A DNA stretch of 60,117 nt, filler included. It is 2 parts of 2 records of this genome, joined end to end, with 100 filler letters (N's around TTAATTAATTAA, not from the genome) between each part and the next. Parts side by side here need not be neighbours in the genome. Positions count along the whole stretch, not along the records: positions 29,099 to 60,117 come from DRR723986_13288; 1 more part is not named here. The stretch is one strand, 5' to 3'. Of the stretch, positions 1 to 60,117 are shown in pieces. A program made the translations under genes and the position numbers. Numbering within the stretch: the stretch's first letter is position 1; every line of letters starts with the position of its first letter. The notes under the pieces were generated by a model that saw only the letters and a program-made list of their open reading frames with translations, searched no databases and was not told the origin of the DNA.

Positions 1-254
1 CAGCTCCGCGAAGCTGGAGCGAACGAAGCCACGAACCGACAGCATTATCAAGGTCATAAACTTTTCGCAACATTTCTAACTGACCTCAACGTCCCGAAAA
101 TTAACTTTTCTTAACGTTCGTCACGCACTAAAACAGACTTTCAACTGTTCATAGAGTAAAGAACTCGATTCATTGAATAGATTTCGGGTTTTGATGAAGT
201 TTTAAAATATTACTGTGACTTAGGCGTCTAAAGAGATAAGCAAGATTTACTACT

Positions 255-812
255 ATGCAATTAACACCAAAAATAACTGTTTCAGATGTCATCCTTAAAG
301 AAGGTGGCAGACTGTTCAATTTTATAAAAAAACGTGTCAAGTCAACGCTTGATGCTGAAGACATTCTGCAAGATGTATACTTTCAGTTGGCGAAAATATC
401 AAATGATGTTCAGTCAATCGAAAAAATGAGTGCCTGGTTGTTTCATATCGCTCGGAATAAAATCACAGACAATTACAGAAAAAAGAAGAATGTCAACTTC
501 TCAGAACTCGGGAGAATGACTGAAGATGAGGAATCAATCAATTTTGAAGATTTTATTTCAGACACTGAAGATCTTCAAGATGATATGATGACGAGAGAAC
601 GAGTATGGGAACAATTAGAAGAGGGATTAGATGAATTACCAGAAGAACAAAGTAGCGTTTTTAGAATGCACGAGTTTGAAGGTCTATCATTTAAAGAAAT
701 CTCTGAAAAAACGGGCGAACAAGTAAATACTTTGCTCTCTAGAAAGCGGTACGCAACCGTTTTCTTGAGAAAAAAGTTAAGCGGCTTGTATGACGAAATA
801 TTAGAAAAGTAA
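255..812 (+). CDS. ECF-type RNA polymerase sigma-70 factor
   Basis: Region 2 motif DAEDILQDVY..WLFHIARNKITDNYRKK and region 4 HTH (LSFKEISEKTGEQVNTLLSRKRYA). Confidence 0.92.
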   Translation: MQLTPKITVSDVILKEGGRLFNFIKKRVKSTLDAEDILQDVYFQLAKISNDVQSIEKMSAWLFHIARNKITDNYRKKKNVNFSELGRMTEDEESINFEDFISDTEDLQDDMMTRERVWEQLEEGLDELPEEQSSVFRMHEFEGLSFKEISEKTGEQVNTLLSRKRYATVFLRKKLSGLYDEILEK

Positions 813-816
813 AACA

Positions 817-1104
817 ATGAGAAACAAATTCAATCCATCATTTAAAGGATGGAAAATAGCAGCCTTGATGATTCCAGTTTTTATCATTGGAGCAGTATTA
901 CTAACAGGTTTTATTGTAATGATGTTGTGGAACGGAATTATGCCTGAGGTATTCGGATTAGGAATCCTATCAATATGGCAGGCAATTGGATTATTTATCC
1001 TTGCTAGATTTCTTTTTGGCCGAACAAAAGGACCGGGAAGATGGAGAAAAAGACAACATTATGCTCACTGTGTTGTGCACACAGATAGGGTTCAACACTC
1101 ATAA
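817..1104 (+). CDS. small membrane protein co-transcribed with the ECF sigma (possible anti-sigma or regulon member)
   Basis: Starts 4 nt after the sigma stop; two hydrophobic helices with a VMMLWNGIMPEVFGL..WQAIGLFILARFLFG pattern typical of proteins downstream of Bacteroidota ECFs. Confidence 0.7.
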   Translation: MRNKFNPSFKGWKIAALMIPVFIIGAVLLTGFIVMMLWNGIMPEVFGLGILSIWQAIGLFILARFLFGRTKGPGRWRKRQHYAHCVVHTDRVQHS

Positions 1105-1259
1105 AGCACAAGGGGAGTCTTCAGAAACGTCTGAAAAATGCTTCCAATCCTTCAATAGGATAAACAATGTTAAGTACAACGAATAGGGTTTACAATTAAA
1201 TTGTTGTACTTAATTTATTGAGAATTTTCATAGTAAGTAGGTTAAGTAGCATAATGTTA

Positions 1260-1297
1260 GGGCCGACTCTTGAGGAAGAGTCGGCCTGTTTTGTTTA
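1260..1297 (+). terminator. intrinsic terminator
   Basis: GGCCGACTCTT-GAGG-AAGAGTCGGCC perfect 11-bp stem followed by a T-rich tract. Confidence 0.8.
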
Positions 1298-1364
1298 TAA
1301 GATTTGAAATTATTCACCATCAGATATAAATGTCCTGCTTAATTTTGTACCTAAAATCGAGATC

Positions 1365-1958
1365 ATGAGAAAATTAGCTTATTTATTTTTACCCGCACTT
1401 TTTATTGCCTGCGGTGAAGCAGAGGAAACATCAGCAGAAATTCAAGAAGAAGTTGTAGAAACAGTTGAGGAAGAAGTAGAAGAAAAAAATGAGCGAAAAA
1501 GCCCAAGAACCACGCTTGAAGTAGAAAGCAATGGGGTTTCACTTAAAATGGTTTATGGATCTCCAAGGGTGAAAGACAGAAAAATTTGGGGAAATCTAGT
1601 GCCCTTCGGTAAAGTTTGGCGTGCTGGAGCTGATGAAACTACAGCACTTACTTTTGATCAAGATGTACTCATAAACGGAAACGAAGTGAATGCAGGAACT
1701 TATGCCTTCTTCATCATTCCAAATGAAAATGAAGATTGGGAAGTGATTCTTAACGAAGAGTGGAGCAAAGAACTGCATGATGTTTGGGGAGCTTATAACT
1801 ACAAACAAGACAAAGATATATTACGCTTCAAGGTCTCTCCATCTGAAAACTCAGACGTAGTCGAAAATTTAACCTATCAATTTGAGAACGGAGAAATGAC
1901 TTTTGAATGGGAAAACAAACGCTTCACATTCACTGTTGCACCTGCTCAGGCAGTTTAA
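1365..1958 (+). CDS. DUF2911-domain lipoprotein
   Basis: Lipobox FIAC; SPR..YGSPRVKDRKIWGNLVPFGKVWRAGADETT motif; TAATTTTG Bacteroidota promoter-like element upstream. Confidence 0.85.
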   Translation: MRKLAYLFLPALFIACGEAEETSAEIQEEVVETVEEEVEEKNERKSPRTTLEVESNGVSLKMVYGSPRVKDRKIWGNLVPFGKVWRAGADETTALTFDQDVLINGNEVNAGTYAFFIIPNENEDWEVILNEEWSKELHDVWGAYNYKQDKDILRFKVSPSENSDVVENLTYQFENGEMTFEWENKRFTFTVAPAQAV

Positions 1959-3238
1959 CTTTCTTCTTGAACTATATATGGCGTAATAGGTAACGAATCT
2001 AACCTTGCCTTGATTGGCTCAATAAACTTCAGATAATCTGGTAATATAGAATCTGGCATTGGTACTGATGGCGGAAACTTCTCAGCACGGTGATCCACTT
2101 GTTTTCCGTTTTTCCAGAATCTGTAACAGACATGTGGACCTGTGGCCAATCCTGTTGAGCCAACATAACCAATTGTTTGACCTTGCATCACATGCACACC
2201 CTTTTTAATGCCTGGGGCGAAACCTGTCATGTGTAAATATTGAGTTGCGTAAACTTCATCATGCTGAATCTTCACATAGTTGCCATTACCTCCACTGTAG
2301 GATGCTGCAATTACATAACCATCAGCTGTGGCTAAAATCGGAGTTCCTTTTGGAGCCGCATAGTCCGTACCCAAGTGCGCTTTCCATCTTTTTTGAACAG
2401 GATGAAAACGTTTCATGGTAAAACCAGAACTAATTCGCGAATACTTTACTGGTGCCATTAAAAACGGTCTTTTCATTTGTTTCCCGTTTTCATCAAAGAA
2501 TCCAACTTGGGTTCCGGATGAATCTATAGAATACCTAAAACCATAATACTCATGGCCCTGATGTTTAAACCATGCTGATGATATTTCTTCAATTCCGTAA
2601 GGTGTCCCTTCAACAGATTTTTCTTGATAGATCACTTTGAATTCATCACCGGGGTGTAATCTGAAAAAGTCAATCGTCCAAGCAAAAACCCCTGCTATAA
2701 ATTCTGCCATTTCTCCGGTCATATTGATGTCTTTCAATTGTTGATCTAAAGCAAAAGTCAGGTTCGAATTTTTAATGATTTCTCCTGAAATGAGGCGCTC
2801 ATATGTTTCATGCGGCTTTTGTCTTCTATCAACAATGGTTGAGTCTCCTGTAAAATCAAACACGATATAATCCACCACATTTTTAGGATAAACACAGTAC
2901 TTTATATTGGCAGCAGTATCGTGCATATCACATAACATTAAATAAGGTGTGCCTTCTTTGATGTATCTCAATCCAACTAATGAATCGGCTGCTTTATCAG
3001 CTGCAATATTTATCTCATACTGACTTAAGCCATATCCTTGAAACATATGACTCATGGTCCAACCTGGTTGAACAGTGTCACGAATTACCTTAAAAGAATC
3101 AACACAAAACCCGTATTCGTAAACAGGTTCAGGAATAACTTCCACTACTTCTTCAATCTGCTCTTCTGGTTCTTGTCCTGCACATGAGACAATCAAAAAC
3201 AGGGATATGATTATGAAAAAAGAAATAATGGACTTCAT
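1955..3238 (-). CDS. M23 family peptidoglycan DD-metalloendopeptidase, lipoprotein
   Basis: HLGTD (HxxxD), YLHM and STGLATGPHVCY M23 motifs; lipobox IVSC. Confidence 0.92.
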   Translation of the reverse strand: MKSIISFFIIISLFLIVSCAGQEPEEQIEEVVEVIPEPVYEYGFCVDSFKVIRDTVQPGWTMSHMFQGYGLSQYEINIAADKAADSLVGLRYIKEGTPYLMLCDMHDTAANIKYCVYPKNVVDYIVFDFTGDSTIVDRRQKPHETYERLISGEIIKNSNLTFALDQQLKDINMTGEMAEFIAGVFAWTIDFFRLHPGDEFKVIYQEKSVEGTPYGIEEISSAWFKHQGHEYYGFRYSIDSSGTQVGFFDENGKQMKRPFLMAPVKYSRISSGFTMKRFHPVQKRWKAHLGTDYAAPKGTPILATADGYVIAASYSGGNGNYVKIQHDEVYATQYLHMTGFAPGIKKGVHVMQGQTIGYVGSTGLATGPHVCYRFWKNGKQVDHRAEKFPPSVPMPDSILPDYLKFIEPIKARLDSLPITPYIVQEES

Positions 3239-3355
3239 ATTGCTGATAGGTTTTGGACAAAATTACGAAGCAATGTGCGAGATTTAAAGTTCTGCTGTTA
3301 AAGTTTATTAATAGCAGCATGTTAGCTATAATTAGATATTTTTTTAATTTCAAGC

Positions 3356-5251
3356 ATGAAGAAAATTACGTTACTCTGCTTACTACTCACGACTCTAACT
3401 TCTCAAGCTCAATTAAACAAAAAGTTTTATAAACTTTTACCCTATGAAACGGTCAAATTAGATGCAAAAAAAGAATATGATTGGGTCCCAAAAGGTGACC
3501 TTAAGTTCTACCCATCTCAAACTGTAAAAGGAGACACAACTGGTGCAAGTAATGACGGAGAATATCTATTATTTCATGATAATATCTCCAAGAAAAATGG
3601 CGAGCTGTTCAAGTTGTTCCGAATTTCTTGGGTTTCAAACTATGAATACAACTCGTTTGTAAATTGGGTAAAAGACTCCATGATTTTGGAACGTGTTTAT
3701 GCCAATACTGATCCAACAGGAAACGAAGCAATTCCTGACGAATTAATCGGAGAAATGTTGAATCATCCAGATGATTATTACGATTCAATAAATGAATACC
3801 ATATGGAGTTTGACCCCAGTCAACCCGCTATTAACAGACAGCTCTTCGCCTTATCCTGGAGAATGAAGGGTATTACAGATGGTCAAATTATCCCGTTAAT
3901 TTCTGAAATGTATCTCCCTAGTTACGAGCGGTATAATCGAACGAAAGATTGGGATGAACGACAGTTCTATTATGTGAAAAAAAATGGAGATGAAGTTATT
4001 TTTATATCACCTGACAGAGATCGCTGGGCCGAGCAATCACAATATCCTCATGACTATTATTATAACCTTGCTCATTATTATTCAATAGAAGAACCAAGTG
4101 AATATTTACCAGTTATTGGTTTACACGGAACTCAAATTCAAGCATTTTTAGATTATGAAGAAAGAAGACTTCAGAACAAACTGGATGAAAACGGCTACAA
4201 TTATGATGTTCATTTGAGTTTACCTACCGAAGATGAAATAAAGCTTGCAGATACCAACGACTGTGATTGTAAAATGGAATATATCATGGAAGAAAAAAAC
4301 ATGACAGACCATTGGAGGATTACAAATGAGGGTTATTGGGAATTTCTGTCTTGGGTGCAAGATTCGATCATTCGTGAAAACATTTACCGAAATGATGCTG
4401 ATGTAAAAAAACCAATTTCTGATGAGTTTTTGGGTGATATGTTGTCAAATCCTGATGTGTATTATGATGAAGTCAATTTATCCTGGGTTGAATTTGATCC
4501 TGCTCAACCATTTATCAATCGATCATTATTTACACTCGATTTTGACTTTAACTGGAAAAAAAAGATTGCGGCAAAGGACTATGTGCCTTTAATTAAAGAC
4601 CTATTTCTTCATCCCGAAAAACTGGATACAATAAAAGGAAAAGTTGATCATAGGGATTTTAAACCTGAGCTTTATACTTACCGCTATGAATGGCAAGACC
4701 TTGCTAGAAGGTCTCAAACTGGAGAGCTCAAGTGGAATGAAGAAAAACAACGCTATGTTGTAAATGATACTTGGAGCGGAAAAGATTTAGATATGGATAA
4801 AAAACCTTCAACTGGGGTTAGAAGCCATGCCGACCTGAGTCGTTTTCTTATTGAAGAGACAGTCAGCTTATATCCAGGTGTTAATTGCGCAATGTGCAAT
4901 CAACTTTGTGAACATAAACATGGCTCTAAATTGCCCTGGGAAGAAAAACAGAAAGTTTGTGACAAATGCCCGCCAGATTGGGATAAAAACATGAAGGAAT
5001 ATGATTTCTGGACAAATCCAGATGAATTGGTGACAGGCCTGACCTATGCGCAAGCCTTAGCTTTTTATAATTGGAAGTATCACCGACACACTTGGTGGAA
5101 CAAAACCAACACCAGGTTTCATGATGATTTAGTTCCGACACCAGAACAATATGAAAAAATTCAAAGGGGTGAAACGGTAATCGTTGAAGAGCAAAAGTTG
5201 ACCTTCCCAGATCCGTGGTTCAGGTATGTCATTCATTTTTACGAGAAATAA
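3356..5251 (+). CDS. secreted protein with two tandem degenerate GldK/FGE-sulfatase-like modules
   Basis: Signal peptide ending SQAQ; internal repeat (NYEYNSFVNWVKDSM / NEGYWEFLSWVQDSI; EFDPSQPAINRQLF / EFDPAQPFINRSLF) resembling GldK TNxEYxxFVxWVxDS. Confidence 0.6.
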   Translation: MKKITLLCLLLTTLTSQAQLNKKFYKLLPYETVKLDAKKEYDWVPKGDLKFYPSQTVKGDTTGASNDGEYLLFHDNISKKNGELFKLFRISWVSNYEYNSFVNWVKDSMILERVYANTDPTGNEAIPDELIGEMLNHPDDYYDSINEYHMEFDPSQPAINRQLFALSWRMKGITDGQIIPLISEMYLPSYERYNRTKDWDERQFYYVKKNGDEVIFISPDRDRWAEQSQYPHDYYYNLAHYYSIEEPSEYLPVIGLHGTQIQAFLDYEERRLQNKLDENGYNYDVHLSLPTEDEIKLADTNDCDCKMEYIMEEKNMTDHWRITNEGYWEFLSWVQDSIIRENIYRNDADVKKPISDEFLGDMLSNPDVYYDEVNLSWVEFDPAQPFINRSLFTLDFDFNWKKKIAAKDYVPLIKDLFLHPEKLDTIKGKVDHRDFKPELYTYRYEWQDLARRSQTGELKWNEEKQRYVVNDTWSGKDLDMDKKPSTGVRSHADLSRFLIEETVSLYPGVNCAMCNQLCEHKHGSKLPWEEKQKVCDKCPPDWDKNMKEYDFWTNPDELVTGLTYAQALAFYNWKYHRHTWWNKTNTRFHDDLVPTPEQYEKIQRGETVIVEEQKLTFPDPWFRYVIHFYEK

Positions 5252-6277
5252 CTAAACCTTATCCTTCAGCGTTTCAGTTTTCAAACCTTCGGCTAATACT
5301 TCTTCAACCCATTTTTTACCCCATTCGTTCAGTTCTTGTTCAGACCATAATTCTGGATAAAACACGCGTTTCTGAAAATAAGGTGGGAGGTATTTTTGCC
5401 AATTTGTTCCACCGGTTCCTTTTTCATCTCCTTTCGGTCCGCCCATATAATGTGCGGCAGTTCTGAAATGCACCAATGGCCAATTCACATTTACATTAAC
5501 GTCAAACTCTCGTAGCTCTTTCCTTAAAGATTGATTTTGCTGATCATTTGCGTCAAGTTGTTGGAATTTTTTCCAAATATTAACCGGTTGGTACTTATCT
5601 GCAAAATCATGAAACTCAGCTAAATATTTTGTTTCAAAATCTCTAAGTGTTAAGGTCTTTTCTCCAGTATCTTCGACTATTGCTCCACGGCGCCAATAAA
5701 TATTGTCTAATTGCTCGTGAATATCTGAATTTTGAAGTTCTTCACGTTTAGATTGATGGACTAGATATTTCAAATCAGTAGAAGCGATCTCAATGTATCG
5801 ATATGATGCCGTTTGAAAACCTGAGGCCGATAATAATGACATTCTGAATTTCGTGAATTGTTCTTTTTCCATCCCGAATCGCATGACATCAAATGATTTT
5901 ACCAATGTGTCAAAGTACATGTTAATGCGCTTCAATCTGGCAATGAAAAAGTCAACATCCAATTTATCTTTCCATCCGAGATCTTGACCTATATCTGAAA
6001 TGTTTTTACCATTGAAACAGATTTGCTCCATCTCATGAGATACCAACGAAAAGTACAATTCTGTAATTTGATGATAAACAATAAAAATTTTCTCATCTGG
6101 AAAATCAGTCTTTGGTTTTTGCAGGCTTAAAAGCGCATCCACTTCAATGTAATCCCAATAGGTGAGTGGGTTTGCAAATATTAACCCATCTAAATACGAA
6201 TCAATGTTTTGTCCAATTGAAGCATATTTATCTTTTAAGATTTGAATTTTTTTGAGTGTCTCTTCTGAAATATCCAT
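5252..6277 (-). CDS. kynA: tryptophan 2,3-dioxygenase
   Basis: TYWDYI..LLSLQ, DEKIFIVYHQITELYF, ASGFQ and KGTGGT motifs. Confidence 0.92.
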   Translation of the reverse strand: MDISEETLKKIQILKDKYASIGQNIDSYLDGLIFANPLTYWDYIEVDALLSLQKPKTDFPDEKIFIVYHQITELYFSLVSHEMEQICFNGKNISDIGQDLGWKDKLDVDFFIARLKRINMYFDTLVKSFDVMRFGMEKEQFTKFRMSLLSASGFQTASYRYIEIASTDLKYLVHQSKREELQNSDIHEQLDNIYWRRGAIVEDTGEKTLTLRDFETKYLAEFHDFADKYQPVNIWKKFQQLDANDQQNQSLRKELREFDVNVNVNWPLVHFRTAAHYMGGPKGDEKGTGGTNWQKYLPPYFQKRVFYPELWSEQELNEWGKKWVEEVLAEGLKTETLKDKV

Positions 6278-6384
6278 TCTGAAAAATTTTAAGCTAAGTT
6301 AAACAATTCAAAAATGCCCTAAACTGATTTTTATCATTCAAACCAGAAAATTAAAATTTAATTGAAATTGCTTAATTTAATCCC

Positions 6385-8238
6385 ATGAAACTACTTTTTA
6401 CCTTACTCTCACTTTCAATTATTTACATCAGCTCAGCTCAAAAAAGTCCAATTGGCTTATTGATCAACTTCGCAGATAACTGCAGCTATGAAGCGGAACA
6501 GCAATTAATATCTCAAATTGCTGACTTTGAACCTGATAAAAAAGAAATGCAATTAACCGGTTTTGGAGTTCATTTGGCTTTGTTTAATCGTGAACTCAAT
6601 GCATCCGAAATCGCAGCCATTCAAAATCAATTGGAAGAAAACGACTTAATAACCTACACCAGCCTGTTGTTTCAATCTAATGAAGGGGCGATAGCTGCTG
6701 ATCTACCTGAAATATTTATCCGTCCGAAAAAAGATTGGTTGGATGAAAACGCCAAGGATTTTATTCGTCAGAATCAATTTAATGACATCACTCCTTATTC
6801 GGGTTCAGCAAACACTTGGAAAGTAACTTACGATAAAACATTTCAAGGATCAATCAATTCTTTAATTATAGATTTAAAAGCATCTGGGGAGTTTGACTTT
6901 GTTTGCCAAAATATGCTGTATACCTTACGCGCCACAACTAATGATCCATTTTTAGGTAATCAATGGGCACTCGACAATGACGGTTCAGCTACGCAGTACA
7001 ATGGAACGATTGGCGCAGATATGGAAGTGACGGCAGCTTGGGGCATGAATACGGGCGAAAATTATATCAAAGTTGCCGTATTAGATTCAGGAACAGACAC
7101 TAATCACGTAGATTTGGTTGGTAATTTATTGCCCGGTTTTGACGGAACCGGTGGAGGGTCAAAAGGATATCCGAATACTAATTATTCGAATGACGGGCAC
7201 GGTACTTGTACCGCAGGAATAATTGCGGCAAGAGGCGACAATGCTGTTGGAATTGCCGGAGTGGCTTATGATTGCAAGGTGATACCCATCAAGATATTCT
7301 ATTACGTCAACATTGGTGCTGGGGTACAACCATTCACCACTTCTTCTGCTGGAACGGATGGCATCATTTGGGCTGTAGATACTGCCAAAGCAGATATTTT
7401 AAGTAATTCTTGGGGATTACGCGACTCTGATATTGCCACTTTGGGAATTGATACGAGCATGGGAAATTCAGTTATCTCACAAAAAATTGCTTCGGGTAGA
7501 TATGGTAAAGGAGTTCCCATGCTGTTTTCTTCAGGAAATGAAGGAGATCCATTTTCAATTTGGCCTGCCTCACATCCGCAAACGATATCAGTAGGAGCGT
7601 CTACCATGTGTGACGAATTAAAAACGCCTACCGACTGTTCGCCAGAAAATTGGTGGGGATCAAACCACGGAACAGCATTGGATGTTACCGCACCAGGAGT
7701 TAAAGTACTGGCAACAGATATGACAGGTACATTAGGATATAATGGATTCAGTGACAATGACTATACAGAATTTAACGGAACCTCTGCGGCTTGCCCTAAT
7801 GCAGCTGGAGTGATGGCTTTAATCTTATCAGAAGATTCTACGCTAACAGAGCTTGAAGCGAGAGAAATACTTTCAAAAACAGCAGAGCAAGTGGGGGGAT
7901 ATCTTTATGACCAGGCTATGGATTTTGGTTGGTGGTCAGATGAAATGGGATATGGGCGCGTTAACGCCTTGAAAGCTTTACAATATATGAACAGCACGGC
8001 ATCTATTGAAGAAGAAAATGCCTTACGCATCTTCTATGAAAATGGAAGACCGATTTTGCTGAATAACGAGTTGAAGACTTTTGAAGTTTATGATACTCGC
8101 GGAGCTTTAGTTACTGCATTTGAATCTGATTTAAATGAAATCTATTTAGACCAATTTGTACCTACTGGCGGATTGTATTTGCTGAAAACCGCTGGGCAAT
8201 CAAATCAACCTGTGGGCATTCGATTCTTGATAGAGTAA
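6385..8238 (+). CDS. S8 subtilisin-like serine peptidase with C-terminal T9SS-type sorting domain
   Basis: Catalytic VLDSG, HGT, SSGN, GTSAACP; signal peptide; C-terminal YDTRG..GLYLLK. Confidence 0.92.
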   Translation: MKLLFTLLSLSIIYISSAQKSPIGLLINFADNCSYEAEQQLISQIADFEPDKKEMQLTGFGVHLALFNRELNASEIAAIQNQLEENDLITYTSLLFQSNEGAIAADLPEIFIRPKKDWLDENAKDFIRQNQFNDITPYSGSANTWKVTYDKTFQGSINSLIIDLKASGEFDFVCQNMLYTLRATTNDPFLGNQWALDNDGSATQYNGTIGADMEVTAAWGMNTGENYIKVAVLDSGTDTNHVDLVGNLLPGFDGTGGGSKGYPNTNYSNDGHGTCTAGIIAARGDNAVGIAGVAYDCKVIPIKIFYYVNIGAGVQPFTTSSAGTDGIIWAVDTAKADILSNSWGLRDSDIATLGIDTSMGNSVISQKIASGRYGKGVPMLFSSGNEGDPFSIWPASHPQTISVGASTMCDELKTPTDCSPENWWGSNHGTALDVTAPGVKVLATDMTGTLGYNGFSDNDYTEFNGTSAACPNAAGVMALILSEDSTLTELEAREILSKTAEQVGGYLYDQAMDFGWWSDEMGYGRVNALKALQYMNSTASIEEENALRIFYENGRPILLNNELKTFEVYDTRGALVTAFESDLNEIYLDQFVPTGGLYLLKTAGQSNQPVGIRFLIE

Positions 8239-8250
8239 GCGTAAAAATAA

Positions 8251-8283
8251 AATCCTGACGCGATCAGAGATCGGGTCAGGATT
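8251..8283 (-). terminator. intrinsic terminator between convergent genes (likely bidirectional)
   Basis: AATCCTGAC-g-CGATC-aga-GATCG-g-GTCAGGATT hairpin with an A-run on the left (U-tract on the minus strand). Confidence 0.65.
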
Positions 8284-8343
8284 AATCCCTCAATTAAAGC
8301 TGAGGAAACTACTAAACCATACTTGTTAAGGCTTAGCCTATTT

Positions 8344-9168
8344 TTATTGAACACTAGCCATAGGATTGGCTAGGTTTTCCCATCTTACTAAGTGCATTTT
8401 TACAGATCCCATTTGAATCTTTGCTTTGGCCATGATTGGAATTTTATTGCCATCAGCTGTAATCCAGACCGTTAAGGCATCATCATCTTTGAATACTCGT
8501 CCTTGCTCAACTACTGGCTCAAATTTGTGACATCTAAATTTTCCTTTTCTGGTACGAATTACCTCTTTACCTAAATACTTGATTTTGGTCGGGAAGATTT
8601 CATCATCCAAAAAGATATCTACTGAAAACGTATCTCCCTTTTTCGCATTGTCGTAATCTATTGTTCTCGCGTAATAAAATGAAGAAATCATATCCTGCAC
8701 CATGTTCGGTACGTCAAAGGTTTTTCCCTTTTCATTTTCTACTTTATTCTTGTGCTGATAGAAAGTATAGTCTTGATTGATTTTGAATCCCCCTTCGTCA
8801 ACACGTCTTTTGAACACCCATGGAATCATTGCTTTAGCGTCCATATAAGATTCATAAACATCATTTACTTTATAGAACCATTCAAAAGCCGAAATCGTTT
8901 TTCCTACTCCTCTAACTCTAATAAGCTCTCTTCCTTTTACCGTTTTCTTCGTATTTAAAACACTCAAGGTTGCTTCACCAGCATCCCAAACGCCATATGA
9001 AAGTCTGTATACCAGTTTTTCTCCTGGTTTAAACGCTTTTTGATTTAAATTAATAAATCCGTCTGCATCTACCGTATAAGCTGCATCATTTGATGTGGTT
9101 TTGATCGGGTCTGCGTTTGCTATGCCTGCAAAGCCGAAAGCCAAAATGGCGAAAACTAACTTTTGCAT
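8344..9168 (-). CDS. DUF3108-domain exported protein
   Basis: Signal peptide; AFKPGEKLVYRLSYG..AG, WFYKVNDVYESY, QDMISSFYYAR, WITADGNKIP pattern. Confidence 0.85.
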   Translation of the reverse strand: MQKLVFAILAFGFAGIANADPIKTTSNDAAYTVDADGFINLNQKAFKPGEKLVYRLSYGVWDAGEATLSVLNTKKTVKGRELIRVRGVGKTISAFEWFYKVNDVYESYMDAKAMIPWVFKRRVDEGGFKINQDYTFYQHKNKVENEKGKTFDVPNMVQDMISSFYYARTIDYDNAKKGDTFSVDIFLDDEIFPTKIKYLGKEVIRTRKGKFRCHKFEPVVEQGRVFKDDDALTVWITADGNKIPIMAKAKIQMGSVKMHLVRWENLANPMASVQ

Positions 9169-9470
9169 AATTAATTGTTTTATGGTTTATAATCCGAATA
9201 AATCAAATTCAATGCCAAAGGTGAAAAACTGTACGCTAATTGCTCTATCACAATCAACTTTGACCCTTTTAAACGACATTATCTTTTTTTTAAATAACGA
9301 ACATCATTCAATTAAAATTTAACAATATGGATGTGGTAAAATAGCTTTAAACACAAATGGCTCAACGAGAGAGCCATTTAAGTAAGAATCTCTACTAAAA
9401 ATTTGCTTTAACAGAGAATACTCCGTATATTTAAAACAGAGTAAGTAGTTTTTTTCATTTCAAAAGTTGA

Positions 9471-9501
9471 TGAGCTATCCGCCTTAGGTGGATGGCTCAT
9501 T
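9471..9501 (-). terminator. intrinsic terminator downstream of the GT9 gene
   Basis: ATGAGCTATCCGCC-TTA-GGTGGATGGCTCAT long stem 17 nt beyond the stop codon. Confidence 0.65.
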
Positions 9502-9518
9502 GCTTTTTAAAGCAATCT

Positions 9519-10511
9519 CTAATCAACAGATTCAATTGCTTTCTTAACTAAACGGACATCTATTTTTAAAGGTTGGGTCTCTTCAGAAATTTTTTCAGAT
9601 GCAATGATAGACACTTGATTTCCAAGTGGTTGCCAACGCCCAGAATGTATTGGTCTTTTTTCTTGAAATAGTCCGATTGCATGAATTCCAGTAACACCCG
9701 CAATGTGAAGTGGACCAGTACTTGCGGCAACTAAACAATCACAAGCTGCTATAAAAGCGATTAATTCATCTAATGTCATTTGACCAGACAAATCAATAAT
9801 GTTCTCTTGATTTGGGATTTGTGACCTAAAAAATTCGGCCTCTTTTTCGGTTCCAGTGATAAAAATCTTGTAATTGTTGGAATCTAACGAGGTGGCTAAT
9901 TCCATAAAATTAGTCACTCCCCATTCTACTGCACTGCCTTGAGATTTAGGATGCATTATCACATTCTTTATTGCAGGATCAATCAAGTTAGCCAATGTTT
10001 TTGGCAATGCAGGGATTTTAGAAAAGCCCAAAAACTTTGTTAACTCAGCAAGGCTATATTCCTTTCTTATTCCAAATGGGCTCAGCAATTTTGTGTTCAA
10101 CTGCGCTTCGTGCAAATCTGATCGTTTACGCGTAAAGTTCAATAAATGATTGCAGCTAATGAGGTGAAAAGCCCTATGAGCTGTCCCAATTCTATGTTGG
10201 ATGTTTGCTTTCTTTGCTAAACGTGCAATCTCCTTTCGAGGGAAAACATGAATAAATGTGTCTACATTCTGCTGCATTAACCATTCAAGCTGATCATTGT
10301 AATCCCAACGTGTCATAACAGCCCATTCCCACACCTCATCCACATGTTCAGAACATTCAATAATTGGCTTCGTGTAGGTATTTCCTAGAAAAACAATTGT
10401 TACTCCGGGGTATTTCTTTTTCAGGATACCTGCTAAAGGCAAGGTCAACACTACATCACCTATACTATCGGTCCGTGAAATCACTATTTTTTTAGGGTTG
10501 AGCTTAGCCAT
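9519..10511 (-). CDS. glycosyltransferase family 9 (heptosyltransferase-like)
   Basis: RTDSIGDVVLTLP N-terminal motif; STGPLHIA. Confidence 0.9.
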   Translation of the reverse strand: MAKLNPKKIVISRTDSIGDVVLTLPLAGILKKKYPGVTIVFLGNTYTKPIIECSEHVDEVWEWAVMTRWDYNDQLEWLMQQNVDTFIHVFPRKEIARLAKKANIQHRIGTAHRAFHLISCNHLLNFTRKRSDLHEAQLNTKLLSPFGIRKEYSLAELTKFLGFSKIPALPKTLANLIDPAIKNVIMHPKSQGSAVEWGVTNFMELATSLDSNNYKIFITGTEKEAEFFRSQIPNQENIIDLSGQMTLDELIAFIAACDCLVAASTGPLHIAGVTGIHAIGLFQEKRPIHSGRWQPLGNQVSIIASEKISEETQPLKIDVRLVKKAIESVD

Positions 10512-11262
10512 TAGTTTTATTAAGTCTTCTTAATTCTTTGTACTTGACAATATTTGAAAGTCCTGATATTTGAGCGATTTTAAAGCCCATCCATCCGTCT
10601 AAAAACCCCAAATTTAATACGTACATAGTAATGAACCTTCCTATGCATGAAATATAAGGCTTTAAGGGCCCTACTTTCTTCCCTTCTTTATTTAATTTTT
10701 GTGCAGTTAACAAGGAATACTTATCGGCTCTTTCTCTGTGATCTTTATAGTCGTAATACGAATAATGATTCAGGTGTCCTGGCAATTCAATTTGCTGAAT
10801 CTTCTCAGAAAATTCAAGCTCTTCATGCACATATTCACCAGTCCATTTCGTTTTAGATTTCGGAAAAATTCTAACCTTTTTATCTGGGTACCAAGTGGAA
10901 TGCTTAATCCATTTACCACAGTAATTGGTGAGACGATTCACTATGTACAGGTCTCTGAATCCCTCTTTCTTTAACTTTAAAATGGCCGATTCAAGTTCTT
11001 GATCAACTTCCTCATCCGCATCAATTGAAAAAATCCATTCATGACTGGCTTGTGAGTTGGCAAAATTTTTAGTGGCCGCGTAGCCCTGCCATTTTTCTTG
11101 AATGAAATTGACCTGATGTTCGTTACAAATTTGAGCTGTACGATCTGTAGAAAAACTATCTACCACAATCACCTCATCTGCTAGGGACTTAACAGAGGTC
11201 AAGAGTCGTCCAATGTTACGCTCTTCATTTAATGTAATAATAACAACAGATAGTTTATCCAC
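10504..11262 (-). CDS. glycosyltransferase family 2 (WaaE/KdtX-like)
   Basis: SVVIITLNEE, VVDSFSTDRT, SIDADE, VHE, GFLDG motifs; GTG start. Confidence 0.9.
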   Translation of the reverse strand: MDKLSVVIITLNEERNIGRLLTSVKSLADEVIVVDSFSTDRTAQICNEHQVNFIQEKWQGYAATKNFANSQASHEWIFSIDADEEVDQELESAILKLKKEGFRDLYIVNRLTNYCGKWIKHSTWYPDKKVRIFPKSKTKWTGEYVHEELEFSEKIQQIELPGHLNHYSYYDYKDHRERADKYSLLTAQKLNKEGKKVGPLKPYISCIGRFITMYVLNLGFLDGWMGFKIAQISGLSNIVKYKELRRLNKTNG

Positions 11263-11360
11263 TTGATAAAAGTATAGAATCTAATTAACGAATAAAGCTG
11301 CTGTTTATTTAGTTTTTATCAGAAAGGTGTTGATGGATGTTAACCTTTTCTTTATTTAGC

Positions 11361-11570
11361 TTGTACTTTTGGCATTGATCCAAAAGTACGAAAAGATCTA
11401 GCTGAAGGCTCTGCGTCCGTCAACCACATTCTCGCTTCACATAAATCTTTCAAAAAATAAGCTCGGCTGGATGATTTCCTTCATTCCATTTCGGAACTTT
11501 CCAGTCTCTCTAATCATTCGATTCAATTTATGATTGCTCCGAAGAATGGTGTTCATACCCAAAGGCTTAA
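11361..11570 (+). repeat. structured intergenic element (MITE-like repeat or ncRNA)
   Basis: GTACTTTTGG/CCAAAAGTAC stem plus downstream A-run, then nested long-range stems (ATTCT..CATAAAT / ATTTATG..AGAAT; GGCTGGA / TCCAGTC). Confidence 0.45.
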
Positions 11571-11599
11571 ATTGGATTCTGAGTTTATAAAACAACAAA

Positions 11600-13369
11600 T
11601 TACATGTATTCATCAGAATAGTATGCGGTGTATTTTAAGTTTCTGAATTGGACCTGTTCGTTTGCTCCAGCGTTCCAGAAAAACACTTTCATGTACTCTT
11701 CAAATTCTTGATTGGGTTCGTAGAGGAATTCCATTTTTACCCATTGATTTTCTTCAATATAATCCTTGATAAAGAAAGCCGTACTGACTTCTTCACCAGT
11801 GGATTTGGATTTTAAGATGAGTGCAGCACGTGTTTCAACAACTGCCGTCAAGGCCTTTGCCTCAAAAGAAAGTATAACCTTAGACCCTAACTTTAAAGGT
11901 TGAATGTTTTCAAATGATGTTGCAGAATAATGCTGGTTTTGATTCACACTGGTAATCCAATTTGTGTTATCTACCACTTCAAAAGGACCTGTCTCAGGCA
12001 TGAGCTTGGTAAAGCTAATTTTCTCAATCAATTGCCAATGATCTTTTGGGTAAACTACGGCTTTTCTCTTCATGACTAGGAAATTGTCCCAGTATTGTTC
12101 TGCTGTGGCAGATCCGTTCTTAATAATTCCATTTTTAATCTGATAGGCTTGGGCAACATTAAAAAGGGCAAGAACTGTGAATGTAGACATCAGGCCATAG
12201 CGGAAGAGTGGTTTTGTCCAAATCGACTTAATAATTAAGGCCAGTAAAAATGCCATTAGCAAATAATGATCAATCATTACTCTTTGCGACATCCCTGCAC
12301 CATAATACCAGCACCACCAGCTACTAAACACATAAATGCATGTTAGATAGAACAATACAGCAATGGCAAATTGCTTTTTATTTTCCTTGAAGAGTAAAAT
12401 CAATCCAAGAATGAGAATGGGTATAACAATCGGTGTATAGGTCATCCACCCTTTCGTATAAGAAAATAAGAAGGAGGCAAAATAAGGATCTGCAAAATTG
12501 AAGCCCTCTTCACCGTATGAATAGACCACCCAGTGACCGGTTTGAACTTTCCACAAAACAAAAGGAAGCGCCATAATAGGAAGTGCGATTAATAAAAACT
12601 TCCATATCTGTTTACTGAATAGTGATTTTAGGATGGATAGGTAAAAATCTTTAGAGGGAAAAAAGAACGCAATCAGGCCTAATACAAGAATATTGGTTGG
12701 TCGTGTGATTCCGATTAAAGCCAATAATCCAACGGCTATTAACAGCCACTTGATTTTTGCATCTGATTTATAGTTAAGCAAGCATAGAATTAGGCCATTA
12801 ATCATGAAGAAATTATGGATATGCGTTACAGATTGATCATAAACCGTATAAAAGAAGATATTTGTGCCAAAAACAATCAAAAAAACGCAAAAAAGGGCTG
12901 TTTTTGTCGAAAAATGTAATTTTTCAAGCACTTTTCGCATAAAAACCAATCCAAAAAAGAGATAAACGTAGAGCCCAATGATAAACCAAATTTGATAGCT
13001 ACTTGAAAAGCCATCAGCGGGCTTGTTGAAAATCAAAGCTGTTAAATGACCCGCAATGAAGAAAGGGCTGTAGAGTATGGTGACTCCAGGAAATGTTTTA
13101 TTTACTTTCTCTCCATCTTCTAATTCAATCACAAAGTCTTTGATGGCACCTTCTGCATAATGTGGCTTACCCTTGGTTTCAATAAACTGATAATCGAAAT
13201 CTTGATAAATGAAAATTGCCGGAAGATAGGCATAGTAGGCTTGGGCATCCCCCGCTATCGGCCGCTCATAAGGACTTGTAAAATCTTTGGAAAATAGATG
13301 AAAAACGAACAGCAAGGTGACAAGAACCAATATGACTTGTTGCTGTTTTATAAATTTTATCATCCCCAA
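11600..13369 (-). CDS. multi-pass membrane protein, probable GT-C-fold glycosyltransferase, with soluble C-terminal domain
   Basis: GDAQAYYAYLP after the first TM helix, ~11 TM segments, RPTN and SWWCWYYGAGMSQR motifs; upstream of GT2/GT9 genes. Confidence 0.65.
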   Translation of the reverse strand: MGMIKFIKQQQVILVLVTLLFVFHLFSKDFTSPYERPIAGDAQAYYAYLPAIFIYQDFDYQFIETKGKPHYAEGAIKDFVIELEDGEKVNKTFPGVTILYSPFFIAGHLTALIFNKPADGFSSSYQIWFIIGLYVYLFFGLVFMRKVLEKLHFSTKTALFCVFLIVFGTNIFFYTVYDQSVTHIHNFFMINGLILCLLNYKSDAKIKWLLIAVGLLALIGITRPTNILVLGLIAFFFPSKDFYLSILKSLFSKQIWKFLLIALPIMALPFVLWKVQTGHWVVYSYGEEGFNFADPYFASFLFSYTKGWMTYTPIVIPILILGLILLFKENKKQFAIAVLFYLTCIYVFSSWWCWYYGAGMSQRVMIDHYLLMAFLLALIIKSIWTKPLFRYGLMSTFTVLALFNVAQAYQIKNGIIKNGSATAEQYWDNFLVMKRKAVVYPKDHWQLIEKISFTKLMPETGPFEVVDNTNWITSVNQNQHYSATSFENIQPLKLGSKVILSFEAKALTAVVETRAALILKSKSTGEEVSTAFFIKDYIEENQWVKMEFLYEPNQEFEEYMKVFFWNAGANEQVQFRNLKYTAYYSDEYM

Positions 13370-14049
13370 TTTCTTAATCGATCATCAAAATAGATGTTTT
13401 TTGCATCTAATTGCTCGATAAGTGCTACTTTAAATTTAGGGATTTCTGATTTTTCGAGAACTGAAGTCGGTAAAAATAAAACCAAATCACCTTTATATTT
13501 AAAACTGATTAAATCAGACTGATGTAATTCTACGCGTTGCAAGCCTTCGTAGTAGAATAATTTCATTTCACGAGCAAAATAGCCTATCACCTTATCATTT
13601 AATCCAATTCTAAATGAATCACCTTTGGCTTTGATAGCGACAACAAAAATTAGAGATTCTACGATTAAAATAATCAGCACCAAAATGATGGCCACCATCA
13701 AATTTGATTCAAGTACCCACAACCGAATAAACAGTGTTAAGGCGCCGGCCATGAACAAAGTTTCAAGCATGGTATAGTTCATTGCTCGTTTAGAAAACGT
13801 TTTAGAAATTTTACTCTCATAATTGAATTGAGAAAAAGCTTTCATGTCTTTAATTCCTTGCCAACGGGCCTTTACACGCAACAAGCCTATTAAAAAAATC
13901 AGAAAGGCAATACCCGTCATGATTTCATATTTGTAAGGCATGGCCTTTAGATGAATATTTGAAATGGCTAAATCAAAAACAATGGTCAGAGCCATCATGG
14001 TGAAGATGGCCAGAAGCAACATAGAAAAAATGTTTACTGCTTTATTCAT
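13360..14049 (-). CDS. hypothetical membrane protein (4 TM)
   Basis: ORF 13360..14115; ATG at 14049 overlapping the upstream stop is the more plausible start. Confidence 0.7.
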   Translation of the reverse strand: MNKAVNIFSMLLLAIFTMMALTIVFDLAISNIHLKAMPYKYEIMTGIAFLIFLIGLLRVKARWQGIKDMKAFSQFNYESKISKTFSKRAMNYTMLETLFMAGALTLFIRLWVLESNLMVAIILVLIILIVESLIFVVAIKAKGDSFRIGLNDKVIGYFAREMKLFYYEGLQRVELHQSDLISFKYKGDLVLFLPTSVLEKSEIPKFKVALIEQLDAKNIYFDDRLRNWG

Positions 14050-15811
14050 CAGCTGTTTCCTCAGTTGTTTCTGTTTCGCTTTCAGCAGCCTCTTTATTGG
14101 CTGCATTTTCAGCAATGTTGATCATTTTTAGTTGAGTTTTTAAGGCGTCAATTTCGCTCTTATTTTTAGCAATGCTCTCGTTTACACTTTTGAACAAAGG
14201 ATTGCTTTCGTCAGCATTGGCAAAAAACGCCATATTGGTCTCATATTTCGCAATTTCTGCGTTCAGTTTTCCAATTTTAGAACGAATAAAGCTTCTTTCT
14301 TTATCTAAATTATGTTCTTGGTTTTTACCGCCGAGTAATGAGTTCAGTTTTGATTCGAACATCATCTTGTCCTTCTCCTCTTTGTCCATTTCGATAGCAT
14401 CATACTTTTCGTCTAGAACAGCCTTGTAAGCCTTATATACTCTATCTTTTTCTTTAAAAGGAACGTTGCCAATTTGAGCAAACTTTGCCGAGAACTCTTT
14501 TAGATCAGCTACTGCTTTTTTCACGTCTTTACCCACCTTGTATTTGGTAATCTCAGCAATTACGGCCTCTTTGGCTGCTAAATTGGCTTTGCCATCAGCA
14601 TCTGCCTTTTCAAAATGACCGTCTTTTGCAGCGAAGAAAAAATCAATATGCTCTCTGAATTTTTTCCAGAGCTTGTTTTCATACTTCGGGCCAGCAGAAC
14701 CTGCCTCTTTCCAACGTTTCTGAATCGCAACAATTTTTTGCGTTGTTCCTTTCCAATCTGTTGATTCTCTTAAGGCCTCAACTTCAGCTATCAACTGCTC
14801 TTTCTTCTCCTTAACACCATCAAAGGCTGAATTCTTTTCTCCGTAAAACTCCTTTTTACGCCCGAAAAAATCATTACAAATTCCTCTAAACTCTTTCCAA
14901 ACAGCATTATTCTCTTCCTTCGGCCCAAAACCTATCGTTTTCCATTCTTCTTGAATCGCTATAATCTCTTCAGTTGCTTTTTGCCAATGTTTATGGCTCT
15001 CAATTTCTTTGGCGGCAATTTCACTTACTTTTTCTATAAGCGCCTTCTTTTTCTCTATGTTTTCAGCTCGCTCTTCTCTTCTTTCTTGATAAAACTTGTG
15101 AACCTTCTCATAAATAGCATTTACGGTTCCCCAGTATTCATCTTTTATCTCATCCCAATCTTTTTGATGTGTGCCTCCAATATTATTCCATTCATCTTGA
15201 TAGGCGTGTAGCTTTTCCTCAACTTCTTTGATTTTTTCTAGCCTCAACAATCCTTTCAACTGTTCGATTAAATCTTTCTTCAGTTTAAGATTTCGATTCA
15301 AGTCATGATCCTTGATATCCTTATAGATATTGATGTTATACCTGAAGCTCTCCACCAAACTAGAAAACTCTTTTTGAATGGCTTGCCTTTTATCTCTTGG
15401 GATTGGTCCTGCTTCTTTCCAACTCTCTTGAATATCGTTTAGACGCCCAATCGCTCTTCCAATATTTTCTTCATTCTGGATGAGATCTGCTAAAGCAGCG
15501 ATTAACGCCTTCTTTTTCTCAAGGTTTGCTTTCTCCGCATCTTTTTGAGCTGTTACCTCAATTTTTTTCTTGTCTTTAAACAATTGAGATAATCGCTTAA
15601 ATTCTGCAACATACTCAAATTCAGGCGTGCCTATTTCTTCAGCAGTTTCACCGGCTTCAATTCGTTCTAATTTTCTGATTTCCCATTGACGCTCAACTTC
15701 ATCTTGAATTTTATAAAACTCGGTGGTCAATTCGTTAAACTCATTAACATCATTAATAACGGTGTCTTGATGTGCTAATTCGTTCAGTCTAGCTACAATT
15801 TCAGCCTTCAT
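14042..15811 (-). CDS. DUF349-domain protein
   Basis: Repeated helical modules WKEAGPIP / WKTIGFGP / WKEAGSAG ..W..FR...FF. Confidence 0.9.
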   Translation of the reverse strand: MKAEIVARLNELAHQDTVINDVNEFNELTTEFYKIQDEVERQWEIRKLERIEAGETAEEIGTPEFEYVAEFKRLSQLFKDKKKIEVTAQKDAEKANLEKKKALIAALADLIQNEENIGRAIGRLNDIQESWKEAGPIPRDKRQAIQKEFSSLVESFRYNINIYKDIKDHDLNRNLKLKKDLIEQLKGLLRLEKIKEVEEKLHAYQDEWNNIGGTHQKDWDEIKDEYWGTVNAIYEKVHKFYQERREERAENIEKKKALIEKVSEIAAKEIESHKHWQKATEEIIAIQEEWKTIGFGPKEENNAVWKEFRGICNDFFGRKKEFYGEKNSAFDGVKEKKEQLIAEVEALRESTDWKGTTQKIVAIQKRWKEAGSAGPKYENKLWKKFREHIDFFFAAKDGHFEKADADGKANLAAKEAVIAEITKYKVGKDVKKAVADLKEFSAKFAQIGNVPFKEKDRVYKAYKAVLDEKYDAIEMDKEEKDKMMFESKLNSLLGGKNQEHNLDKERSFIRSKIGKLNAEIAKYETNMAFFANADESNPLFKSVNESIAKNKSEIDALKTQLKMINIAENAANKEAAESETETTEETADE

Positions 15812-15832
15812 AAGCGTTGGGAATAAATAAAA

Positions 15833-16759
15833 TTAAATAACAGTTTCCATGTTGAAGTTGGTCAACTTCACGAATTCGTTGATTCTGTTGTCAATATCTG
15901 ATTGAGTTAAATTCATTAAAGCCTCAGTACCGAATTTTTCAACACAAAAAGAAGCCATAGCCGAACCAGCAACCACTGCACTTTTCATATTCTCGAAAGA
16001 AATGTCTCCTGATTTTGCAATGTATCCGATAAATCCACCAGCAAAAGTATCACCTGCACCGGTTGGATCAAACACTGATTCTAATGGTAATGCAGGCGCA
16101 AAGAAAACTGAATCGTGATCAAACAATAATGCTCCGTGCTCACCTTTCTTGATGATCAAATATTTTGGACCCATGGCCATAATCTTTTTAGCGGCAGTTA
16201 CCAATGAATACTCGCCAGACATTTGTCTTGCCTCTTCATCATTAATAATTAACACGTCTACTAATTTGACAGTTTCCATTAAATCATCCCAAGCAATATC
16301 CATCCAAAAATTCATGGTGTCCATTGCGATTAATTTAGGACGAGTTTCTAAACGCTCTATCACTTGTCTTTGAACTGCAGGGGCCAAATTTCCTAGCATC
16401 AAAAACTCAACTCCTTGATAAGAAGCTGGTACAATTGGGTCAAAGTTTTCTAAGACATTTAGTTCTGTAACTAAGGTGTCTCTTGAATTCATATCGTTGT
16501 GATATTTTCCAGACCAGAAGAATGTTTTTTCTCCTTGTTTGATTTGAATTCCTTCAATATCGATTCCTCTCGATTTAAGATCATTCAATGTTTCGTCCGG
16601 GAAATCTTCTCCTACTACTGAAACGATTTTTTGATCGTTAGTGAAATATGCTGACGAGATCGCAATGTATGTTCCTGCTCCCCCAATTATCTTGTCTGTT
16701 TTACCAAATGGTGTTTCAATTGCGTCAAATGCAACGCTTCCTACAGTTAATAAACTCAT
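15833..16759 (-). CDS. PfkB/ribokinase-family carbohydrate kinase
   Basis: GSVAFD, GGAG, DPTGAGDTFAGG signature. Confidence 0.92.
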   Translation of the reverse strand: MSLLTVGSVAFDAIETPFGKTDKIIGGAGTYIAISSAYFTNDQKIVSVVGEDFPDETLNDLKSRGIDIEGIQIKQGEKTFFWSGKYHNDMNSRDTLVTELNVLENFDPIVPASYQGVEFLMLGNLAPAVQRQVIERLETRPKLIAMDTMNFWMDIAWDDLMETVKLVDVLIINDEEARQMSGEYSLVTAAKKIMAMGPKYLIIKKGEHGALLFDHDSVFFAPALPLESVFDPTGAGDTFAGGFIGYIAKSGDISFENMKSAVVAGSAMASFCVEKFGTEALMNLTQSDIDNRINEFVKLTNFNMETVI

Positions 16760-16781
16760 TCTTTGTTTTTTAAATCAGCTA

Positions 16782-16789
16782 CAAATATA
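16782..16789 (-). promoter_or_regulatory. Bacteroidota housekeeping -7 promoter element (TAnnTTTG)
   Basis: TATATTTG on the minus strand ~22 nt upstream of the pfkB start; similar TACCTTTG elements precede ygiQ-like and purN genes. Confidence 0.6.
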
Positions 16790-16800
16790 CGGGCTTTGAA

Positions 16801-16835
16801 GCAATTGACAATTGTCATTTAGCAATTATCAATTA
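16801..16835. repeat. degenerate heptamer tandem repeat (5 copies)
   Basis: GCAATTG ACAATTG TCATTTA GCAATTA TCAATTA in the divergent promoter region. Confidence 0.55.
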
Positions 16836-16875
16836 ATTCAGATATCCCTATATTCGTTTGGCTTAAATAAATCAA

Positions 16876-17229
16876 ATGAATATTGAAGAATACAGAGAAT
16901 ATTGTTTAGCTAAAAAAGGTGTGACAGAGGAAACACCATTTGGGCCAGACGTGTTAGTTTTTAAAGTAATGGGAAAAATGTTTGCCCTTTGCGATATCGA
17001 AAAATTTGAAAGCATTAACTTGAAATGTGATCCGGAATTGGCCTTGGATTTAAGAGAAAAATATGCGGCTGTCATTCCGGGATATCACATGAATAAACAG
17101 CACTGGAATACCGTTGTTGTTAATGATGATGCCCCAGATGATTTAATTTATTCTTGGATTGATGATTCATACGGTTTAATTGTTGCTTCATTGACAAAAA
17201 AGTTGAAAGCAGAGTTGGCGGATTTATAA
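16876..17229 (+). CDS. MmcQ/YjbR family protein
   Basis: PFGPDVLVFKVMGKMFA, NLKCDP, PGYHMNKQHWNTV. Confidence 0.92.
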   Translation: MNIEEYREYCLAKKGVTEETPFGPDVLVFKVMGKMFALCDIEKFESINLKCDPELALDLREKYAAVIPGYHMNKQHWNTVVVNDDAPDDLIYSWIDDSYGLIVASLTKKLKAELADL

Positions 17230-17753
17230 TGAATAAATCACCTCATATACAATTAAGACCTCTTGAATTAAAAGATGCTGGAATTCTTGAAAAGTGGGAT
17301 AATGAACCACATGTTAAAGAGTCTGGTTGGGATGTTGATTGGGATTGGGAAGAAGAAATTTCTACCAAATATAATTGGCGTTGGATGTTTATGGCCGAGC
17401 TCAATGACGCTCCTTTAGGTTGCATTCAGATAATTGATCCTAAAAAAGAAATTACTCAATATTGGGGTGAGGTTGCTGAAAATTTAAGAGCCTTGGATAT
17501 TTGGATAGGTGATGCCTCTAACTTAGGTCAAGGATACGGCACAATAATGATGAAATTAGCCATAGGTTTTTGCTTTCAGAATGAAAAAGTAGAAGGTGTT
17601 TTAATTGATCCGCTAATTACTAATCACAAGGCAATTCGGTTTTATGAAAAGTTGGGTTTCGAGTTTGTAGAAGAACGTTTTTTTGGAGAAGAAGGTGAAC
17701 AAGATCACTGCAAGGTGTATTTTATTAGTCGTGATAAATGGGTTGAAAGTTAA
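17229..17753 (+). CDS. GNAT acetyltransferase, AAC(6')-like
   Basis: WDNEPHV, ALDIWIG..LGQGYGT, IDPLITNHKAIRFYEKLGF. Confidence 0.85.
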   Translation: MNKSPHIQLRPLELKDAGILEKWDNEPHVKESGWDVDWDWEEEISTKYNWRWMFMAELNDAPLGCIQIIDPKKEITQYWGEVAENLRALDIWIGDASNLGQGYGTIMMKLAIGFCFQNEKVEGVLIDPLITNHKAIRFYEKLGFEFVEERFFGEEGEQDHCKVYFISRDKWVES

Positions 17754-18119
17754 ATGGCAAGAATCGATAAATATCTCTGGGCAGTTCGCCTCTTCAAAAC
17801 CAGAAGCATGGCTGCTAACCAAGTCAAGTTAGGCAAAGTTTTGATAGATGGTAAAGAGGTAAAGTCTTCGAAGAATTTGAAAGTTGGAGAGCAGTTTTCC
17901 GTCAAGAAAAACACCGCTATTTTTACTTATGAAGTTGTTGAATTGCTAGAAAAACGTGTGGGAGCAAAACTGGTAGAGAATTATTTGAAAGACCTGACAC
18001 CACTTGAAGAAATTGAAAAATACAAGGCCTATCAAGCTGCACAAAGTCAATATCGTCAATCTGGATTTGGAAAACCCACCAAAAAAGATCGAAGAAAAAT
18101 CAACAAATTTTTAGAATGA
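17754..18119 (+). CDS. hslR: S4-domain ribosome-associated heat shock protein Hsp15
   Basis: RIDKYLWAVRLFKTRS and C-terminal GKPTKKDRR. Confidence 0.88.
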   Translation: MARIDKYLWAVRLFKTRSMAANQVKLGKVLIDGKEVKSSKNLKVGEQFSVKKNTAIFTYEVVELLEKRVGAKLVENYLKDLTPLEEIEKYKAYQAAQSQYRQSGFGKPTKKDRRKINKFLE

Positions 18120-18155
18120 TTAAGTTTATACTTTAACACCGTAGCTGAAAAGAAC

Positions 18156-18989
18156 ATGAAATTATCATCCATCTTAATTCTCCCGATTCTAATAATCGTT
18201 TCCTGTACTGGTAACGAAAGTGAAGAACATACACAACAAATTAACGAAACTTCAGACAGTCTTGATGTAGATTCAAGCCTTGTAGACACCTTAATTATCA
18301 TTAAACAAAGCGATTTAAGAGAAGAAATTGATGTGTCAAAACTACTGGCTAAATCAAACCAATCATTCGAATTACCCTTACTAATTGACTCAACTTTCAT
18401 TGAAAAGTATGCTCTGCAAGGCGAAGAAGCGGAATACAATTTAACCTATCCTGAAGCGAAATATTTAGGTTTTGAATTTCCTGACGGAGATTTAGTGTCA
18501 GGAGGATCTTGGCGTATCAACACCTTTATAAAAATTGATTCTATGAAATCTATTGGTGCATATGAAGAATATTTAGAAAGCCTTGATTTAGGACAGGCCA
18601 GATATTGTATCGGACAAGTTATTGGAAGTCTTGCAATTAATTCTCAATCTCAAATGCTGATTTGGAATCTTGATTACGCTACCTATGAAGCTTGCCCATA
18701 TGGATACGGCACCTATGTGTTTGGAACAATCTTTACAAATGATGTAGGTACTAACACCTGTTTATTGGCTGAAGAGTCTGGGGGTGGGGATCCACCTTCA
18801 TGGGGAAAAGGATACATGCAAACGGAAATCTCTGACACTACCGTTACAGTTTTCAGTATTGACTCATGGGGAGAATACGGAGATGATGGTGAAGATGACA
18901 TTGTGGAAAAGCAAGAAAGAACAGAGATTTTATCTATCGGATCTCATGGCTTCGTAATGGTTAAAAAAGGTGGAGGTTACGAATATTGA
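18156..18989 (+). CDS. hypothetical acidic lipoprotein
   Basis: Lipobox IVSC; long ORF in operon orientation. Confidence 0.7.
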   Translation: MKLSSILILPILIIVSCTGNESEEHTQQINETSDSLDVDSSLVDTLIIIKQSDLREEIDVSKLLAKSNQSFELPLLIDSTFIEKYALQGEEAEYNLTYPEAKYLGFEFPDGDLVSGGSWRINTFIKIDSMKSIGAYEEYLESLDLGQARYCIGQVIGSLAINSQSQMLIWNLDYATYEACPYGYGTYVFGTIFTNDVGTNTCLLAEESGGGDPPSWGKGYMQTEISDTTVTVFSIDSWGEYGDDGEDDIVEKQERTEILSIGSHGFVMVKKGGGYEY

Positions 18990-21554
18990 TCAGTCTTTAG
19001 TTAGTTTAGCTGAAGATTCACCAACTTTAATGATGTATGTTCCCGAAGCTAAACTCGATAAATTAGCTTGCTGAACGGACCCTACCGAAACAATTTTCTT
19101 GGTCAAAATCAAATTTCCTTTCAAGTCAAATAATTGTATCTCTTCGGCTGATGATGACTTAAAATAAACTAAATCATGCACTGGATTGGGATAAAACTGT
19201 AACTCAGAATCTGTAAGTTCATTAAAGCCAGATGGATCAACAGTTTGGTCTAACCAACTTACGTCATACGACCACATTGATCGTGAATAGGTCCCAGCAA
19301 CCAATTTTTTATTGAACAAGTCCAATTCTAATTCACTGATTGTTGCTAAAGGCAAGTCCATTCCGACATAATTCCAGTTTAATCCACCATCTTCTGTAAA
19401 GTAAACACCACCGTCTAGCGCAGCAAATAAATAATCATCATCATAACCCGGAACGCTTAAGATATCATTAACAGTTATACCAGGTAAGTTCGCTGAAATG
19501 TCGATCCAAGTTGCTCCATCATCTGTTGTTTTATACAAATAAGAAACTTCTTCATTGTATTTATAACCAGACATGCCAACAAACACAGTGTTATTGAAAT
19601 TTGGTGAACATCTTACAGCTGTTACATGTCTATCCGGTAAAGTTCCTGTGATATCAGTCCAGCTCCAAACGGTCCCAGATCGATCCCCTCTCCACATTAA
19701 TCCGTCACTGGTCCCCACATACAATTTATCTGAATTACTGATGGGTTGATCAATTTCAGAAATATAGTGCCTCTTTTCTTGACCTATGTATGAACCCATT
19801 GCTACCCTCGTTAAATCAGGACTAACAGAATTATAGAAACCAAACGGAGCACCATCCATTTGATGAATTTCAGATGATCCAATAAACAATTCTCCAGTGG
19901 CTTCATTCACCAAATATGGCATATCCCATGCAACGCGATCTGGTGAACTGATACTTGGTGAAACATCTTGCACATCAAATGTGATGAGGTTTTGATAAGT
20001 TAAGCCTCCATTTTGTGTTTCAAAATATACGCCACCCATATCATCTTCTAGAAATGTTACTCTAAAACCATCTCCGCCATAGAGTCTAGACCAATTATTA
20101 AACTGAGATGCGTTACCAGAAAGTGATCCATTATCTTGAGCACCACCGGCATAAACTCCAGGACTGATTTTATCTTGTTCAATGTGGTAAAATTGGGTAA
20201 CCGGGATGTTTTCAATATCTATCCAAGTTGAGCCATTATTAGTTGTTTTATACAAACCACCATCAGTTGCAATTATGTAAGATGTTGCACTTAAGTATAC
20301 GATTGCATGCTTATCAGCATGAACGGTATAATCCCACCAGTTAGGCACATTTTGAGTCCAGCTTGTACCACTATCTTGCGACTTGAACATATCAACACCA
20401 GGCACCATTAATTGATTGTTATCATAAGGGTTAAGGTAAACTTCACCGAAATACCAACCGAACCCTCCTTGAGCGTCTGTAGGTAAGCCTCCAGAATGCA
20501 CATTAAGTGGTGCCCAGTTCGCGCCTCCATCTGTTGTTTTGTAGATGTCAACAATATCTAAGCCCGTGCCTGTATAAGATGCATAAAGCGTATTTGGAGC
20601 AACATCTGAAATGGCTAAACCAATTCTTGATTGATCGCCGGTTGGCAAACCATTTGAAAGTATGTTCCAAGTATCACCCCCATCTGTGGTTTTATAAATT
20701 TTTGCATCAGGCCCCGTCACTTTTGCCTGAAAAGGCAAATTGATTCTGTTAAAACCGGTTGCATACAATATGTCCGGGTTTGACGGATCCATCACCATAT
20801 CAATTACCCCTGAAGAGTCAGAAATGAATAACACATTTTGCCATGTTGTTCCTCCATCAGTTGTTCGATAAACCCCACGATTATCTGGAGTTTTTTCATA
20901 GGTGTTACCCAAGGTGCTCACAAAAATTCTGTCCGAATCAGTAGGATCTATGGCAATTTCAGTAATGATTGCTGTTTCTTCTAAACCTATTTGTGTCCAA
21001 GTTGTTCCGGCATCTGTACTTCTGTAAACACCATTTCCTAGATGTGATCCTCCTCCGAAATTTTTATCTCCAGTTCCAACATATACAGTGTTTTCATCAT
21101 TGGGATCTAACTCAATTTCTCCGATTGCCAAGTAGGCATGATCATCAAAAATCGGATTCCAAGTTGAACCGCCGTCTGTTGTTTTAAAAATTCCTCCATT
21201 GGCTGAACCAGCATAAATGATGTCTTGATCAGTTGGACTCATTGCTAAGGCATTGAATCTTCCCCCAATATTTCCCGGCCCTTCTTGCATCCAACTCTGA
21301 GACAAATCAGGAGTTTTGAAATCTGGATTTTGTGCGTCATAAGCCACTTCCTGCAATCGTTGAACATATTGTGATTGATCAAACGTTGAGGGATAAGATC
21401 TGATGTCATGCCACAAGTTGTTTGGATCTAGTGATTTTGACTCACCTTGAGGTGTTTGAACGATATCAATTGATTCATTTTCGATCTCATTTGAGAAGTT
21501 AAAACAGAATAAAACAGCTCCGATTGAAGCAAGTGTAAGCACTAAATATTTCAT
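18990..21554 (-). CDS. BNR/Asp-box beta-propeller protein (VPS10/GH74-like) with T9SS C-terminal domain
   Basis: Many S/TxDGGxTW repeats; C-terminal FYPNPV..DLKG..SGTYIIK. Confidence 0.88.
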   Translation of the reverse strand: MKYLVLTLASIGAVLFCFNFSNEIENESIDIVQTPQGESKSLDPNNLWHDIRSYPSTFDQSQYVQRLQEVAYDAQNPDFKTPDLSQSWMQEGPGNIGGRFNALAMSPTDQDIIYAGSANGGIFKTTDGGSTWNPIFDDHAYLAIGEIELDPNDENTVYVGTGDKNFGGGSHLGNGVYRSTDAGTTWTQIGLEETAIITEIAIDPTDSDRIFVSTLGNTYEKTPDNRGVYRTTDGGTTWQNVLFISDSSGVIDMVMDPSNPDILYATGFNRINLPFQAKVTGPDAKIYKTTDGGDTWNILSNGLPTGDQSRIGLAISDVAPNTLYASYTGTGLDIVDIYKTTDGGANWAPLNVHSGGLPTDAQGGFGWYFGEVYLNPYDNNQLMVPGVDMFKSQDSGTSWTQNVPNWWDYTVHADKHAIVYLSATSYIIATDGGLYKTTNNGSTWIDIENIPVTQFYHIEQDKISPGVYAGGAQDNGSLSGNASQFNNWSRLYGGDGFRVTFLEDDMGGVYFETQNGGLTYQNLITFDVQDVSPSISSPDRVAWDMPYLVNEATGELFIGSSEIHQMDGAPFGFYNSVSPDLTRVAMGSYIGQEKRHYISEIDQPISNSDKLYVGTSDGLMWRGDRSGTVWSWTDITGTLPDRHVTAVRCSPNFNNTVFVGMSGYKYNEEVSYLYKTTDDGATWIDISANLPGITVNDILSVPGYDDDYLFAALDGGVYFTEDGGLNWNYVGMDLPLATISELELDLFNKKLVAGTYSRSMWSYDVSWLDQTVDPSGFNELTDSELQFYPNPVHDLVYFKSSSAEEIQLFDLKGNLILTKKIVSVGSVQQANLSSLASGTYIIKVGESSAKLTKD

Positions 21555-21690
21555 GGACTAAGAATAGTAATTGCCTTAAAATTAAGGATTTTGAATTTGG
21601 AAACCTATTCTACAGTATCATTCAATGATAATAATTTACAGGTCAAAGTTTGAATGCTAAATCAGTTTCAAATTCAATTCAAAAGAATAA

Positions 21691-23601
21691 CTAACGCTTC
21701 TTCCGACTTCTCCTTTTCTCTTTTAACCAATTAGGCATTTCTTTTGAACCACCTTTATCAGATGTTCCTTCACCGGTTAATCGCGCCAATAAATCTCTTT
21801 TGCCGGCATTAATTAGCTTATCCTTCACCCATTGTTTATTCTCCTTTTTATACCAAAAGAAAAAACGGTGCTGATCTTGCTTTTCTTGCTTCGTTTTTGG
21901 TGCAAAAGTTGGCTTCATGGTATAGGGATGAACACCAGCATAATAAATAACTGTAGCTACTGTCATTGGTGTTGGTGTGAAATCTTGAACCTGCTCTAAC
22001 TGAAAGCCCATTTCTTTGGTTTCAGCTGCCAAATTCGCCATGTCTTCTTCTTTACATCCAGGATGAGAAGAGATAAAATATGGAATCAAAGGTTGATTTA
22101 ATCCGTGTTTTTCTTGAATGCGATCATAGCTTTCTTTGAACTTATGAAAGTACTTAAAAGATGGCTTTCGCATGATACGCAGTGTATCATCTGCAGTATG
22201 TTCAGGCGCAACTTTCAATCGACCCGAAACGTGTCGCGTAATCACCTGCTCCATATATTCTTCAGCATCATCTGATTGCAATTGCTTGTTGTAATCTGAT
22301 ACCAATAAATCGTACCGAATTCCTGAGCCTACAAAGGCTTTCTTTACTTTCGGATGCTGGTCAACCGCCTTATAAATCTCTGTTAATGGCTTATGTTTTG
22401 TGTCTAGGTTTGAGCAGATTACTGGGTGGATACATGAAGGACTCACACATTTTTCGCAAATGGCTTCGTCTATCCCCTTCATCTTATACATATTGGCTGA
22501 AGGCCCTCCAATATCTGAGATATATCCTTTAAATTCTGGATGCTCAGTTACCGCATCAACCTCTTTCATGATGGATTCTTGCGAACGAGATGCAATGAAT
22601 TTTCCTTGATGTGCCGATATAGTACAGAAGCTGCATCCGCCAAAACATCCTCTATGCATGTTAATCGAGAACTTAATCATGTCATAGGCAGGAATAGCTC
22701 CACGCTTATTGTATTTCGGATGTGGTAATCGCGTGTAAGGCAAATCAAACGACTGATCCATTTCTTTCTCGGTCATTGTTTTGTAAGGTGGATTTATCAC
22801 CAATCTGTTTTCGCCGATATCTTGCGTAATTCTTCGTGCAATTAATTTATTAGATTCTACCTCAACCACTTTAAAATTGGCTGCATATGCTAACTTATCT
22901 TGCAGGCATTTTTCATGTGACGAAAGCGCCACATCTTCCCAGTTCTTGTTTTTAGGCAAATCTTCTGCCTTTGGCTGTAAAAATGCTGTTTGCGGAATCG
23001 TTTTCAAGGAATCAAATGGAACGCCTTTTTTCAGGAGATGAATCATATCTCTCAATGGCTGCTCACCCATTCCGTAAACCAACATATCTGCTCTGCTATC
23101 TTCTAAAATTGATGGAAACAACTTATCGGCCCAATAATCATAATGCGTTACTCTCCTGAGGGATGCTTCAATTCCACCCAGTACAACAGGCACATCTGGA
23201 TACAACTCTTTTAATATCTTGCAATAAACGGTGGCTGCATAATCAGGTCTAAATCCAGCTTCTCCTCCAGGAGTGTAAGAATCAGTAGATCTTTTTCGCT
23301 TGCCGGCTGTGTAATGATTCACCATTGAATCCATGCAACCAGAGGTCACTCCAAAAAACAATTTTGGCGCTCCAAATTTTTTGAAATCTCTTAAATCATC
23401 TTGCCAGTTTGGTTGAGGAATAATTCCCACCCGCAGGCCTTCGCTTTGAATGATTCTGCCTATAACAGCAGGTCCAAATGCCGGATGATCAACATAGGCA
23501 TCACCAGAAATGATAACAACATCAAGTTCTTCCCAACCGTGAAATTGAAGTTCCTTTTTAGTGATTGGCAACCAATCTTGATATGGTCTGCGTTCTTGCA
23601 T
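21691..23601 (-). CDS. YgiQ (UPF0313) family radical SAM protein
   Basis: SGDAYVDHPAFG, CFGGCSFC (CxxxCxxC), LKVAPEH, QVQDFTPTP. Confidence 0.95.
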   Translation of the reverse strand: MQERRPYQDWLPITKKELQFHGWEELDVVIISGDAYVDHPAFGPAVIGRIIQSEGLRVGIIPQPNWQDDLRDFKKFGAPKLFFGVTSGCMDSMVNHYTAGKRKRSTDSYTPGGEAGFRPDYAATVYCKILKELYPDVPVVLGGIEASLRRVTHYDYWADKLFPSILEDSRADMLVYGMGEQPLRDMIHLLKKGVPFDSLKTIPQTAFLQPKAEDLPKNKNWEDVALSSHEKCLQDKLAYAANFKVVEVESNKLIARRITQDIGENRLVINPPYKTMTEKEMDQSFDLPYTRLPHPKYNKRGAIPAYDMIKFSINMHRGCFGGCSFCTISAHQGKFIASRSQESIMKEVDAVTEHPEFKGYISDIGGPSANMYKMKGIDEAICEKCVSPSCIHPVICSNLDTKHKPLTEIYKAVDQHPKVKKAFVGSGIRYDLLVSDYNKQLQSDDAEEYMEQVITRHVSGRLKVAPEHTADDTLRIMRKPSFKYFHKFKESYDRIQEKHGLNQPLIPYFISSHPGCKEEDMANLAAETKEMGFQLEQVQDFTPTPMTVATVIYYAGVHPYTMKPTFAPKTKQEKQDQHRFFFWYKKENKQWVKDKLINAGKRDLLARLTGEGTSDKGGSKEMPNWLKEKRRSRKKR

Positions 23602-23623
23602 TCACCACAAAGGTACGGAAGAA

Positions 23624-24493
23624 TTAGTCGACTTTCACATAAGATACAACTGGGCGAAATCCAATTGTAGGTTTGGCTCCTTTATATTCTTTTGAACTGG
23701 TGACCTTTATATCGCCACCTAGAGACATCCAAGAACCTCCCATAACAAGATCATTATTAGCAACCATTTCAGCACAGTTACCACTCATGTTATAAAGTCC
23801 ATAGGCGTTTGGGGAATACGAATTAGCTGGTGCAATAAGCTGATAATCCCCGGCAGACGAATGCAACCGATCTTCGCCATGTGCTATCCTTAAGTCTCCA
23901 TTTTCATCCGTGGAAATATTTTGATCACCAGTTTGCAGATAATTGGCTAAATAGCACCCTTTTTTGTCTCTAAGATCTATTCCTCCCCAAGGGTAAGGTG
24001 AGTTTTCAAAGCCCCCCTTGGCCGCATATATCCATTCTTCTTGAGTTGGCAATCTAAAATCATTAAAGTTTTCATCAGGAAATAAATTTCTCATTTTATC
24101 GGTTAACCATTTACAGTATAAATTAGCTCCTTCTTTAGATACATTGACAACTGGATAATCGTCATAGGCTGGGTGCCAAAAGTAAATTGATGATAAAACT
24201 TCAAAATAATTGTAAGGGAAGCTCTTCAACCATAATGAGGTGTCTGGAATGGCAATTTTCAATTCATCATTTTTATTCTGATTTTTTAAGTCTTGTAAAA
24301 ATTCCCTGTACTGTGCATTTGTTACCTCTGTTGTGGCCATATAAAAAGCATTACACGACACTTTGTTATCTTGAAATTGAAATGAACCGGAAGGAATAAA
24401 AACGAACGATTTATTTTTTGAGAATTTCTTGGAATACGAAATGGATGAAATGCTAAATAAACATATCATCATTAAACAAACAGATTTTGTCAT
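23624..24493 (-). CDS. FGE-sulfatase/SUMF1-fold (GldJ/GldK-like) exported protein, non-catalytic
   Basis: TEVTNAQYREF, YFWHPAYDDYPVV, FRLPTQEEWIYAA, NAYGLYNMSGN, GFR; lacks the FGE catalytic cysteines. Confidence 0.88.
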   Translation of the reverse strand: MTKSVCLMMICLFSISSISYSKKFSKNKSFVFIPSGSFQFQDNKVSCNAFYMATTEVTNAQYREFLQDLKNQNKNDELKIAIPDTSLWLKSFPYNYFEVLSSIYFWHPAYDDYPVVNVSKEGANLYCKWLTDKMRNLFPDENFNDFRLPTQEEWIYAAKGGFENSPYPWGGIDLRDKKGCYLANYLQTGDQNISTDENGDLRIAHGEDRLHSSAGDYQLIAPANSYSPNAYGLYNMSGNCAEMVANNDLVMGGSWMSLGGDIKVTSSKEYKGAKPTIGFRPVVSYVKVD

Positions 24494-24576
24494 TTTATTG
24501 GGCTTAAATTTGATTTATAATAACGAAATTATCAAAAAGTTACAGCAAAATAATTTCTGTTAGATTTGTCATCTAA

Positions 24577-25140
24577 TTGACCGGTTCAGATAAAATATTG
24601 ATTGAAAAATTAGTCGCCAACTTAAAATCAGGTGACCAAGCTGCATTTGAAATGCTTTATGACAAGTATTCTGGGGCATTATTTGGAGTGATATTTAAAA
24701 TTTTAAAATCTGAAGATGATGCACAGGACGTTTTACAGGATAGTCTTGTCAAAATTTGGAAGAATATTCAAAAGTATGATGCTAAGAAAGGCTCATTCTT
24801 TACTTGGATGTTAAATATCTCCAGAAACTCAGCGATTGATAGATACAGAAAAATCAAGCGAGAAGGAAAGGTAGAAATCCAAACATTAGAAACGAACGTA
24901 GATATTGAAAGTAAGCATGTCTCGGTCACAAAAACTGATTCTATTGGCTTAAAAGAAGAAGTGAATAAATTGAGTGAAGATCATCAGTTGATGATTGATT
25001 ATATCTATTTCAAAGGATACACCCAACAAGAAGTTGCAGATGAGTTAAAAATGCCACTTGGCACGGTTAAAACTAGAATTAGATCGGCAGTAATTGAATT
25101 AAGAAAAGTATTTAAAAGCATTATTTTATTTTGGATATAG
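24577..25140 (+). CDS. ECF sigma factor (SigK-like)
   Basis: GDQAAFEMLYDKY, FTWMLNISRNSAID, YFKGYTQQEVADELKMPLGTVKTRIR; TTG start; TAGATTTG promoter element upstream. Confidence 0.92.
   Translation: MTGSDKILIEKLVANLKSGDQAAFEMLYDKYSGALFGVIFKILKSEDDAQDVLQDSLVKIWKNIQKYDAKKGSFFTWMLNISRNSAIDRYRKIKREGKVEIQTLETNVDIESKHVSVTKTDSIGLKEEVNKLSEDHQLMIDYIYFKGYTQQEVADELKMPLGTVKTRIRSAVIELRKVFKSIILFWI
24876..24900 (+). promoter_or_regulatory. putative ECF promoter inside the sigma CDS
   Basis: AATCCAAA-N13-CGTA, repeated with identical spacing at 25979-26003. Confidence 0.5.
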
Positions 25141-25979
25141 AAAAGTACATAACGTCAGGTATTCTTGAAGAATATGCTCTTGGCTCAGTCTCTCCGCAAG
25201 AGAGGCAAGAGGTTGAATGTATGTCTCACATATACCCAGAAATCAAAGAGGCTCTTGTTCAATTGGAGCAATCTATTGAAAACTTTGTGTTCAGTCAATC
25301 TATTAAACCGCCAAAAGAATTGAAAGGGAAAATCCTTGAAAAAATAAAAACTACCAGACAAGAAAGTGTTGAAGAAGGTAGAATAATCCAACTTGATCAG
25401 AACATAATTCAAACTAAAAGTTCTAAATCAAACATAGCAAAGCTATCAATTGCTGCTGGCATCTTGTTTCTAGTGGGCATGCTTGCAACTTGGTATCACT
25501 ATAACGGAAAAGCAAATCAATTTGAATCGGATTATCTTGCGGCAACCAACAAAGTAGAACAGCTCAACGTTGAAAATAACAGCCTAGCAAGTACTGTTGA
25601 TTCACTGAATTCAAGTTTAAGTACTAATGAAAATTTACTGGCAGAACTATCTAATTTTAATACTAGAAAAATTGAATTAGCTGGAACTGAAATTAGTCCT
25701 AGCTCAAAAGTCAACGTGTTCTGGAATTCTTCTAGCGAAAATGTTTTTGTCAAAGTAGACGATTTACCAGAAGTGCCAAGTCAAAAGCAATATCAACTGT
25801 GGGCGATTGTTGATGGACAACCAACAGATATGGGTGTTTTTGATTTAGCAAGCGCTTCAACAATTCAAGAAATGCCATATAAGGTAACCGGGGCTCAAGC
25901 CTTTGCGATTACTTTAGAAAACGAAGGGGGAAGTAAAGTTCCGACCTTGTCAGAATTATACGTGATTGGAAACGTATAA
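25131..25979 (+). CDS. RskA-type anti-sigma factor
   Basis: YITSGILEEYALG N-terminus, single TM, coiled coil, KQYQLWAI..AFAITLENEGGSKVPT. Confidence 0.9.
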   Translation: MDIEKYITSGILEEYALGSVSPQERQEVECMSHIYPEIKEALVQLEQSIENFVFSQSIKPPKELKGKILEKIKTTRQESVEEGRIIQLDQNIIQTKSSKSNIAKLSIAAGILFLVGMLATWYHYNGKANQFESDYLAATNKVEQLNVENNSLASTVDSLNSSLSTNENLLAELSNFNTRKIELAGTEISPSSKVNVFWNSSSENVFVKVDDLPEVPSQKQYQLWAIVDGQPTDMGVFDLASASTIQEMPYKVTGAQAFAITLENEGGSKVPTLSELYVIGNV

Positions 25980-26003
25980 ATCCAAATCTATTTTTCGTTC
26001 GTA
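25979..26003 (+). promoter_or_regulatory. putative ECF promoter at the anti-sigma stop codon
   Basis: AATCCAAA-N13-CGTA, second copy. Confidence 0.5.
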
Positions 26004-26009
26004 GGTGTC

Positions 26010-26182
26010 TATATAATTCGGTTTACGAAAGCCTTTAGGTGCTAATTATGATTTTGTGCGATTCATTTTTCTAAAGGCTCAGTATGAAACTTGGTCAAGA
26101 ATTACCATGAAAAACTCTTACTCTAAATAACCAAGTTTCAGTTAAAAGCAGGCGGTTCAAATTTCGATTTGAGCCGCTTTTT
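26010..26182 (+). ncRNA. candidate ECF-dependent structured sRNA
   Basis: Follows the promoter motif; stems AGCCTTTAG/CTAAAGGCT and TGAAACTTGGT/ACCAAGTTTCA; ends at a terminator; no ORF longer than ~8 codons noticed. Confidence 0.4.
26152..26182 (+). terminator. intrinsic terminator
   Basis: GCGGTTCAAAT-TTCG-ATTTGAGCCGC followed by TTTTT. Confidence 0.8.
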
Positions 26183-27021
26183 TAGAAATATGGGGCAAGC
26201 AATTTTATTTCTTTTGGTTTGATCAATGTGTATCCTTCAGGAAAATGTTTGGTATAGATGATCTCGCCAGTTAGAATGTTAATTAGAGAAAGTTCGGTTC
26301 TTGTATTTACTGAATAATACAAAAGATATTCTGTTCTACTTTCAGTATTCAAGGCACCATAAAAATCCCCTTTGGCATATAAACGATTGGTGATGTTGTT
26401 TTTTTCGATTTGCTTGATGTCAACAAAGTGTACTAAAGCTTCTCGGTTTAGTATTAATGTATTTCCGAGCAAGCCTTTTTGACGTTCAATAATTTCACCA
26501 GCAATTTGTTCGTTTAGATCAAGATTGTTATTGTGGAATTTTTTCTCTTTGATAATTGTGAGCCCTTTATTTAAAATTTGAATGATGTATCGATTAAATA
26601 AATACTCATCTTCATGTTCGAGCAACTCATAAAAACCATTATAGTACATGTAGCCTAAGGTTTGATCAAAGGGCACTTGTTTATCTTTTTTCCAGGCAAC
26701 TGCCGGCTGTAGAACCAGTACATGCTGATTCTTTCGATCCATCATGTGTTTTTTTGTTCGTGTTTTGGTCGTGACAAATAAAGCTGTCATTTCCTTTGGA
26801 GGATGTTTGTATTTTTCAACCGAAGTGAACTCAGAAATCGTCCAATACTTGTCCAAGGCATCTAGCATGCTGGCATCAAAAATTGAATCACCAGTCTTTA
26901 AAAAGCAAATGCCGTTTTCAAGTAAATTTTTAAACGCTAAATCTTTATAACCATAGTTAAAAACTTGCGCATTTAATTGTAGGCTAAGAAACAATGAAAA
27001 TAATAAAGTAATAGATCTCAT
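26182..27021 (-). CDS. hypothetical exported protein
   Basis: Signal peptide ending LNAQ; last gene of the purN-marC run. Confidence 0.7.
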   Translation of the reverse strand: MRSITLLFSLFLSLQLNAQVFNYGYKDLAFKNLLENGICFLKTGDSIFDASMLDALDKYWTISEFTSVEKYKHPPKEMTALFVTTKTRTKKHMMDRKNQHVLVLQPAVAWKKDKQVPFDQTLGYMYYNGFYELLEHEDEYLFNRYIIQILNKGLTIIKEKKFHNNNLDLNEQIAGEIIERQKGLLGNTLILNREALVHFVDIKQIEKNNITNRLYAKGDFYGALNTESRTEYLLYYSVNTRTELSLINILTGEIIYTKHFPEGYTLIKPKEIKLLAPYF

Positions 27022-27027
27022 AATGAT

Positions 27028-27639
27028 TTAATGTGCTGTGTTTGCTACCGATTCTCCAAAAGCAAATAATTCTTTCGCATTATCTGCAAACAATTTTACC
27101 GCTATCGCTAACAAAATTATGCCAAAAACCTTTTTAAGAATTGCTATCCCTCCTTCTCCCAATAAACTTTCGATCTTTTTTGTCAACTTCAATACAACAT
27201 AGACAACTATAATGTTTAAAAAGGCTGCTATGGCAATATTCAGTTCATTATAATCAACCGTTAATGAAATTATTGTAGTCATGGTACCCGCACCTGCAAT
27301 TAACGGAAAGGCTAAAGGAACAATTGAAACCACTTTATAAGAGGCAGCATCATCCTTAAACAATTCAATATTAAAGATCATTTCAAAGGCCAGTGCGAAC
27401 AATATTAATGAACCTGCTACAGCAAAGGCTTTAACATTAACACCTAAAAGCCCTAGTAAACCTTCTCCAGCAAACAAAAAGGTGAGCATAATAACCAGTG
27501 CCACTATTGATGCTTTCAAGGCTTGAATCTTTCCTGCTTTCTCTTTTAAACTGATAATTACCGGAATGTTTCCGACAATATCAATTACAGCGAAAAGAAT
27601 CATGAATACTTTTCCTATTTCAATTAAATCAAATTTCAT
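27028..27639 (-). CDS. MarC family membrane protein
   Basis: LFAVIDIVG, VPLAFPLIAGAG, LKKVFGIILLAIAV. Confidence 0.9.
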   Translation of the reverse strand: MKFDLIEIGKVFMILFAVIDIVGNIPVIISLKEKAGKIQALKASIVALVIMLTFLFAGEGLLGLLGVNVKAFAVAGSLILFALAFEMIFNIELFKDDAASYKVVSIVPLAFPLIAGAGTMTTIISLTVDYNELNIAIAAFLNIIVVYVVLKLTKKIESLLGEGGIAILKKVFGIILLAIAVKLFADNAKELFAFGESVANTAH

Positions 27640-28210
27640 CTGTGAGAATTATTCGTTCAATACAAGGAGCAAAATATTGGTGCTCTAATTTTAATACCTT
27701 TTGTTGTACCTGTTCGGCCGTGTCTGATTCCAAAAGCTGGCACTTGTGTTGCTCAATTATAGCGCCCTCATCATAATGCTCGTTAACAAAGTGTATGGTT
27801 GGTCCAGATTCGGTTTCATTAGCGGCAACAACTGCCCGGTGAACATTCATGCCATACATTCCCTTTCCGCCAAATTTCGGCAGTAAGGCTGGATGGATGT
27901 TTACAATTTTGTTTGGGTAGGCCGCAATTAAATCATCTCCAACTTTCTTTAAGTAACCGGCAAGAACAATGAAATCAATCTTACTTTTCTTAAGACAAGC
28001 TAAAATTGATCCATCTAGGGCGTCTGACTTTGAATGGACGTAAGATAAAATGCCGTGGTTATTAGCATGATTTAACACCCCAGCATTTAATGAGTTACTT
28101 ACAATTAATTGCACCTGAATCTCTTTAGAATTCTTAAAGTACTCTATAATCTTCTCAGCATTACTACCGCCTCCAGAAGCAAAAATTGCTATATTAACTT
28201 TTTTATTCAT
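27629..28210 (-). CDS. purN: phosphoribosylglycinamide formyltransferase
   Basis: ASGGGSN, VLAGYL, NIHPALLPKFGG, HFVNEHYDEG. Confidence 0.95.
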   Translation of the reverse strand: MNKKVNIAIFASGGGSNAEKIIEYFKNSKEIQVQLIVSNSLNAGVLNHANNHGILSYVHSKSDALDGSILACLKKSKIDFIVLAGYLKKVGDDLIAAYPNKIVNIHPALLPKFGGKGMYGMNVHRAVVAANETESGPTIHFVNEHYDEGAIIEQHKCQLLESDTAEQVQQKVLKLEHQYFAPCIERIILTDEI

Positions 28211-28296
28211 TATCTTATTCAGACTGCAAAGGTATATTTAAAGATGCGGAGTAAAACAAATTAATTCAATACATTTATTAAAAAATAGTTCAATTC

Positions 28297-28971
28297 ATGT
28301 CAACTGAAAAATTCCCATTCATTCCCTATCAAAAAGAAAACTACACAGAAGAAGAAATGATTGAAAGGGCTTCGTCCTTTTATACCTTCATGAATAAAAG
28401 ACGTTCAGTTCGTGAATTTTCTGACAAAGACATCCCAAGAGAAGTAATAGAAAACATTGTGAAAACTGCGGGCACCGCTCCTTCCGGTGCACATAAAGAG
28501 CCCTGGACATTTTGTATCATTCGTAACAAAGATTTAAAAAAGCAAGTCCGTGCTTTGGCAGAAGAAGAAGAGCGCAAAAATTATGAGAGTCGGATGAGTG
28601 AACGTTGGCTAAAAGACTTAGAGCCTTTTGGAACCAATCCGGTAAAAGAGTTCATTGATGTGGCGCCCTGGATTATAATTGTGTTGAAACAATCTTATGG
28701 GTTTGATGAAGAAGGAAACAAAACACAAAATTATTATGTCAACGAATCGGTTGGCATTGCAGCAGGTATGTTGATCGCCGCTATTCACAACGCCGGGCTT
28801 GTTACTCTAACCCATACGCCCAGCCCTATGAACTTCATAGCCAAGGCTTTGGGAAGGCCTGAAAACGAGAAACCTTTTTTATTAATCCCAGTTGGGCATC
28901 CGGCTGAGGACTGCAAAGTACCTGACCTTAAAAGAAAGGAATTTAAAGACATAGCATTTTATTACGAGTAA
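28297..28971 (+). CDS. nitroreductase-superfamily flavoprotein, iodotyrosine deiodinase (IYD)-like
   Basis: RRSVREFS, TAPSGAHKEPW, lid EEEERKNY..RM..W..DL....TN.VKEF, VTLTHTP, VPDLKRK. Confidence 0.85.
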   Translation: MSTEKFPFIPYQKENYTEEEMIERASSFYTFMNKRRSVREFSDKDIPREVIENIVKTAGTAPSGAHKEPWTFCIIRNKDLKKQVRALAEEEERKNYESRMSERWLKDLEPFGTNPVKEFIDVAPWIIIVLKQSYGFDEEGNKTQNYYVNESVGIAAGMLIAAIHNAGLVTLTHTPSPMNFIAKALGRPENEKPFLLIPVGHPAEDCKVPDLKRKEFKDIAFYYE

Positions 28972-28998
28972 ATTTTGATTTTCTAGTTTTAAGTATTT

Positions 28999-29098
28999 NN
29001 NNNNNNNNNNNNNNNNNNNNNNNNNNNNNNNNNNNNNNNNNNTTAATTAATTAANNNNNNNNNNNNNNNNNNNNNNNNNNNNNNNNNNNNNNNNNNNN
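28999..29098. other. artificial contig-joining spacer
   Basis: 44 N + TTAATTAATTAA (stops in all six frames) + 44 N; base composition changes across it. Confidence 0.98.
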
Positions 29099-29102
29099 AA
29101 CA

Positions 29103-29128
29103 GGGTCGAGCCCTTAGGGCTGGATCCC
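29103..29128. repeat. REP-like palindrome at the contig B start
   Basis: GGGTCGAGCCCT-T-AGGGCTGGATCCC; the same element occurs at 60097-60117. Confidence 0.7.
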
Positions 29129-29178
29129 CTTGTCTTTAAGCCTGAATCCAGCCCAAATCCCCATAACACCAATCCCCT

Positions 29179-29220
29179 AATCCTCAATTCTCAACCACAA
29201 ATCTCTCATCCCCAATTCCA
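29179..29220. repeat. degenerate heptamer tandem repeat (6 copies)
   Basis: AATCCTC AATTCTC AACCACA AATCTCT CATCCCC AATTCCA; no G on the plus strand. Confidence 0.55.
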
Positions 29221-29361
29221 CCTGCTCCGATTCACCCGCCCCAAACACCTTCCAGACGCCAATTCTTGTAGCCGGCAGTCAATGCCACAAAGACTCGAGT
29301 CCTCTTTGTCTAGCACAAGCTACCGGCCCTCACACCCGCGCACCTACAAATAACACAAAAC

Positions 29362-30513
29362 CTAAAACCTGGGAAGCGGAGCTATCGCAAATACTGTCTG
29401 CCCGGACCTGGTGTACAACAAGGCATATAAACAGCGCCCCGGCGCGTCAAACTGAAGTACAAGCGCATTCGGCCATTCTTCCATGAATGTGAAACTCGGA
29501 ATCTCCGTATTGCGCGCCTCTTTTAACTGAAAGTTCAAGCTGTGGACTCTAAAGTCCATGGTTGTCAAATTACATGCGACGACCTTGTTTGCCTCAGCCT
29601 GAAGATCATAGTAGTGCAGAAATAGTTCATCAGCGTCGGCGCCCAGAACACGAATCGGAATCATAGTAGTATCTGAAGCCATCGGCGGAGACAAACGCTG
29701 TGTGCCCTGCCCATTTGTTCCTGTCCAATAGATTTCGTCCGCGTACATTTGATAGATACTCTGCGCATCAACTCCGAATGTGGAATTCACGGAGATGCCG
29801 TCAATCTCTAGCTCAATAAATGACATTTCCGGCGAGCTGGAACGTGCAAAATCGAGGAGTCCATATGCATAGCTAGTATTCTGATGACGCGCCCCGGTCC
29901 CGGCGTAATGACTGGCCTGGACAACTACCAAGCCCTCGGAATTTGCTGCCAGATCTATAAAACGTCGATCCTGATCGCAGTCTTGGTAAAACACCTTGCC
30001 GTCGCGAGTTAGTCCAAGGATGGAGCTGCCATAACAAACAATAATCGAATCGCGGCCAAGTGAACTCAAAAAACCCGCTCGTATTTTGCATGGCAACTCA
30101 AAACGTTGAAGCCGGAATGCGGGAATGTCCAGGACATTTAGCGAATCATTGTGAAAAAAAGCGACACTTGTATCTCCTAAAATCGCAAACCTGGTGATAG
30201 GCTCGGCCAGAACATCAACTGGAAACTCGGCGCGTATGTCCAACGGCAAACTGATTAACTCAGTGAATGTCAACTGCTGAGCTGGGAGTTCTTGAGCTGA
30301 CAACACTGGCTTCGCAGACACTGCATCAGTCTGTGGTGACTCCATTGAAGATGTGGAAGCTTCCGGGTTGACAGACGGAAGGGCTGATTCATCTGTTTCG
30401 CCGGAAGTGCAGGCTGAACTGACGAGCAGAAGTACAACACAAGCCAAAACTCTATTATTTGAGAAGATGTGCACGTGAAGTCTCTCAATCGTTAACAGTT
30501 CAGCGACCTGCAA
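29362..30513 (-). CDS. hypothetical lipoprotein (start may be GTG at 30474)
   Basis: Hydrophobic stretch ending in SSAC lipobox, low-complexity linker, beta-rich remainder. Confidence 0.6.
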   Translation of the reverse strand: MQVAELLTIERLHVHIFSNNRVLACVVLLLVSSACTSGETDESALPSVNPEASTSSMESPQTDAVSAKPVLSAQELPAQQLTFTELISLPLDIRAEFPVDVLAEPITRFAILGDTSVAFFHNDSLNVLDIPAFRLQRFELPCKIRAGFLSSLGRDSIIVCYGSSILGLTRDGKVFYQDCDQDRRFIDLAANSEGLVVVQASHYAGTGARHQNTSYAYGLLDFARSSSPEMSFIELEIDGISVNSTFGVDAQSIYQMYADEIYWTGTNGQGTQRLSPPMASDTTMIPIRVLGADADELFLHYYDLQAEANKVVACNLTTMDFRVHSLNFQLKEARNTEIPSFTFMEEWPNALVLQFDAPGRCLYALLYTRSGQTVFAIAPLPRF

Positions 30514-30655
30514 CTGACTCTCGCTTGATCCGGCGAGGTTAATAGAATCAGCAAAATACGACTAATAGACAAATCTGGAGCGTAAAAACCCGAGCAGATC
30601 AGTGCGTGACACTCACTGGCCTGCAACCGACAAATCAAGAACTAACAATATGATA

Positions 30656-30742
30656 AGTAAGCCACCAAAGCAGCATGCGCGGGGGCGAAGCGCTCAAACT
30701 AGTAAGCCACTAAAGCAGAATGCGCAGGGGCGAAACGCTCAA
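30656..30742. repeat. 45-bp-period direct repeat (2 copies)
   Basis: AGTAAGCCACCAAAGCAGCATGCGCGGGGGCGAAGCGCTCAA / AGTAAGCCACTAAAGCAGAATGCGCAGGGGCGAAACGCTCAA. Confidence 0.85.
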
Positions 30743-30913
30743 GAAATTGAATTGAACATCACTGAAGAATAAGCTGCCACGTCAATTGTTAAGTGACAGA
30801 ACACCAGCACTTGCAATAACGGCACTTAATAGTCGACCGAACTCTTGCCCTAAATTTTCTAACTTGCGCAACAGAACGTATTTTTTTTACGAAGTCCCCT
30901 GCTTAAGCAAATC

Positions 30914-31303
30914 ATGGAGTCCAAAATGTTAAGTTTCCAAGGCATCTGGCCGGTACTACGAATATTTGACTATAAAAAAGCAGTTGAATTCTATTGCGAT
31001 TATCTTGGCTGTAGCATCGACTGGGAACACAGATTTGAAAAACATATGCCGGTCTACATGCAGGTCAGCCGCGAGAATTTTAGTGTGCATCTGAGTGAAC
31101 ATCATGGAGATGCCACGCCGGGATCATGTCAATTTGTGCTAATGCAGGGAGTGAAGGAATTGCACAAAGAGCTGCAGGCCAAAGACTATCCCTACCTGAA
31201 CCCAGGCCTGGAAGAGACACCATGGAAGCACCTTGTACTGCAGGTCAAAGATCCCTTTGGCAATACCCTGCGCTTTAGTGAAGCACTGGAGCAAGATAGT
31301 TAA
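30914..31303 (+). CDS. VOC/glyoxalase-bleomycin resistance family protein
   Basis: PVLRIFDYKKAVEFY..LG..DWEHRF, HLSEHHGD, DPFGN. Confidence 0.9.
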   Translation: MESKMLSFQGIWPVLRIFDYKKAVEFYCDYLGCSIDWEHRFEKHMPVYMQVSRENFSVHLSEHHGDATPGSCQFVLMQGVKELHKELQAKDYPYLNPGLEETPWKHLVLQVKDPFGNTLRFSEALEQDS

Positions 31304-31360
31304 ACTTTAGGCAATCTGCACGGATTAAACACATGCAGGTGTTAACTGATTTTGATTTTC

Positions 31361-31975
31361 TTACGAAAGATTTATCGCGACCATCTTCTCGATGTGTTTA
31401 ACTGCATTGTGTAAAAAATGTGAGTCGTCGTGCAGTACGGACATAAACATTGCACCTTCCAACTGGCAAATCACTGTGTCGCTGAACTCGGCAGGGTTAA
31501 ACTCGGAGTTAAACTCCCCGGCATCGTAGGCCGTTTGTGCCAGATGCAGAATTCGCCTGTGAAGTTTGTTAACAGCATTGCGCGCGGGTTCGCGTAGAGC
31601 AGCATACTCGCCCTTAGCTTCAATCCCAGTATTCAGTACGGGACAGCCGGCCGGGAAAAAACTATCCTGTTCATACATTTCACAGTACGAGCGCACCAGA
31701 TGAATCAGCCTGACTGAGGACTTTGTAGCCCTGCAAGCCAGCATACGTTGGTCCAGCGCATGTGCGAGCTGCGCACCGGCCCAGTTAAATGACGCGCGTG
31801 CCAACTCGTGTTTACTCGCAAAGTGATTGTAGAGACCGCCCTTTTTGACACCTGCTGCCGCACAGATTTCACTGACAGAACTGCCGGCATATCCTTTTGC
31901 ATTAAAAAGCGGAGTTACACGCTCCAAAATCGCATTGCGGGTGCGCTCCCCTTTTCGAGATCGATCCTGGCCCAT
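31361..31975 (-). CDS. TetR/AcrR family regulator (LmrA/YxaF-like)
   Basis: HTH SVSEICAAAGVKKGGLYNHFASK; GCPVLN C-terminal motif. Confidence 0.92.
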   Translation of the reverse strand: MGQDRSRKGERTRNAILERVTPLFNAKGYAGSSVSEICAAAGVKKGGLYNHFASKHELARASFNWAGAQLAHALDQRMLACRATKSSVRLIHLVRSYCEMYEQDSFFPAGCPVLNTGIEAKGEYAALREPARNAVNKLHRRILHLAQTAYDAGEFNSEFNPAEFSDTVICQLEGAMFMSVLHDDSHFLHNAVKHIEKMVAINLS

Positions 31976-32034
31976 ATCCGACTCGCATATATTGCGTATT
32001 TTCAGCAGAATTCTATAAATTGCAGCTAGAAAAT

Positions 32035-32048
32035 ACCGAACGGTCGGT
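32035..32048. promoter_or_regulatory. putative TetR operator
   Basis: 14-bp near-palindrome ACCGAACGGTCGGT with AAAAT/TTT flanks between the divergent tetR and fabF genes. Confidence 0.65.
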
Positions 32049-32112
32049 TTTAAATCAAGTCGCTCGCGATATTTTGAGCAAAAAGTCAGTGATCAACGCA
32101 AAGGCGAAGACA

Positions 32113-33378
32113 ATGCAAAAAGGCACGGAAAACGATCGGATTGTCATAAGTGGAATGGGTGCGGTAACGCCGCTTGGAAACAGCGTGGAGACGTACAATC
32201 AGGGGCTGCAGGCCGGAACCAGCGGTGCGGCTACGATAACACACTTCGATGCCGCCGCACTGAATACACGTTTTGCCTGTGAAGTCAAGGACTTCGATCC
32301 GGGCAATCACATGGACATGAAGAAGGCGCGCCGTTTTGATCCATTTTGCCACTATGCCCTGGCGGCCGCCGGGGAGGCAATTAAGGACGCAAATCTGGAT
32401 CCGCAGAGCCTGACAGCCACTGAACGCGACAGAATTGGAGTGATTTTTGGCTCCGGAATCGGCGGAATCAGTCTGCTCGAAGAGCAAACGCGCCGCCTCC
32501 ACGATCGCGGACCACGTGCGGTTTCGCCCTTCCTTGTTCCCATGATGATCGGCAATATGGCGCCCGGTGCGATTGCAATGGAATACGGCCTGCGCGGCCC
32601 CAACCACGGTGTTGTATCGGCCTGTGCCTCAGGCAACCACGCTATCGGCGATGCCCTGCTGGCACTGCGTTCCGGCGATGCGGACATGATAATCTGTGGC
32701 GGAACTGAAGCGCCGATCACCGAACTGGCAATGGCCGGATTCAGTCGCATGCAGGCGCTGTCAACGCGCAACGATGCCCCGACTGAAGCTTCACGCCCAT
32801 TTGACAAAGACCGCGATGGATTTGTCTCCGGCGAAGGTGCCGCTGCGCTTGTACTGGAAACCTACGCCAATGCCGTTAAACGCGGCGCCACAATTCACGC
32901 CGAGCTACTCGGTTACGGAGCCTCGGCCGACGCCTACCACTACGCCGCCCCGGACCCCGAAGCCGGTGGTATTACACTGGCGATGCAGCGCGCGATGCAG
33001 CACGCAAACATTTCCACAGCGGACATTGACTATATCAATCTGCACGCCACGTCCACTCCGCTGGGCGACAAGGCAGAGAGCACGGCCATCGTTAACCTGT
33101 TTAAAAGCGATGCGCAGCGTTTACACCTGAGCTCAACCAAAAGCATGACCGGGCATCTGCTGGGTGCGGCGGGAGCAATCGAGGCCGTCGCATGTATTCT
33201 GGCACTCAAACACGGCTATATTCCACCAACTATTAACTTGAATGTGAGCGACGTAGAAGGTAATCTTAATTTTACGCCCGGCACAAAAACTGCGGCTTCA
33301 ATTAACACAGCTATGTCAAATGCATTTGGTTTTGGCGGACACAATACATCGGTAATCTTCGGCCGCTTTGCGGATTAA
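32113..33378 (+). CDS. fabF: beta-ketoacyl-ACP synthase II
   Basis: SACASG (Cys), LHATST and GHLLGAAG (His-His), NAFGFGGHN; ATG at 32113 preferred. Confidence 0.95.
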   Translation: MQKGTENDRIVISGMGAVTPLGNSVETYNQGLQAGTSGAATITHFDAAALNTRFACEVKDFDPGNHMDMKKARRFDPFCHYALAAAGEAIKDANLDPQSLTATERDRIGVIFGSGIGGISLLEEQTRRLHDRGPRAVSPFLVPMMIGNMAPGAIAMEYGLRGPNHGVVSACASGNHAIGDALLALRSGDADMIICGGTEAPITELAMAGFSRMQALSTRNDAPTEASRPFDKDRDGFVSGEGAAALVLETYANAVKRGATIHAELLGYGASADAYHYAAPDPEAGGITLAMQRAMQHANISTADIDYINLHATSTPLGDKAESTAIVNLFKSDAQRLHLSSTKSMTGHLLGAAGAIEAVACILALKHGYIPPTINLNVSDVEGNLNFTPGTKTAASINTAMSNAFGFGGHNTSVIFGRFAD

Positions 33379-33821
33379 GTTGTTCCGCGGCAGTAAAAAC
33401 TGGTGAATTTGTTACGAAATTGTAATCTCAGCACGCAAAAACTGCAATTTAGCGGCTGGACTGCATCAATATTTTTTGCTAGCAGCAGCCAAATTGATGT
33501 ACATTGGGACTTAAACGTTGGCGTGGGGAAATAACGCCGCGGTGTTTTTTAACTTTGGGGAGTCTGACGACCTGCATTTCCAATTCCGGGAACACTTACT
33601 GGCGCGTAGTAAGTACAAATGCATGCATTGGCAAACAGCATAGTTTGCCCTCTCGTTAATGACCTCTCATTTCTCCTTGTTTTTTTTAGACTCAACACCT
33701 GTTACCTAATGTTAACAGGCGGGATATCGATTTGTTTAAACCGCAAGCTGGTGCGACTACACATTTAAGCTTGTGCCGAGCATTCCAAGCCATACAAAAC
33801 GTAATATTTCAGGTGAAAACT

Positions 33822-34313
33822 ATGTTTAACACACTACGTGGATTTGTTGTCGCGACAGCGATTATATTCGGGACAACTGCAGTATCATTTGCACAGGATG
33901 GTCTGGACCATGCAGACGAGCATGCACATTCAGCCTGGCACCTTGGCATCTTCAGTGGTTTAACAACCAACTTCGATGCCGAACACACAGACCCTACTAT
34001 TGGTGTGGATCTGTTTTATCGATTTGCGGACGACTTCTCGGCCGGTGTAGAAGTTGAGGATATTTTCGCCAGTCACAATGAGATACTGCTAATGGCGCTC
34101 CTGGGCTACCATGCCACAGAAGACCTGATGATTTTTACAGGTGCGGGTGCCTTGATGATTGAAGATGTCGACGGCACCGAATTTGTAACACGTCTGGGAG
34201 CAATGTATTCGTTCCATGCCGGGCCGGTCTCAATAGCTCCAACTGCTGCGGCAGACCTGGTGGATGGTCATTTTCTGGTGCTCTACGGCTTAACATTCGG
34301 AATTGGTTTGTAA
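33822..34313 (+). CDS. small outer-membrane beta-barrel-like protein with His-rich N-terminus
   Basis: Signal peptide ending SFAQ, DHADEHAHS, alternating beta strands, C-terminal YGLTFGIGL; ATG at 33822 preferred. Confidence 0.7.
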   Translation: MFNTLRGFVVATAIIFGTTAVSFAQDGLDHADEHAHSAWHLGIFSGLTTNFDAEHTDPTIGVDLFYRFADDFSAGVEVEDIFASHNEILLMALLGYHATEDLMIFTGAGALMIEDVDGTEFVTRLGAMYSFHAGPVSIAPTAAADLVDGHFLVLYGLTFGIGL

Positions 34314-34363
34314 ATTTCTCACAGCTTGTTTAACTGTGAACTTCGATTGGATAGTGCTGATCG

Positions 34364-34399
34364 CCAAGACCCACTTTAGGGTGGGTCTTGGTCTTTTTT
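34364..34399 (+). terminator. intrinsic terminator
   Basis: CCAAGACCCAC/GTGGGTCTTGG stem followed by TCTTTTTT. Confidence 0.85.
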
Positions 34400-34490
34400 G
34401 AGTTTTCTTGTTAGTCGATGTGATAGAATTGTTAAGTTTCGCAGCCCGCAAGTGCCAACAGCCCTGGCCTTGTTTTTAGCATTTGTGCCT

Positions 34491-35807
34491 TTATTTAACC
34501 GGCAGTTTATTCTGATCCAAAAGCGCACCACTTGGACTTTCGATCAAAATCAGGTAGTCACCAGCTTTAATGTCAGTCGGAATATCTGTTTCAATTTCAA
34601 AGTAGCCGGCAATCAGGGAACCGCTCCACAGAACCGTACGGCTTTGGCCATCGATTGCCTGCAGAACAATCTTAAACGGACTCTCCTTGCCGAGTGTAAC
34701 TCCAACACGACAGACTTCCCCGCGCACAGCCGGATTCGGTTTGAGTGATGTTAACTTGTATGTTGGCGCTAGTGTTCTACCGCCAATATTAAGGTTAACA
34801 CTTGGACTGCCGGGAGTAAATGCCGGTGCCGCTGTTGAATTCTGGCCCTGCATTCTTGTCAAAGGAACGACATTGTAGCGCGCATCAAAACGACGCTGCT
34901 CTTCTTCGTTGAAATTCCAGTGTTTAGTGTCCGGTACCCAGCCAGTTTCCAGTTTAACTTTATCGGCATAGGCCAGCACTTTATTGAACCAGACTTCTTC
35001 GAGTGAATCGCACGTGGCTCTCGGGAGAGGAATTCCTTTGGCGTCGCTCGTCGCGGACCAGCTGAGGCGCTCTGTCGTCGTTTGCCCGATTGTCAAACCC
35101 GTATTACCCTGGCCCCAGCGACGCGCAATAACTTGAACGTAAACTGTTTGCCCCGCCAATTCCTGATGTACTTTTACGGTATGGTTGATCAATTCCGGAG
35201 CATCACCATAGTGCTTGGCTTTATCGATTCCAGCAATGTTAAGTACTTGCAGTACCTGATGACTGTCACTGTGGCGCAGCTGAACTTCCCATTCCAACTT
35301 GTCTGGAGCGCGTTCTGCAAAACTTTTCTCTGGCTCAGGTGGCTCGTCATCGCCTTCTACCTGTGCACTCCCCGAACCCAGGAACAATAGATTCATGTTG
35401 CGAAAAAACGAGATGTGGAATGGTGACTGCAGCGGCAGCGTGAATTCTTCTGAGCGGCTCAGAGTCGTAAGTTGCACCTGCTCAATCTGTCCACTGCGGT
35501 CCACGACCTTTTCCGACTCTGGGAATATTGCGCGGTCCCACATCATTAAATTGACTCTTGCAGCGCTGCCTTTGGATTTAAGGTAGATTTCACCGAAGTG
35601 CATAAAGGCGCTTGCGTCGCCAAAAGATCTGTACCAACTCAGATAACGCAAAAACTCGGCGTCCTGCGGAGTTATTTTGTAAACAACTTCAGGTGTATCG
35701 GCAGATGTTGTTTGCTCCGCGGTCACCGGCGCTGAGCTCCACATGCAAAGCAGTGCTGCGCAGGTGAGGCCGGATAGTCGTTGGAAGTTGATGTTAAGAA
35801 ATTGCAT
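34491..35807 (-). CDS. secreted hypothetical protein with T9SS-type C-terminal domain
   Basis: True start likely ATG 35807 (GAGGAG upstream; the longer ORF runs through the tRNA); signal peptide; C-terminal KPNP..IDGQ..AGDYLILI. Confidence 0.7.
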   Translation of the reverse strand: MQFLNINFQRLSGLTCAALLCMWSSAPVTAEQTTSADTPEVVYKITPQDAEFLRYLSWYRSFGDASAFMHFGEIYLKSKGSAARVNLMMWDRAIFPESEKVVDRSGQIEQVQLTTLSRSEEFTLPLQSPFHISFFRNMNLLFLGSGSAQVEGDDEPPEPEKSFAERAPDKLEWEVQLRHSDSHQVLQVLNIAGIDKAKHYGDAPELINHTVKVHQELAGQTVYVQVIARRWGQGNTGLTIGQTTTERLSWSATSDAKGIPLPRATCDSLEEVWFNKVLAYADKVKLETGWVPDTKHWNFNEEEQRRFDARYNVVPLTRMQGQNSTAAPAFTPGSPSVNLNIGGRTLAPTYKLTSLKPNPAVRGEVCRVGVTLGKESPFKIVLQAIDGQSRTVLWSGSLIAGYFEIETDIPTDIKAGDYLILIESPSGALLDQNKLPVK

Positions 35808-35845
35808 GCCGCTCCTCAAAAGCGAAAAGATTGAGTAAAAACCAT

Positions 35846-35880
35846 AAAAGCCCCGATATCGCGAGGAAATCGGGGCTTTT
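35846..35880 (-). terminator. intrinsic terminator after tRNA-Thr
   Basis: AAAAGCCCCGAT..ATCGGGGCTTTT inverted repeat immediately 3' of the tRNA. Confidence 0.8.
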
Positions 35881-35893
35881 TGGGCTTTCAGCG

Positions 35894-35966
35894 AGCCAAC
35901 CATCGGACTTGAACCGACGACCTGCTCATTACGAGTGAGCTGCTCTACCAGCTGAGCTAGGTTGGC
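35894..35966 (-). tRNA. tRNA-Thr(CGT)
   Basis: GCCAACC acceptor stem, TAGCTCAGCTGGTAGAGC D-arm, GCTCA-CTCGTAA-TGAGC anticodon arm, GGTTCAAGTCC T-arm; CCA not encoded. Confidence 0.97.
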
Positions 35967-36066
35967 TTGTCTGTCGTCAAACGCCAAGGCGTTCTCATAC
36001 AAGACTGCAAAAATACGACCTAGCTCCATACTGTGCAAGCAAGCGCATCAATTTGTTGCCGATTTT

Positions 36067-37563
36067 TTAGCCCGGATAGATATCGTCGATTTTAACGCGC
36101 ATATAATCCAGGTAATCCTGCTCAGTCAGATCGCGTCCGGTAATGCCGTTTATAATCTGCTTGGAGCTACGCGTGCGGCCGTACTGATGTACGTTTGTGC
36201 GCAGCCACTCAAGCAGTGGTGCAAAATTACCCTGCGAAATCATATTGCGAACTTCGGGCATGTCCTTCTGAACCTGTGCCCACATCATCGCCGCATAGAG
36301 TTTACCCAGCGAGTACGAGGGGAAGTATCCAAAACCGCCAAATGACCAGTGCACGTCCTGCAGACAGCCCATCGCATTGTCAGGTGGTTCCACGCCCAGG
36401 TATTCGCGCATTTTTGAATTCCAGACTTCGGGAATATCATCAACTTTTAACTCACCGCCCAGCAGGCCACGCTCAATTTCGTAGCGCAGAATAATGTGCA
36501 TGTGATATGTTAACTCATCAGCTGCGATGCGAATCAGACCGGGTTTAATGACATTTACAGCGCGATAAGTATGTTCGGCATCAACGCCGGTATGGCCGTT
36601 GAGATAGGTGTCGCGGAACTGCGGATGCATCCACTGCCAGAATTCGCGGCTGCGAGCGACGATGTCTTCCCAGAACAGCGATTGTGACTCGTGGATCCCC
36701 ATCGAAACACCGCCGGAGGCGGCAGTGCGCGAGTAGCGTTCGTCAATTCCCTGCTCGTACATTCCGTGGCCGGCCTCGTGAATCACGCTGTACAGGCAGG
36801 TGCGCAGGTCATCTTCCACGCGCGTGGTCAGACGCACATCGGTATGCGAAAAGTTCGTGCAGAAGGGATGTGCCGAAAGGTCCAGGCGTCCACAATCAAA
36901 GTCAAAACCAATTTTACCGGCTACATTGCGTGCAAACTGCAACTGCGTATCTGCCGAGACTTTAGCATTCGTCAGGTAAGAGTCGTCTGGGTGTTGACGG
37001 GTACTGACTTCGTCCAGCATGCCGCGCACACCGGCTTTGAGGCGTGCGAACACGGGGTCCACGTCTGCAACTGTCAAGCCGGGTTCGTAGAGGTTCATGA
37101 GCGCGTCAAGCTTGTGGCCTTCATAACCGTAGAGGTCGGCAGCGCGTGATTTCAGCTCAAGCAATTTTTCCAGGTGTGGCTTAAACTCGGCAAAGTCGTT
37201 TTTACCGCGTGCCGTTTTCCAGGACTCACCTGCGAGTGATTCGGCCATCGCGGTCTCGCGTACAAGGTCGTCAGGCAGTTTAACAAGACGGTCAAAATCC
37301 AGGAGAAAACAGCGCATGACCCCCTGCTCAAAAGCCGGCATAGAGTCGATGTTTTCGCGAATATTCCCCGCCATTCTTATGGTATTGGGATTCGTCATCA
37401 GGCTGTGGCTCATGGACGAAAGCCCGGCGAGCGTTTGCGCACGCGTGTTTAGGGCTCCTGGTGGCATGAGGGTTTCCTGATCCCAGTTAAACACGGCAGC
37501 CGCAGCATCAAGGTCTGCAACCTGTTGCATCAACTGTTCAGCCTGTCTGTACAATGTGCTCAT
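36067..37563 (-). CDS. M32 family carboxypeptidase (Taq-like)
   Basis: HPF, DVRLTTR, HEAGH, HESQS, IRIAADE, GCLQDVHWS, GYFPSY. Confidence 0.95.
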   Translation of the reverse strand: MSTLYRQAEQLMQQVADLDAAAAVFNWDQETLMPPGALNTRAQTLAGLSSMSHSLMTNPNTIRMAGNIRENIDSMPAFEQGVMRCFLLDFDRLVKLPDDLVRETAMAESLAGESWKTARGKNDFAEFKPHLEKLLELKSRAADLYGYEGHKLDALMNLYEPGLTVADVDPVFARLKAGVRGMLDEVSTRQHPDDSYLTNAKVSADTQLQFARNVAGKIGFDFDCGRLDLSAHPFCTNFSHTDVRLTTRVEDDLRTCLYSVIHEAGHGMYEQGIDERYSRTAASGGVSMGIHESQSLFWEDIVARSREFWQWMHPQFRDTYLNGHTGVDAEHTYRAVNVIKPGLIRIAADELTYHMHIILRYEIERGLLGGELKVDDIPEVWNSKMREYLGVEPPDNAMGCLQDVHWSFGGFGYFPSYSLGKLYAAMMWAQVQKDMPEVRNMISQGNFAPLLEWLRTNVHQYGRTRSSKQIINGITGRDLTEQDYLDYMRVKIDDIYPG

Positions 37564-37646
37564 TCAGTTTCAATCCAATTATTAGCAATCCCAAAGTGCA
37601 ATGCATGGCACAACCGTCGGAGGCAAAGCCGGCGGAAAGCAATTAA

Positions 37647-39458
37647 TTAATTGCTCGCATATAATTCTTCAATTGTCACGGCAAACTTTTCCTCAACAAC
37701 GCGGCGTTTAATTTTCAGCGTAGGCGTAATTTCACCTTCCTCCTCTGAAAAAGCGCGATCGAGCAGTTTGAAGCGGCGGACTTTCTCGTACTTGGAAAAG
37801 CCGTGCAAAACGCGATCCAGATCGCGGCGCACTTCCGAGACGATGTCTTTGTGTGCGACCAACTCTGCCGGTTCGTTAATCGAGAGTCCTTTTTCGGACG
37901 CGATTTGTTTAAGCAGGTCAAAGTTCGGGACAATCAATGCGGTACAAAAGTCGCGCTTTTCACCGATTAACATGACCTGATCCACAAAGCGGCTCTGCGA
38001 AGCGGCATTCTCAATCGGCTGCGGAGCGATGTTTTTGCCGCCGCTGCTAACGAAGATATTCTTCTTGCGGTCGGTAATCACAAGGTTGCCGTTTTCGTTG
38101 TACGCACCGATATCACCGGTGTGCAGCCAGCCTTCCTCGTCAATGGCTTCGCGGGTTGCCGCTTCATCATTGAGGTAGCCAAGCATAACATTATCACCAC
38201 GCGCCAGAATCTCGCCGTCGTCGGCCAGTTTAACTTCCACGCTGGTCATGGCTTTGCCCACAGTACCAAATTCGTAGGAGTCGGTGCGATTGACTGTGAT
38301 AACTGGTGCGGCTTCGGAGAGACCATAACCTTCGAGGATGATCAGTCCGGCAGCCTCAAAAAATTCGCCAAGTTCGCGCTGCAGCGCTGCACCGCCAGAA
38401 ATAAAGTACTGCAGGCGGCCACCGGTGCGCGTGCGAATTTTGCTCAGCACCAGTTTATCCGCCAGGGCGAATTTAGCACCCAGGATGGGACCGGCGCCAC
38501 CAGCGCGCACGGCTTTGCGGTATTTTTTACCGGTATCGATGGCCCAGTGGAAAAGTTTCTGTTTAATTGGCTTTTCGCGCTCCAGCGCTGATAAAATGCG
38601 CATCTGAATGCGCTCAAAGAAACGCGGAACACTCGTCAAAAAGGTGGGGCTGAGTTCCATCAGATTGCTGGCAACCGTGTCAATCGATGGTGCCAAAGCA
38701 ACTGTCGCCTCACCGGCAAAGGCCGTGTAAAAGCCGGCCATGCGCTCATAGGAATGGCAGAGCGGCAAGTAAGAGAGCAGGAGGTCTTCGTGTGAGAGGC
38801 GTTTAACATCCTGCGAGTCTTTGACGTTCGTCAGCAGACAGCGATGCGCCAGCATCACACCCTTGGGGTTGCCTGTAGTTCCGCTGGTGTAAATTACTGT
38901 CAGCAGGTCATCGCGCTTGACTTTGGCAGCAAGCTCTTCGAACAGGGACTTGCGGTCAGCTTCCGGCACACTTTCGGCGCCACGCTGAATCACGGCGTCA
39001 AAAGTCACGACGCGCGGGTCTTCGTGCTCAAAGTCTTTGAGCATAACAACGATGTGCTCCAACTTGGGCAACGCATCGGAAGCGGCTAAGACTTTGTTTA
39101 ACTGCATCCGGTTCGATACGATAATCGCACGCGCATTACAATGCCCATAAATGTAAGCACACTGCTGCGAGGTCATCGAAGGAAAGATCGGAACGTCCGC
39201 AGCACCCAATGCTGTAATCGCGAAGTCGGAGATGATCCACTCCATGCGGTTTTCGGACAAAATGCCGACGCAGTCACCGGTGCCGATGCCCATGGCGCGC
39301 AAACCAAAACAGAGGAGTTCTACCTGTTCACGCAGCTGATCATAATAGACCGGCTGCCATTTGTCTTCACTTTTAAACAAATAGGCCGGGTGATCTGTAT
39401 TGGAGCGATACTTATTGGTAACACCAACAAACATTTCCGGAATTGTTGTGTAGGTCAT
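37647..39458 (-). CDS. long-chain fatty acid-CoA ligase (AMP-dependent)
   Basis: YTSGTTGNPKG, EGYGLSE, GWLHTGDIG, ITDRKK, TPTLKIKR. Confidence 0.93.
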   Translation of the reverse strand: MTYTTIPEMFVGVTNKYRSNTDHPAYLFKSEDKWQPVYYDQLREQVELLCFGLRAMGIGTGDCVGILSENRMEWIISDFAITALGAADVPIFPSMTSQQCAYIYGHCNARAIIVSNRMQLNKVLAASDALPKLEHIVVMLKDFEHEDPRVVTFDAVIQRGAESVPEADRKSLFEELAAKVKRDDLLTVIYTSGTTGNPKGVMLAHRCLLTNVKDSQDVKRLSHEDLLLSYLPLCHSYERMAGFYTAFAGEATVALAPSIDTVASNLMELSPTFLTSVPRFFERIQMRILSALEREKPIKQKLFHWAIDTGKKYRKAVRAGGAGPILGAKFALADKLVLSKIRTRTGGRLQYFISGGAALQRELGEFFEAAGLIILEGYGLSEAAPVITVNRTDSYEFGTVGKAMTSVEVKLADDGEILARGDNVMLGYLNDEAATREAIDEEGWLHTGDIGAYNENGNLVITDRKKNIFVSSGGKNIAPQPIENAASQSRFVDQVMLIGEKRDFCTALIVPNFDLLKQIASEKGLSINEPAELVAHKDIVSEVRRDLDRVLHGFSKYEKVRRFKLLDRAFSEEEGEITPTLKIKRRVVEEKFAVTIEELYASN

Positions 39459-39670
39459 ACGCTCTGGTCATTCAAATGTGAACAAAGTTGAGGATTCATT
39501 CTTATGCTGAGACATGCTGTATTGCAGCAGTTCAGCGAAGGCCTTGACGAGCATGCAGTATACCAACATGAGTTACACTGGTTATGCGGCATATACAGAT
39601 TTCTGGGGAGGCCTTGGATAGCCCAAAAGAATTTAAGCCTCAGGCCTGACTATTCAAACTCGGGCAAGAT

Positions 39671-40609
39671 TTACTGCCCTTGCGATTTTTGGTTTTGTTT
39701 GAGCGCAGCACGGACGTGCCCCATGGCTGACTCCAGTCTGGCGGCGGCTTCCGCGCTGGAAACTCCGGCAATCAGGCTGACAATCGCCGTTTTAACATGG
39801 CCGTTGGCGGCTTCAAGTGCCTGATCTGCTTCGTGATATTCAACGCCACAGACTTCCATAACGGTGCGGCGCGCACGCGCTTCCAGTTTGCCATTACTCA
39901 GTTGCAGGTCAACCATCACATTGTGATAAGTCTTGCCGATGCGCACCATCGAAGCAGTTGTAAGCATATTTAACACCAATTTCTGCGCGGTGCCGGACTT
40001 CATACGCGTGGAGCCGGCAATCGGCTCCGGCCCCACCTGCGGCGTAATCAGGACGTCAACTTCTACGCCGCGATCCAGGATATTTTCAGGTGTAGAATTG
40101 CTGATGAACAGCGTTGGACTGCCCAGGGCACGTGCATGCGCCAGCGCCCCAAGTACAAAAGGAGTACGGCCCGAAGCAGCAATTCCACAAACGACGTCCT
40201 TTGCGGTGAGATTCAGCTGCTCAAGCGCCTCTGTGCCGGCTTCTCTTGAATCTTCGACACCTTCCTGCGAGCGAAACATGGCTTCGGAGCCGCCGGCAAT
40301 AATTCCCTGAACCATTTCCGGTGCCGTGCCAAACGTAGGTGGACACTCAGACGCATCCACAACTCCCAGGCGCCCACTCGTACCGGCTCCGACGTAAAGA
40401 AGGCGGCCACCGGCGCGGAAGGCATCAACGATGATGTCTACAGCGGCGGCAATCTTGTCCAACTCCGCACCTACAGCCGGAATCACCTGTTGATCCTGCG
40501 TATGCAGCATTTCCACGATTCCGCGCGTGGAAGCCACGTCAATCTCAAGCGTATCGGGATTGATGCGCTCCGTAGGTAATGCGGCGATATCTTCAAATAA
40601 TGGATGCAT
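39671..40609 (-). CDS. murQ: N-acetylmuramic acid 6-phosphate etherase
   Basis: GAGTSGRLGVVDASECPPTF, AASGRTP, GSTRMKSGTAQKLVLNM; ATG at 40609 preferred. Confidence 0.95.
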   Translation of the reverse strand: MHPLFEDIAALPTERINPDTLEIDVASTRGIVEMLHTQDQQVIPAVGAELDKIAAAVDIIVDAFRAGGRLLYVGAGTSGRLGVVDASECPPTFGTAPEMVQGIIAGGSEAMFRSQEGVEDSREAGTEALEQLNLTAKDVVCGIAASGRTPFVLGALAHARALGSPTLFISNSTPENILDRGVEVDVLITPQVGPEPIAGSTRMKSGTAQKLVLNMLTTASMVRIGKTYHNVMVDLQLSNGKLEARARRTVMEVCGVEYHEADQALEAANGHVKTAIVSLIAGVSSAEAAARLESAMGHVRAALKQNQKSQGQ

Positions 40610-40750
40610 GTACAGCAGACAGTTAGTTCGTTTAATGCGGGCAGGTAACTCTAGCAATCCTAGAATTAAAGCCGGTAACAAAAAAGCACAACGAGGAAAA
40701 ACTCATCCTCATTGTGCTTTGTTTTAATTGCCAACGCCCGGAGGCTGGTC

Positions 40751-43700
40751 TTATTGCGGAGAATCGCCGCTTGTTTGCAGTGCCTCAAAGTATTGGCGGA
40801 TCAGCGTCTCGTAATCTTTGGTGTATCCGCGCTGAATTGAACGCATCAATTCACGCAGCGCACGCTCACGACCTTCTTGTGAAGCCATGTCGATTTCTGC
40901 AGGACTTTCGCGCGCCACATTGTTGCCGCTACGTCCTTCGCGTTTTTTCTCGTAGTCGCGCTCACGCATGGAGCGCGAAGCGTCGAGCAGACGCGAGAGA
41001 ATTTTGTTTTGGCGTTCGAGGGTTTTGTCGCTTATCTGACCGGACTGCATGTCCGCAACAACTTCGCGCATTTCTTCGGCCAGATTATCCAGATCACCGA
41101 GTGCGCGGCGTTCGCCGCCGGATTCTTTTTGTTCGCGTGCCAGTTCCTGCATCGATTTCTGGACGCTACCCTGCTCACCGGCCAGGCGACCGAGTTCACC
41201 ACGCTGCTGTCCGGACATCTGGCCACCTGGTCCCTGTCCACCCTGCTGCATCATTTTCTGCAGCGCGTCATTGACCATCTGTTGCTGAGCGGCGGCCTGC
41301 TGGAGTCCCTGCATAAATCCGCCCGGCCCCTGACCTTGGCCCTGTCCCTGACCTTGCCCCTGTCCCTGGCCTTGTCCCTGACCTTGCCCCTGTCCCTGCA
41401 TATCGGAAAGGGCGCTGGACATTTGCTGGGCTGCACGGTTCATGGAACCCATGGCACCAGATTGTGAACCGGCACAGGATTGTGGATTGCGGTCACTCAA
41501 CTTGTTGATTGAGGACTGCATTTTGCGCATCGCATCGCCAATTTCCTTGCCCATTTCGGGCGTCACCGAAAAGGATTTTTCGGAGAGTTTTGAGAGGTTG
41601 TTGGCGACGTTGTTGAGATCCTGCATGATGTCAGCCTGTTTGCGCGCCAATTCACGCAAACCGGTTGAGTTGTGGTCCATTTTGGAGGTTTGGTCTTTGA
41701 GTTTCTCCTGACGCTCAGAGAGGTCAAGCATGTCACTCACAGACTTGCGCATTTGGCGAATAGCTTCCTGCTGTGCGTTTTGCTGCATCTGCTCTTTCAT
41801 CTGCTGCATGCGCTCGGCAAACTTTTCCAGGTTCTGCTGGGCTTGCTGCTGATTCTGCTGGGCTTGCTGCTGCTGGCCGTTGCGCATTTGCTCACCGGCT
41901 TCCTGCATCGCCATTTCAGTCATTTCTTTCTGAAGTTCTTCAATGGCTTTCTGCATCTCGAACATCGGCACATCTTCGCCGATATCGGTCATCAGTTCTT
42001 CGAGGTCCATCAACTCTTCGCTGAGCTGATCGAGGTCTTTCTGGAGTTGCTCTTGTTTTTTGGCGAGCTCTTCCATACGCTCAGAATCGTTCTGATTGGC
42101 ATTGTTGAGTTCTTTCTGCAGCTCAGCCTGTTTGTCACGCAGCTCTTCAGCGCGTTTGGCCAGCTCGTCGGTTTTCTGCTCGGCCTGGACACGTTGCAGC
42201 ACTTTCATTGTGCGCTCAATGCCTTTGCGAAACTGCTCTTCGTTGAACTCAAAGTTCTCCATGGCTTTGCGCATTTGATCGGGCGACATTTGTTCCATGG
42301 CCTGATCCATGCGTTCCATGGCACGCTGCAATTCTTCGGACTTGACGTCTTTAAGCAGGTTTTGCAGTTCCTGATACTTCTGCAGGGTTTCGGGTGAGAT
42401 AGCCTGATTTTGATCGAGCTGCTCGCTCATTTTCTCCAGATTCTCACGCACGTCATCAACGCGTTCATTGAACTCTTCCTGTTTCGCAAGCAGTTCTTCA
42501 ACTTTCTTCTGCTGCTGCCAGTCAACCTTGTCGTTTTTGTCCTGCTTGAGGAGTTCGCGGTTGATCTCCTCCATGTCGCGTTTGAGTTCCTCGGCATCTT
42601 TGAGGATTTCTTCCAGCTCTTTGGCGGCCAGTTCCTGGACGTCGTCGGCTTCGTCAAAGATTTCGTCGAGCGAAGGCAGGCGCACCGTCAGGATTGAAGT
42701 TTTAGCGGACTTGGGTCCGGCAACCTGGTCATTGTCAAACACTTCCAGGAAGAACTGATAACGATCAGCCGGCGAGATGCCAATCTGGTTAAGATCCCAA
42801 ACATATGGGACTTCAATCGCACGCTCGTAGCGTGGAACCGTAATTGTAATCTGTGAGAATTCTTCTTCGGGGCTGGCGTAATCGGACTCAACAAGGCGGT
42901 AGTTCAGCTTAAGCGTTGAAAAGCCGTAGTCATCAGTTGCGACAACTTTGATTGGCATAATTGCATTTTCGCTCAGCTGTACATCTACCGTCGGCTCTAC
43001 CATTGAGATTGTAGGATAGGCGTCGTTGAGCGGCACGATTGAGTATCTAATCGGGTCGGGATTGCGCTCACCTTCCAGGTCCACCACGTGGATTTCGTAT
43101 TCGCCGTAGCGACTGATCGAAAAGTCTCCAGTGGCACGGCGGCCGTCAACCTGCATGTCGATCAGCAGCGTGTCCGGTCCCATGACTTCGGCGGAAATGC
43201 CTTCGTCGGTCGCAGCCAGAATTGCTTCGCTCTTGGGGCGGTCAAGCCGTACGATCGTGGCGGCACTTAATTCTTTGTTGGCCAGCACTTCCAGTGAAAC
43301 ACGCGAACCACGCAGCGAAATGATATCGGCTGAGTTGGCATCGAATGTGCGCGCTGCCAGACGCGTGTACGACGGCGGCGTCACTGTTCCACTCAGCGAG
43401 CGGATGTCGGGGCGATCAAGGACTTTGATTGCTCCGGACTCAGTTTTTATGTCATTGCCATACCAGGGCGCCGCAGCGTAAAACTCGATGCCGCGTTTGA
43501 TGGCTGGAATCTCAAATCTGTATTCGCCCAGCGAATCGGGGCGCAAGGTGTAGACGTCGTAGTCTTCCTGGCGGTCTTCACGCATGTGCAACATCACCTG
43601 GTCCGGCGGCGTCTTGCCGCCTGCCGTGACCACAATGGCGACGTCGGCACCACGCAGCACGCGGGCATCGACGGGTTCAATTTGCAGGTCAAACGGTGCC

Positions 43701-44308
43701 GGCGGAATAAACGCCTGGTTGAAGTGGCGCAGGCGGTCCAGGGCCTGGCCGGAAGGCGCAAAGGCGGCAAACAGCAGCACGGTAATGGCGGCAATACCAC
43801 CAAAAAACATGAGGCTGCGTTTGGGGTCACGTTTGTCGATTATCACATCAAAGTCGAGCGCGGAGGACGCTTTGCCGACTTCGCTAAAACGCGCGAGAGC
43901 GAGTTCCTGTGACACACCGGCTGGTGTTTCGGCAACGCGGAAGAGCTGCATGGCATTGGATAGTTTGTCCTTTACCTGCGGATAGTGGCGGCCAACGCGC
44001 AGGGCGAGCTGCTCGACATTATCGGGGCTGCCAATTCCGAGCATCGTGAGTATATCACGCCCGGCAAAGACCGCCAGGCCCGCCACGGTGACGATGAGCC
44101 ACGAGGCTGCCAGCGCAGTACGAACTCCCACCGAAAAGAAGGCAAATGACTCAACGACAACCAAGAAACTCAAAAAGCCCACCGAAAGGGCAATACTTTT
44201 TAGTATGCCTGAGGTGAGGCGCAAGCCTTTTTCTTTGCGGCGCGTCGAGAGTAATTTATTGTGTAGGGACTGGAAAAGCGACTGTGTTGGGTTTTGCTCG
44301 CTGCTCAT
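40751..44308 (-). CDS. DUF4175-like large membrane-anchored protein (TM + Ig-like + long coiled coil)
   Basis: Three N-terminal TMs, PPSYT and DDYG motifs, Q/E-rich coiled coil, RQNKILSRLLDA..RERD..Y..LIRQYF C-terminus. Confidence 0.8.
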   Translation of the reverse strand: MSSEQNPTQSLFQSLHNKLLSTRRKEKGLRLTSGILKSIALSVGFLSFLVVVESFAFFSVGVRTALAASWLIVTVAGLAVFAGRDILTMLGIGSPDNVEQLALRVGRHYPQVKDKLSNAMQLFRVAETPAGVSQELALARFSEVGKASSALDFDVIIDKRDPKRSLMFFGGIAAITVLLFAAFAPSGQALDRLRHFNQAFIPPAPFDLQIEPVDARVLRGADVAIVVTAGGKTPPDQVMLHMREDRQEDYDVYTLRPDSLGEYRFEIPAIKRGIEFYAAAPWYGNDIKTESGAIKVLDRPDIRSLSGTVTPPSYTRLAARTFDANSADIISLRGSRVSLEVLANKELSAATIVRLDRPKSEAILAATDEGISAEVMGPDTLLIDMQVDGRRATGDFSISRYGEYEIHVVDLEGERNPDPIRYSIVPLNDAYPTISMVEPTVDVQLSENAIMPIKVVATDDYGFSTLKLNYRLVESDYASPEEEFSQITITVPRYERAIEVPYVWDLNQIGISPADRYQFFLEVFDNDQVAGPKSAKTSILTVRLPSLDEIFDEADDVQELAAKELEEILKDAEELKRDMEEINRELLKQDKNDKVDWQQQKKVEELLAKQEEFNERVDDVRENLEKMSEQLDQNQAISPETLQKYQELQNLLKDVKSEELQRAMERMDQAMEQMSPDQMRKAMENFEFNEEQFRKGIERTMKVLQRVQAEQKTDELAKRAEELRDKQAELQKELNNANQNDSERMEELAKKQEQLQKDLDQLSEELMDLEELMTDIGEDVPMFEMQKAIEELQKEMTEMAMQEAGEQMRNGQQQQAQQNQQQAQQNLEKFAERMQQMKEQMQQNAQQEAIRQMRKSVSDMLDLSERQEKLKDQTSKMDHNSTGLRELARKQADIMQDLNNVANNLSKLSEKSFSVTPEMGKEIGDAMRKMQSSINKLSDRNPQSCAGSQSGAMGSMNRAAQQMSSALSDMQGQGQGQGQGQGQGQGQGQGQGQGPGGFMQGLQQAAAQQQMVNDALQKMMQQGGQGPGGQMSGQQRGELGRLAGEQGSVQKSMQELAREQKESGGERRALGDLDNLAEEMREVVADMQSGQISDKTLERQNKILSRLLDASRSMRERDYEKKREGRSGNNVARESPAEIDMASQEGRERALRELMRSIQRGYTKDYETLIRQYFEALQTSGDSPQ
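41327..41398 (-). repeat. (Gln-Gly)12 coding tandem repeat
   Basis: Twelve 6-nt CARGGN units with synonymous codon variation. Confidence 0.9.
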
Positions 44309-44507
44309 ATTTGTCACACGTTTTTAAGCGGATCCGGGGAACGCTATGTAGATGAATGCTGAATTTTGCGCGGCCCGTATCTTAAGATTCTGGGCGCGTA
44401 GTGAGCGGCAGTTTATTCGGTTGTGTACGCAAGTGATTCGCAGTTTGTGGGCTGATATTGAATTGTATCCAGCCAAAATCGATCTGCGAAACGGGTTTGA
44501 GCCGACG

Positions 44508-45206
44508 TCAGTGCGTCAACGCCCAAACCACGATATTTGTTCCAAATTTGAGCGCTTCCTCACGTTTTGCGGGCGCATTGTCGTGCACCTCGGGATCGGC
44601 CCATCCATCACTGGGGTTGGCTTCGACAGTGTAAAAGACACAAAGACGGCCATCGTGAAAGAGGCCAAAGGACTGGGATGGTTTCTTGTCGTGCTCGTGG
44701 GTTTTGGGCGGACCCTGGGGAAAGTCGTAAAAAACCGAGTAAATTCCATGCGAAAACGGCAACTCGGCAAATTCCTGATCGCCAAACACGCGCCGCATCT
44801 CGCGCCGAATTGAAGCATCCAAACCATAATCGTCGTCGATATACAAGAAGCCACCATTCTGCAGATATGCGCGCAGACGGCGAATTTCAGCATCGGTGAA
44901 TGCCACGTTGCCATGCCCCGTCAGGAACAGCATCGGGTAGAGAAAGACGTTGTCCGATGCCAGATCCACAAACTCAAACACCGGATTCACATCGATATTT
45001 GTGTTGGCGCTAACGTAGTTCAGCAGGTTGATTTCGGACGAGGGATCATTGTACCAGTCACCGCCACCGGAGTATTTGAGGCGCCCGATTTTGAGCGGAC
45101 TGGCCTCGGCCTCCTGCGCCATGGCATTGTGCTGCATGACGGCGGGCGTGACGGCAAAGAGGATGCCAAGGGCCACGATCAGTGATTTTAGACTTGAATG
45201 CTGCAT
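44508..45206 (-). CDS. DUF4159-domain exported protein
   Basis: LKYSGGGDWY, LTGHG, GGFLYIDDDYG, SDGWAD motifs; signal peptide from ATG 45206. Confidence 0.88.
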   Translation of the reverse strand: MQHSSLKSLIVALGILFAVTPAVMQHNAMAQEAEASPLKIGRLKYSGGGDWYNDPSSEINLLNYVSANTNIDVNPVFEFVDLASDNVFLYPMLFLTGHGNVAFTDAEIRRLRAYLQNGGFLYIDDDYGLDASIRREMRRVFGDQEFAELPFSHGIYSVFYDFPQGPPKTHEHDKKPSQSFGLFHDGRLCVFYTVEANPSDGWADPEVHDNAPAKREEALKFGTNIVVWALTH

Positions 45207-45334
45207 GTATAAGTATTTGATTTTTAACGATATAAGAACAACGAGTTCAAAAGTCTGCACGCCGGCAGTTTTGCTTGCGTTGCGTTCAACTTAACCACGA
45301 TCCGCACTGCTTTTGCGTGTAGCACACCTGCCGG

Positions 45335-46201
45335 TCAAATCAGCGGCGGTGCCGTTGGCGGAGCGGGTTTGTCGGCGGCCGGATCAACTACGGGCGGAAC
45401 GCTGTCCCCCGGCAGATCCACCTGCGTAGTTCCGGGCTGCGGAGTTTCGGGCTGCGGCGGAACGGTCGGAATCGGCGTCGTTTTGGCTTCATCCGCTAAT
45501 AATTCTTTGGCTTCCTCTACGACTTCCTGCGCAGGGCCTTCCGGCAGCACGCGGCAGAGTACCAATTTCTTATCTTGTTCGCGGAACCACCTGGTGCCCA
45601 TCAGATCAATATCGATGACGCGGACTGAAAGATTCGGGAATTTGCGCTTCGCCTCTTCAATCTCGGTCGTCAGGTCGCCACCTTTTAATGTAGCGAGCAC
45701 CCCGTCGGAACGCAGGAGCGGCAAGGTCCATGAGGCGAGTTGCACCAGCGGCGCTACTGCGCGTGCGGCAACCATATCAAATGTTCCGCGGAATTGCGGA
45801 TCGTCAACCAATCCTTCGGCCCGGATAGTCTTGGCACCGATATGACGCAGACCCGTATGTTTGGCCAGCATATCCGTGACTTTGACTTTTTTGGCGATCG
45901 AATCCACCAGCATCATGTAGATATCCGGCCGCGCAATCTTCATTGGAATACCGGGAAAACCACCGCCGGTTCCAACGTCAATCACACGCGCTTTTTTGCG
46001 CAGGGTTACATACTTCAGGATTGTAAGTGAATGCAGGATGTGGCGCTCGTAGATGTGCTCGACGTCCTGGCGCGAAACAAGGTTGACACGTTTGTTCCAC
46101 TTGACCAGCTCATCGTGGTAGCGTTCCAGAGAACGCATTTGATCGCGCTCCAGTACAATTCCATCGGCGGCGCATGTGGTCCAGAACGTGACTGAGTCCA
46201 T
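45335..46201 (-). CDS. rsmG: 16S rRNA m7G527 methyltransferase with Pro-rich C-terminal tail
   Basis: WNKRVNLVS, RHILHSL, DVGTGGGFPGIP, ARAVA, TLKG; start uncertain (46201 or 46219). Confidence 0.93.
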   Translation of the reverse strand: MDSVTFWTTCAADGIVLERDQMRSLERYHDELVKWNKRVNLVSRQDVEHIYERHILHSLTILKYVTLRKKARVIDVGTGGGFPGIPMKIARPDIYMMLVDSIAKKVKVTDMLAKHTGLRHIGAKTIRAEGLVDDPQFRGTFDMVAARAVAPLVQLASWTLPLLRSDGVLATLKGGDLTTEIEEAKRKFPNLSVRVIDIDLMGTRWFREQDKKLVLCRVLPEGPAQEVVEEAKELLADEAKTTPIPTVPPQPETPQPGTTQVDLPGDSVPPVVDPAADKPAPPTAPPLI

Positions 46202-46490
46202 TGCATCCTTTTCTTCCATACTTTTCCTCTCCCTGCGCGCGCGTGTACGCATGTTCACTAAAAAAGTGACAATTTACTGCAGCGCTTTTTTAACGACAGC
46301 CGCAAACAATTCGGTGGCCGCGAACGTGTTAGATAGACGATCCCGGTCCGGCAAGCGGCACATGATTCCTGACAACTTGTGGGACGTAGACGCCTGCGGC
46401 AGCCAATGCGTGCATTCTGTGTGCATTCACGCCTATTTTTGTACCCGGCGGGCCCAACATCTCCGTCTTGGCGGCATTTGCCACATACTA

Positions 46491-49442
46491 ATGACTCAAA
46501 TTCTGGAAAGCTACTTGCGACGACTTTTCTTGATTTTAAGCACCAGCAAGAGCAGCATGAGCTTCTTGTTAGTCACCGGGATTGCAGGCCTGATGGCTTT
46601 GGGCTTGAATGCTTGTGGTGGTCAGTCTGGGTTTGTAGAATATTTGGACCTGGCACTGAGTCCCGGAGTTGACTACGACGAGTTGCAGACAGCAGCAAAA
46701 GTTAATGATCGCTCAGCACATACACATCGCAACGGCTTCCATTGGCATCTCTACGCCGTCAACGCACCCATGGCCTGGCGCATGACGCGCGGTAAACCCG
46801 AACTGGTTGTGGCCGCCGTAGACATCTGGACTGACAGCCTGGGCGCACACCCCGACCTGCAGCCGCTTCACAATGGCAAAGGCAACTTTGTGATCAGTAA
46901 TGGCAGCGACGGGTCCGTACAGTCGTATCCACTGCGCAATGGCCACGGATTAACGGTCCTGGGCATGGCGGTAGCCGAAGGTTCGAGCAGGCAAACTCAA
47001 GACGCCCAGGCCGGCGGAGCGATGATCGGCATCAGCCCTGAGTGCCGCGGTATGGCGGTGCGCATGGAAAAGGACATCTGGCAGGTCGATACAGATATGA
47101 CGCAGAACGGGCGGCGCGTGCTGCCTGCCGTCTGTAATGTCAGCCTGGTAGACAACAATCGCGAGAATTATCGCCGCATCGTCAATTCCGGCGTTGTGCT
47201 TGTTTCGGCAGCGGGCAACAGCCGCAGTCTACCACAGTTTGCCACTACGGTCGATACGGTTATTGCCGATGAGGATGAATTGGAGGACGTCAAGCTGCGC
47301 TATTCGCGCACCCTCTACCCTGCCGCTTTTAACTTTGTAGACTCGGCTGCCCCGCAAGATTGGCGGCGCGACAGCAAGGTAATTGCAGTTGCCGGCGTGC
47401 GCGACGGTAATGTGGCCTGCAGCGATTCGAGCGTTTGTGGCGGCGAATATTACGGCTGCCGCTACAATGACGGCTGGACCTGGCGCGGTCCGCTGCAGTT
47501 TGTAAGCAACTGGAACTTTTCAACCGGCACTGACAAGTTTAATGTGGCGCGCGACGCGGAAGTGCGCATTAGGGCGCGTGAGCGTGCCTTTGTGGATTTA
47601 GTCGCTCCGGCAAATCCGCTTATGTCTCTGAGCGGCGACTCGGCGACTTACGGCTTTTCATCCGGCACTTCGCAGGCGGCGCCGCTCGTAGCCGGCACTG
47701 CGGGCCTGATGTTAAGCATCGACCGCACTTTAGGCCTGGGCGGCGGATTTGACACAGCCGGTGTGTATTCAGGCGGCGCGGCGCTACAGCGCCGCGCCTA
47801 CGACATTTTAACCTTTACCGCTTCCAAGCTGGCCGACAGCGACAATATGTATTACAGCTTCAAGCCGGGTTATGGTTATCACACAAAGGACTATCGCGGC
47901 CGCAAGGTTTATATGGCGATCGATAATATGGACGGTTCGCCAATCCAGTATGAGTATTTGACTCAGGCGAATGACCCGCTGCGGCGCAGCTGGGCGCAGC
48001 GCGTCGGTTTTGGCATGCTGGATGTATACCGCGCAGTTGCGCATTCGATTCCGACAAAAGCGCGCGGCGAGTACTTTAGCGAACAGGTGCTTGACTTCGG
48101 CCCAGTAGAAAAAGAAGTCAATCGCCGGCGGCTGATGCACATGGGCGCGTGGCGTCCGGCTGAGGGGCTTCAGGCTTCTGACGGGACTCAATTCGTGGCG
48201 GTTTTGGACTCGGGCGGTGTGAGCCTGCCGGGTGAGACTCATAACAATCAGGGACTGACGCTCTTACACGAAGGCTGCCGACTTGTGGTTGACGGCGCCG
48301 ATCAAATGCTGGCAATTGATGGGATTGTGCGTTCAGTCTCCAGCCGGGACAAACAAGAGGAAATAACGAGCCGGAACGGCGCTGTGATCATGGCTGCAGG
48401 CAGAACAGAAGATGTTAGATTACAAGGATCATTGTGCCTGGGAAACTTAACAGTCTCGAACACGGCCGACCTGAGTAATCCCGTTAACACAAACTCAATT
48501 GTTTTAGAAGGTGAGAACAGCGAATTGCACGGTGAGCTGACGCTGGAAGATGCGGCCAACTGCCTTGTTAAGAGCGGCACAACTACAGTACACCCTGGAG
48601 CACGTATCCGGTTAAACGGCCATGGATGGCTGCGTATTAACTCAGGCGCTTCTCTGCACATGCGCTACGGTTCACAAATCAACGCAAAAACCTCACCAGA
48701 GTACTTAAACAATCCGCGCCGTAAAGCCGAGGTGCACAACAAAGTTATCATTGAGCAGGACGCTAAAATCACCTGCAGCGGCATTGTTAACCTGCATGCT
48801 TTTCTGGAACTTCTACCGGGAGCAGAGCTACATCTATTCGCTACGAGCAAGGTGAGCTGCGACAGCATTTTTGTCCATCCCGGCGCGCGCATTCTCATTC
48901 ATCCTGGAGCCCATCTGGCTCTGCGTAAAGACCTTGTGTGCCAGGGCGCAATTTTAACTGACAACAGCACAGACGGCACGTCATTTATAACCGGTCGCTT
49001 CCCTGAAATTGAGATCGACATTGACAAGGTACGCTGCCAAGACGTGGTGGCACCAGTCACAGTAAGGCTTGATGGATTCAATTCAACGGCACGCCTGACC
49101 CTGAAAAACATTCAGACGGACGGCATCTTTGTGTTTTATTCGAGTGCCGTCGACATCTCGCTTGACAACGCACAAGTCAGAGTACCACGCAAATTTACGC
49201 AGCGACGTGGCGCCATAATTATGGCCGACAATCTACGTTCCGGCAATAGCGAAGTACAGTTAAACAACACGCATTTTCTGGTGAGTGGCACTGCCGGCTT
49301 TGGCACAAGCAGCTTAAACACGGCGCTGTATTTGCGAAAAGCGGATAAATATTCGGCGGAATCAGTCAGCATTGACGGTCTTAAACAGGAAGTCATTAAA
49401 ACAGACAGGCCCTACGTGAATCGCGATTTGATTTACGATTAA
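46491..49442 (+). CDS. large S8 subtilase-like lipoprotein with beta-rich C-terminal region
   Basis: Lipobox LNAC; AAVD, HG, SAAGN, SGTSQAAPLVAG, GFGMLD; start likely 46491 or 46557. Confidence 0.8.
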   Translation: MTQILESYLRRLFLILSTSKSSMSFLLVTGIAGLMALGLNACGGQSGFVEYLDLALSPGVDYDELQTAAKVNDRSAHTHRNGFHWHLYAVNAPMAWRMTRGKPELVVAAVDIWTDSLGAHPDLQPLHNGKGNFVISNGSDGSVQSYPLRNGHGLTVLGMAVAEGSSRQTQDAQAGGAMIGISPECRGMAVRMEKDIWQVDTDMTQNGRRVLPAVCNVSLVDNNRENYRRIVNSGVVLVSAAGNSRSLPQFATTVDTVIADEDELEDVKLRYSRTLYPAAFNFVDSAAPQDWRRDSKVIAVAGVRDGNVACSDSSVCGGEYYGCRYNDGWTWRGPLQFVSNWNFSTGTDKFNVARDAEVRIRARERAFVDLVAPANPLMSLSGDSATYGFSSGTSQAAPLVAGTAGLMLSIDRTLGLGGGFDTAGVYSGGAALQRRAYDILTFTASKLADSDNMYYSFKPGYGYHTKDYRGRKVYMAIDNMDGSPIQYEYLTQANDPLRRSWAQRVGFGMLDVYRAVAHSIPTKARGEYFSEQVLDFGPVEKEVNRRRLMHMGAWRPAEGLQASDGTQFVAVLDSGGVSLPGETHNNQGLTLLHEGCRLVVDGADQMLAIDGIVRSVSSRDKQEEITSRNGAVIMAAGRTEDVRLQGSLCLGNLTVSNTADLSNPVNTNSIVLEGENSELHGELTLEDAANCLVKSGTTTVHPGARIRLNGHGWLRINSGASLHMRYGSQINAKTSPEYLNNPRRKAEVHNKVIIEQDAKITCSGIVNLHAFLELLPGAELHLFATSKVSCDSIFVHPGARILIHPGAHLALRKDLVCQGAILTDNSTDGTSFITGRFPEIEIDIDKVRCQDVVAPVTVRLDGFNSTARLTLKNIQTDGIFVFYSSAVDISLDNAQVRVPRKFTQRRGAIIMADNLRSGNSEVQLNNTHFLVSGTAGFGTSSLNTALYLRKADKYSAESVSIDGLKQEVIKTDRPYVNRDLIYD

Positions 49443-49518
49443 ACCAGCAAGATCCCAAATGGTGAGTATTAACATCTCCAAACGGGTTTTAAAGCGGACT
49501 TTATCAGCATAGGCAAAC

Positions 49519-50220
49519 ATGAACACTCCAGTTTACAGCGAATACAAACCATTTTTTTCAGTTATCATCTGCACGTTTAACCGCGCGGACCGTTTGCCCC
49601 AGGCAATTGAATCGGTGATTAAACAGCACGAAAGCGACTGGGAAATCCTGGTGGTGGATGACGGCAGCACGGACAACACGGCCGAGGTGGTACGAAAGTA
49701 TATTAAACAAGGTGTGCGCTTGCGCTATCTGTACCACTCAAATCGCGGTACGGCGCTTTCGCGCAATGCAGGCATTAAAGCCGCAGATGGTTTATTTGTG
49801 ACCTTCCTGGATTCGGACGACTATTATCTGAAGGATCACCTGGATGTACGCCGGCAGATTTTTATTGAGAATCCAACGATTGATTTACTGCATGGCGGCG
49901 TTACAATTCGCGGCTCGGAATTTGTGCCGGACAAGAACGATCCCACCAATTTGATTTCGCTGCACAGCTGTGTGATTGGCGGCACATTTGTGATGCAGCG
50001 CGACAAGATGTTGGCGCTGGGCGGCTTTCCGGCAGTGCGTTACGCCGACGACACGCAGTTTTTTGAGAAGCTGATGCTGCAGGGCGGGACGGCGGCACGG
50101 ATCGACATTCCCTCATATGTCTACGTGCGTAATTCGCCTGATTCGCTTTGTAATATTGTTGAGCGTGGTGGGCTGGAGGCGATTGAGACATATGTTAAGC
50201 GTGGCAGCGTTGAGAGTTGA
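49519..50220 (+). CDS. glycosyltransferase family 2
   Basis: SVIICTFNR, VVDDGSTD, SRNAG, FLDSDD. Confidence 0.92.
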   Translation: MNTPVYSEYKPFFSVIICTFNRADRLPQAIESVIKQHESDWEILVVDDGSTDNTAEVVRKYIKQGVRLRYLYHSNRGTALSRNAGIKAADGLFVTFLDSDDYYLKDHLDVRRQIFIENPTIDLLHGGVTIRGSEFVPDKNDPTNLISLHSCVIGGTFVMQRDKMLALGGFPAVRYADDTQFFEKLMLQGGTAARIDIPSYVYVRNSPDSLCNIVERGGLEAIETYVKRGSVES

Positions 50221-50832
50221 GAGGAACGTTATTGCCCAGGGATGACAACGCGAGTTTTTGCCAGGTGCTTTTGGGCTTTTGGGCGTTTGAATTGTCTGGA
50301 ATGGCAACTGGGCGCTCCACTGCTCTGGGCGCTCCATGCGAGCCTGAGCTTGCATCGATCCTGGGAGTATGTGCGCTTTTCATCTGCGGGCTAGACGCGA
50401 CGGTGAATCCTTGCGGCGCGAGGCTGGAAAACGGTTTTTGGAGTGAAATCAATTGGGTGGGCTCTCCCCCCGCCACCGCCAGCCGTTCAAATTGTCTAAC
50501 TCAAAAACACACCCCTCCTTACCCCCGCAATTTCCCTGCGACGGTGCTTTTCACTTAAGGTTCAGATTTAGTTTATGTGCAGACCGGTCCACTTGTTAAC
50601 AATTCAAATTTGATGCACAGCCGCCGGCCGCACAAACGCAAAAACTTCAACGGCCGGATGTCTCAAGTGAACGGCCAGTAAAACAAGGGTCAGCGGTCAT
50701 CGAAGCAGCCCAAAAAGCCGTGTGCCGAACCGCAAAAATCACGCGAGAAAACCCCATAAACGACAAACGCCCCGACGGAACAAAAAGTCCGCGAGGCGTC
50801 AAATCCACATCATGCGCGTATTTTCAGATACT

Positions 50833-51162
50833 TTATTGATCCTCCAATACCACCGCCGTGCCATTAGCACTTACGAGCATCATATTTCCGCTCGAAGACG
50901 TCAGCGTTGCATAGTCCAGATCCAGCGAAACCACCGCATTGGCACCCTGATCGCGTGCCTCTGCAATCATCTCGTCAATCGCAATCTGCTTGGCCTTGCG
51001 CAACTCCTTTTCGTACGCAGTCGAACGTCCACCAACTACATCACGCACTTCCGCAAAAAAATCGCGGAAAATATTGGCACCCAGAATTGCCTCGCCGGTC
51101 ACAAGACCCACGTAACGGCAAATGCGTTTACCTTCGATGTTCGGCGTTGTCACGATCAGCAT
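50833..51162 (-). CDS. YbjQ/UPF0145 family protein
   Basis: [37 protein letters not shown]. Confidence 0.93.
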
Positions 51163-51191
51163 GTTCGCCTCCGCTAGCTGACGGAAAAAAA

Positions 51192-51488
51192 TTAGATCCT
51201 TTCGATCTTCGTTGAGTACTCGATTTTTCCCTTCTTCGCCAAAGCGTGAACTTTTTCGGTCAGGTCATCGATAACTTCATCTTCCCAGTCGTCCGACTCC
51301 TCGTACTTCGTCACACTCTCGTACAGATACACTTCCTGGAAGTGACCCGATTGGTGGCGTGCCTCATACACATTATAGTCGGCTCCCTGGGCCTTCACGC
51401 GTTTGCGCAAGCGCGAAACGAGTTGGATATATTCCGTGCGACTTTCATCCGGTATGGAATAGGATATGGTAAACAGTACGCGCGCCAT
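51192..51488 (-). CDS. hypothetical protein (ferredoxin-like/dimeric alpha-beta barrel pattern)
   Basis: [12 protein letters not shown].., FQEVYLYES; co-oriented between E1 beta and ybjQ-like gene. Confidence 0.7.
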
Positions 51489-51637
51489 GCGCCTAACCTC
51501 CCAACAATGCAATTGTCATTCCGCATTTATAGCTTCGATCTGACGACATCTACTTTGCCCGATCAAAGATCCACTCCCCGTTAACTTCAACAACAGCCTT
51601 TTAAAGGCCTTCTTGTTTGTCACCGGGATAGAAGTTT

Positions 51638-52615
51638 TCAGTATGCCAGCAGCCCGCGCAGTGCGTCCGTCACAACGTCCACCTGCGGAAGTACCGCGCG
51701 TTCCAGCGTCGGTGCAAATGGCGTTGGCGTGTCATGTGCTGCGACGCGCTTTATCGGCGCATCCAGGTATTCAAAGGTCTTATCGGCAATCCGCGCGGCA
51801 ATTTCGCCGGCAAAACCGCCCGTCAAAGACGCTTCATGTGCCACGAGTGCACGCCCCGTTTTACGGACGGACGCCAGCACGGCGTCTTCGTCAAAGGGCA
51901 CCAGCGTGCGAATATCGATGATTTCGATTTCGGCACCATCTTCTTTGGCAATAGTTTCAGCAGCCTCAAGTGCCGTGAAGACCATTGAACCGTAGGTAAT
52001 TACGCTTGCGTCTTTTCCCTCACGCACCGTGCGCGCCTCACCCAGCGGGACGATGTATTCGCCTGCGGGCACGTCTTCTTTAATCTTGCGATACAAACCC
52101 TTGTGTTCAAACATCATCACAGGATTGTTATCGCGAATCGCCGCCGTGGTTAAACCCTTGGCGTCTGCGGCCGAAGACGGGCAAACAACCTTGATACCCG
52201 GCGTATGCGCAAACCAGGCTTCGGAATTGCGACTGTGGAATGGGCCACCACCCACACCGCCGCCGGCGGGACCGCGTACCAACATCGGTACGGGAATTCC
52301 CCAGCGGTAAGCAGTCGTGCCGGCTACATTCGCCAGCTGATTAAATCCGTTTGTCACAAAATCCATGAACTGCATTTCAACGACGGGGCGCATGCCGTTT
52401 AAGGCTGCACCGATCGCCGCGCCAATAATTGCGGTCTCAGAAATTGGAGTGTTGATAACCCGCTCTTTGCCAAAGTCCTCCACAAAGCCCTTGGTGATCC
52501 GGAAGGCTCCGCCGAAGCCGGCCACGTCTTCACCCAAAATAAATACGTTCTCGTCCCTGTGCATCTCAGTGCGCAGGGCATCGGAAATCGCCTCCAGATA
52601 GGTCATCGTCGGCAT
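51638..52615 (-). CDS. 2-oxoacid dehydrogenase E1 beta subunit
   Basis: LGEDV..GGAF, TPISE, EMQFMDF, FEHKGLY, LDAPIKRV. Confidence 0.95.
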   Translation of the reverse strand: MPTMTYLEAISDALRTEMHRDENVFILGEDVAGFGGAFRITKGFVEDFGKERVINTPISETAIIGAAIGAALNGMRPVVEMQFMDFVTNGFNQLANVAGTTAYRWGIPVPMLVRGPAGGGVGGGPFHSRNSEAWFAHTPGIKVVCPSSAADAKGLTTAAIRDNNPVMMFEHKGLYRKIKEDVPAGEYIVPLGEARTVREGKDASVITYGSMVFTALEAAETIAKEDGAEIEIIDIRTLVPFDEDAVLASVRKTGRALVAHEASLTGGFAGEIAARIADKTFEYLDAPIKRVAAHDTPTPFAPTLERAVLPQVDVVTDALRGLLAY

Positions 52616-52711
52616 CGACTAACGGGCTCCCAATTAAACAGATCCAATTGATTGGACAGAATGTCGCCAAATGCAGCGGCTACATAAATGCCGCACACAG
52701 CATGTTAATAA

Positions 52712-53845
52712 TCAGTCCATGAAAACATCTTTGAGGCCTTCCGCGGCATCCGGGAACGGCAACTCTACAACTTCGTCGATTGTCGCATTCATCTGTGCGC
52801 TGATTTCCTTGCGGCGCGTAGCAATCTGGTCTTCCGTCATGATCTTGCGCTCAAGTACCAGCGCTTCAAAACGGTCAACCGGATCGCGTTTGGCCCAGTA
52901 GTCCAGGACTTCTTTGGGCACATACGAAAAATCATCGTGCTCGGCGTGGCCGCGCATGCGCATGCTGACTGTTTCAATCAGTGCTGGGCCGCCGCCACCG
53001 CGAGCATTGCGAATTGCCTCAAAACAGGCGTCGTAGACCTGCTCGGGGTCGGTTCCGTCGACCGTCACTCCGTGACAGCCATAGCCGAGCGCCCGGTCGG
53101 AAAGTTTCTCGCAGGCAAATTGTTCGTGGTTGGGTGTTGAATAGGCGTACTGATTGTTTTCGATTACAACAATCAGGGGCAGGTTCTGCACCGCCGCCAG
53201 ATTCATCGCTTCGTGGAAGTCCCCAATCTGCGCCCCACCATCACCGATATAGGTCATGGCCACGCAGTCTTCACCTTTAAGTTTGGCCGCCATCAGGAAA
53301 CCCGCCGCAACCGGAATCATGGCACCCAGGTGGGAAATATTGCCGTAGATCCGTTTTTCGGGATCGGCGTAGTGGCCTGTACCATCCGTGCCGCGCATCA
53401 TGCTGCCTTTGCGCGCCAAATGATTTAGCATCAGCGCATGCAGTGATTGGCCACGTACAAAGTGCGCGCCTATATCGCGGTGCATCGGAAAGAGCACATC
53501 CTGCTCCTGCAGCGCGTAGGCTGTAGCCACGGCCGTAGCCTCATTGCCCATTTGGGAGTACACACCACCAAAGGCGCGCCCCTGACGATAGAGGCGCAGC
53601 ATTGCCAGGTCAAATTCACGGGTCTGCAGCATGAAGTCAAACAACCGGCGGCGGTCATCATCATCCAAATGTGCACCGGCCTGAATCGGTGGTACCGGCG
53701 CATCGTCTGGAACGTGCGCAGCAGTTTTAGGCGTCGCCGAGGTCTTGTTGCCTGCTCCCGACGCACCTGAGGCCGGGCTGGTCTTGCGGTCTGTATCTGA
53801 GTCTTGAGACTTAGAAGTCGTAATAGTCTGTTCGCTTGAACTCAT
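52712..53845 (-). CDS. 2-oxoacid dehydrogenase E1 alpha subunit (TPP-dependent)
   Basis: GDGG..ENNQYAYST TPP motif, RMRGHAEHDD; ATG at 53845 preferred. Confidence 0.93.
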   Translation of the reverse strand: MSSSEQTITTSKSQDSDTDRKTSPASGASGAGNKTSATPKTAAHVPDDAPVPPIQAGAHLDDDDRRRLFDFMLQTREFDLAMLRLYRQGRAFGGVYSQMGNEATAVATAYALQEQDVLFPMHRDIGAHFVRGQSLHALMLNHLARKGSMMRGTDGTGHYADPEKRIYGNISHLGAMIPVAAGFLMAAKLKGEDCVAMTYIGDGGAQIGDFHEAMNLAAVQNLPLIVVIENNQYAYSTPNHEQFACEKLSDRALGYGCHGVTVDGTDPEQVYDACFEAIRNARGGGGPALIETVSMRMRGHAEHDDFSYVPKEVLDYWAKRDPVDRFEALVLERKIMTEDQIATRRKEISAQMNATIDEVVELPFPDAAEGLKDVFMD

Positions 53846-54138
53846 GTTTGTCGTCTGAACGCTGGTTTGCACACGCATGCTATTCACTGGAGTTTGCCCG
53901 TGCGCGTTTCTGCAAGCCGCCAAATTACCATAGTCAGGCATTGTGTGCAACACGAATTCGAAGTATTAGCTCGCGATCAATCGCACATTCTCAATGGATT
54001 GAGCGGATTTGATTATATTACGCGATTAGGCTCCGCCCACTCATGTTATATGAATGCTCGGCGGACAGATGGGAATAGAGATAAGAAGACGATCAGCAGC
54101 ATGCGAACCACGGTTCGTAAAAAGAGAGCCTCAAAACA

Positions 54139-55308
54139 ATGTCCTGGTCGAAGATAATTGGACAGAGTCGTGTCAAGACCGTTCTGCAACGCGTAATTGC
54201 CGATGGCAGAATCGCTCACGCCTATATGTTCTGGGGTACCCAGGGTATCGGCAAAGACGCGCTGGCACTGGAGTTTGCCAAAGCCGTAAACTGTTTAAGT
54301 CCCGTGCGCAATGGCGCAGAATACGAAGCCTGTGACAGCTGCGACAGCTGCCGCCGCGCCGCCGCCCTGCAACATCCCAATATCAAACTGATTACGGCAC
54401 TGCCCACCGGCAAAGGCGAAGACCGCAAGTCCAAATCCCCGCTGGCCAAGCTCAGCGAAGATCAGCTCAAAAACGTGCGTGCTCAATTACAGCTAAAAGC
54501 CGAAAACCCCTACCACCGCATCAGCATTCCCAATGCAAATGCCATTCGCATCGCAGCAATTCGCGAAATAAAACAAGGTGTCGCCCTCAGCGGTGCGCAG
54601 CAGGGACGGCGATTCTACATTGTCTCAAATGCCGACAGTATGAATCCCGAAGCAGCCAATGCCTTCCTGAAAACTTTGGAGGAGCCCTCCCCCGACGTTA
54701 CGATTGTCCTTACAACCGCACGCCGCGATCAGATGCTCCAGACAATTCGCTCGCGCTGTCAGGATGTGCGCTGCGCCGTGCTGAGTGATGCTGAAATCGC
54801 TACTGCGCTCAGCCAAAACAGCGACGCCAATATCACTCCCGAAAATTCGCGACTGATTGCCAGGCTGGCCGACGGCAGCTACACAAGAGCAATGAGTCTT
54901 ACCGGTGATGACTTCAGTGAAATTCGTGCAGAAGTTGTTGCCTTCTTCCGCGCCATGTTAAAAAAGCGCAACTACGTCCTGGAGCTCTACGCCGTAATTG
55001 AGCGCATTGCAGCCGACAAGGACCGCAAACGCGTTGAGCAAATGTTAACGCTGCTGCTGCTCTGGCTACGCGATGCATTTTCGCTCTCAGCCAGCGGAAA
55101 TGCCGACGCGGTTGTTAACATCGACCAGATTGTACCGATGCAGCGTTTTGTAGAAAATTTCCCAGGCGCCGATTTACTGGCTGCCAGCATGAAAGTTGAG
55201 GAAGCTCTCCGCTACCTTAAACAGAACGTGCAAATCCAATTGACTCTCACGCGGCTTTCGCTGGAGATGCGCAGCATCTTCATTCGCAACGTCACGCGTG
55301 CGGCCTAA
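54139..55308 (+). CDS. holB: DNA polymerase III subunit delta'
   Basis: HAYMFWG..GIGK, C..CDSCDSC zinc module, ANAFLKTLEEP, TIRSRC; adjacent to a PSP1 gene as usual. Confidence 0.92.
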   Translation: MSWSKIIGQSRVKTVLQRVIADGRIAHAYMFWGTQGIGKDALALEFAKAVNCLSPVRNGAEYEACDSCDSCRRAAALQHPNIKLITALPTGKGEDRKSKSPLAKLSEDQLKNVRAQLQLKAENPYHRISIPNANAIRIAAIREIKQGVALSGAQQGRRFYIVSNADSMNPEAANAFLKTLEEPSPDVTIVLTTARRDQMLQTIRSRCQDVRCAVLSDAEIATALSQNSDANITPENSRLIARLADGSYTRAMSLTGDDFSEIRAEVVAFFRAMLKKRNYVLELYAVIERIAADKDRKRVEQMLTLLLLWLRDAFSLSASGNADAVVNIDQIVPMQRFVENFPGADLLAASMKVEEALRYLKQNVQIQLTLTRLSLEMRSIFIRNVTRAA

Positions 55309-55338
55309 TTCCGCCGAATTTTCATTGAGTAAAAGGTA

Positions 55339-57381
55339 TTGAAATATATGGGTGAGCAAGCAGGCTCGATTGTCACACTTTCACATATTGATCTCGGTAA
55401 ACTCGATGATTTACCGGATGCCGCTACTGTCCACGTAGCCAAAACCATCCGCAACCGCAAGTCCAACTGTGATGCCTCCTGCGGTAAGGATGACGGTGGC
55501 TGCGATAATTGTGGCAGCAAGTCCAAAGACGAAACTCCTGCAGCGCAGAACGGTGCGGATGCTGCGGCGGAAGCTACCGCCAAAAGCAGTAGCAGTGCCA
55601 AAAAAGGCGCACTGTTAACCGGAGACAGTGATTCGCCGGCAGATCCCGACACTCCGGCGGCGGACACTGATGCCGGCAAAGGCTACTCTCACATTGTGGA
55701 AGTTGAGTTTAAGAGCCGCCGCAAACTTTTATACCGCAATGAGAAACACCTGGAACTCGCCCTCGGTGATCTGGTAGTCGTCGAAGCTGAACGCGGTCTG
55801 GATGCCGGCCGTGTTTGTTCGATGGGCCGGATTGCCAACGAGAAGATGCATATCATCTATAAAGGTGAAGAGCCGCTGCATCAGATTGTGCGCAAAGCCA
55901 ATACGAAAGACCAGGAAAAATTCGATCAGAATAAAGCCAGCGAAAAAGAAGCATTCTCGGTGTTCCGCGAGCGCATTAAACACTTTGAGCTGGACATGAA
56001 AGGTGTTGATGCTGAGTGGCAGTTTGACCACCACCGCCTCACCCTGTTCTTTACAGCTCCGCGCCAGGTGGATTTCCGCTCACTGGTTCGCGACCTGGCG
56101 GCGATCTTTACGACGCGGATTGAACTGCGCCAGATTAGCCCGCGCGACGAAGCCAAGCGCGTCGGCGGCATGGGAATCTGCGGCCGCGAGCTCTGCTGCA
56201 GCACCTTCCTGAACCGTTTTGAATATATCACGCTGGACCACGCGCGTGAGCAGCAGCTGGCGCAAAACCCGACCAAGTTGAGCGGTTTGTGTGGACGCCT
56301 TAAATGCTGCCTCCTCTACGAGATCGACTACTACACATCCGCACTCAAAAATTATCCGCCGCTGAACTCTACGATTGTTACAGCCGACGGTGGTGGCAAG
56401 ATGTTCAAGATTGACATCTTCCGCGATGAAGTGCATCTGTACTACGCCAAGTCCGGCAACTATGGCACGGTTTCCCTGAGTGATCTGAATAATCTGCGCC
56501 GTGACGGCAAAGTCCTGGCGCCCGGCCAGGCCTATGTTGAGCCGCCCGAGCCTGAAAAAGAGCACAATCTGGATAAACTCGACGCCACCGCACGCAAGCG
56601 CGGAGACGGACGCCGTGGCGGCCGCCGCCAAAAAGCCGACGGTGAAGATGGCAAAGAACGCCGCATTCGCAACAAACGCCAGGATCCCAAAACAGCCAAA
56701 GACGCAAGTAAAGCGCCCAAAGACGGTGCAGATGCACAGTCGCCCGCCGGTGAAAAGCCACAGGGTGAAGGCCAGCGCTCCGAACGCCCCTCGCGCCGCC
56801 GCAGACGTGGCGGACGCGGATCCGGCGGTCGCGGATCACGCCCGGACCAGGCGGACGCCAAATCCAATGAGTCCGGCGGCGAGTCCACAGCTGAAAGTCG
56901 CACAGACAACAAAGGTGCGCAGCAGCCGAACGACAAACGCGAAATCAAAAAGAATCCCAGGAAAGACGCCGACGCCAAAGCCGACGGACCAGGCGACTCC
57001 AGAAATGATGCTGGTGACGCCAACAAAAAAGAAGGCCGCGGACGTGGCCGCGATGGTCAACGTGATGGCAACCGCGACTCTAACCGCGGAGGCCGTGGCG
57101 ACCGACGCGCGCGCGGCAAAGACGGCAAAGCACGCACCGCGGACGGCGCGAAGGATGCTGCGAGCAAGGGTGATGTGAGCAAAGGTGAAGCGCCGGCCAA
57201 CAAAGACGCCAAGTCTGGAGGCGCCAAGTCTGGAGACGGCAATCCGGCTGCCGGACCAAAGCGCGGTGATACTCCGGCTGGAGGTTCCAGCACCGCCAAA
57301 TCAGCGGATAAGCCGAGCGGGACAAACAAAGAAAACTCCAGTGGAAAAAGTCAGAACTCCGGTGACGGCTCCAACTCCTAA
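55339..57381 (+). CDS. ricT: PSP1/RicT (YaaT) family protein with long disordered termini
   Basis: VEVEFK, VDFRSLVRDLA..TRIELRQI, GICGRELCCS, LSGLCGRLKCCLLYE. Confidence 0.9.
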   Translation: MKYMGEQAGSIVTLSHIDLGKLDDLPDAATVHVAKTIRNRKSNCDASCGKDDGGCDNCGSKSKDETPAAQNGADAAAEATAKSSSSAKKGALLTGDSDSPADPDTPAADTDAGKGYSHIVEVEFKSRRKLLYRNEKHLELALGDLVVVEAERGLDAGRVCSMGRIANEKMHIIYKGEEPLHQIVRKANTKDQEKFDQNKASEKEAFSVFRERIKHFELDMKGVDAEWQFDHHRLTLFFTAPRQVDFRSLVRDLAAIFTTRIELRQISPRDEAKRVGGMGICGRELCCSTFLNRFEYITLDHAREQQLAQNPTKLSGLCGRLKCCLLYEIDYYTSALKNYPPLNSTIVTADGGGKMFKIDIFRDEVHLYYAKSGNYGTVSLSDLNNLRRDGKVLAPGQAYVEPPEPEKEHNLDKLDATARKRGDGRRGGRRQKADGEDGKERRIRNKRQDPKTAKDASKAPKDGADAQSPAGEKPQGEGQRSERPSRRRRRGGRGSGGRGSRPDQADAKSNESGGESTAESRTDNKGAQQPNDKREIKKNPRKDADAKADGPGDSRNDAGDANKKEGRGRGRDGQRDGNRDSNRGGRGDRRARGKDGKARTADGAKDAASKGDVSKGEAPANKDAKSGGAKSGDGNPAAGPKRGDTPAGGSSTAKSADKPSGTNKENSSGKSQNSGDGSNS

Positions 57382-58088
57382 TGCCGCAGAATATCCACTA
57401 CATTGTGTTTGCGCGATATCCGGCGCTCAATAAAGTCAAAACGCGCCTGGCTCGTGAGTTGGGCGCGCAGCAGGCCCTGGAGCTGTACACTGGCATGATG
57501 CTCGATATTGTTGAGCGTCTGCTGGCGCGGACCACGGTGACCGTCTATGTCTATCCGGCGGCGGACCTGCCAAACTTTGAGCGTTTGATCCTCGCTGAAC
57601 TCGGCGCACATTCCAGGCTCACATTCAGGCAGCAAAAAGGCGAAAACCTTGGTGATCAGATGTTAAACGCATTCCGCGAGCAGGAAGAACAGAAGCAGCT
57701 GCCCGCAATTATTATCGGCACCGACTCCCCCAGCCTGCCCGACGAATACCTGCAAATGGCCGAAGACGAGTTAGCCAACAAACAAGCCGTAATCGGCGCG
57801 TGCGAAGACGGTGGATTTTATCTGCTGGGCCTGCATGCCGCGCATTCGTCGGCCTTTTTTGGCGAGGACTACAGCCACAATCAGGTCTACCAAAACACCT
57901 TGGACGCGCTGCAAAGTTGCTGTGCCGATTTGACGGAGACGCCGCTCTGGTTTGATATTGACTATCTAGCCGATCTGGAGCGGCTGCATGCCGAGCTCAA
58001 TGCGGCCGATAGTGGCGCCTACACGCCGCGGCGGACACATTCGTTGTTGAATGAACTTTTCAAACCGTCAAATTCGACTGGAGCCTGA
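57381..58088 (+). CDS. DUF2064/TIGR04282-family glycosyltransferase-like protein
   Basis: FARYP..VKTRLA, QKGENLG, IIGTDSP, DGGFYLLG, WFDID. Confidence 0.88.
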   Translation: MPQNIHYIVFARYPALNKVKTRLARELGAQQALELYTGMMLDIVERLLARTTVTVYVYPAADLPNFERLILAELGAHSRLTFRQQKGENLGDQMLNAFREQEEQKQLPAIIIGTDSPSLPDEYLQMAEDELANKQAVIGACEDGGFYLLGLHAAHSSAFFGEDYSHNQVYQNTLDALQSCCADLTETPLWFDIDYLADLERLHAELNAADSGAYTPRRTHSLLNELFKPSNSTGA

Positions 58089-58089
58089 G

Positions 58090-58551
58090 ATGGAAGATCG
58101 CGATCAAAATGAGGTCGATGAGCGCAACCGCAGCGGTTCCGGCGTTGGAACTGAGGCGGCCAAGAAATCTGGAATCCGCAATGCCTCGCTGATTTGCCTG
58201 GTTGTCGGATTGGCCATGCTGCCGTTTGCGCGCATGTTCCCGATGATGGTGCTTTCGACCGGACTGATGGCCTGCGGAATCGGCGGTTTGCTCTTTGGTC
58301 CCAAACTGCTGCCTAACAGTCGCGCAGACATCCTTAAACGCGAAAATCACGTGCTGGCAATTGCCGCCAAACACCAGGGCATTTTGACGCCGACGCGCCT
58401 GGCACTTGAGGCACGCATGACAATTGATGAAGCGCGCCGCGAGCTCAACAAACTTGTTAAGGCCGGTGCCTGCCACACCTTGCTGCAAGATGATGACGGC
58501 CGTGTGGAGTATCACTTTCCGGATTTTAAGGAAAGGCCGAGGCTGGATTAG
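58090..58551 (+). CDS. hypothetical membrane protein with C-terminal winged-helix-like domain
   Basis: Two TMs then GILTPTRLALEARMTIDEARRELNKL..GRVEYHF; ATG 58090 follows the upstream stop. Confidence 0.75.
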   Translation: MEDRDQNEVDERNRSGSGVGTEAAKKSGIRNASLICLVVGLAMLPFARMFPMMVLSTGLMACGIGGLLFGPKLLPNSRADILKRENHVLAIAAKHQGILTPTRLALEARMTIDEARRELNKLVKAGACHTLLQDDDGRVEYHFPDFKERPRLD

Positions 58552-58973
58552 TGATGGCAGATGATGACAATTTTGCAGATAGCATCGGAATCCTGGTAAC
58601 CGACCAAACATTCGGTATCTGTCTTGCTAAACTTCTGCCTGATGATTCGATTGAATTCAGTAGAGAAATATTGTTTAGCACCGAAAATCCGGACATCGAT
58701 TCATTTGGCCTGCTCACTGATTGGTTGAAACAACACTTACGACGAGACAATTCAATAGTAGCGGTACATGGAGAGTCAGTTCTGATGGACCAAGTTTGTC
58801 AGACCGTGCACGAACTGGGATATCGCGTAGAACGAATCACAGAAAGCCGGCTCGAAGCATGCCTCGCACAATATCAGTACGAAGATCCTGACGAGCCAGA
58901 TTTGTTTGGAATTATATGCACAGCACGACTGGGTATTTATCAGTTACAAGATGAACGCCGCCTTTCCAGATAA
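58551..58973 (+). CDS. IS110 DEDD (RuvC-like) domain-like protein, catalytic residues apparently lost
   Basis: SIGILVTDQTFGICL, FGLLTDWLKQH, VHELGYRVERI, DLFGIICTARLG follow the IS110 N-domain pattern; start overlaps the upstream stop. Confidence 0.55.
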   Translation: MMADDDNFADSIGILVTDQTFGICLAKLLPDDSIEFSREILFSTENPDIDSFGLLTDWLKQHLRRDNSIVAVHGESVLMDQVCQTVHELGYRVERITESRLEACLAQYQYEDPDEPDLFGIICTARLGIYQLQDERRLSR

Positions 58974-59227
58974 ATTGCTTTGAGCTAAGCTCTCTTTAGA
59001 GTCCACCTTAGACACCTAGCTCTAAACTGCATCACAGTAACAGCTTAACCTTAAATCCCACAGTGCAAATTGACCACGAAACTTTTGAGAAAACTCTCAA
59101 AACACTGAAGGCATTGAGTCGTCAGTCTGGTCGCTGAATGGCTTGTGAATTCGGGCTCACAGGCCGTCATTTGACTTCTCCATTTCCGGGTCTGAACCTT
59201 GTCAGAACGTTCCACTTTAGGTGATTT

Positions 59228-59872
59228 ATGCAGAGCAACCCACAACAGATTGACAGCAGCATTGGTGTGATTGATGAAGACGGCTCTTACATTGTGTGCC
59301 TGACCTTGCGCAGCCAGACCGAAGAGGAAGACTGGAGCAATGAGATGAAGTTTGAGAACGACGATGCCTCGCGCGAGGAGCTGCTGAGCTGGGTTGCCAA
59401 CTTCACGCCTGATAAATCGCGCAGTCTGTTTGTGATTGCAGAAGGTGACTTCTTCCTGGACAAACTCAGCTGGTTTCTGACGGATCACAACTATCCGGTG
59501 GCGCGCCTGAGCGCGGCCGAAGTGGCGGAAATTGAGCGTGCGAACGTTGAGGAGCCGGAGCAGCATCTGGTTCAGGCGCTTGCCGGACTTGGTATGCAGC
59601 GTGAGTTTCCCATGTTTTCTGCCCCGGAACAGTCTCTGCGCAGAGCCATCAGCTTCAAGAAACAAGCCGCTGAATCCCGGCGCGACACCGAGGCGCAAAT
59701 CGAGCGTGTGCGCGGCTTTGATGTCAAGGAAGAACACATGCGTGACATCCAGCAATTGGAGGCGCAGCTGCTCAACAGTTACTCCACACTCTACAAATCG
59801 CTGCGCTCGCAGTATCAGGATGCGCTGCAGGAATTGGCGCCGGAGCAGCGTGAAGTGGTTGAACAAGCCTGA
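59228..59872 (+). CDS. IS110 DEDD-domain + coiled-coil-like protein, catalytic residues and C-terminal domain absent
   Basis: SIGVI..YIVCL, KFEND..EELLSWV, LFVI, KLSWFLTDHNYPVARL, APEQSLRR, IQQLEAQL; AGGTG upstream of ATG. Confidence 0.6.
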   Translation: MQSNPQQIDSSIGVIDEDGSYIVCLTLRSQTEEEDWSNEMKFENDDASREELLSWVANFTPDKSRSLFVIAEGDFFLDKLSWFLTDHNYPVARLSAAEVAEIERANVEEPEQHLVQALAGLGMQREFPMFSAPEQSLRRAISFKKQAAESRRDTEAQIERVRGFDVKEEHMRDIQQLEAQLLNSYSTLYKSLRSQYQDALQELAPEQREVVEQA

Positions 59873-60096
59873 AAAAAGATCGCAGTAAGCTGTTAATTTT
59901 CAATGACTTAACGCCCCTGAACTCAGCTGTTTTTGGAGTTGAATGCAGGTGCGTTTTGTGCTGCGTTTTCGGGGTGAAATTTTTAAGAATAAGGAGTTCC
60001 TAGGCAAAAAGAGTGTTGCGGTGACTGCTTGTGGTTGAGTGGGCGCTGTGGTGGCTTGAGCGGGAAAAGTTAAGAGACTTAAGTTTTTAGACACCC

Positions 60097-60117
60097 GGGT
60101 CGAGCCCTAAGGGCTCG
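60097..60117. repeat. REP-like palindrome at the contig B end (truncated)
   Basis: GGGTCGAGCCCT-A-AGGGCTCG; its reverse complement matches 29107-29121 exactly over 15 nt. Confidence 0.7.

Follow-up and report, generated by a model that had tools for sequence, protein, structure and literature searches.

Two acidic open reading frames resembling the N-terminal half of IS110 bridge recombinases, adjoining a holB-PSP1(RicT)-DUF2064 operon

Organisation of the locus

The window, by which we mean the whole stretch of DNA analysed (60,117 nt), contains a holB-PSP1(RicT)-DUF2064 operon. Its final conserved gene, orf166 (58051..58551, plus strand), was delimited from the ORF listing and the sequence. 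The orf166 product contains membrane segments, ends in a winged-helix-like domain, shows 69% identity in the relatives L001 and L002, and gave a weak match to Pfam EutK_C (E = 0.013) and a match to a PHROG transcription regulator (E = 0.051). The stop codon of orf166 is overlapped by the start of ORF1 (TAGTGATG). The preliminary description had placed this overlap at the stop of the holB-ricT-DUF2064 operon, which has to be corrected: DUF2064 is not overlapped, and the partner is orf166, the fourth gene of the operon.

ORF1 (58551..58973, plus strand) starts at GTG 58551, or alternatively at ATG 58554, and encodes a 140-aa protein (pI 4.3) consisting of a stand-alone RuvC-like domain (RNase H fold), assigned to the IS110 type. 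A spacer of 254 nt (58974..59227, plus strand; GC 0.445) separates it from ORF2 and carries an SD-like AGGTGA 3 nt upstream of the ORF2 ATG. ORF2 (59228..59872, plus strand) encodes 214 aa, comprising a RuvC-like domain plus a coiled coil. Residues 1–125 (59228..59602, plus strand), as supported by the strands and helices of the predicted model, form the IS110-type RuvC-like domain, with a net charge of −16. Residues 126–214 and the stop codon (59603..59872, plus strand) cover two long helices matching the IS110 coiled-coil dimerisation domain, and the frame stops where the Tnp/serine domain would start. Coordinates and frames of the two intact ORFs (140 and 214 aa), as first described, were reproduced. 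The end of ORF2 lies 245 nt from the contig end. Two antisense ORFs on the minus strand were rejected as shadow frames, one at 59051-59866 (271 aa; no Pfam family, lower codon score) and one at 58526-58750 (74 aa; no Pfam family). A promoter and terminator scan yielded counts in the real sequence that were not above those in shuffles.

Codon-usage log-odds, referenced to 14 genes on the same contig (host genes spanning 0.064–0.422), were above zero only in the annotated frame of each ORF, with values of 0.428 for ORF2 and 0.098 for ORF1. The codon usage of ORF2 is fully host-like, at the top of the host range. An open stretch of at least 214 aa occurred in 3/2000 shuffles of the region. For at least 140 aa the count was 208/2000, so the openness of ORF1 alone is not significant. 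The GC3 of ORF1 (0.39) falls under those of all 14 host genes (0.495–0.657), a composition that points to a possibly different history or to low expression.

The RuvC-like domain of ORF1 carries a net charge of −15. Among 120 IS110 proteins used for comparison, the charges ranged from −12 to +3 in the first 125 aa and from +1 to +28 in the whole proteins. The earlier contrast of acidic instead of basic proteins therefore holds mainly against the whole recombinase, because the IS110 RuvC domain is itself already mildly acidic.

Relationship to IS110 recombinases

ORF2 matched the NCBIfam family NF033542 (E = 3.2e-4, residues 37–212 on profile positions 25–198 of 343), with 19.9 bits, below the curated cut-off of 140. 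It also matched the PHROG 2199 transposase in matching register (E = 0.0029, residues 34–210 on profile positions 27–203 of 356). The HMMER check against Pfam PF01548 was borne out in part, in that ORF2 matched the family (E = 0.1) but reached only 12.8 bits, below the cut-off of 29. PF01548 was the sole RNase-H-type family among the four Pfam families listed; no RuvC or RuvX family appeared in the Pfam search at E up to 10, and ORF1 had no Pfam match. A PDB sequence search gave no relevant match at E up to 10. A match of ORF2 to Cmr5 (PADLOC, E = 0.017) was judged to be a chance hit.

With a custom HMM built from 60 IS110 proteins, ORF1 scored 16.0 bits and ORF2 13.0 bits, both on model region 7–88. 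Of the 628 pieces obtained by six-frame translation of the window, they ranked first (E = 1.5e-4) and second (E = 7.3e-4), with the third piece following at E = 0.081, and no further IS110 gene or copy was detected in the 60-kb window by this search. Local hhalign of A1 against the 60 IS110 proteins gave a probability of 90.5% (E = 1.3e-6, columns 10–95), and the global mode gave 92.6% with 190 columns aligned. The blocks IG, FxN, W(L/V), and GY.V are in register with IS110 in both ORFs. In the reverse direction, the best match of an ORF1+ORF2 profile among 5462 pieces of 28 loci was an IS110 transposase. The same profile gave eight matches in 401 genomes of the phylum, of which the best five are IS110 genes according to the custom HMM. 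The identity of the ORFs to any IS110 protein is ~15–30% in the aligned part, reaching up to 30% over 96 aa for ORF1.

AlphaFold models of both ORFs were obtained from nearly single sequences (the ORF1 alignment contained two). The AlphaFold2 model of ORF1 (pLDDT 86.5, pTM 0.83) comprises the RuvC-like domain only, and that of ORF2 a RuvC-like fold and, behind it, a coiled coil made of two helices. In Foldseek searches against the PDB, the best 9 matches of the ORF1 model (E = 1.1e-5 to 1.6e-4) and the best 10 of the ORF2 model (E = 3e-7 to 1.7e-6) were all IS621/ISCro4, with the next family for ORF2 at E = 5.6e-4. The VIA comparison of ORF2 with IS621/ISCro4 gave Z-scores of 13.4–14.1 over 177–191 aligned residues (model 8–214 on chain 4–220), and the runner-up (Z = 10.5) covered the RuvC part only. 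IS621 recombinase structures were thus top-ranked for both models, as the preliminary description would predict, and the contrary outcome, in which ASKHA, YqgF, or other RNase H folds would match best, did not occur. The profile, reverse-search, and structure signals are all weak; they support the proposed descent of both ORFs from the N-terminal half of an IS110 recombinase.

The first two acids of the DEDD motif had been described as replaced, and every alignment returned the same outcome. The catalytic D corresponds to L15 in ORF1 (GID to GIL) and I15 in ORF2 (GID to GVI), and the catalytic E to H73 in ORF1 ((M)E to VH) and A71 in ORF2 ((M)E to IA). These replacements, located at strand 1 and strand 4, were reproduced by hmmsearch, hhalign, and three MAFFT modes. 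The description of TDxxD as degenerate held less well. The register of DxxD does differ between aligners (MAFFT versus global hhalign), but an acidic-E-P-acidic motif is kept in both ORFs at the start of the model's last RuvC helix (D114–D117 in ORF1 and E108–E111 in ORF2), and DxxD may survive there as [DE]EP[DE]. Of ten IS110-invariant residues in the aligned region, three survive in ORF1 and one in ORF2.

The C-terminal serine domain is absent, in agreement with the first description. Both frames stop before the Tnp domain, no Tnp remnant was detected in the six frames of both flanks (all below 0 bits against a full-length IS110 HMM), and no IS110 remnant was detected in the six frames of the 254-nt spacer. 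According to PMC11208158, from which the IS621 domain limits used for comparison were also taken, IS621 mutants of D11, E60, D102, D105, or S241 are each recombination-dead. With other residues in the places of D11 and E60, neither ORF1 nor ORF2 would be expected to cut or join DNA, by analogy with these mutants.

Distribution, origin, and maintenance of the pair

The ORF1/ORF2 pair is known only from this genome, which belongs to a Kapaibacteria/Ignavibacteria-like lineage. A word search of 5.8 billion proteins with ORF2 and with the ORF1+ORF2 alignment revealed no homologue, and phmmer against 1.84 billion representatives, with ORF2 as the only query, returned a single match, a 572-aa protein that aligned with the helical part (E = 2.6e-4). 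Searches of genome and viral contigs, and of metagenome contigs with ORF2 and with ORF1, likewise gave no homologue. Conserved orthologues, suggested as a synteny check, were found nowhere in the searched material, including 26 syntenic loci and 254 genomes of the order. In the 401 genomes of the phylum the ORF1+ORF2 profile matched only IS110 genes, present in three of them (G416, G596, and G633), or unrelated proteins; PF01548 is present in one of five relatives' genomes. Neither of the two closest relatives with a syntenic locus, L001 and L002, carries the pair, and the DNA similarity to them ends inside orf166.

The two ORFs are homologous to each other (BLASTP 28.5 bits, E = 2e-5, 22% identity over 130 aa), as the earlier view of a tandem paralogous pair implied. 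However, their best BLASTP scores against 126 IS110 proteins were higher (38.1 and 38.9), and in the phmmer rankings the partner ORF was placed only 12th and 5th. Since some IS110 transposases give each ORF a slightly higher score than its partner does, the two are not demonstrably closest kin and the term tandem paralogues is doubtful; the pair may go back to a single duplication or to two separate IS110 lineages. In a simulation of paralogue divergence, both frames stayed open in 0/1000 runs, and the identities at the three codon positions were 0.41/0.49/0.26. This shows only that the divergence between ORF1 and ORF2 took place under protein-level selection. Its use as proof of selection after inactivation was dropped, because the ORFs may stem from separate IS110 lineages.

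To describe neutral decay, we let five real IS110 genes mutate until they had lost as many invariant residues as the two ORFs, excluding indels and presuming an ancestor that carried the usual IS110 invariant residues. The 140 codons corresponding to ORF1 were still open in 60/2000 runs, and the 214 codons corresponding to ORF2 in 1/2000. For such an ancestor, the frames are open beyond the neutral expectation. Judged by this simulation, the two ORFs have remained open and foldable well beyond the loss of the family's catalytic constraints, and we therefore consider it somewhat probable that ORF1 and ORF2 are exapted, non-catalytic proteins derived from the IS110 N-terminal half rather than fresh debris. 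Both genes seem to be very old and to have been kept as proteins for a putative non-catalytic job. The preliminary description of domesticated rather than decaying genes is indirectly favoured by the rarity of open frames under neutral decay and weakened by the absence of orthologues, also in L001 and L002.

That absence fits a different account, in which two IS110 insertions, or one that was duplicated, were truncated and are decaying neutrally, their open frames being a matter of luck. The slightly greater nearness of each ORF to some real IS110s than to its partner, the atypical GC3 of ORF1, the ease with which shuffles reach its length (208/2000), and the position of the locus at a contig end are in line with ordinary debris as well. 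We nevertheless regard this account as unlikely. Besides the decay counts, which were obtained without indels, the surroundings differ from those of truly broken IS110 copies: in two such copies (L029 and L035) the remaining fragments adjoin one another and all score 36–55 bits each, versus 13–16 bits for ORF1 and ORF2, which have no Tnp fragment nearby. Moreover, ORF1 is predicted to fold at high pLDDT almost from a single sequence, the codon usage of ORF2 matches the highest values among the host genes, and the start of ORF1 is coupled to the orf166 stop.

A further account holds that the ORFs are not derived from IS110 at all and belong to an as yet unsampled family of small proteins with a RuvC/RNase-H fold, alike by shared fold only. 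It draws on the model of ORF1, which on its own does not distinguish IS110 from RuvC: RuvX and RuvC follow directly after IS621 in Foldseek (E = 1.7e-4 and 1.9e-4), and the VIA scores for ISCro4 (Z = 12.8) and Thermus thermophilus RuvC (Z = 11.9) are effectively tied. In the Atlas, the neighbours of ORF1 are unnamed clusters of 119–136 aa (0.85–0.86), with a PF01548 cluster only at rank 11 (0.80), and all family scores of the pair lie under the curated cut-offs. Against this stand the sequence signals, which indicate IS110 and no other RNase-H-type family, the reverse searches, which yield IS110 genes, and the 30% identity of ORF1 to an IS110 protein over 96 aa. ORF2, in addition, shows the IS110-specific arrangement of RuvC plus coiled coil, and PF01548 is carried by the three best-scoring of its listed Atlas clusters (0.84). 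An origin outside IS110 is consequently improbable.

Possible roles and comparison with known systems

If the two genes are exapted IS110 derivatives, ORF2 would most likely dimerise via its coiled coil, by analogy with IS621, and the acidic RuvC-like lobes of both proteins would serve as protein-docking surfaces rather than as nucleic-acid binders. ORF1 would be produced by translational coupling with orf166. A complex prediction for ORF2 with ORF1 returned a score of 0.00 without a verdict and weighs neither way. More specifically, the pair could represent a bacterial exaptation of the IS110 RuvC–coiled-coil module, parallel to Nop5, that provides acidic, non-catalytic docking or decoy subunits in a replication/RNA-maturation operon, a proposal we put forward as speculative and rather doubtful. 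Such a docking or decoy pair may have been recruited separately or by duplication, and a host-encoded poison of bridge-recombinase synaptic complexes may be one example.

An anti-transposon role of this kind would have RuvC–coiled-coil proteins join full-length IS110 recombinases and poison the synaptic tetramer as dominant-negative inhibitors. In PMC11208158, IS621 dimers are formed by the coiled coil and two dimers are joined by RuvC–RuvC contacts, and ORF2 keeps precisely these assembly modules; IS110 elements also occur in the phylum, in the genomes mentioned above. We assign this role a low probability, however. Given the low identity to IS110 proteins, the coiled coil would not be expected to pair specifically with that of a resident recombinase; besides, no IS110 gene lies within the 60-kb window, and ORF1 has no coiled coil.

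The spacer and the tail gave 0 matches against Rfam 15, which may not include a bridge RNA model, and RNA-folding z-scores of −1.2 and −1.4, with 20/200 shuffles folding equally well in each case. An RNA-guided derivative resembling dead TnpB, in which ORF2 would use the spacer RNA (a former bridge RNA) to find targets, is very improbable: the spacer does occupy the place expected of an IS110 left end and its bridge RNA (a matter of position only), and PMC11213020 offers Nop5 as a precedent for exaptation of IS110 relatives to RNA-guided roles, but the Rfam and folding results give no indication of such an RNA, a Nop/Tnp-type C-terminal domain is missing, and RNA or DNA binding is disfavoured by the net charges of −15 and −16 of the RuvC-like domains.

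RuvC, RuvX (YqgF), and the poxvirus A22 resolvases have the same fold as the ORFs (Z = 9–12, Foldseek E = 1.7e-4 to 1e-2). In comparison with these resolvases, the ORFs lack a profile match and the catalytic acids, and the coiled coil of ORF2 has no counterpart there. Truncated-transposase inhibitors and nuclease-dead TnpB are transposon proteins devoid of catalysis that are kept for a regulatory or binding role. The former are nearly identical to their own transposase, and the latter still have their guide RNA and show conservation in many genomes, whereas for ORF1 and ORF2 neither near-identity to a transposase nor a guide RNA or wide conservation was detected.

As programmable genome editors, the IS110 bridge recombinases now attract much attention. 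If the exaptation reading is true, the RuvC-like and coiled-coil half of IS110 can persist as an independent folding and assembly unit, and natural inhibitors or scaffolds for bridge-recombinase complexes could result; the weight of this is limited by the occurrence of the pair in one genome, with no relatives. Nop5, which occurs in archaea and eukaryotes, is to our knowledge the sole case in which exaptation of the IS110 fold has been proposed. The literature searched gave no instance of an inactive IS110 N-terminal protein that stands alone, although the supplementary tables of single-domain homologues in PMC11213020 could bear on this point.

The bridge recombinases themselves (IS621, ISCro4; PDB 8WT6, 8WT9, 9T56) share the RuvC-like RNase H fold and the order of strands and helices with both ORFs, and the two-helix coiled coil that follows it with ORF2. 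The ORFs differ from them in having no Tnp domain, no catalytic serine, and replaced equivalents of D11 and E60, in the loss of seven to nine of the ten family-invariant residues in the aligned region, in much more acidic RuvC-like domains, and in occurring as single copies in an operon context with no bridge-RNA signal detected.

A common ancestry of IS110 with Nop5, Nop56, and Nop58 of archaea and eukaryotes has been proposed (Vaysset et al., PMC11213020). No Nop5 was present among the best 50 Foldseek matches listed for ORF2, whose sequence stops behind the coiled coil, and the Pfam search listed no Nop family. According to the same source, Nop5 keeps at its C-terminus a Nop domain, which is homologous to the C-terminal domain of IS110, and it binds a guide RNA, whereas ORF1 and ORF2 have no Nop domain; Nop5-like proteins are moreover archaeal or eukaryotic, and the ORFs are bacterial. 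What Nop5-like proteins, as portrayed there, have in common with ORF2 is an N-terminal arrangement in which a coiled coil follows an inactivated RuvC-like domain and which in those proteins serves protein recruitment and dimerisation, not catalysis.

The operon and the two reading frames

The ORF listing and Pfam placed a tight operon at the window end, consisting of holB (54139-55308; PF13177, E = 1.2e-44), a PSP1/RicT-type gene (55339-57381; PF04468, E = 1.2e-28), a DUF2064 gene (57381-58088; PF09837, E = 2.1e-25), and orf166 (58051-58551), which encodes membrane segments and a winged-helix-like C-terminal domain. ORF1 (140 aa) starts at GTG 58551 or ATG 58554 and ends at 58973, and is separated by a 254-nt spacer from ORF2 (59228-59872, 214 aa). 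These coordinates and lengths agreed with the preliminary description, which had ORF1 overlapping the stop of an operon ending in DUF2064; the overlapped stop is that of orf166, held in the string TAGTGATG, within which ORF1 starts. The orf166 gene overlaps the DUF2064 end by 38 nt and is a conserved fourth operon member without a family name; its C-terminal domain weakly matched EutK_C (E = 0.013) and a PHROG regulator (E = 0.051). The PSP1/RicT-type protein has 680 aa, with the PSP1 domain at residues 182-266 and a highly charged, low-complexity tail of ~280 residues, rich in K/R/G/D/S, from about residue 400.

The window joins two contigs through N-run filler around TTAATTAATTAA at 28999-29098. 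The GC content is ~0.36 in contig A versus 0.527 in contig B (29099-60117), so the two may stem from different organisms in one bin. Contig B (31,019 nt) ends 245 nt after ORF2. A 19-nt palindromic motif lies at both of its extreme ends (29103-29121 and 60097-60115), is absent elsewhere in the window, and had 0 matches in the genomes of three relatives. Its origin may lie in a terminal repeat, in an artefact of assembly or adaptors, or in a repeated sequence that interrupted the assembly.

Both frames are intact, as first described, and their codon-usage log-odds were positive in the annotated frame only. Compared with the genes of contig B (n = 14, leave-one-out range; log-odds 0.064-0.422, GC3 0.495-0.657), ORF2 showed a log-odds of 0.428 and a GC3 of 0.673, and ORF1 a log-odds of 0.098 and a GC3 of 0.388, this GC3 being lower than in all 14 genes. 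GC is 0.44-0.45 across ORF1 and the spacer (58554-59227). The two ORFs may differ in history. Upon shuffling of the region, open stretches of at least 214 aa arose in 3/2000 cases and of at least 140 aa in 208/2000. Antisense frames were rejected as genes; they matched no Pfam family, and the 271-aa antisense frame scored lower in codon usage.

Relationship to IS110 recombinases

Forward sequence searches gave weak but mutually agreeing signals of an origin from IS110, the bridge recombinase family. ORF2 residues 37-212 aligned to positions 25-198 of 343 in NCBIfam NF033542 (IS110 RNA-guided transposase; E = 3.2e-4), at 19.9 bits, far under the cut-off of 140, and a PHROG 2199 transposase matched in the same register (E = 0.0029). 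In the proposed check against Pfam PF01548, ORF2 matched (E = 0.1) at 12.8 bits versus a cut-off of 29, and ORF1 alone had no Pfam match. We then used an IS110 HMM seeded with an IS110 gene of a related Ignavibacteria MAG and built from 60 of 120 listed IS110 proteins (1305 found). ORF1 and ORF2 scored 16.0 and 13.0 bits, both over model region 7-88, and were the top 2 of 628 six-frame window pieces of at least 40 aa (E = 1.5e-4 and 7.3e-4; third-best piece, E = 0.081). Profile-profile comparison with IS110 returned a probability of 90.5% (E = 1.3e-6), and its global mode 92.6% over 190 columns, aligning ORF2 2-214 to IS110 1-202.

In the reverse direction, an ORF1+ORF2 profile ranked an IS110 transposase best of 5462 six-frame pieces from 28 loci, with the sole other IS110 of that set at rank 3. 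Within the order of the relatives (254 genomes), the only match was an IS110 gene; over 401 sampled genomes of the phylum, eight places matched, of which the best five, and not the other three, were IS110 genes by the IS110 HMM. Language-model neighbours provided a weaker lead. PF01548 is present in the three best-ranked clusters listed for ORF2 (score 0.84); for ORF1, the top ESM Atlas clusters are unnamed, and PF01548 is not reached until a cluster at rank 11 (score 0.80). The clusters nearest to ORF1 (50-82 members; scores 0.85-0.86; Myxococcota where known) consist of hypothetical proteins 119-136 aa long, which might represent a family of small RuvC-like proteins.

AlphaFold2 models, computed from an alignment of the ORF1 and ORF2 sequences only, were obtained for ORF1 (pLDDT 86.5, pTM 0.83) and ORF2 (pLDDT 65.3). 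Both predicted models follow the strand/helix order of the RNase H/RuvC fold, with two extra long helices in ORF2. In the Foldseek search of the PDB with ORF2, the top 10 hits were all the IS110 members IS621/ISCro4 (E = 3.0e-7 to 1.7e-6, ~203 columns; next family, 5.6e-4). A second look with VIA matched model residues 8-214 to chain residues 4-220 of IS110-type structures (Z = 13.4-14.1, 177-191 residues, rmsd ~8 Å), versus Z = 10.5 over the RuvC part only for the next family. For ORF1, IS621/ISCro4 occupied the top nine Foldseek places (E = 1.1e-5 to 1.6e-4, TM 0.57-0.62, identity 16-22%), followed by RuvX (1.7e-4) and RuvC (1.9e-4), and the wide VIA search amounted to a tie between ISCro4 (Z = 12.8) and T. 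thermophilus RuvC (Z = 11.9). For ORF1, predicted structure by itself establishes the RuvC superfamily, and its assignment to IS110 rests on predicted structure and sequence taken together. With this proviso, the searches supported the suggested IS110 N-terminal descent over other RNase H folds.

Domain limits and catalytic residues

In IS621, the RuvC domain spans residues 1-122, the coiled coil 123-188, and the Tnp (serine) domain 189-326, according to PMC11208158. By these limits, ORF2 stops where Tnp would start and ORF1 just past the RuvC domain. Neither the spacer nor the 3' tail contained a Tnp remnant in any frame, every score being <0 bits, in line with the reported lack of a C-terminal serine domain. 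The catalytic replacements recognized earlier by eye recurred in every alignment: L15 (ORF1) or I15 (ORF2) replaces the first aspartate of the DEDD tetrad, and H73 or A71, respectively, the glutamate. In place of the conserved EATGVY block, ORF1 has HGESVL and ORF2 has AEGDFF. Across 65 IS110 proteins, 10 columns of model region 7-88 show conservation of 92% or more; ORF1 retains 3 of these, and ORF2 retains 1 in the hmmalign alignment, or 2 if G13 is included following the other alignments. By secondary structure, the last RuvC helix begins with an acidic-E-P-acidic motif common to both (ORF1 D114-D117, ORF2 E108-E111); the DxxD register differs by method, with H113 and Q116 of ORF2 in global hhalign and a gap and S95 in MAFFT. 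In PMC11208158, mutation of D11, E60, D102, D105, or S241 abolished IS621 recombination, and D11 and E60 coordinate the Mg ion. With high confidence, therefore, neither ORF1 nor ORF2 can carry out recombination; some metal-dependent activity may formally persist.

Probable maintenance, possible action, and known systems

The ORFs had been described as tandem paralogues. They do resemble each other in BLASTP (28.5 bits), but each scored higher against some IS110s (38.1 bits for ORF1 and 38.9 for ORF2, best of 126 each, a best-of-many comparison that inflates the IS110 rank); in phmmer, the other ORF ranked 12th for ORF1 and 5th for ORF2. ORF1 and ORF2 may thus not be sister copies, for which reason we withdrew an argument for maintenance from the simulated neutral divergence of two copies.

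A neutral-decay test independent of sisterhood was applied to five real IS110 genes, mutated randomly without indels down to the observed invariant-residue count. Presuming an ancestor with the usual invariant residues, 140 codons were still open in 60/2000 runs and 214 codons in 1/2000, the observed level requiring ~0.3-0.7 substitutions per site. Two IS110 copies that are genuinely broken (L029 and L035 of genome G416) served as a natural control: they score 36-55 bits per fragment with the remaining fragments adjacent, versus 13-16 bits for ORF1/ORF2, which have no other IS110 fragment nearby. Both copies are broken alike into three frames (128/143, 109, and 146 aa), and G416 (L029, L035, L036) also has one intact 355-aa copy. 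The rarely open decay runs and the higher-scoring broken copies favour the view that the frames were maintained long beyond the loss of catalysis, the evidence being weaker for ORF1 than for ORF2.

The opposing view, ordinary transposon debris, draws on distribution. No homologues of ORF1 or ORF2 were found in the collections searched (proteins; genome, metagenome, and viral contigs), and the synteny check went against the proposed domestication: the pair is absent from the closest relatives found, L001 and L002 (PSP1 segment 92%, DUF2064 61%, and orf166 69% identical), where DNA similarity ends at ~58479, inside orf166. Domestication is supported indirectly by the simulation and the broken-copy control, and not by conservation. 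In L001, the orf166 homologue is directly followed by a short tandem repeat (L001 12740-12980), one frame of which reads repeated GVQVFL; the downstream region also encodes a 587-aa protein and has a polyphosphate kinase-like gene.

ORF1 and ORF2 combine a non-catalytic architecture, an intact predicted fold, and strong acidity. The net charges of their RuvC-like domains (-15 and -16) fall outside the range of 120 IS110 N-terminal domains (-12 to +3), bearing out the acidity noticed at first. As maintained proteins, ORF1 would be translated together with orf166, ORF2 might dimerise via its coiled coil by analogy with IS621, and the acidic lobes could dock proteins rather than nucleic acids. 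Rfam and RNA folding of the spacer and tail gave no sign of an RNA partner. The ORFs might also poison IS110 synaptic complexes, an idea with a weak basis given their low identity to any IS110 and the lack of a known resident IS110.

Among the papers listed in the literature searches, none dealt with inactive IS110 N-terminal proteins standing alone in bacteria; where Bertels et al. 2017 deal with IS110, it serves only as a mobile comparator. From one genome and computation, ORF1/ORF2 probably represent an exapted transposase fragment. Among known systems, the IS110 recombinases come closest; the ORFs depart from them in three defining features: the profile cut-off, the DEDD tetrad, and the Tnp domain. 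Next, by analogy, comes the archaeal/eukaryotic Nop5, in which a RuvC-like N-terminal domain that has been inactivated and a coiled coil are proposed to share ancestry with IS110 (Vaysset et al., PMC11213020).
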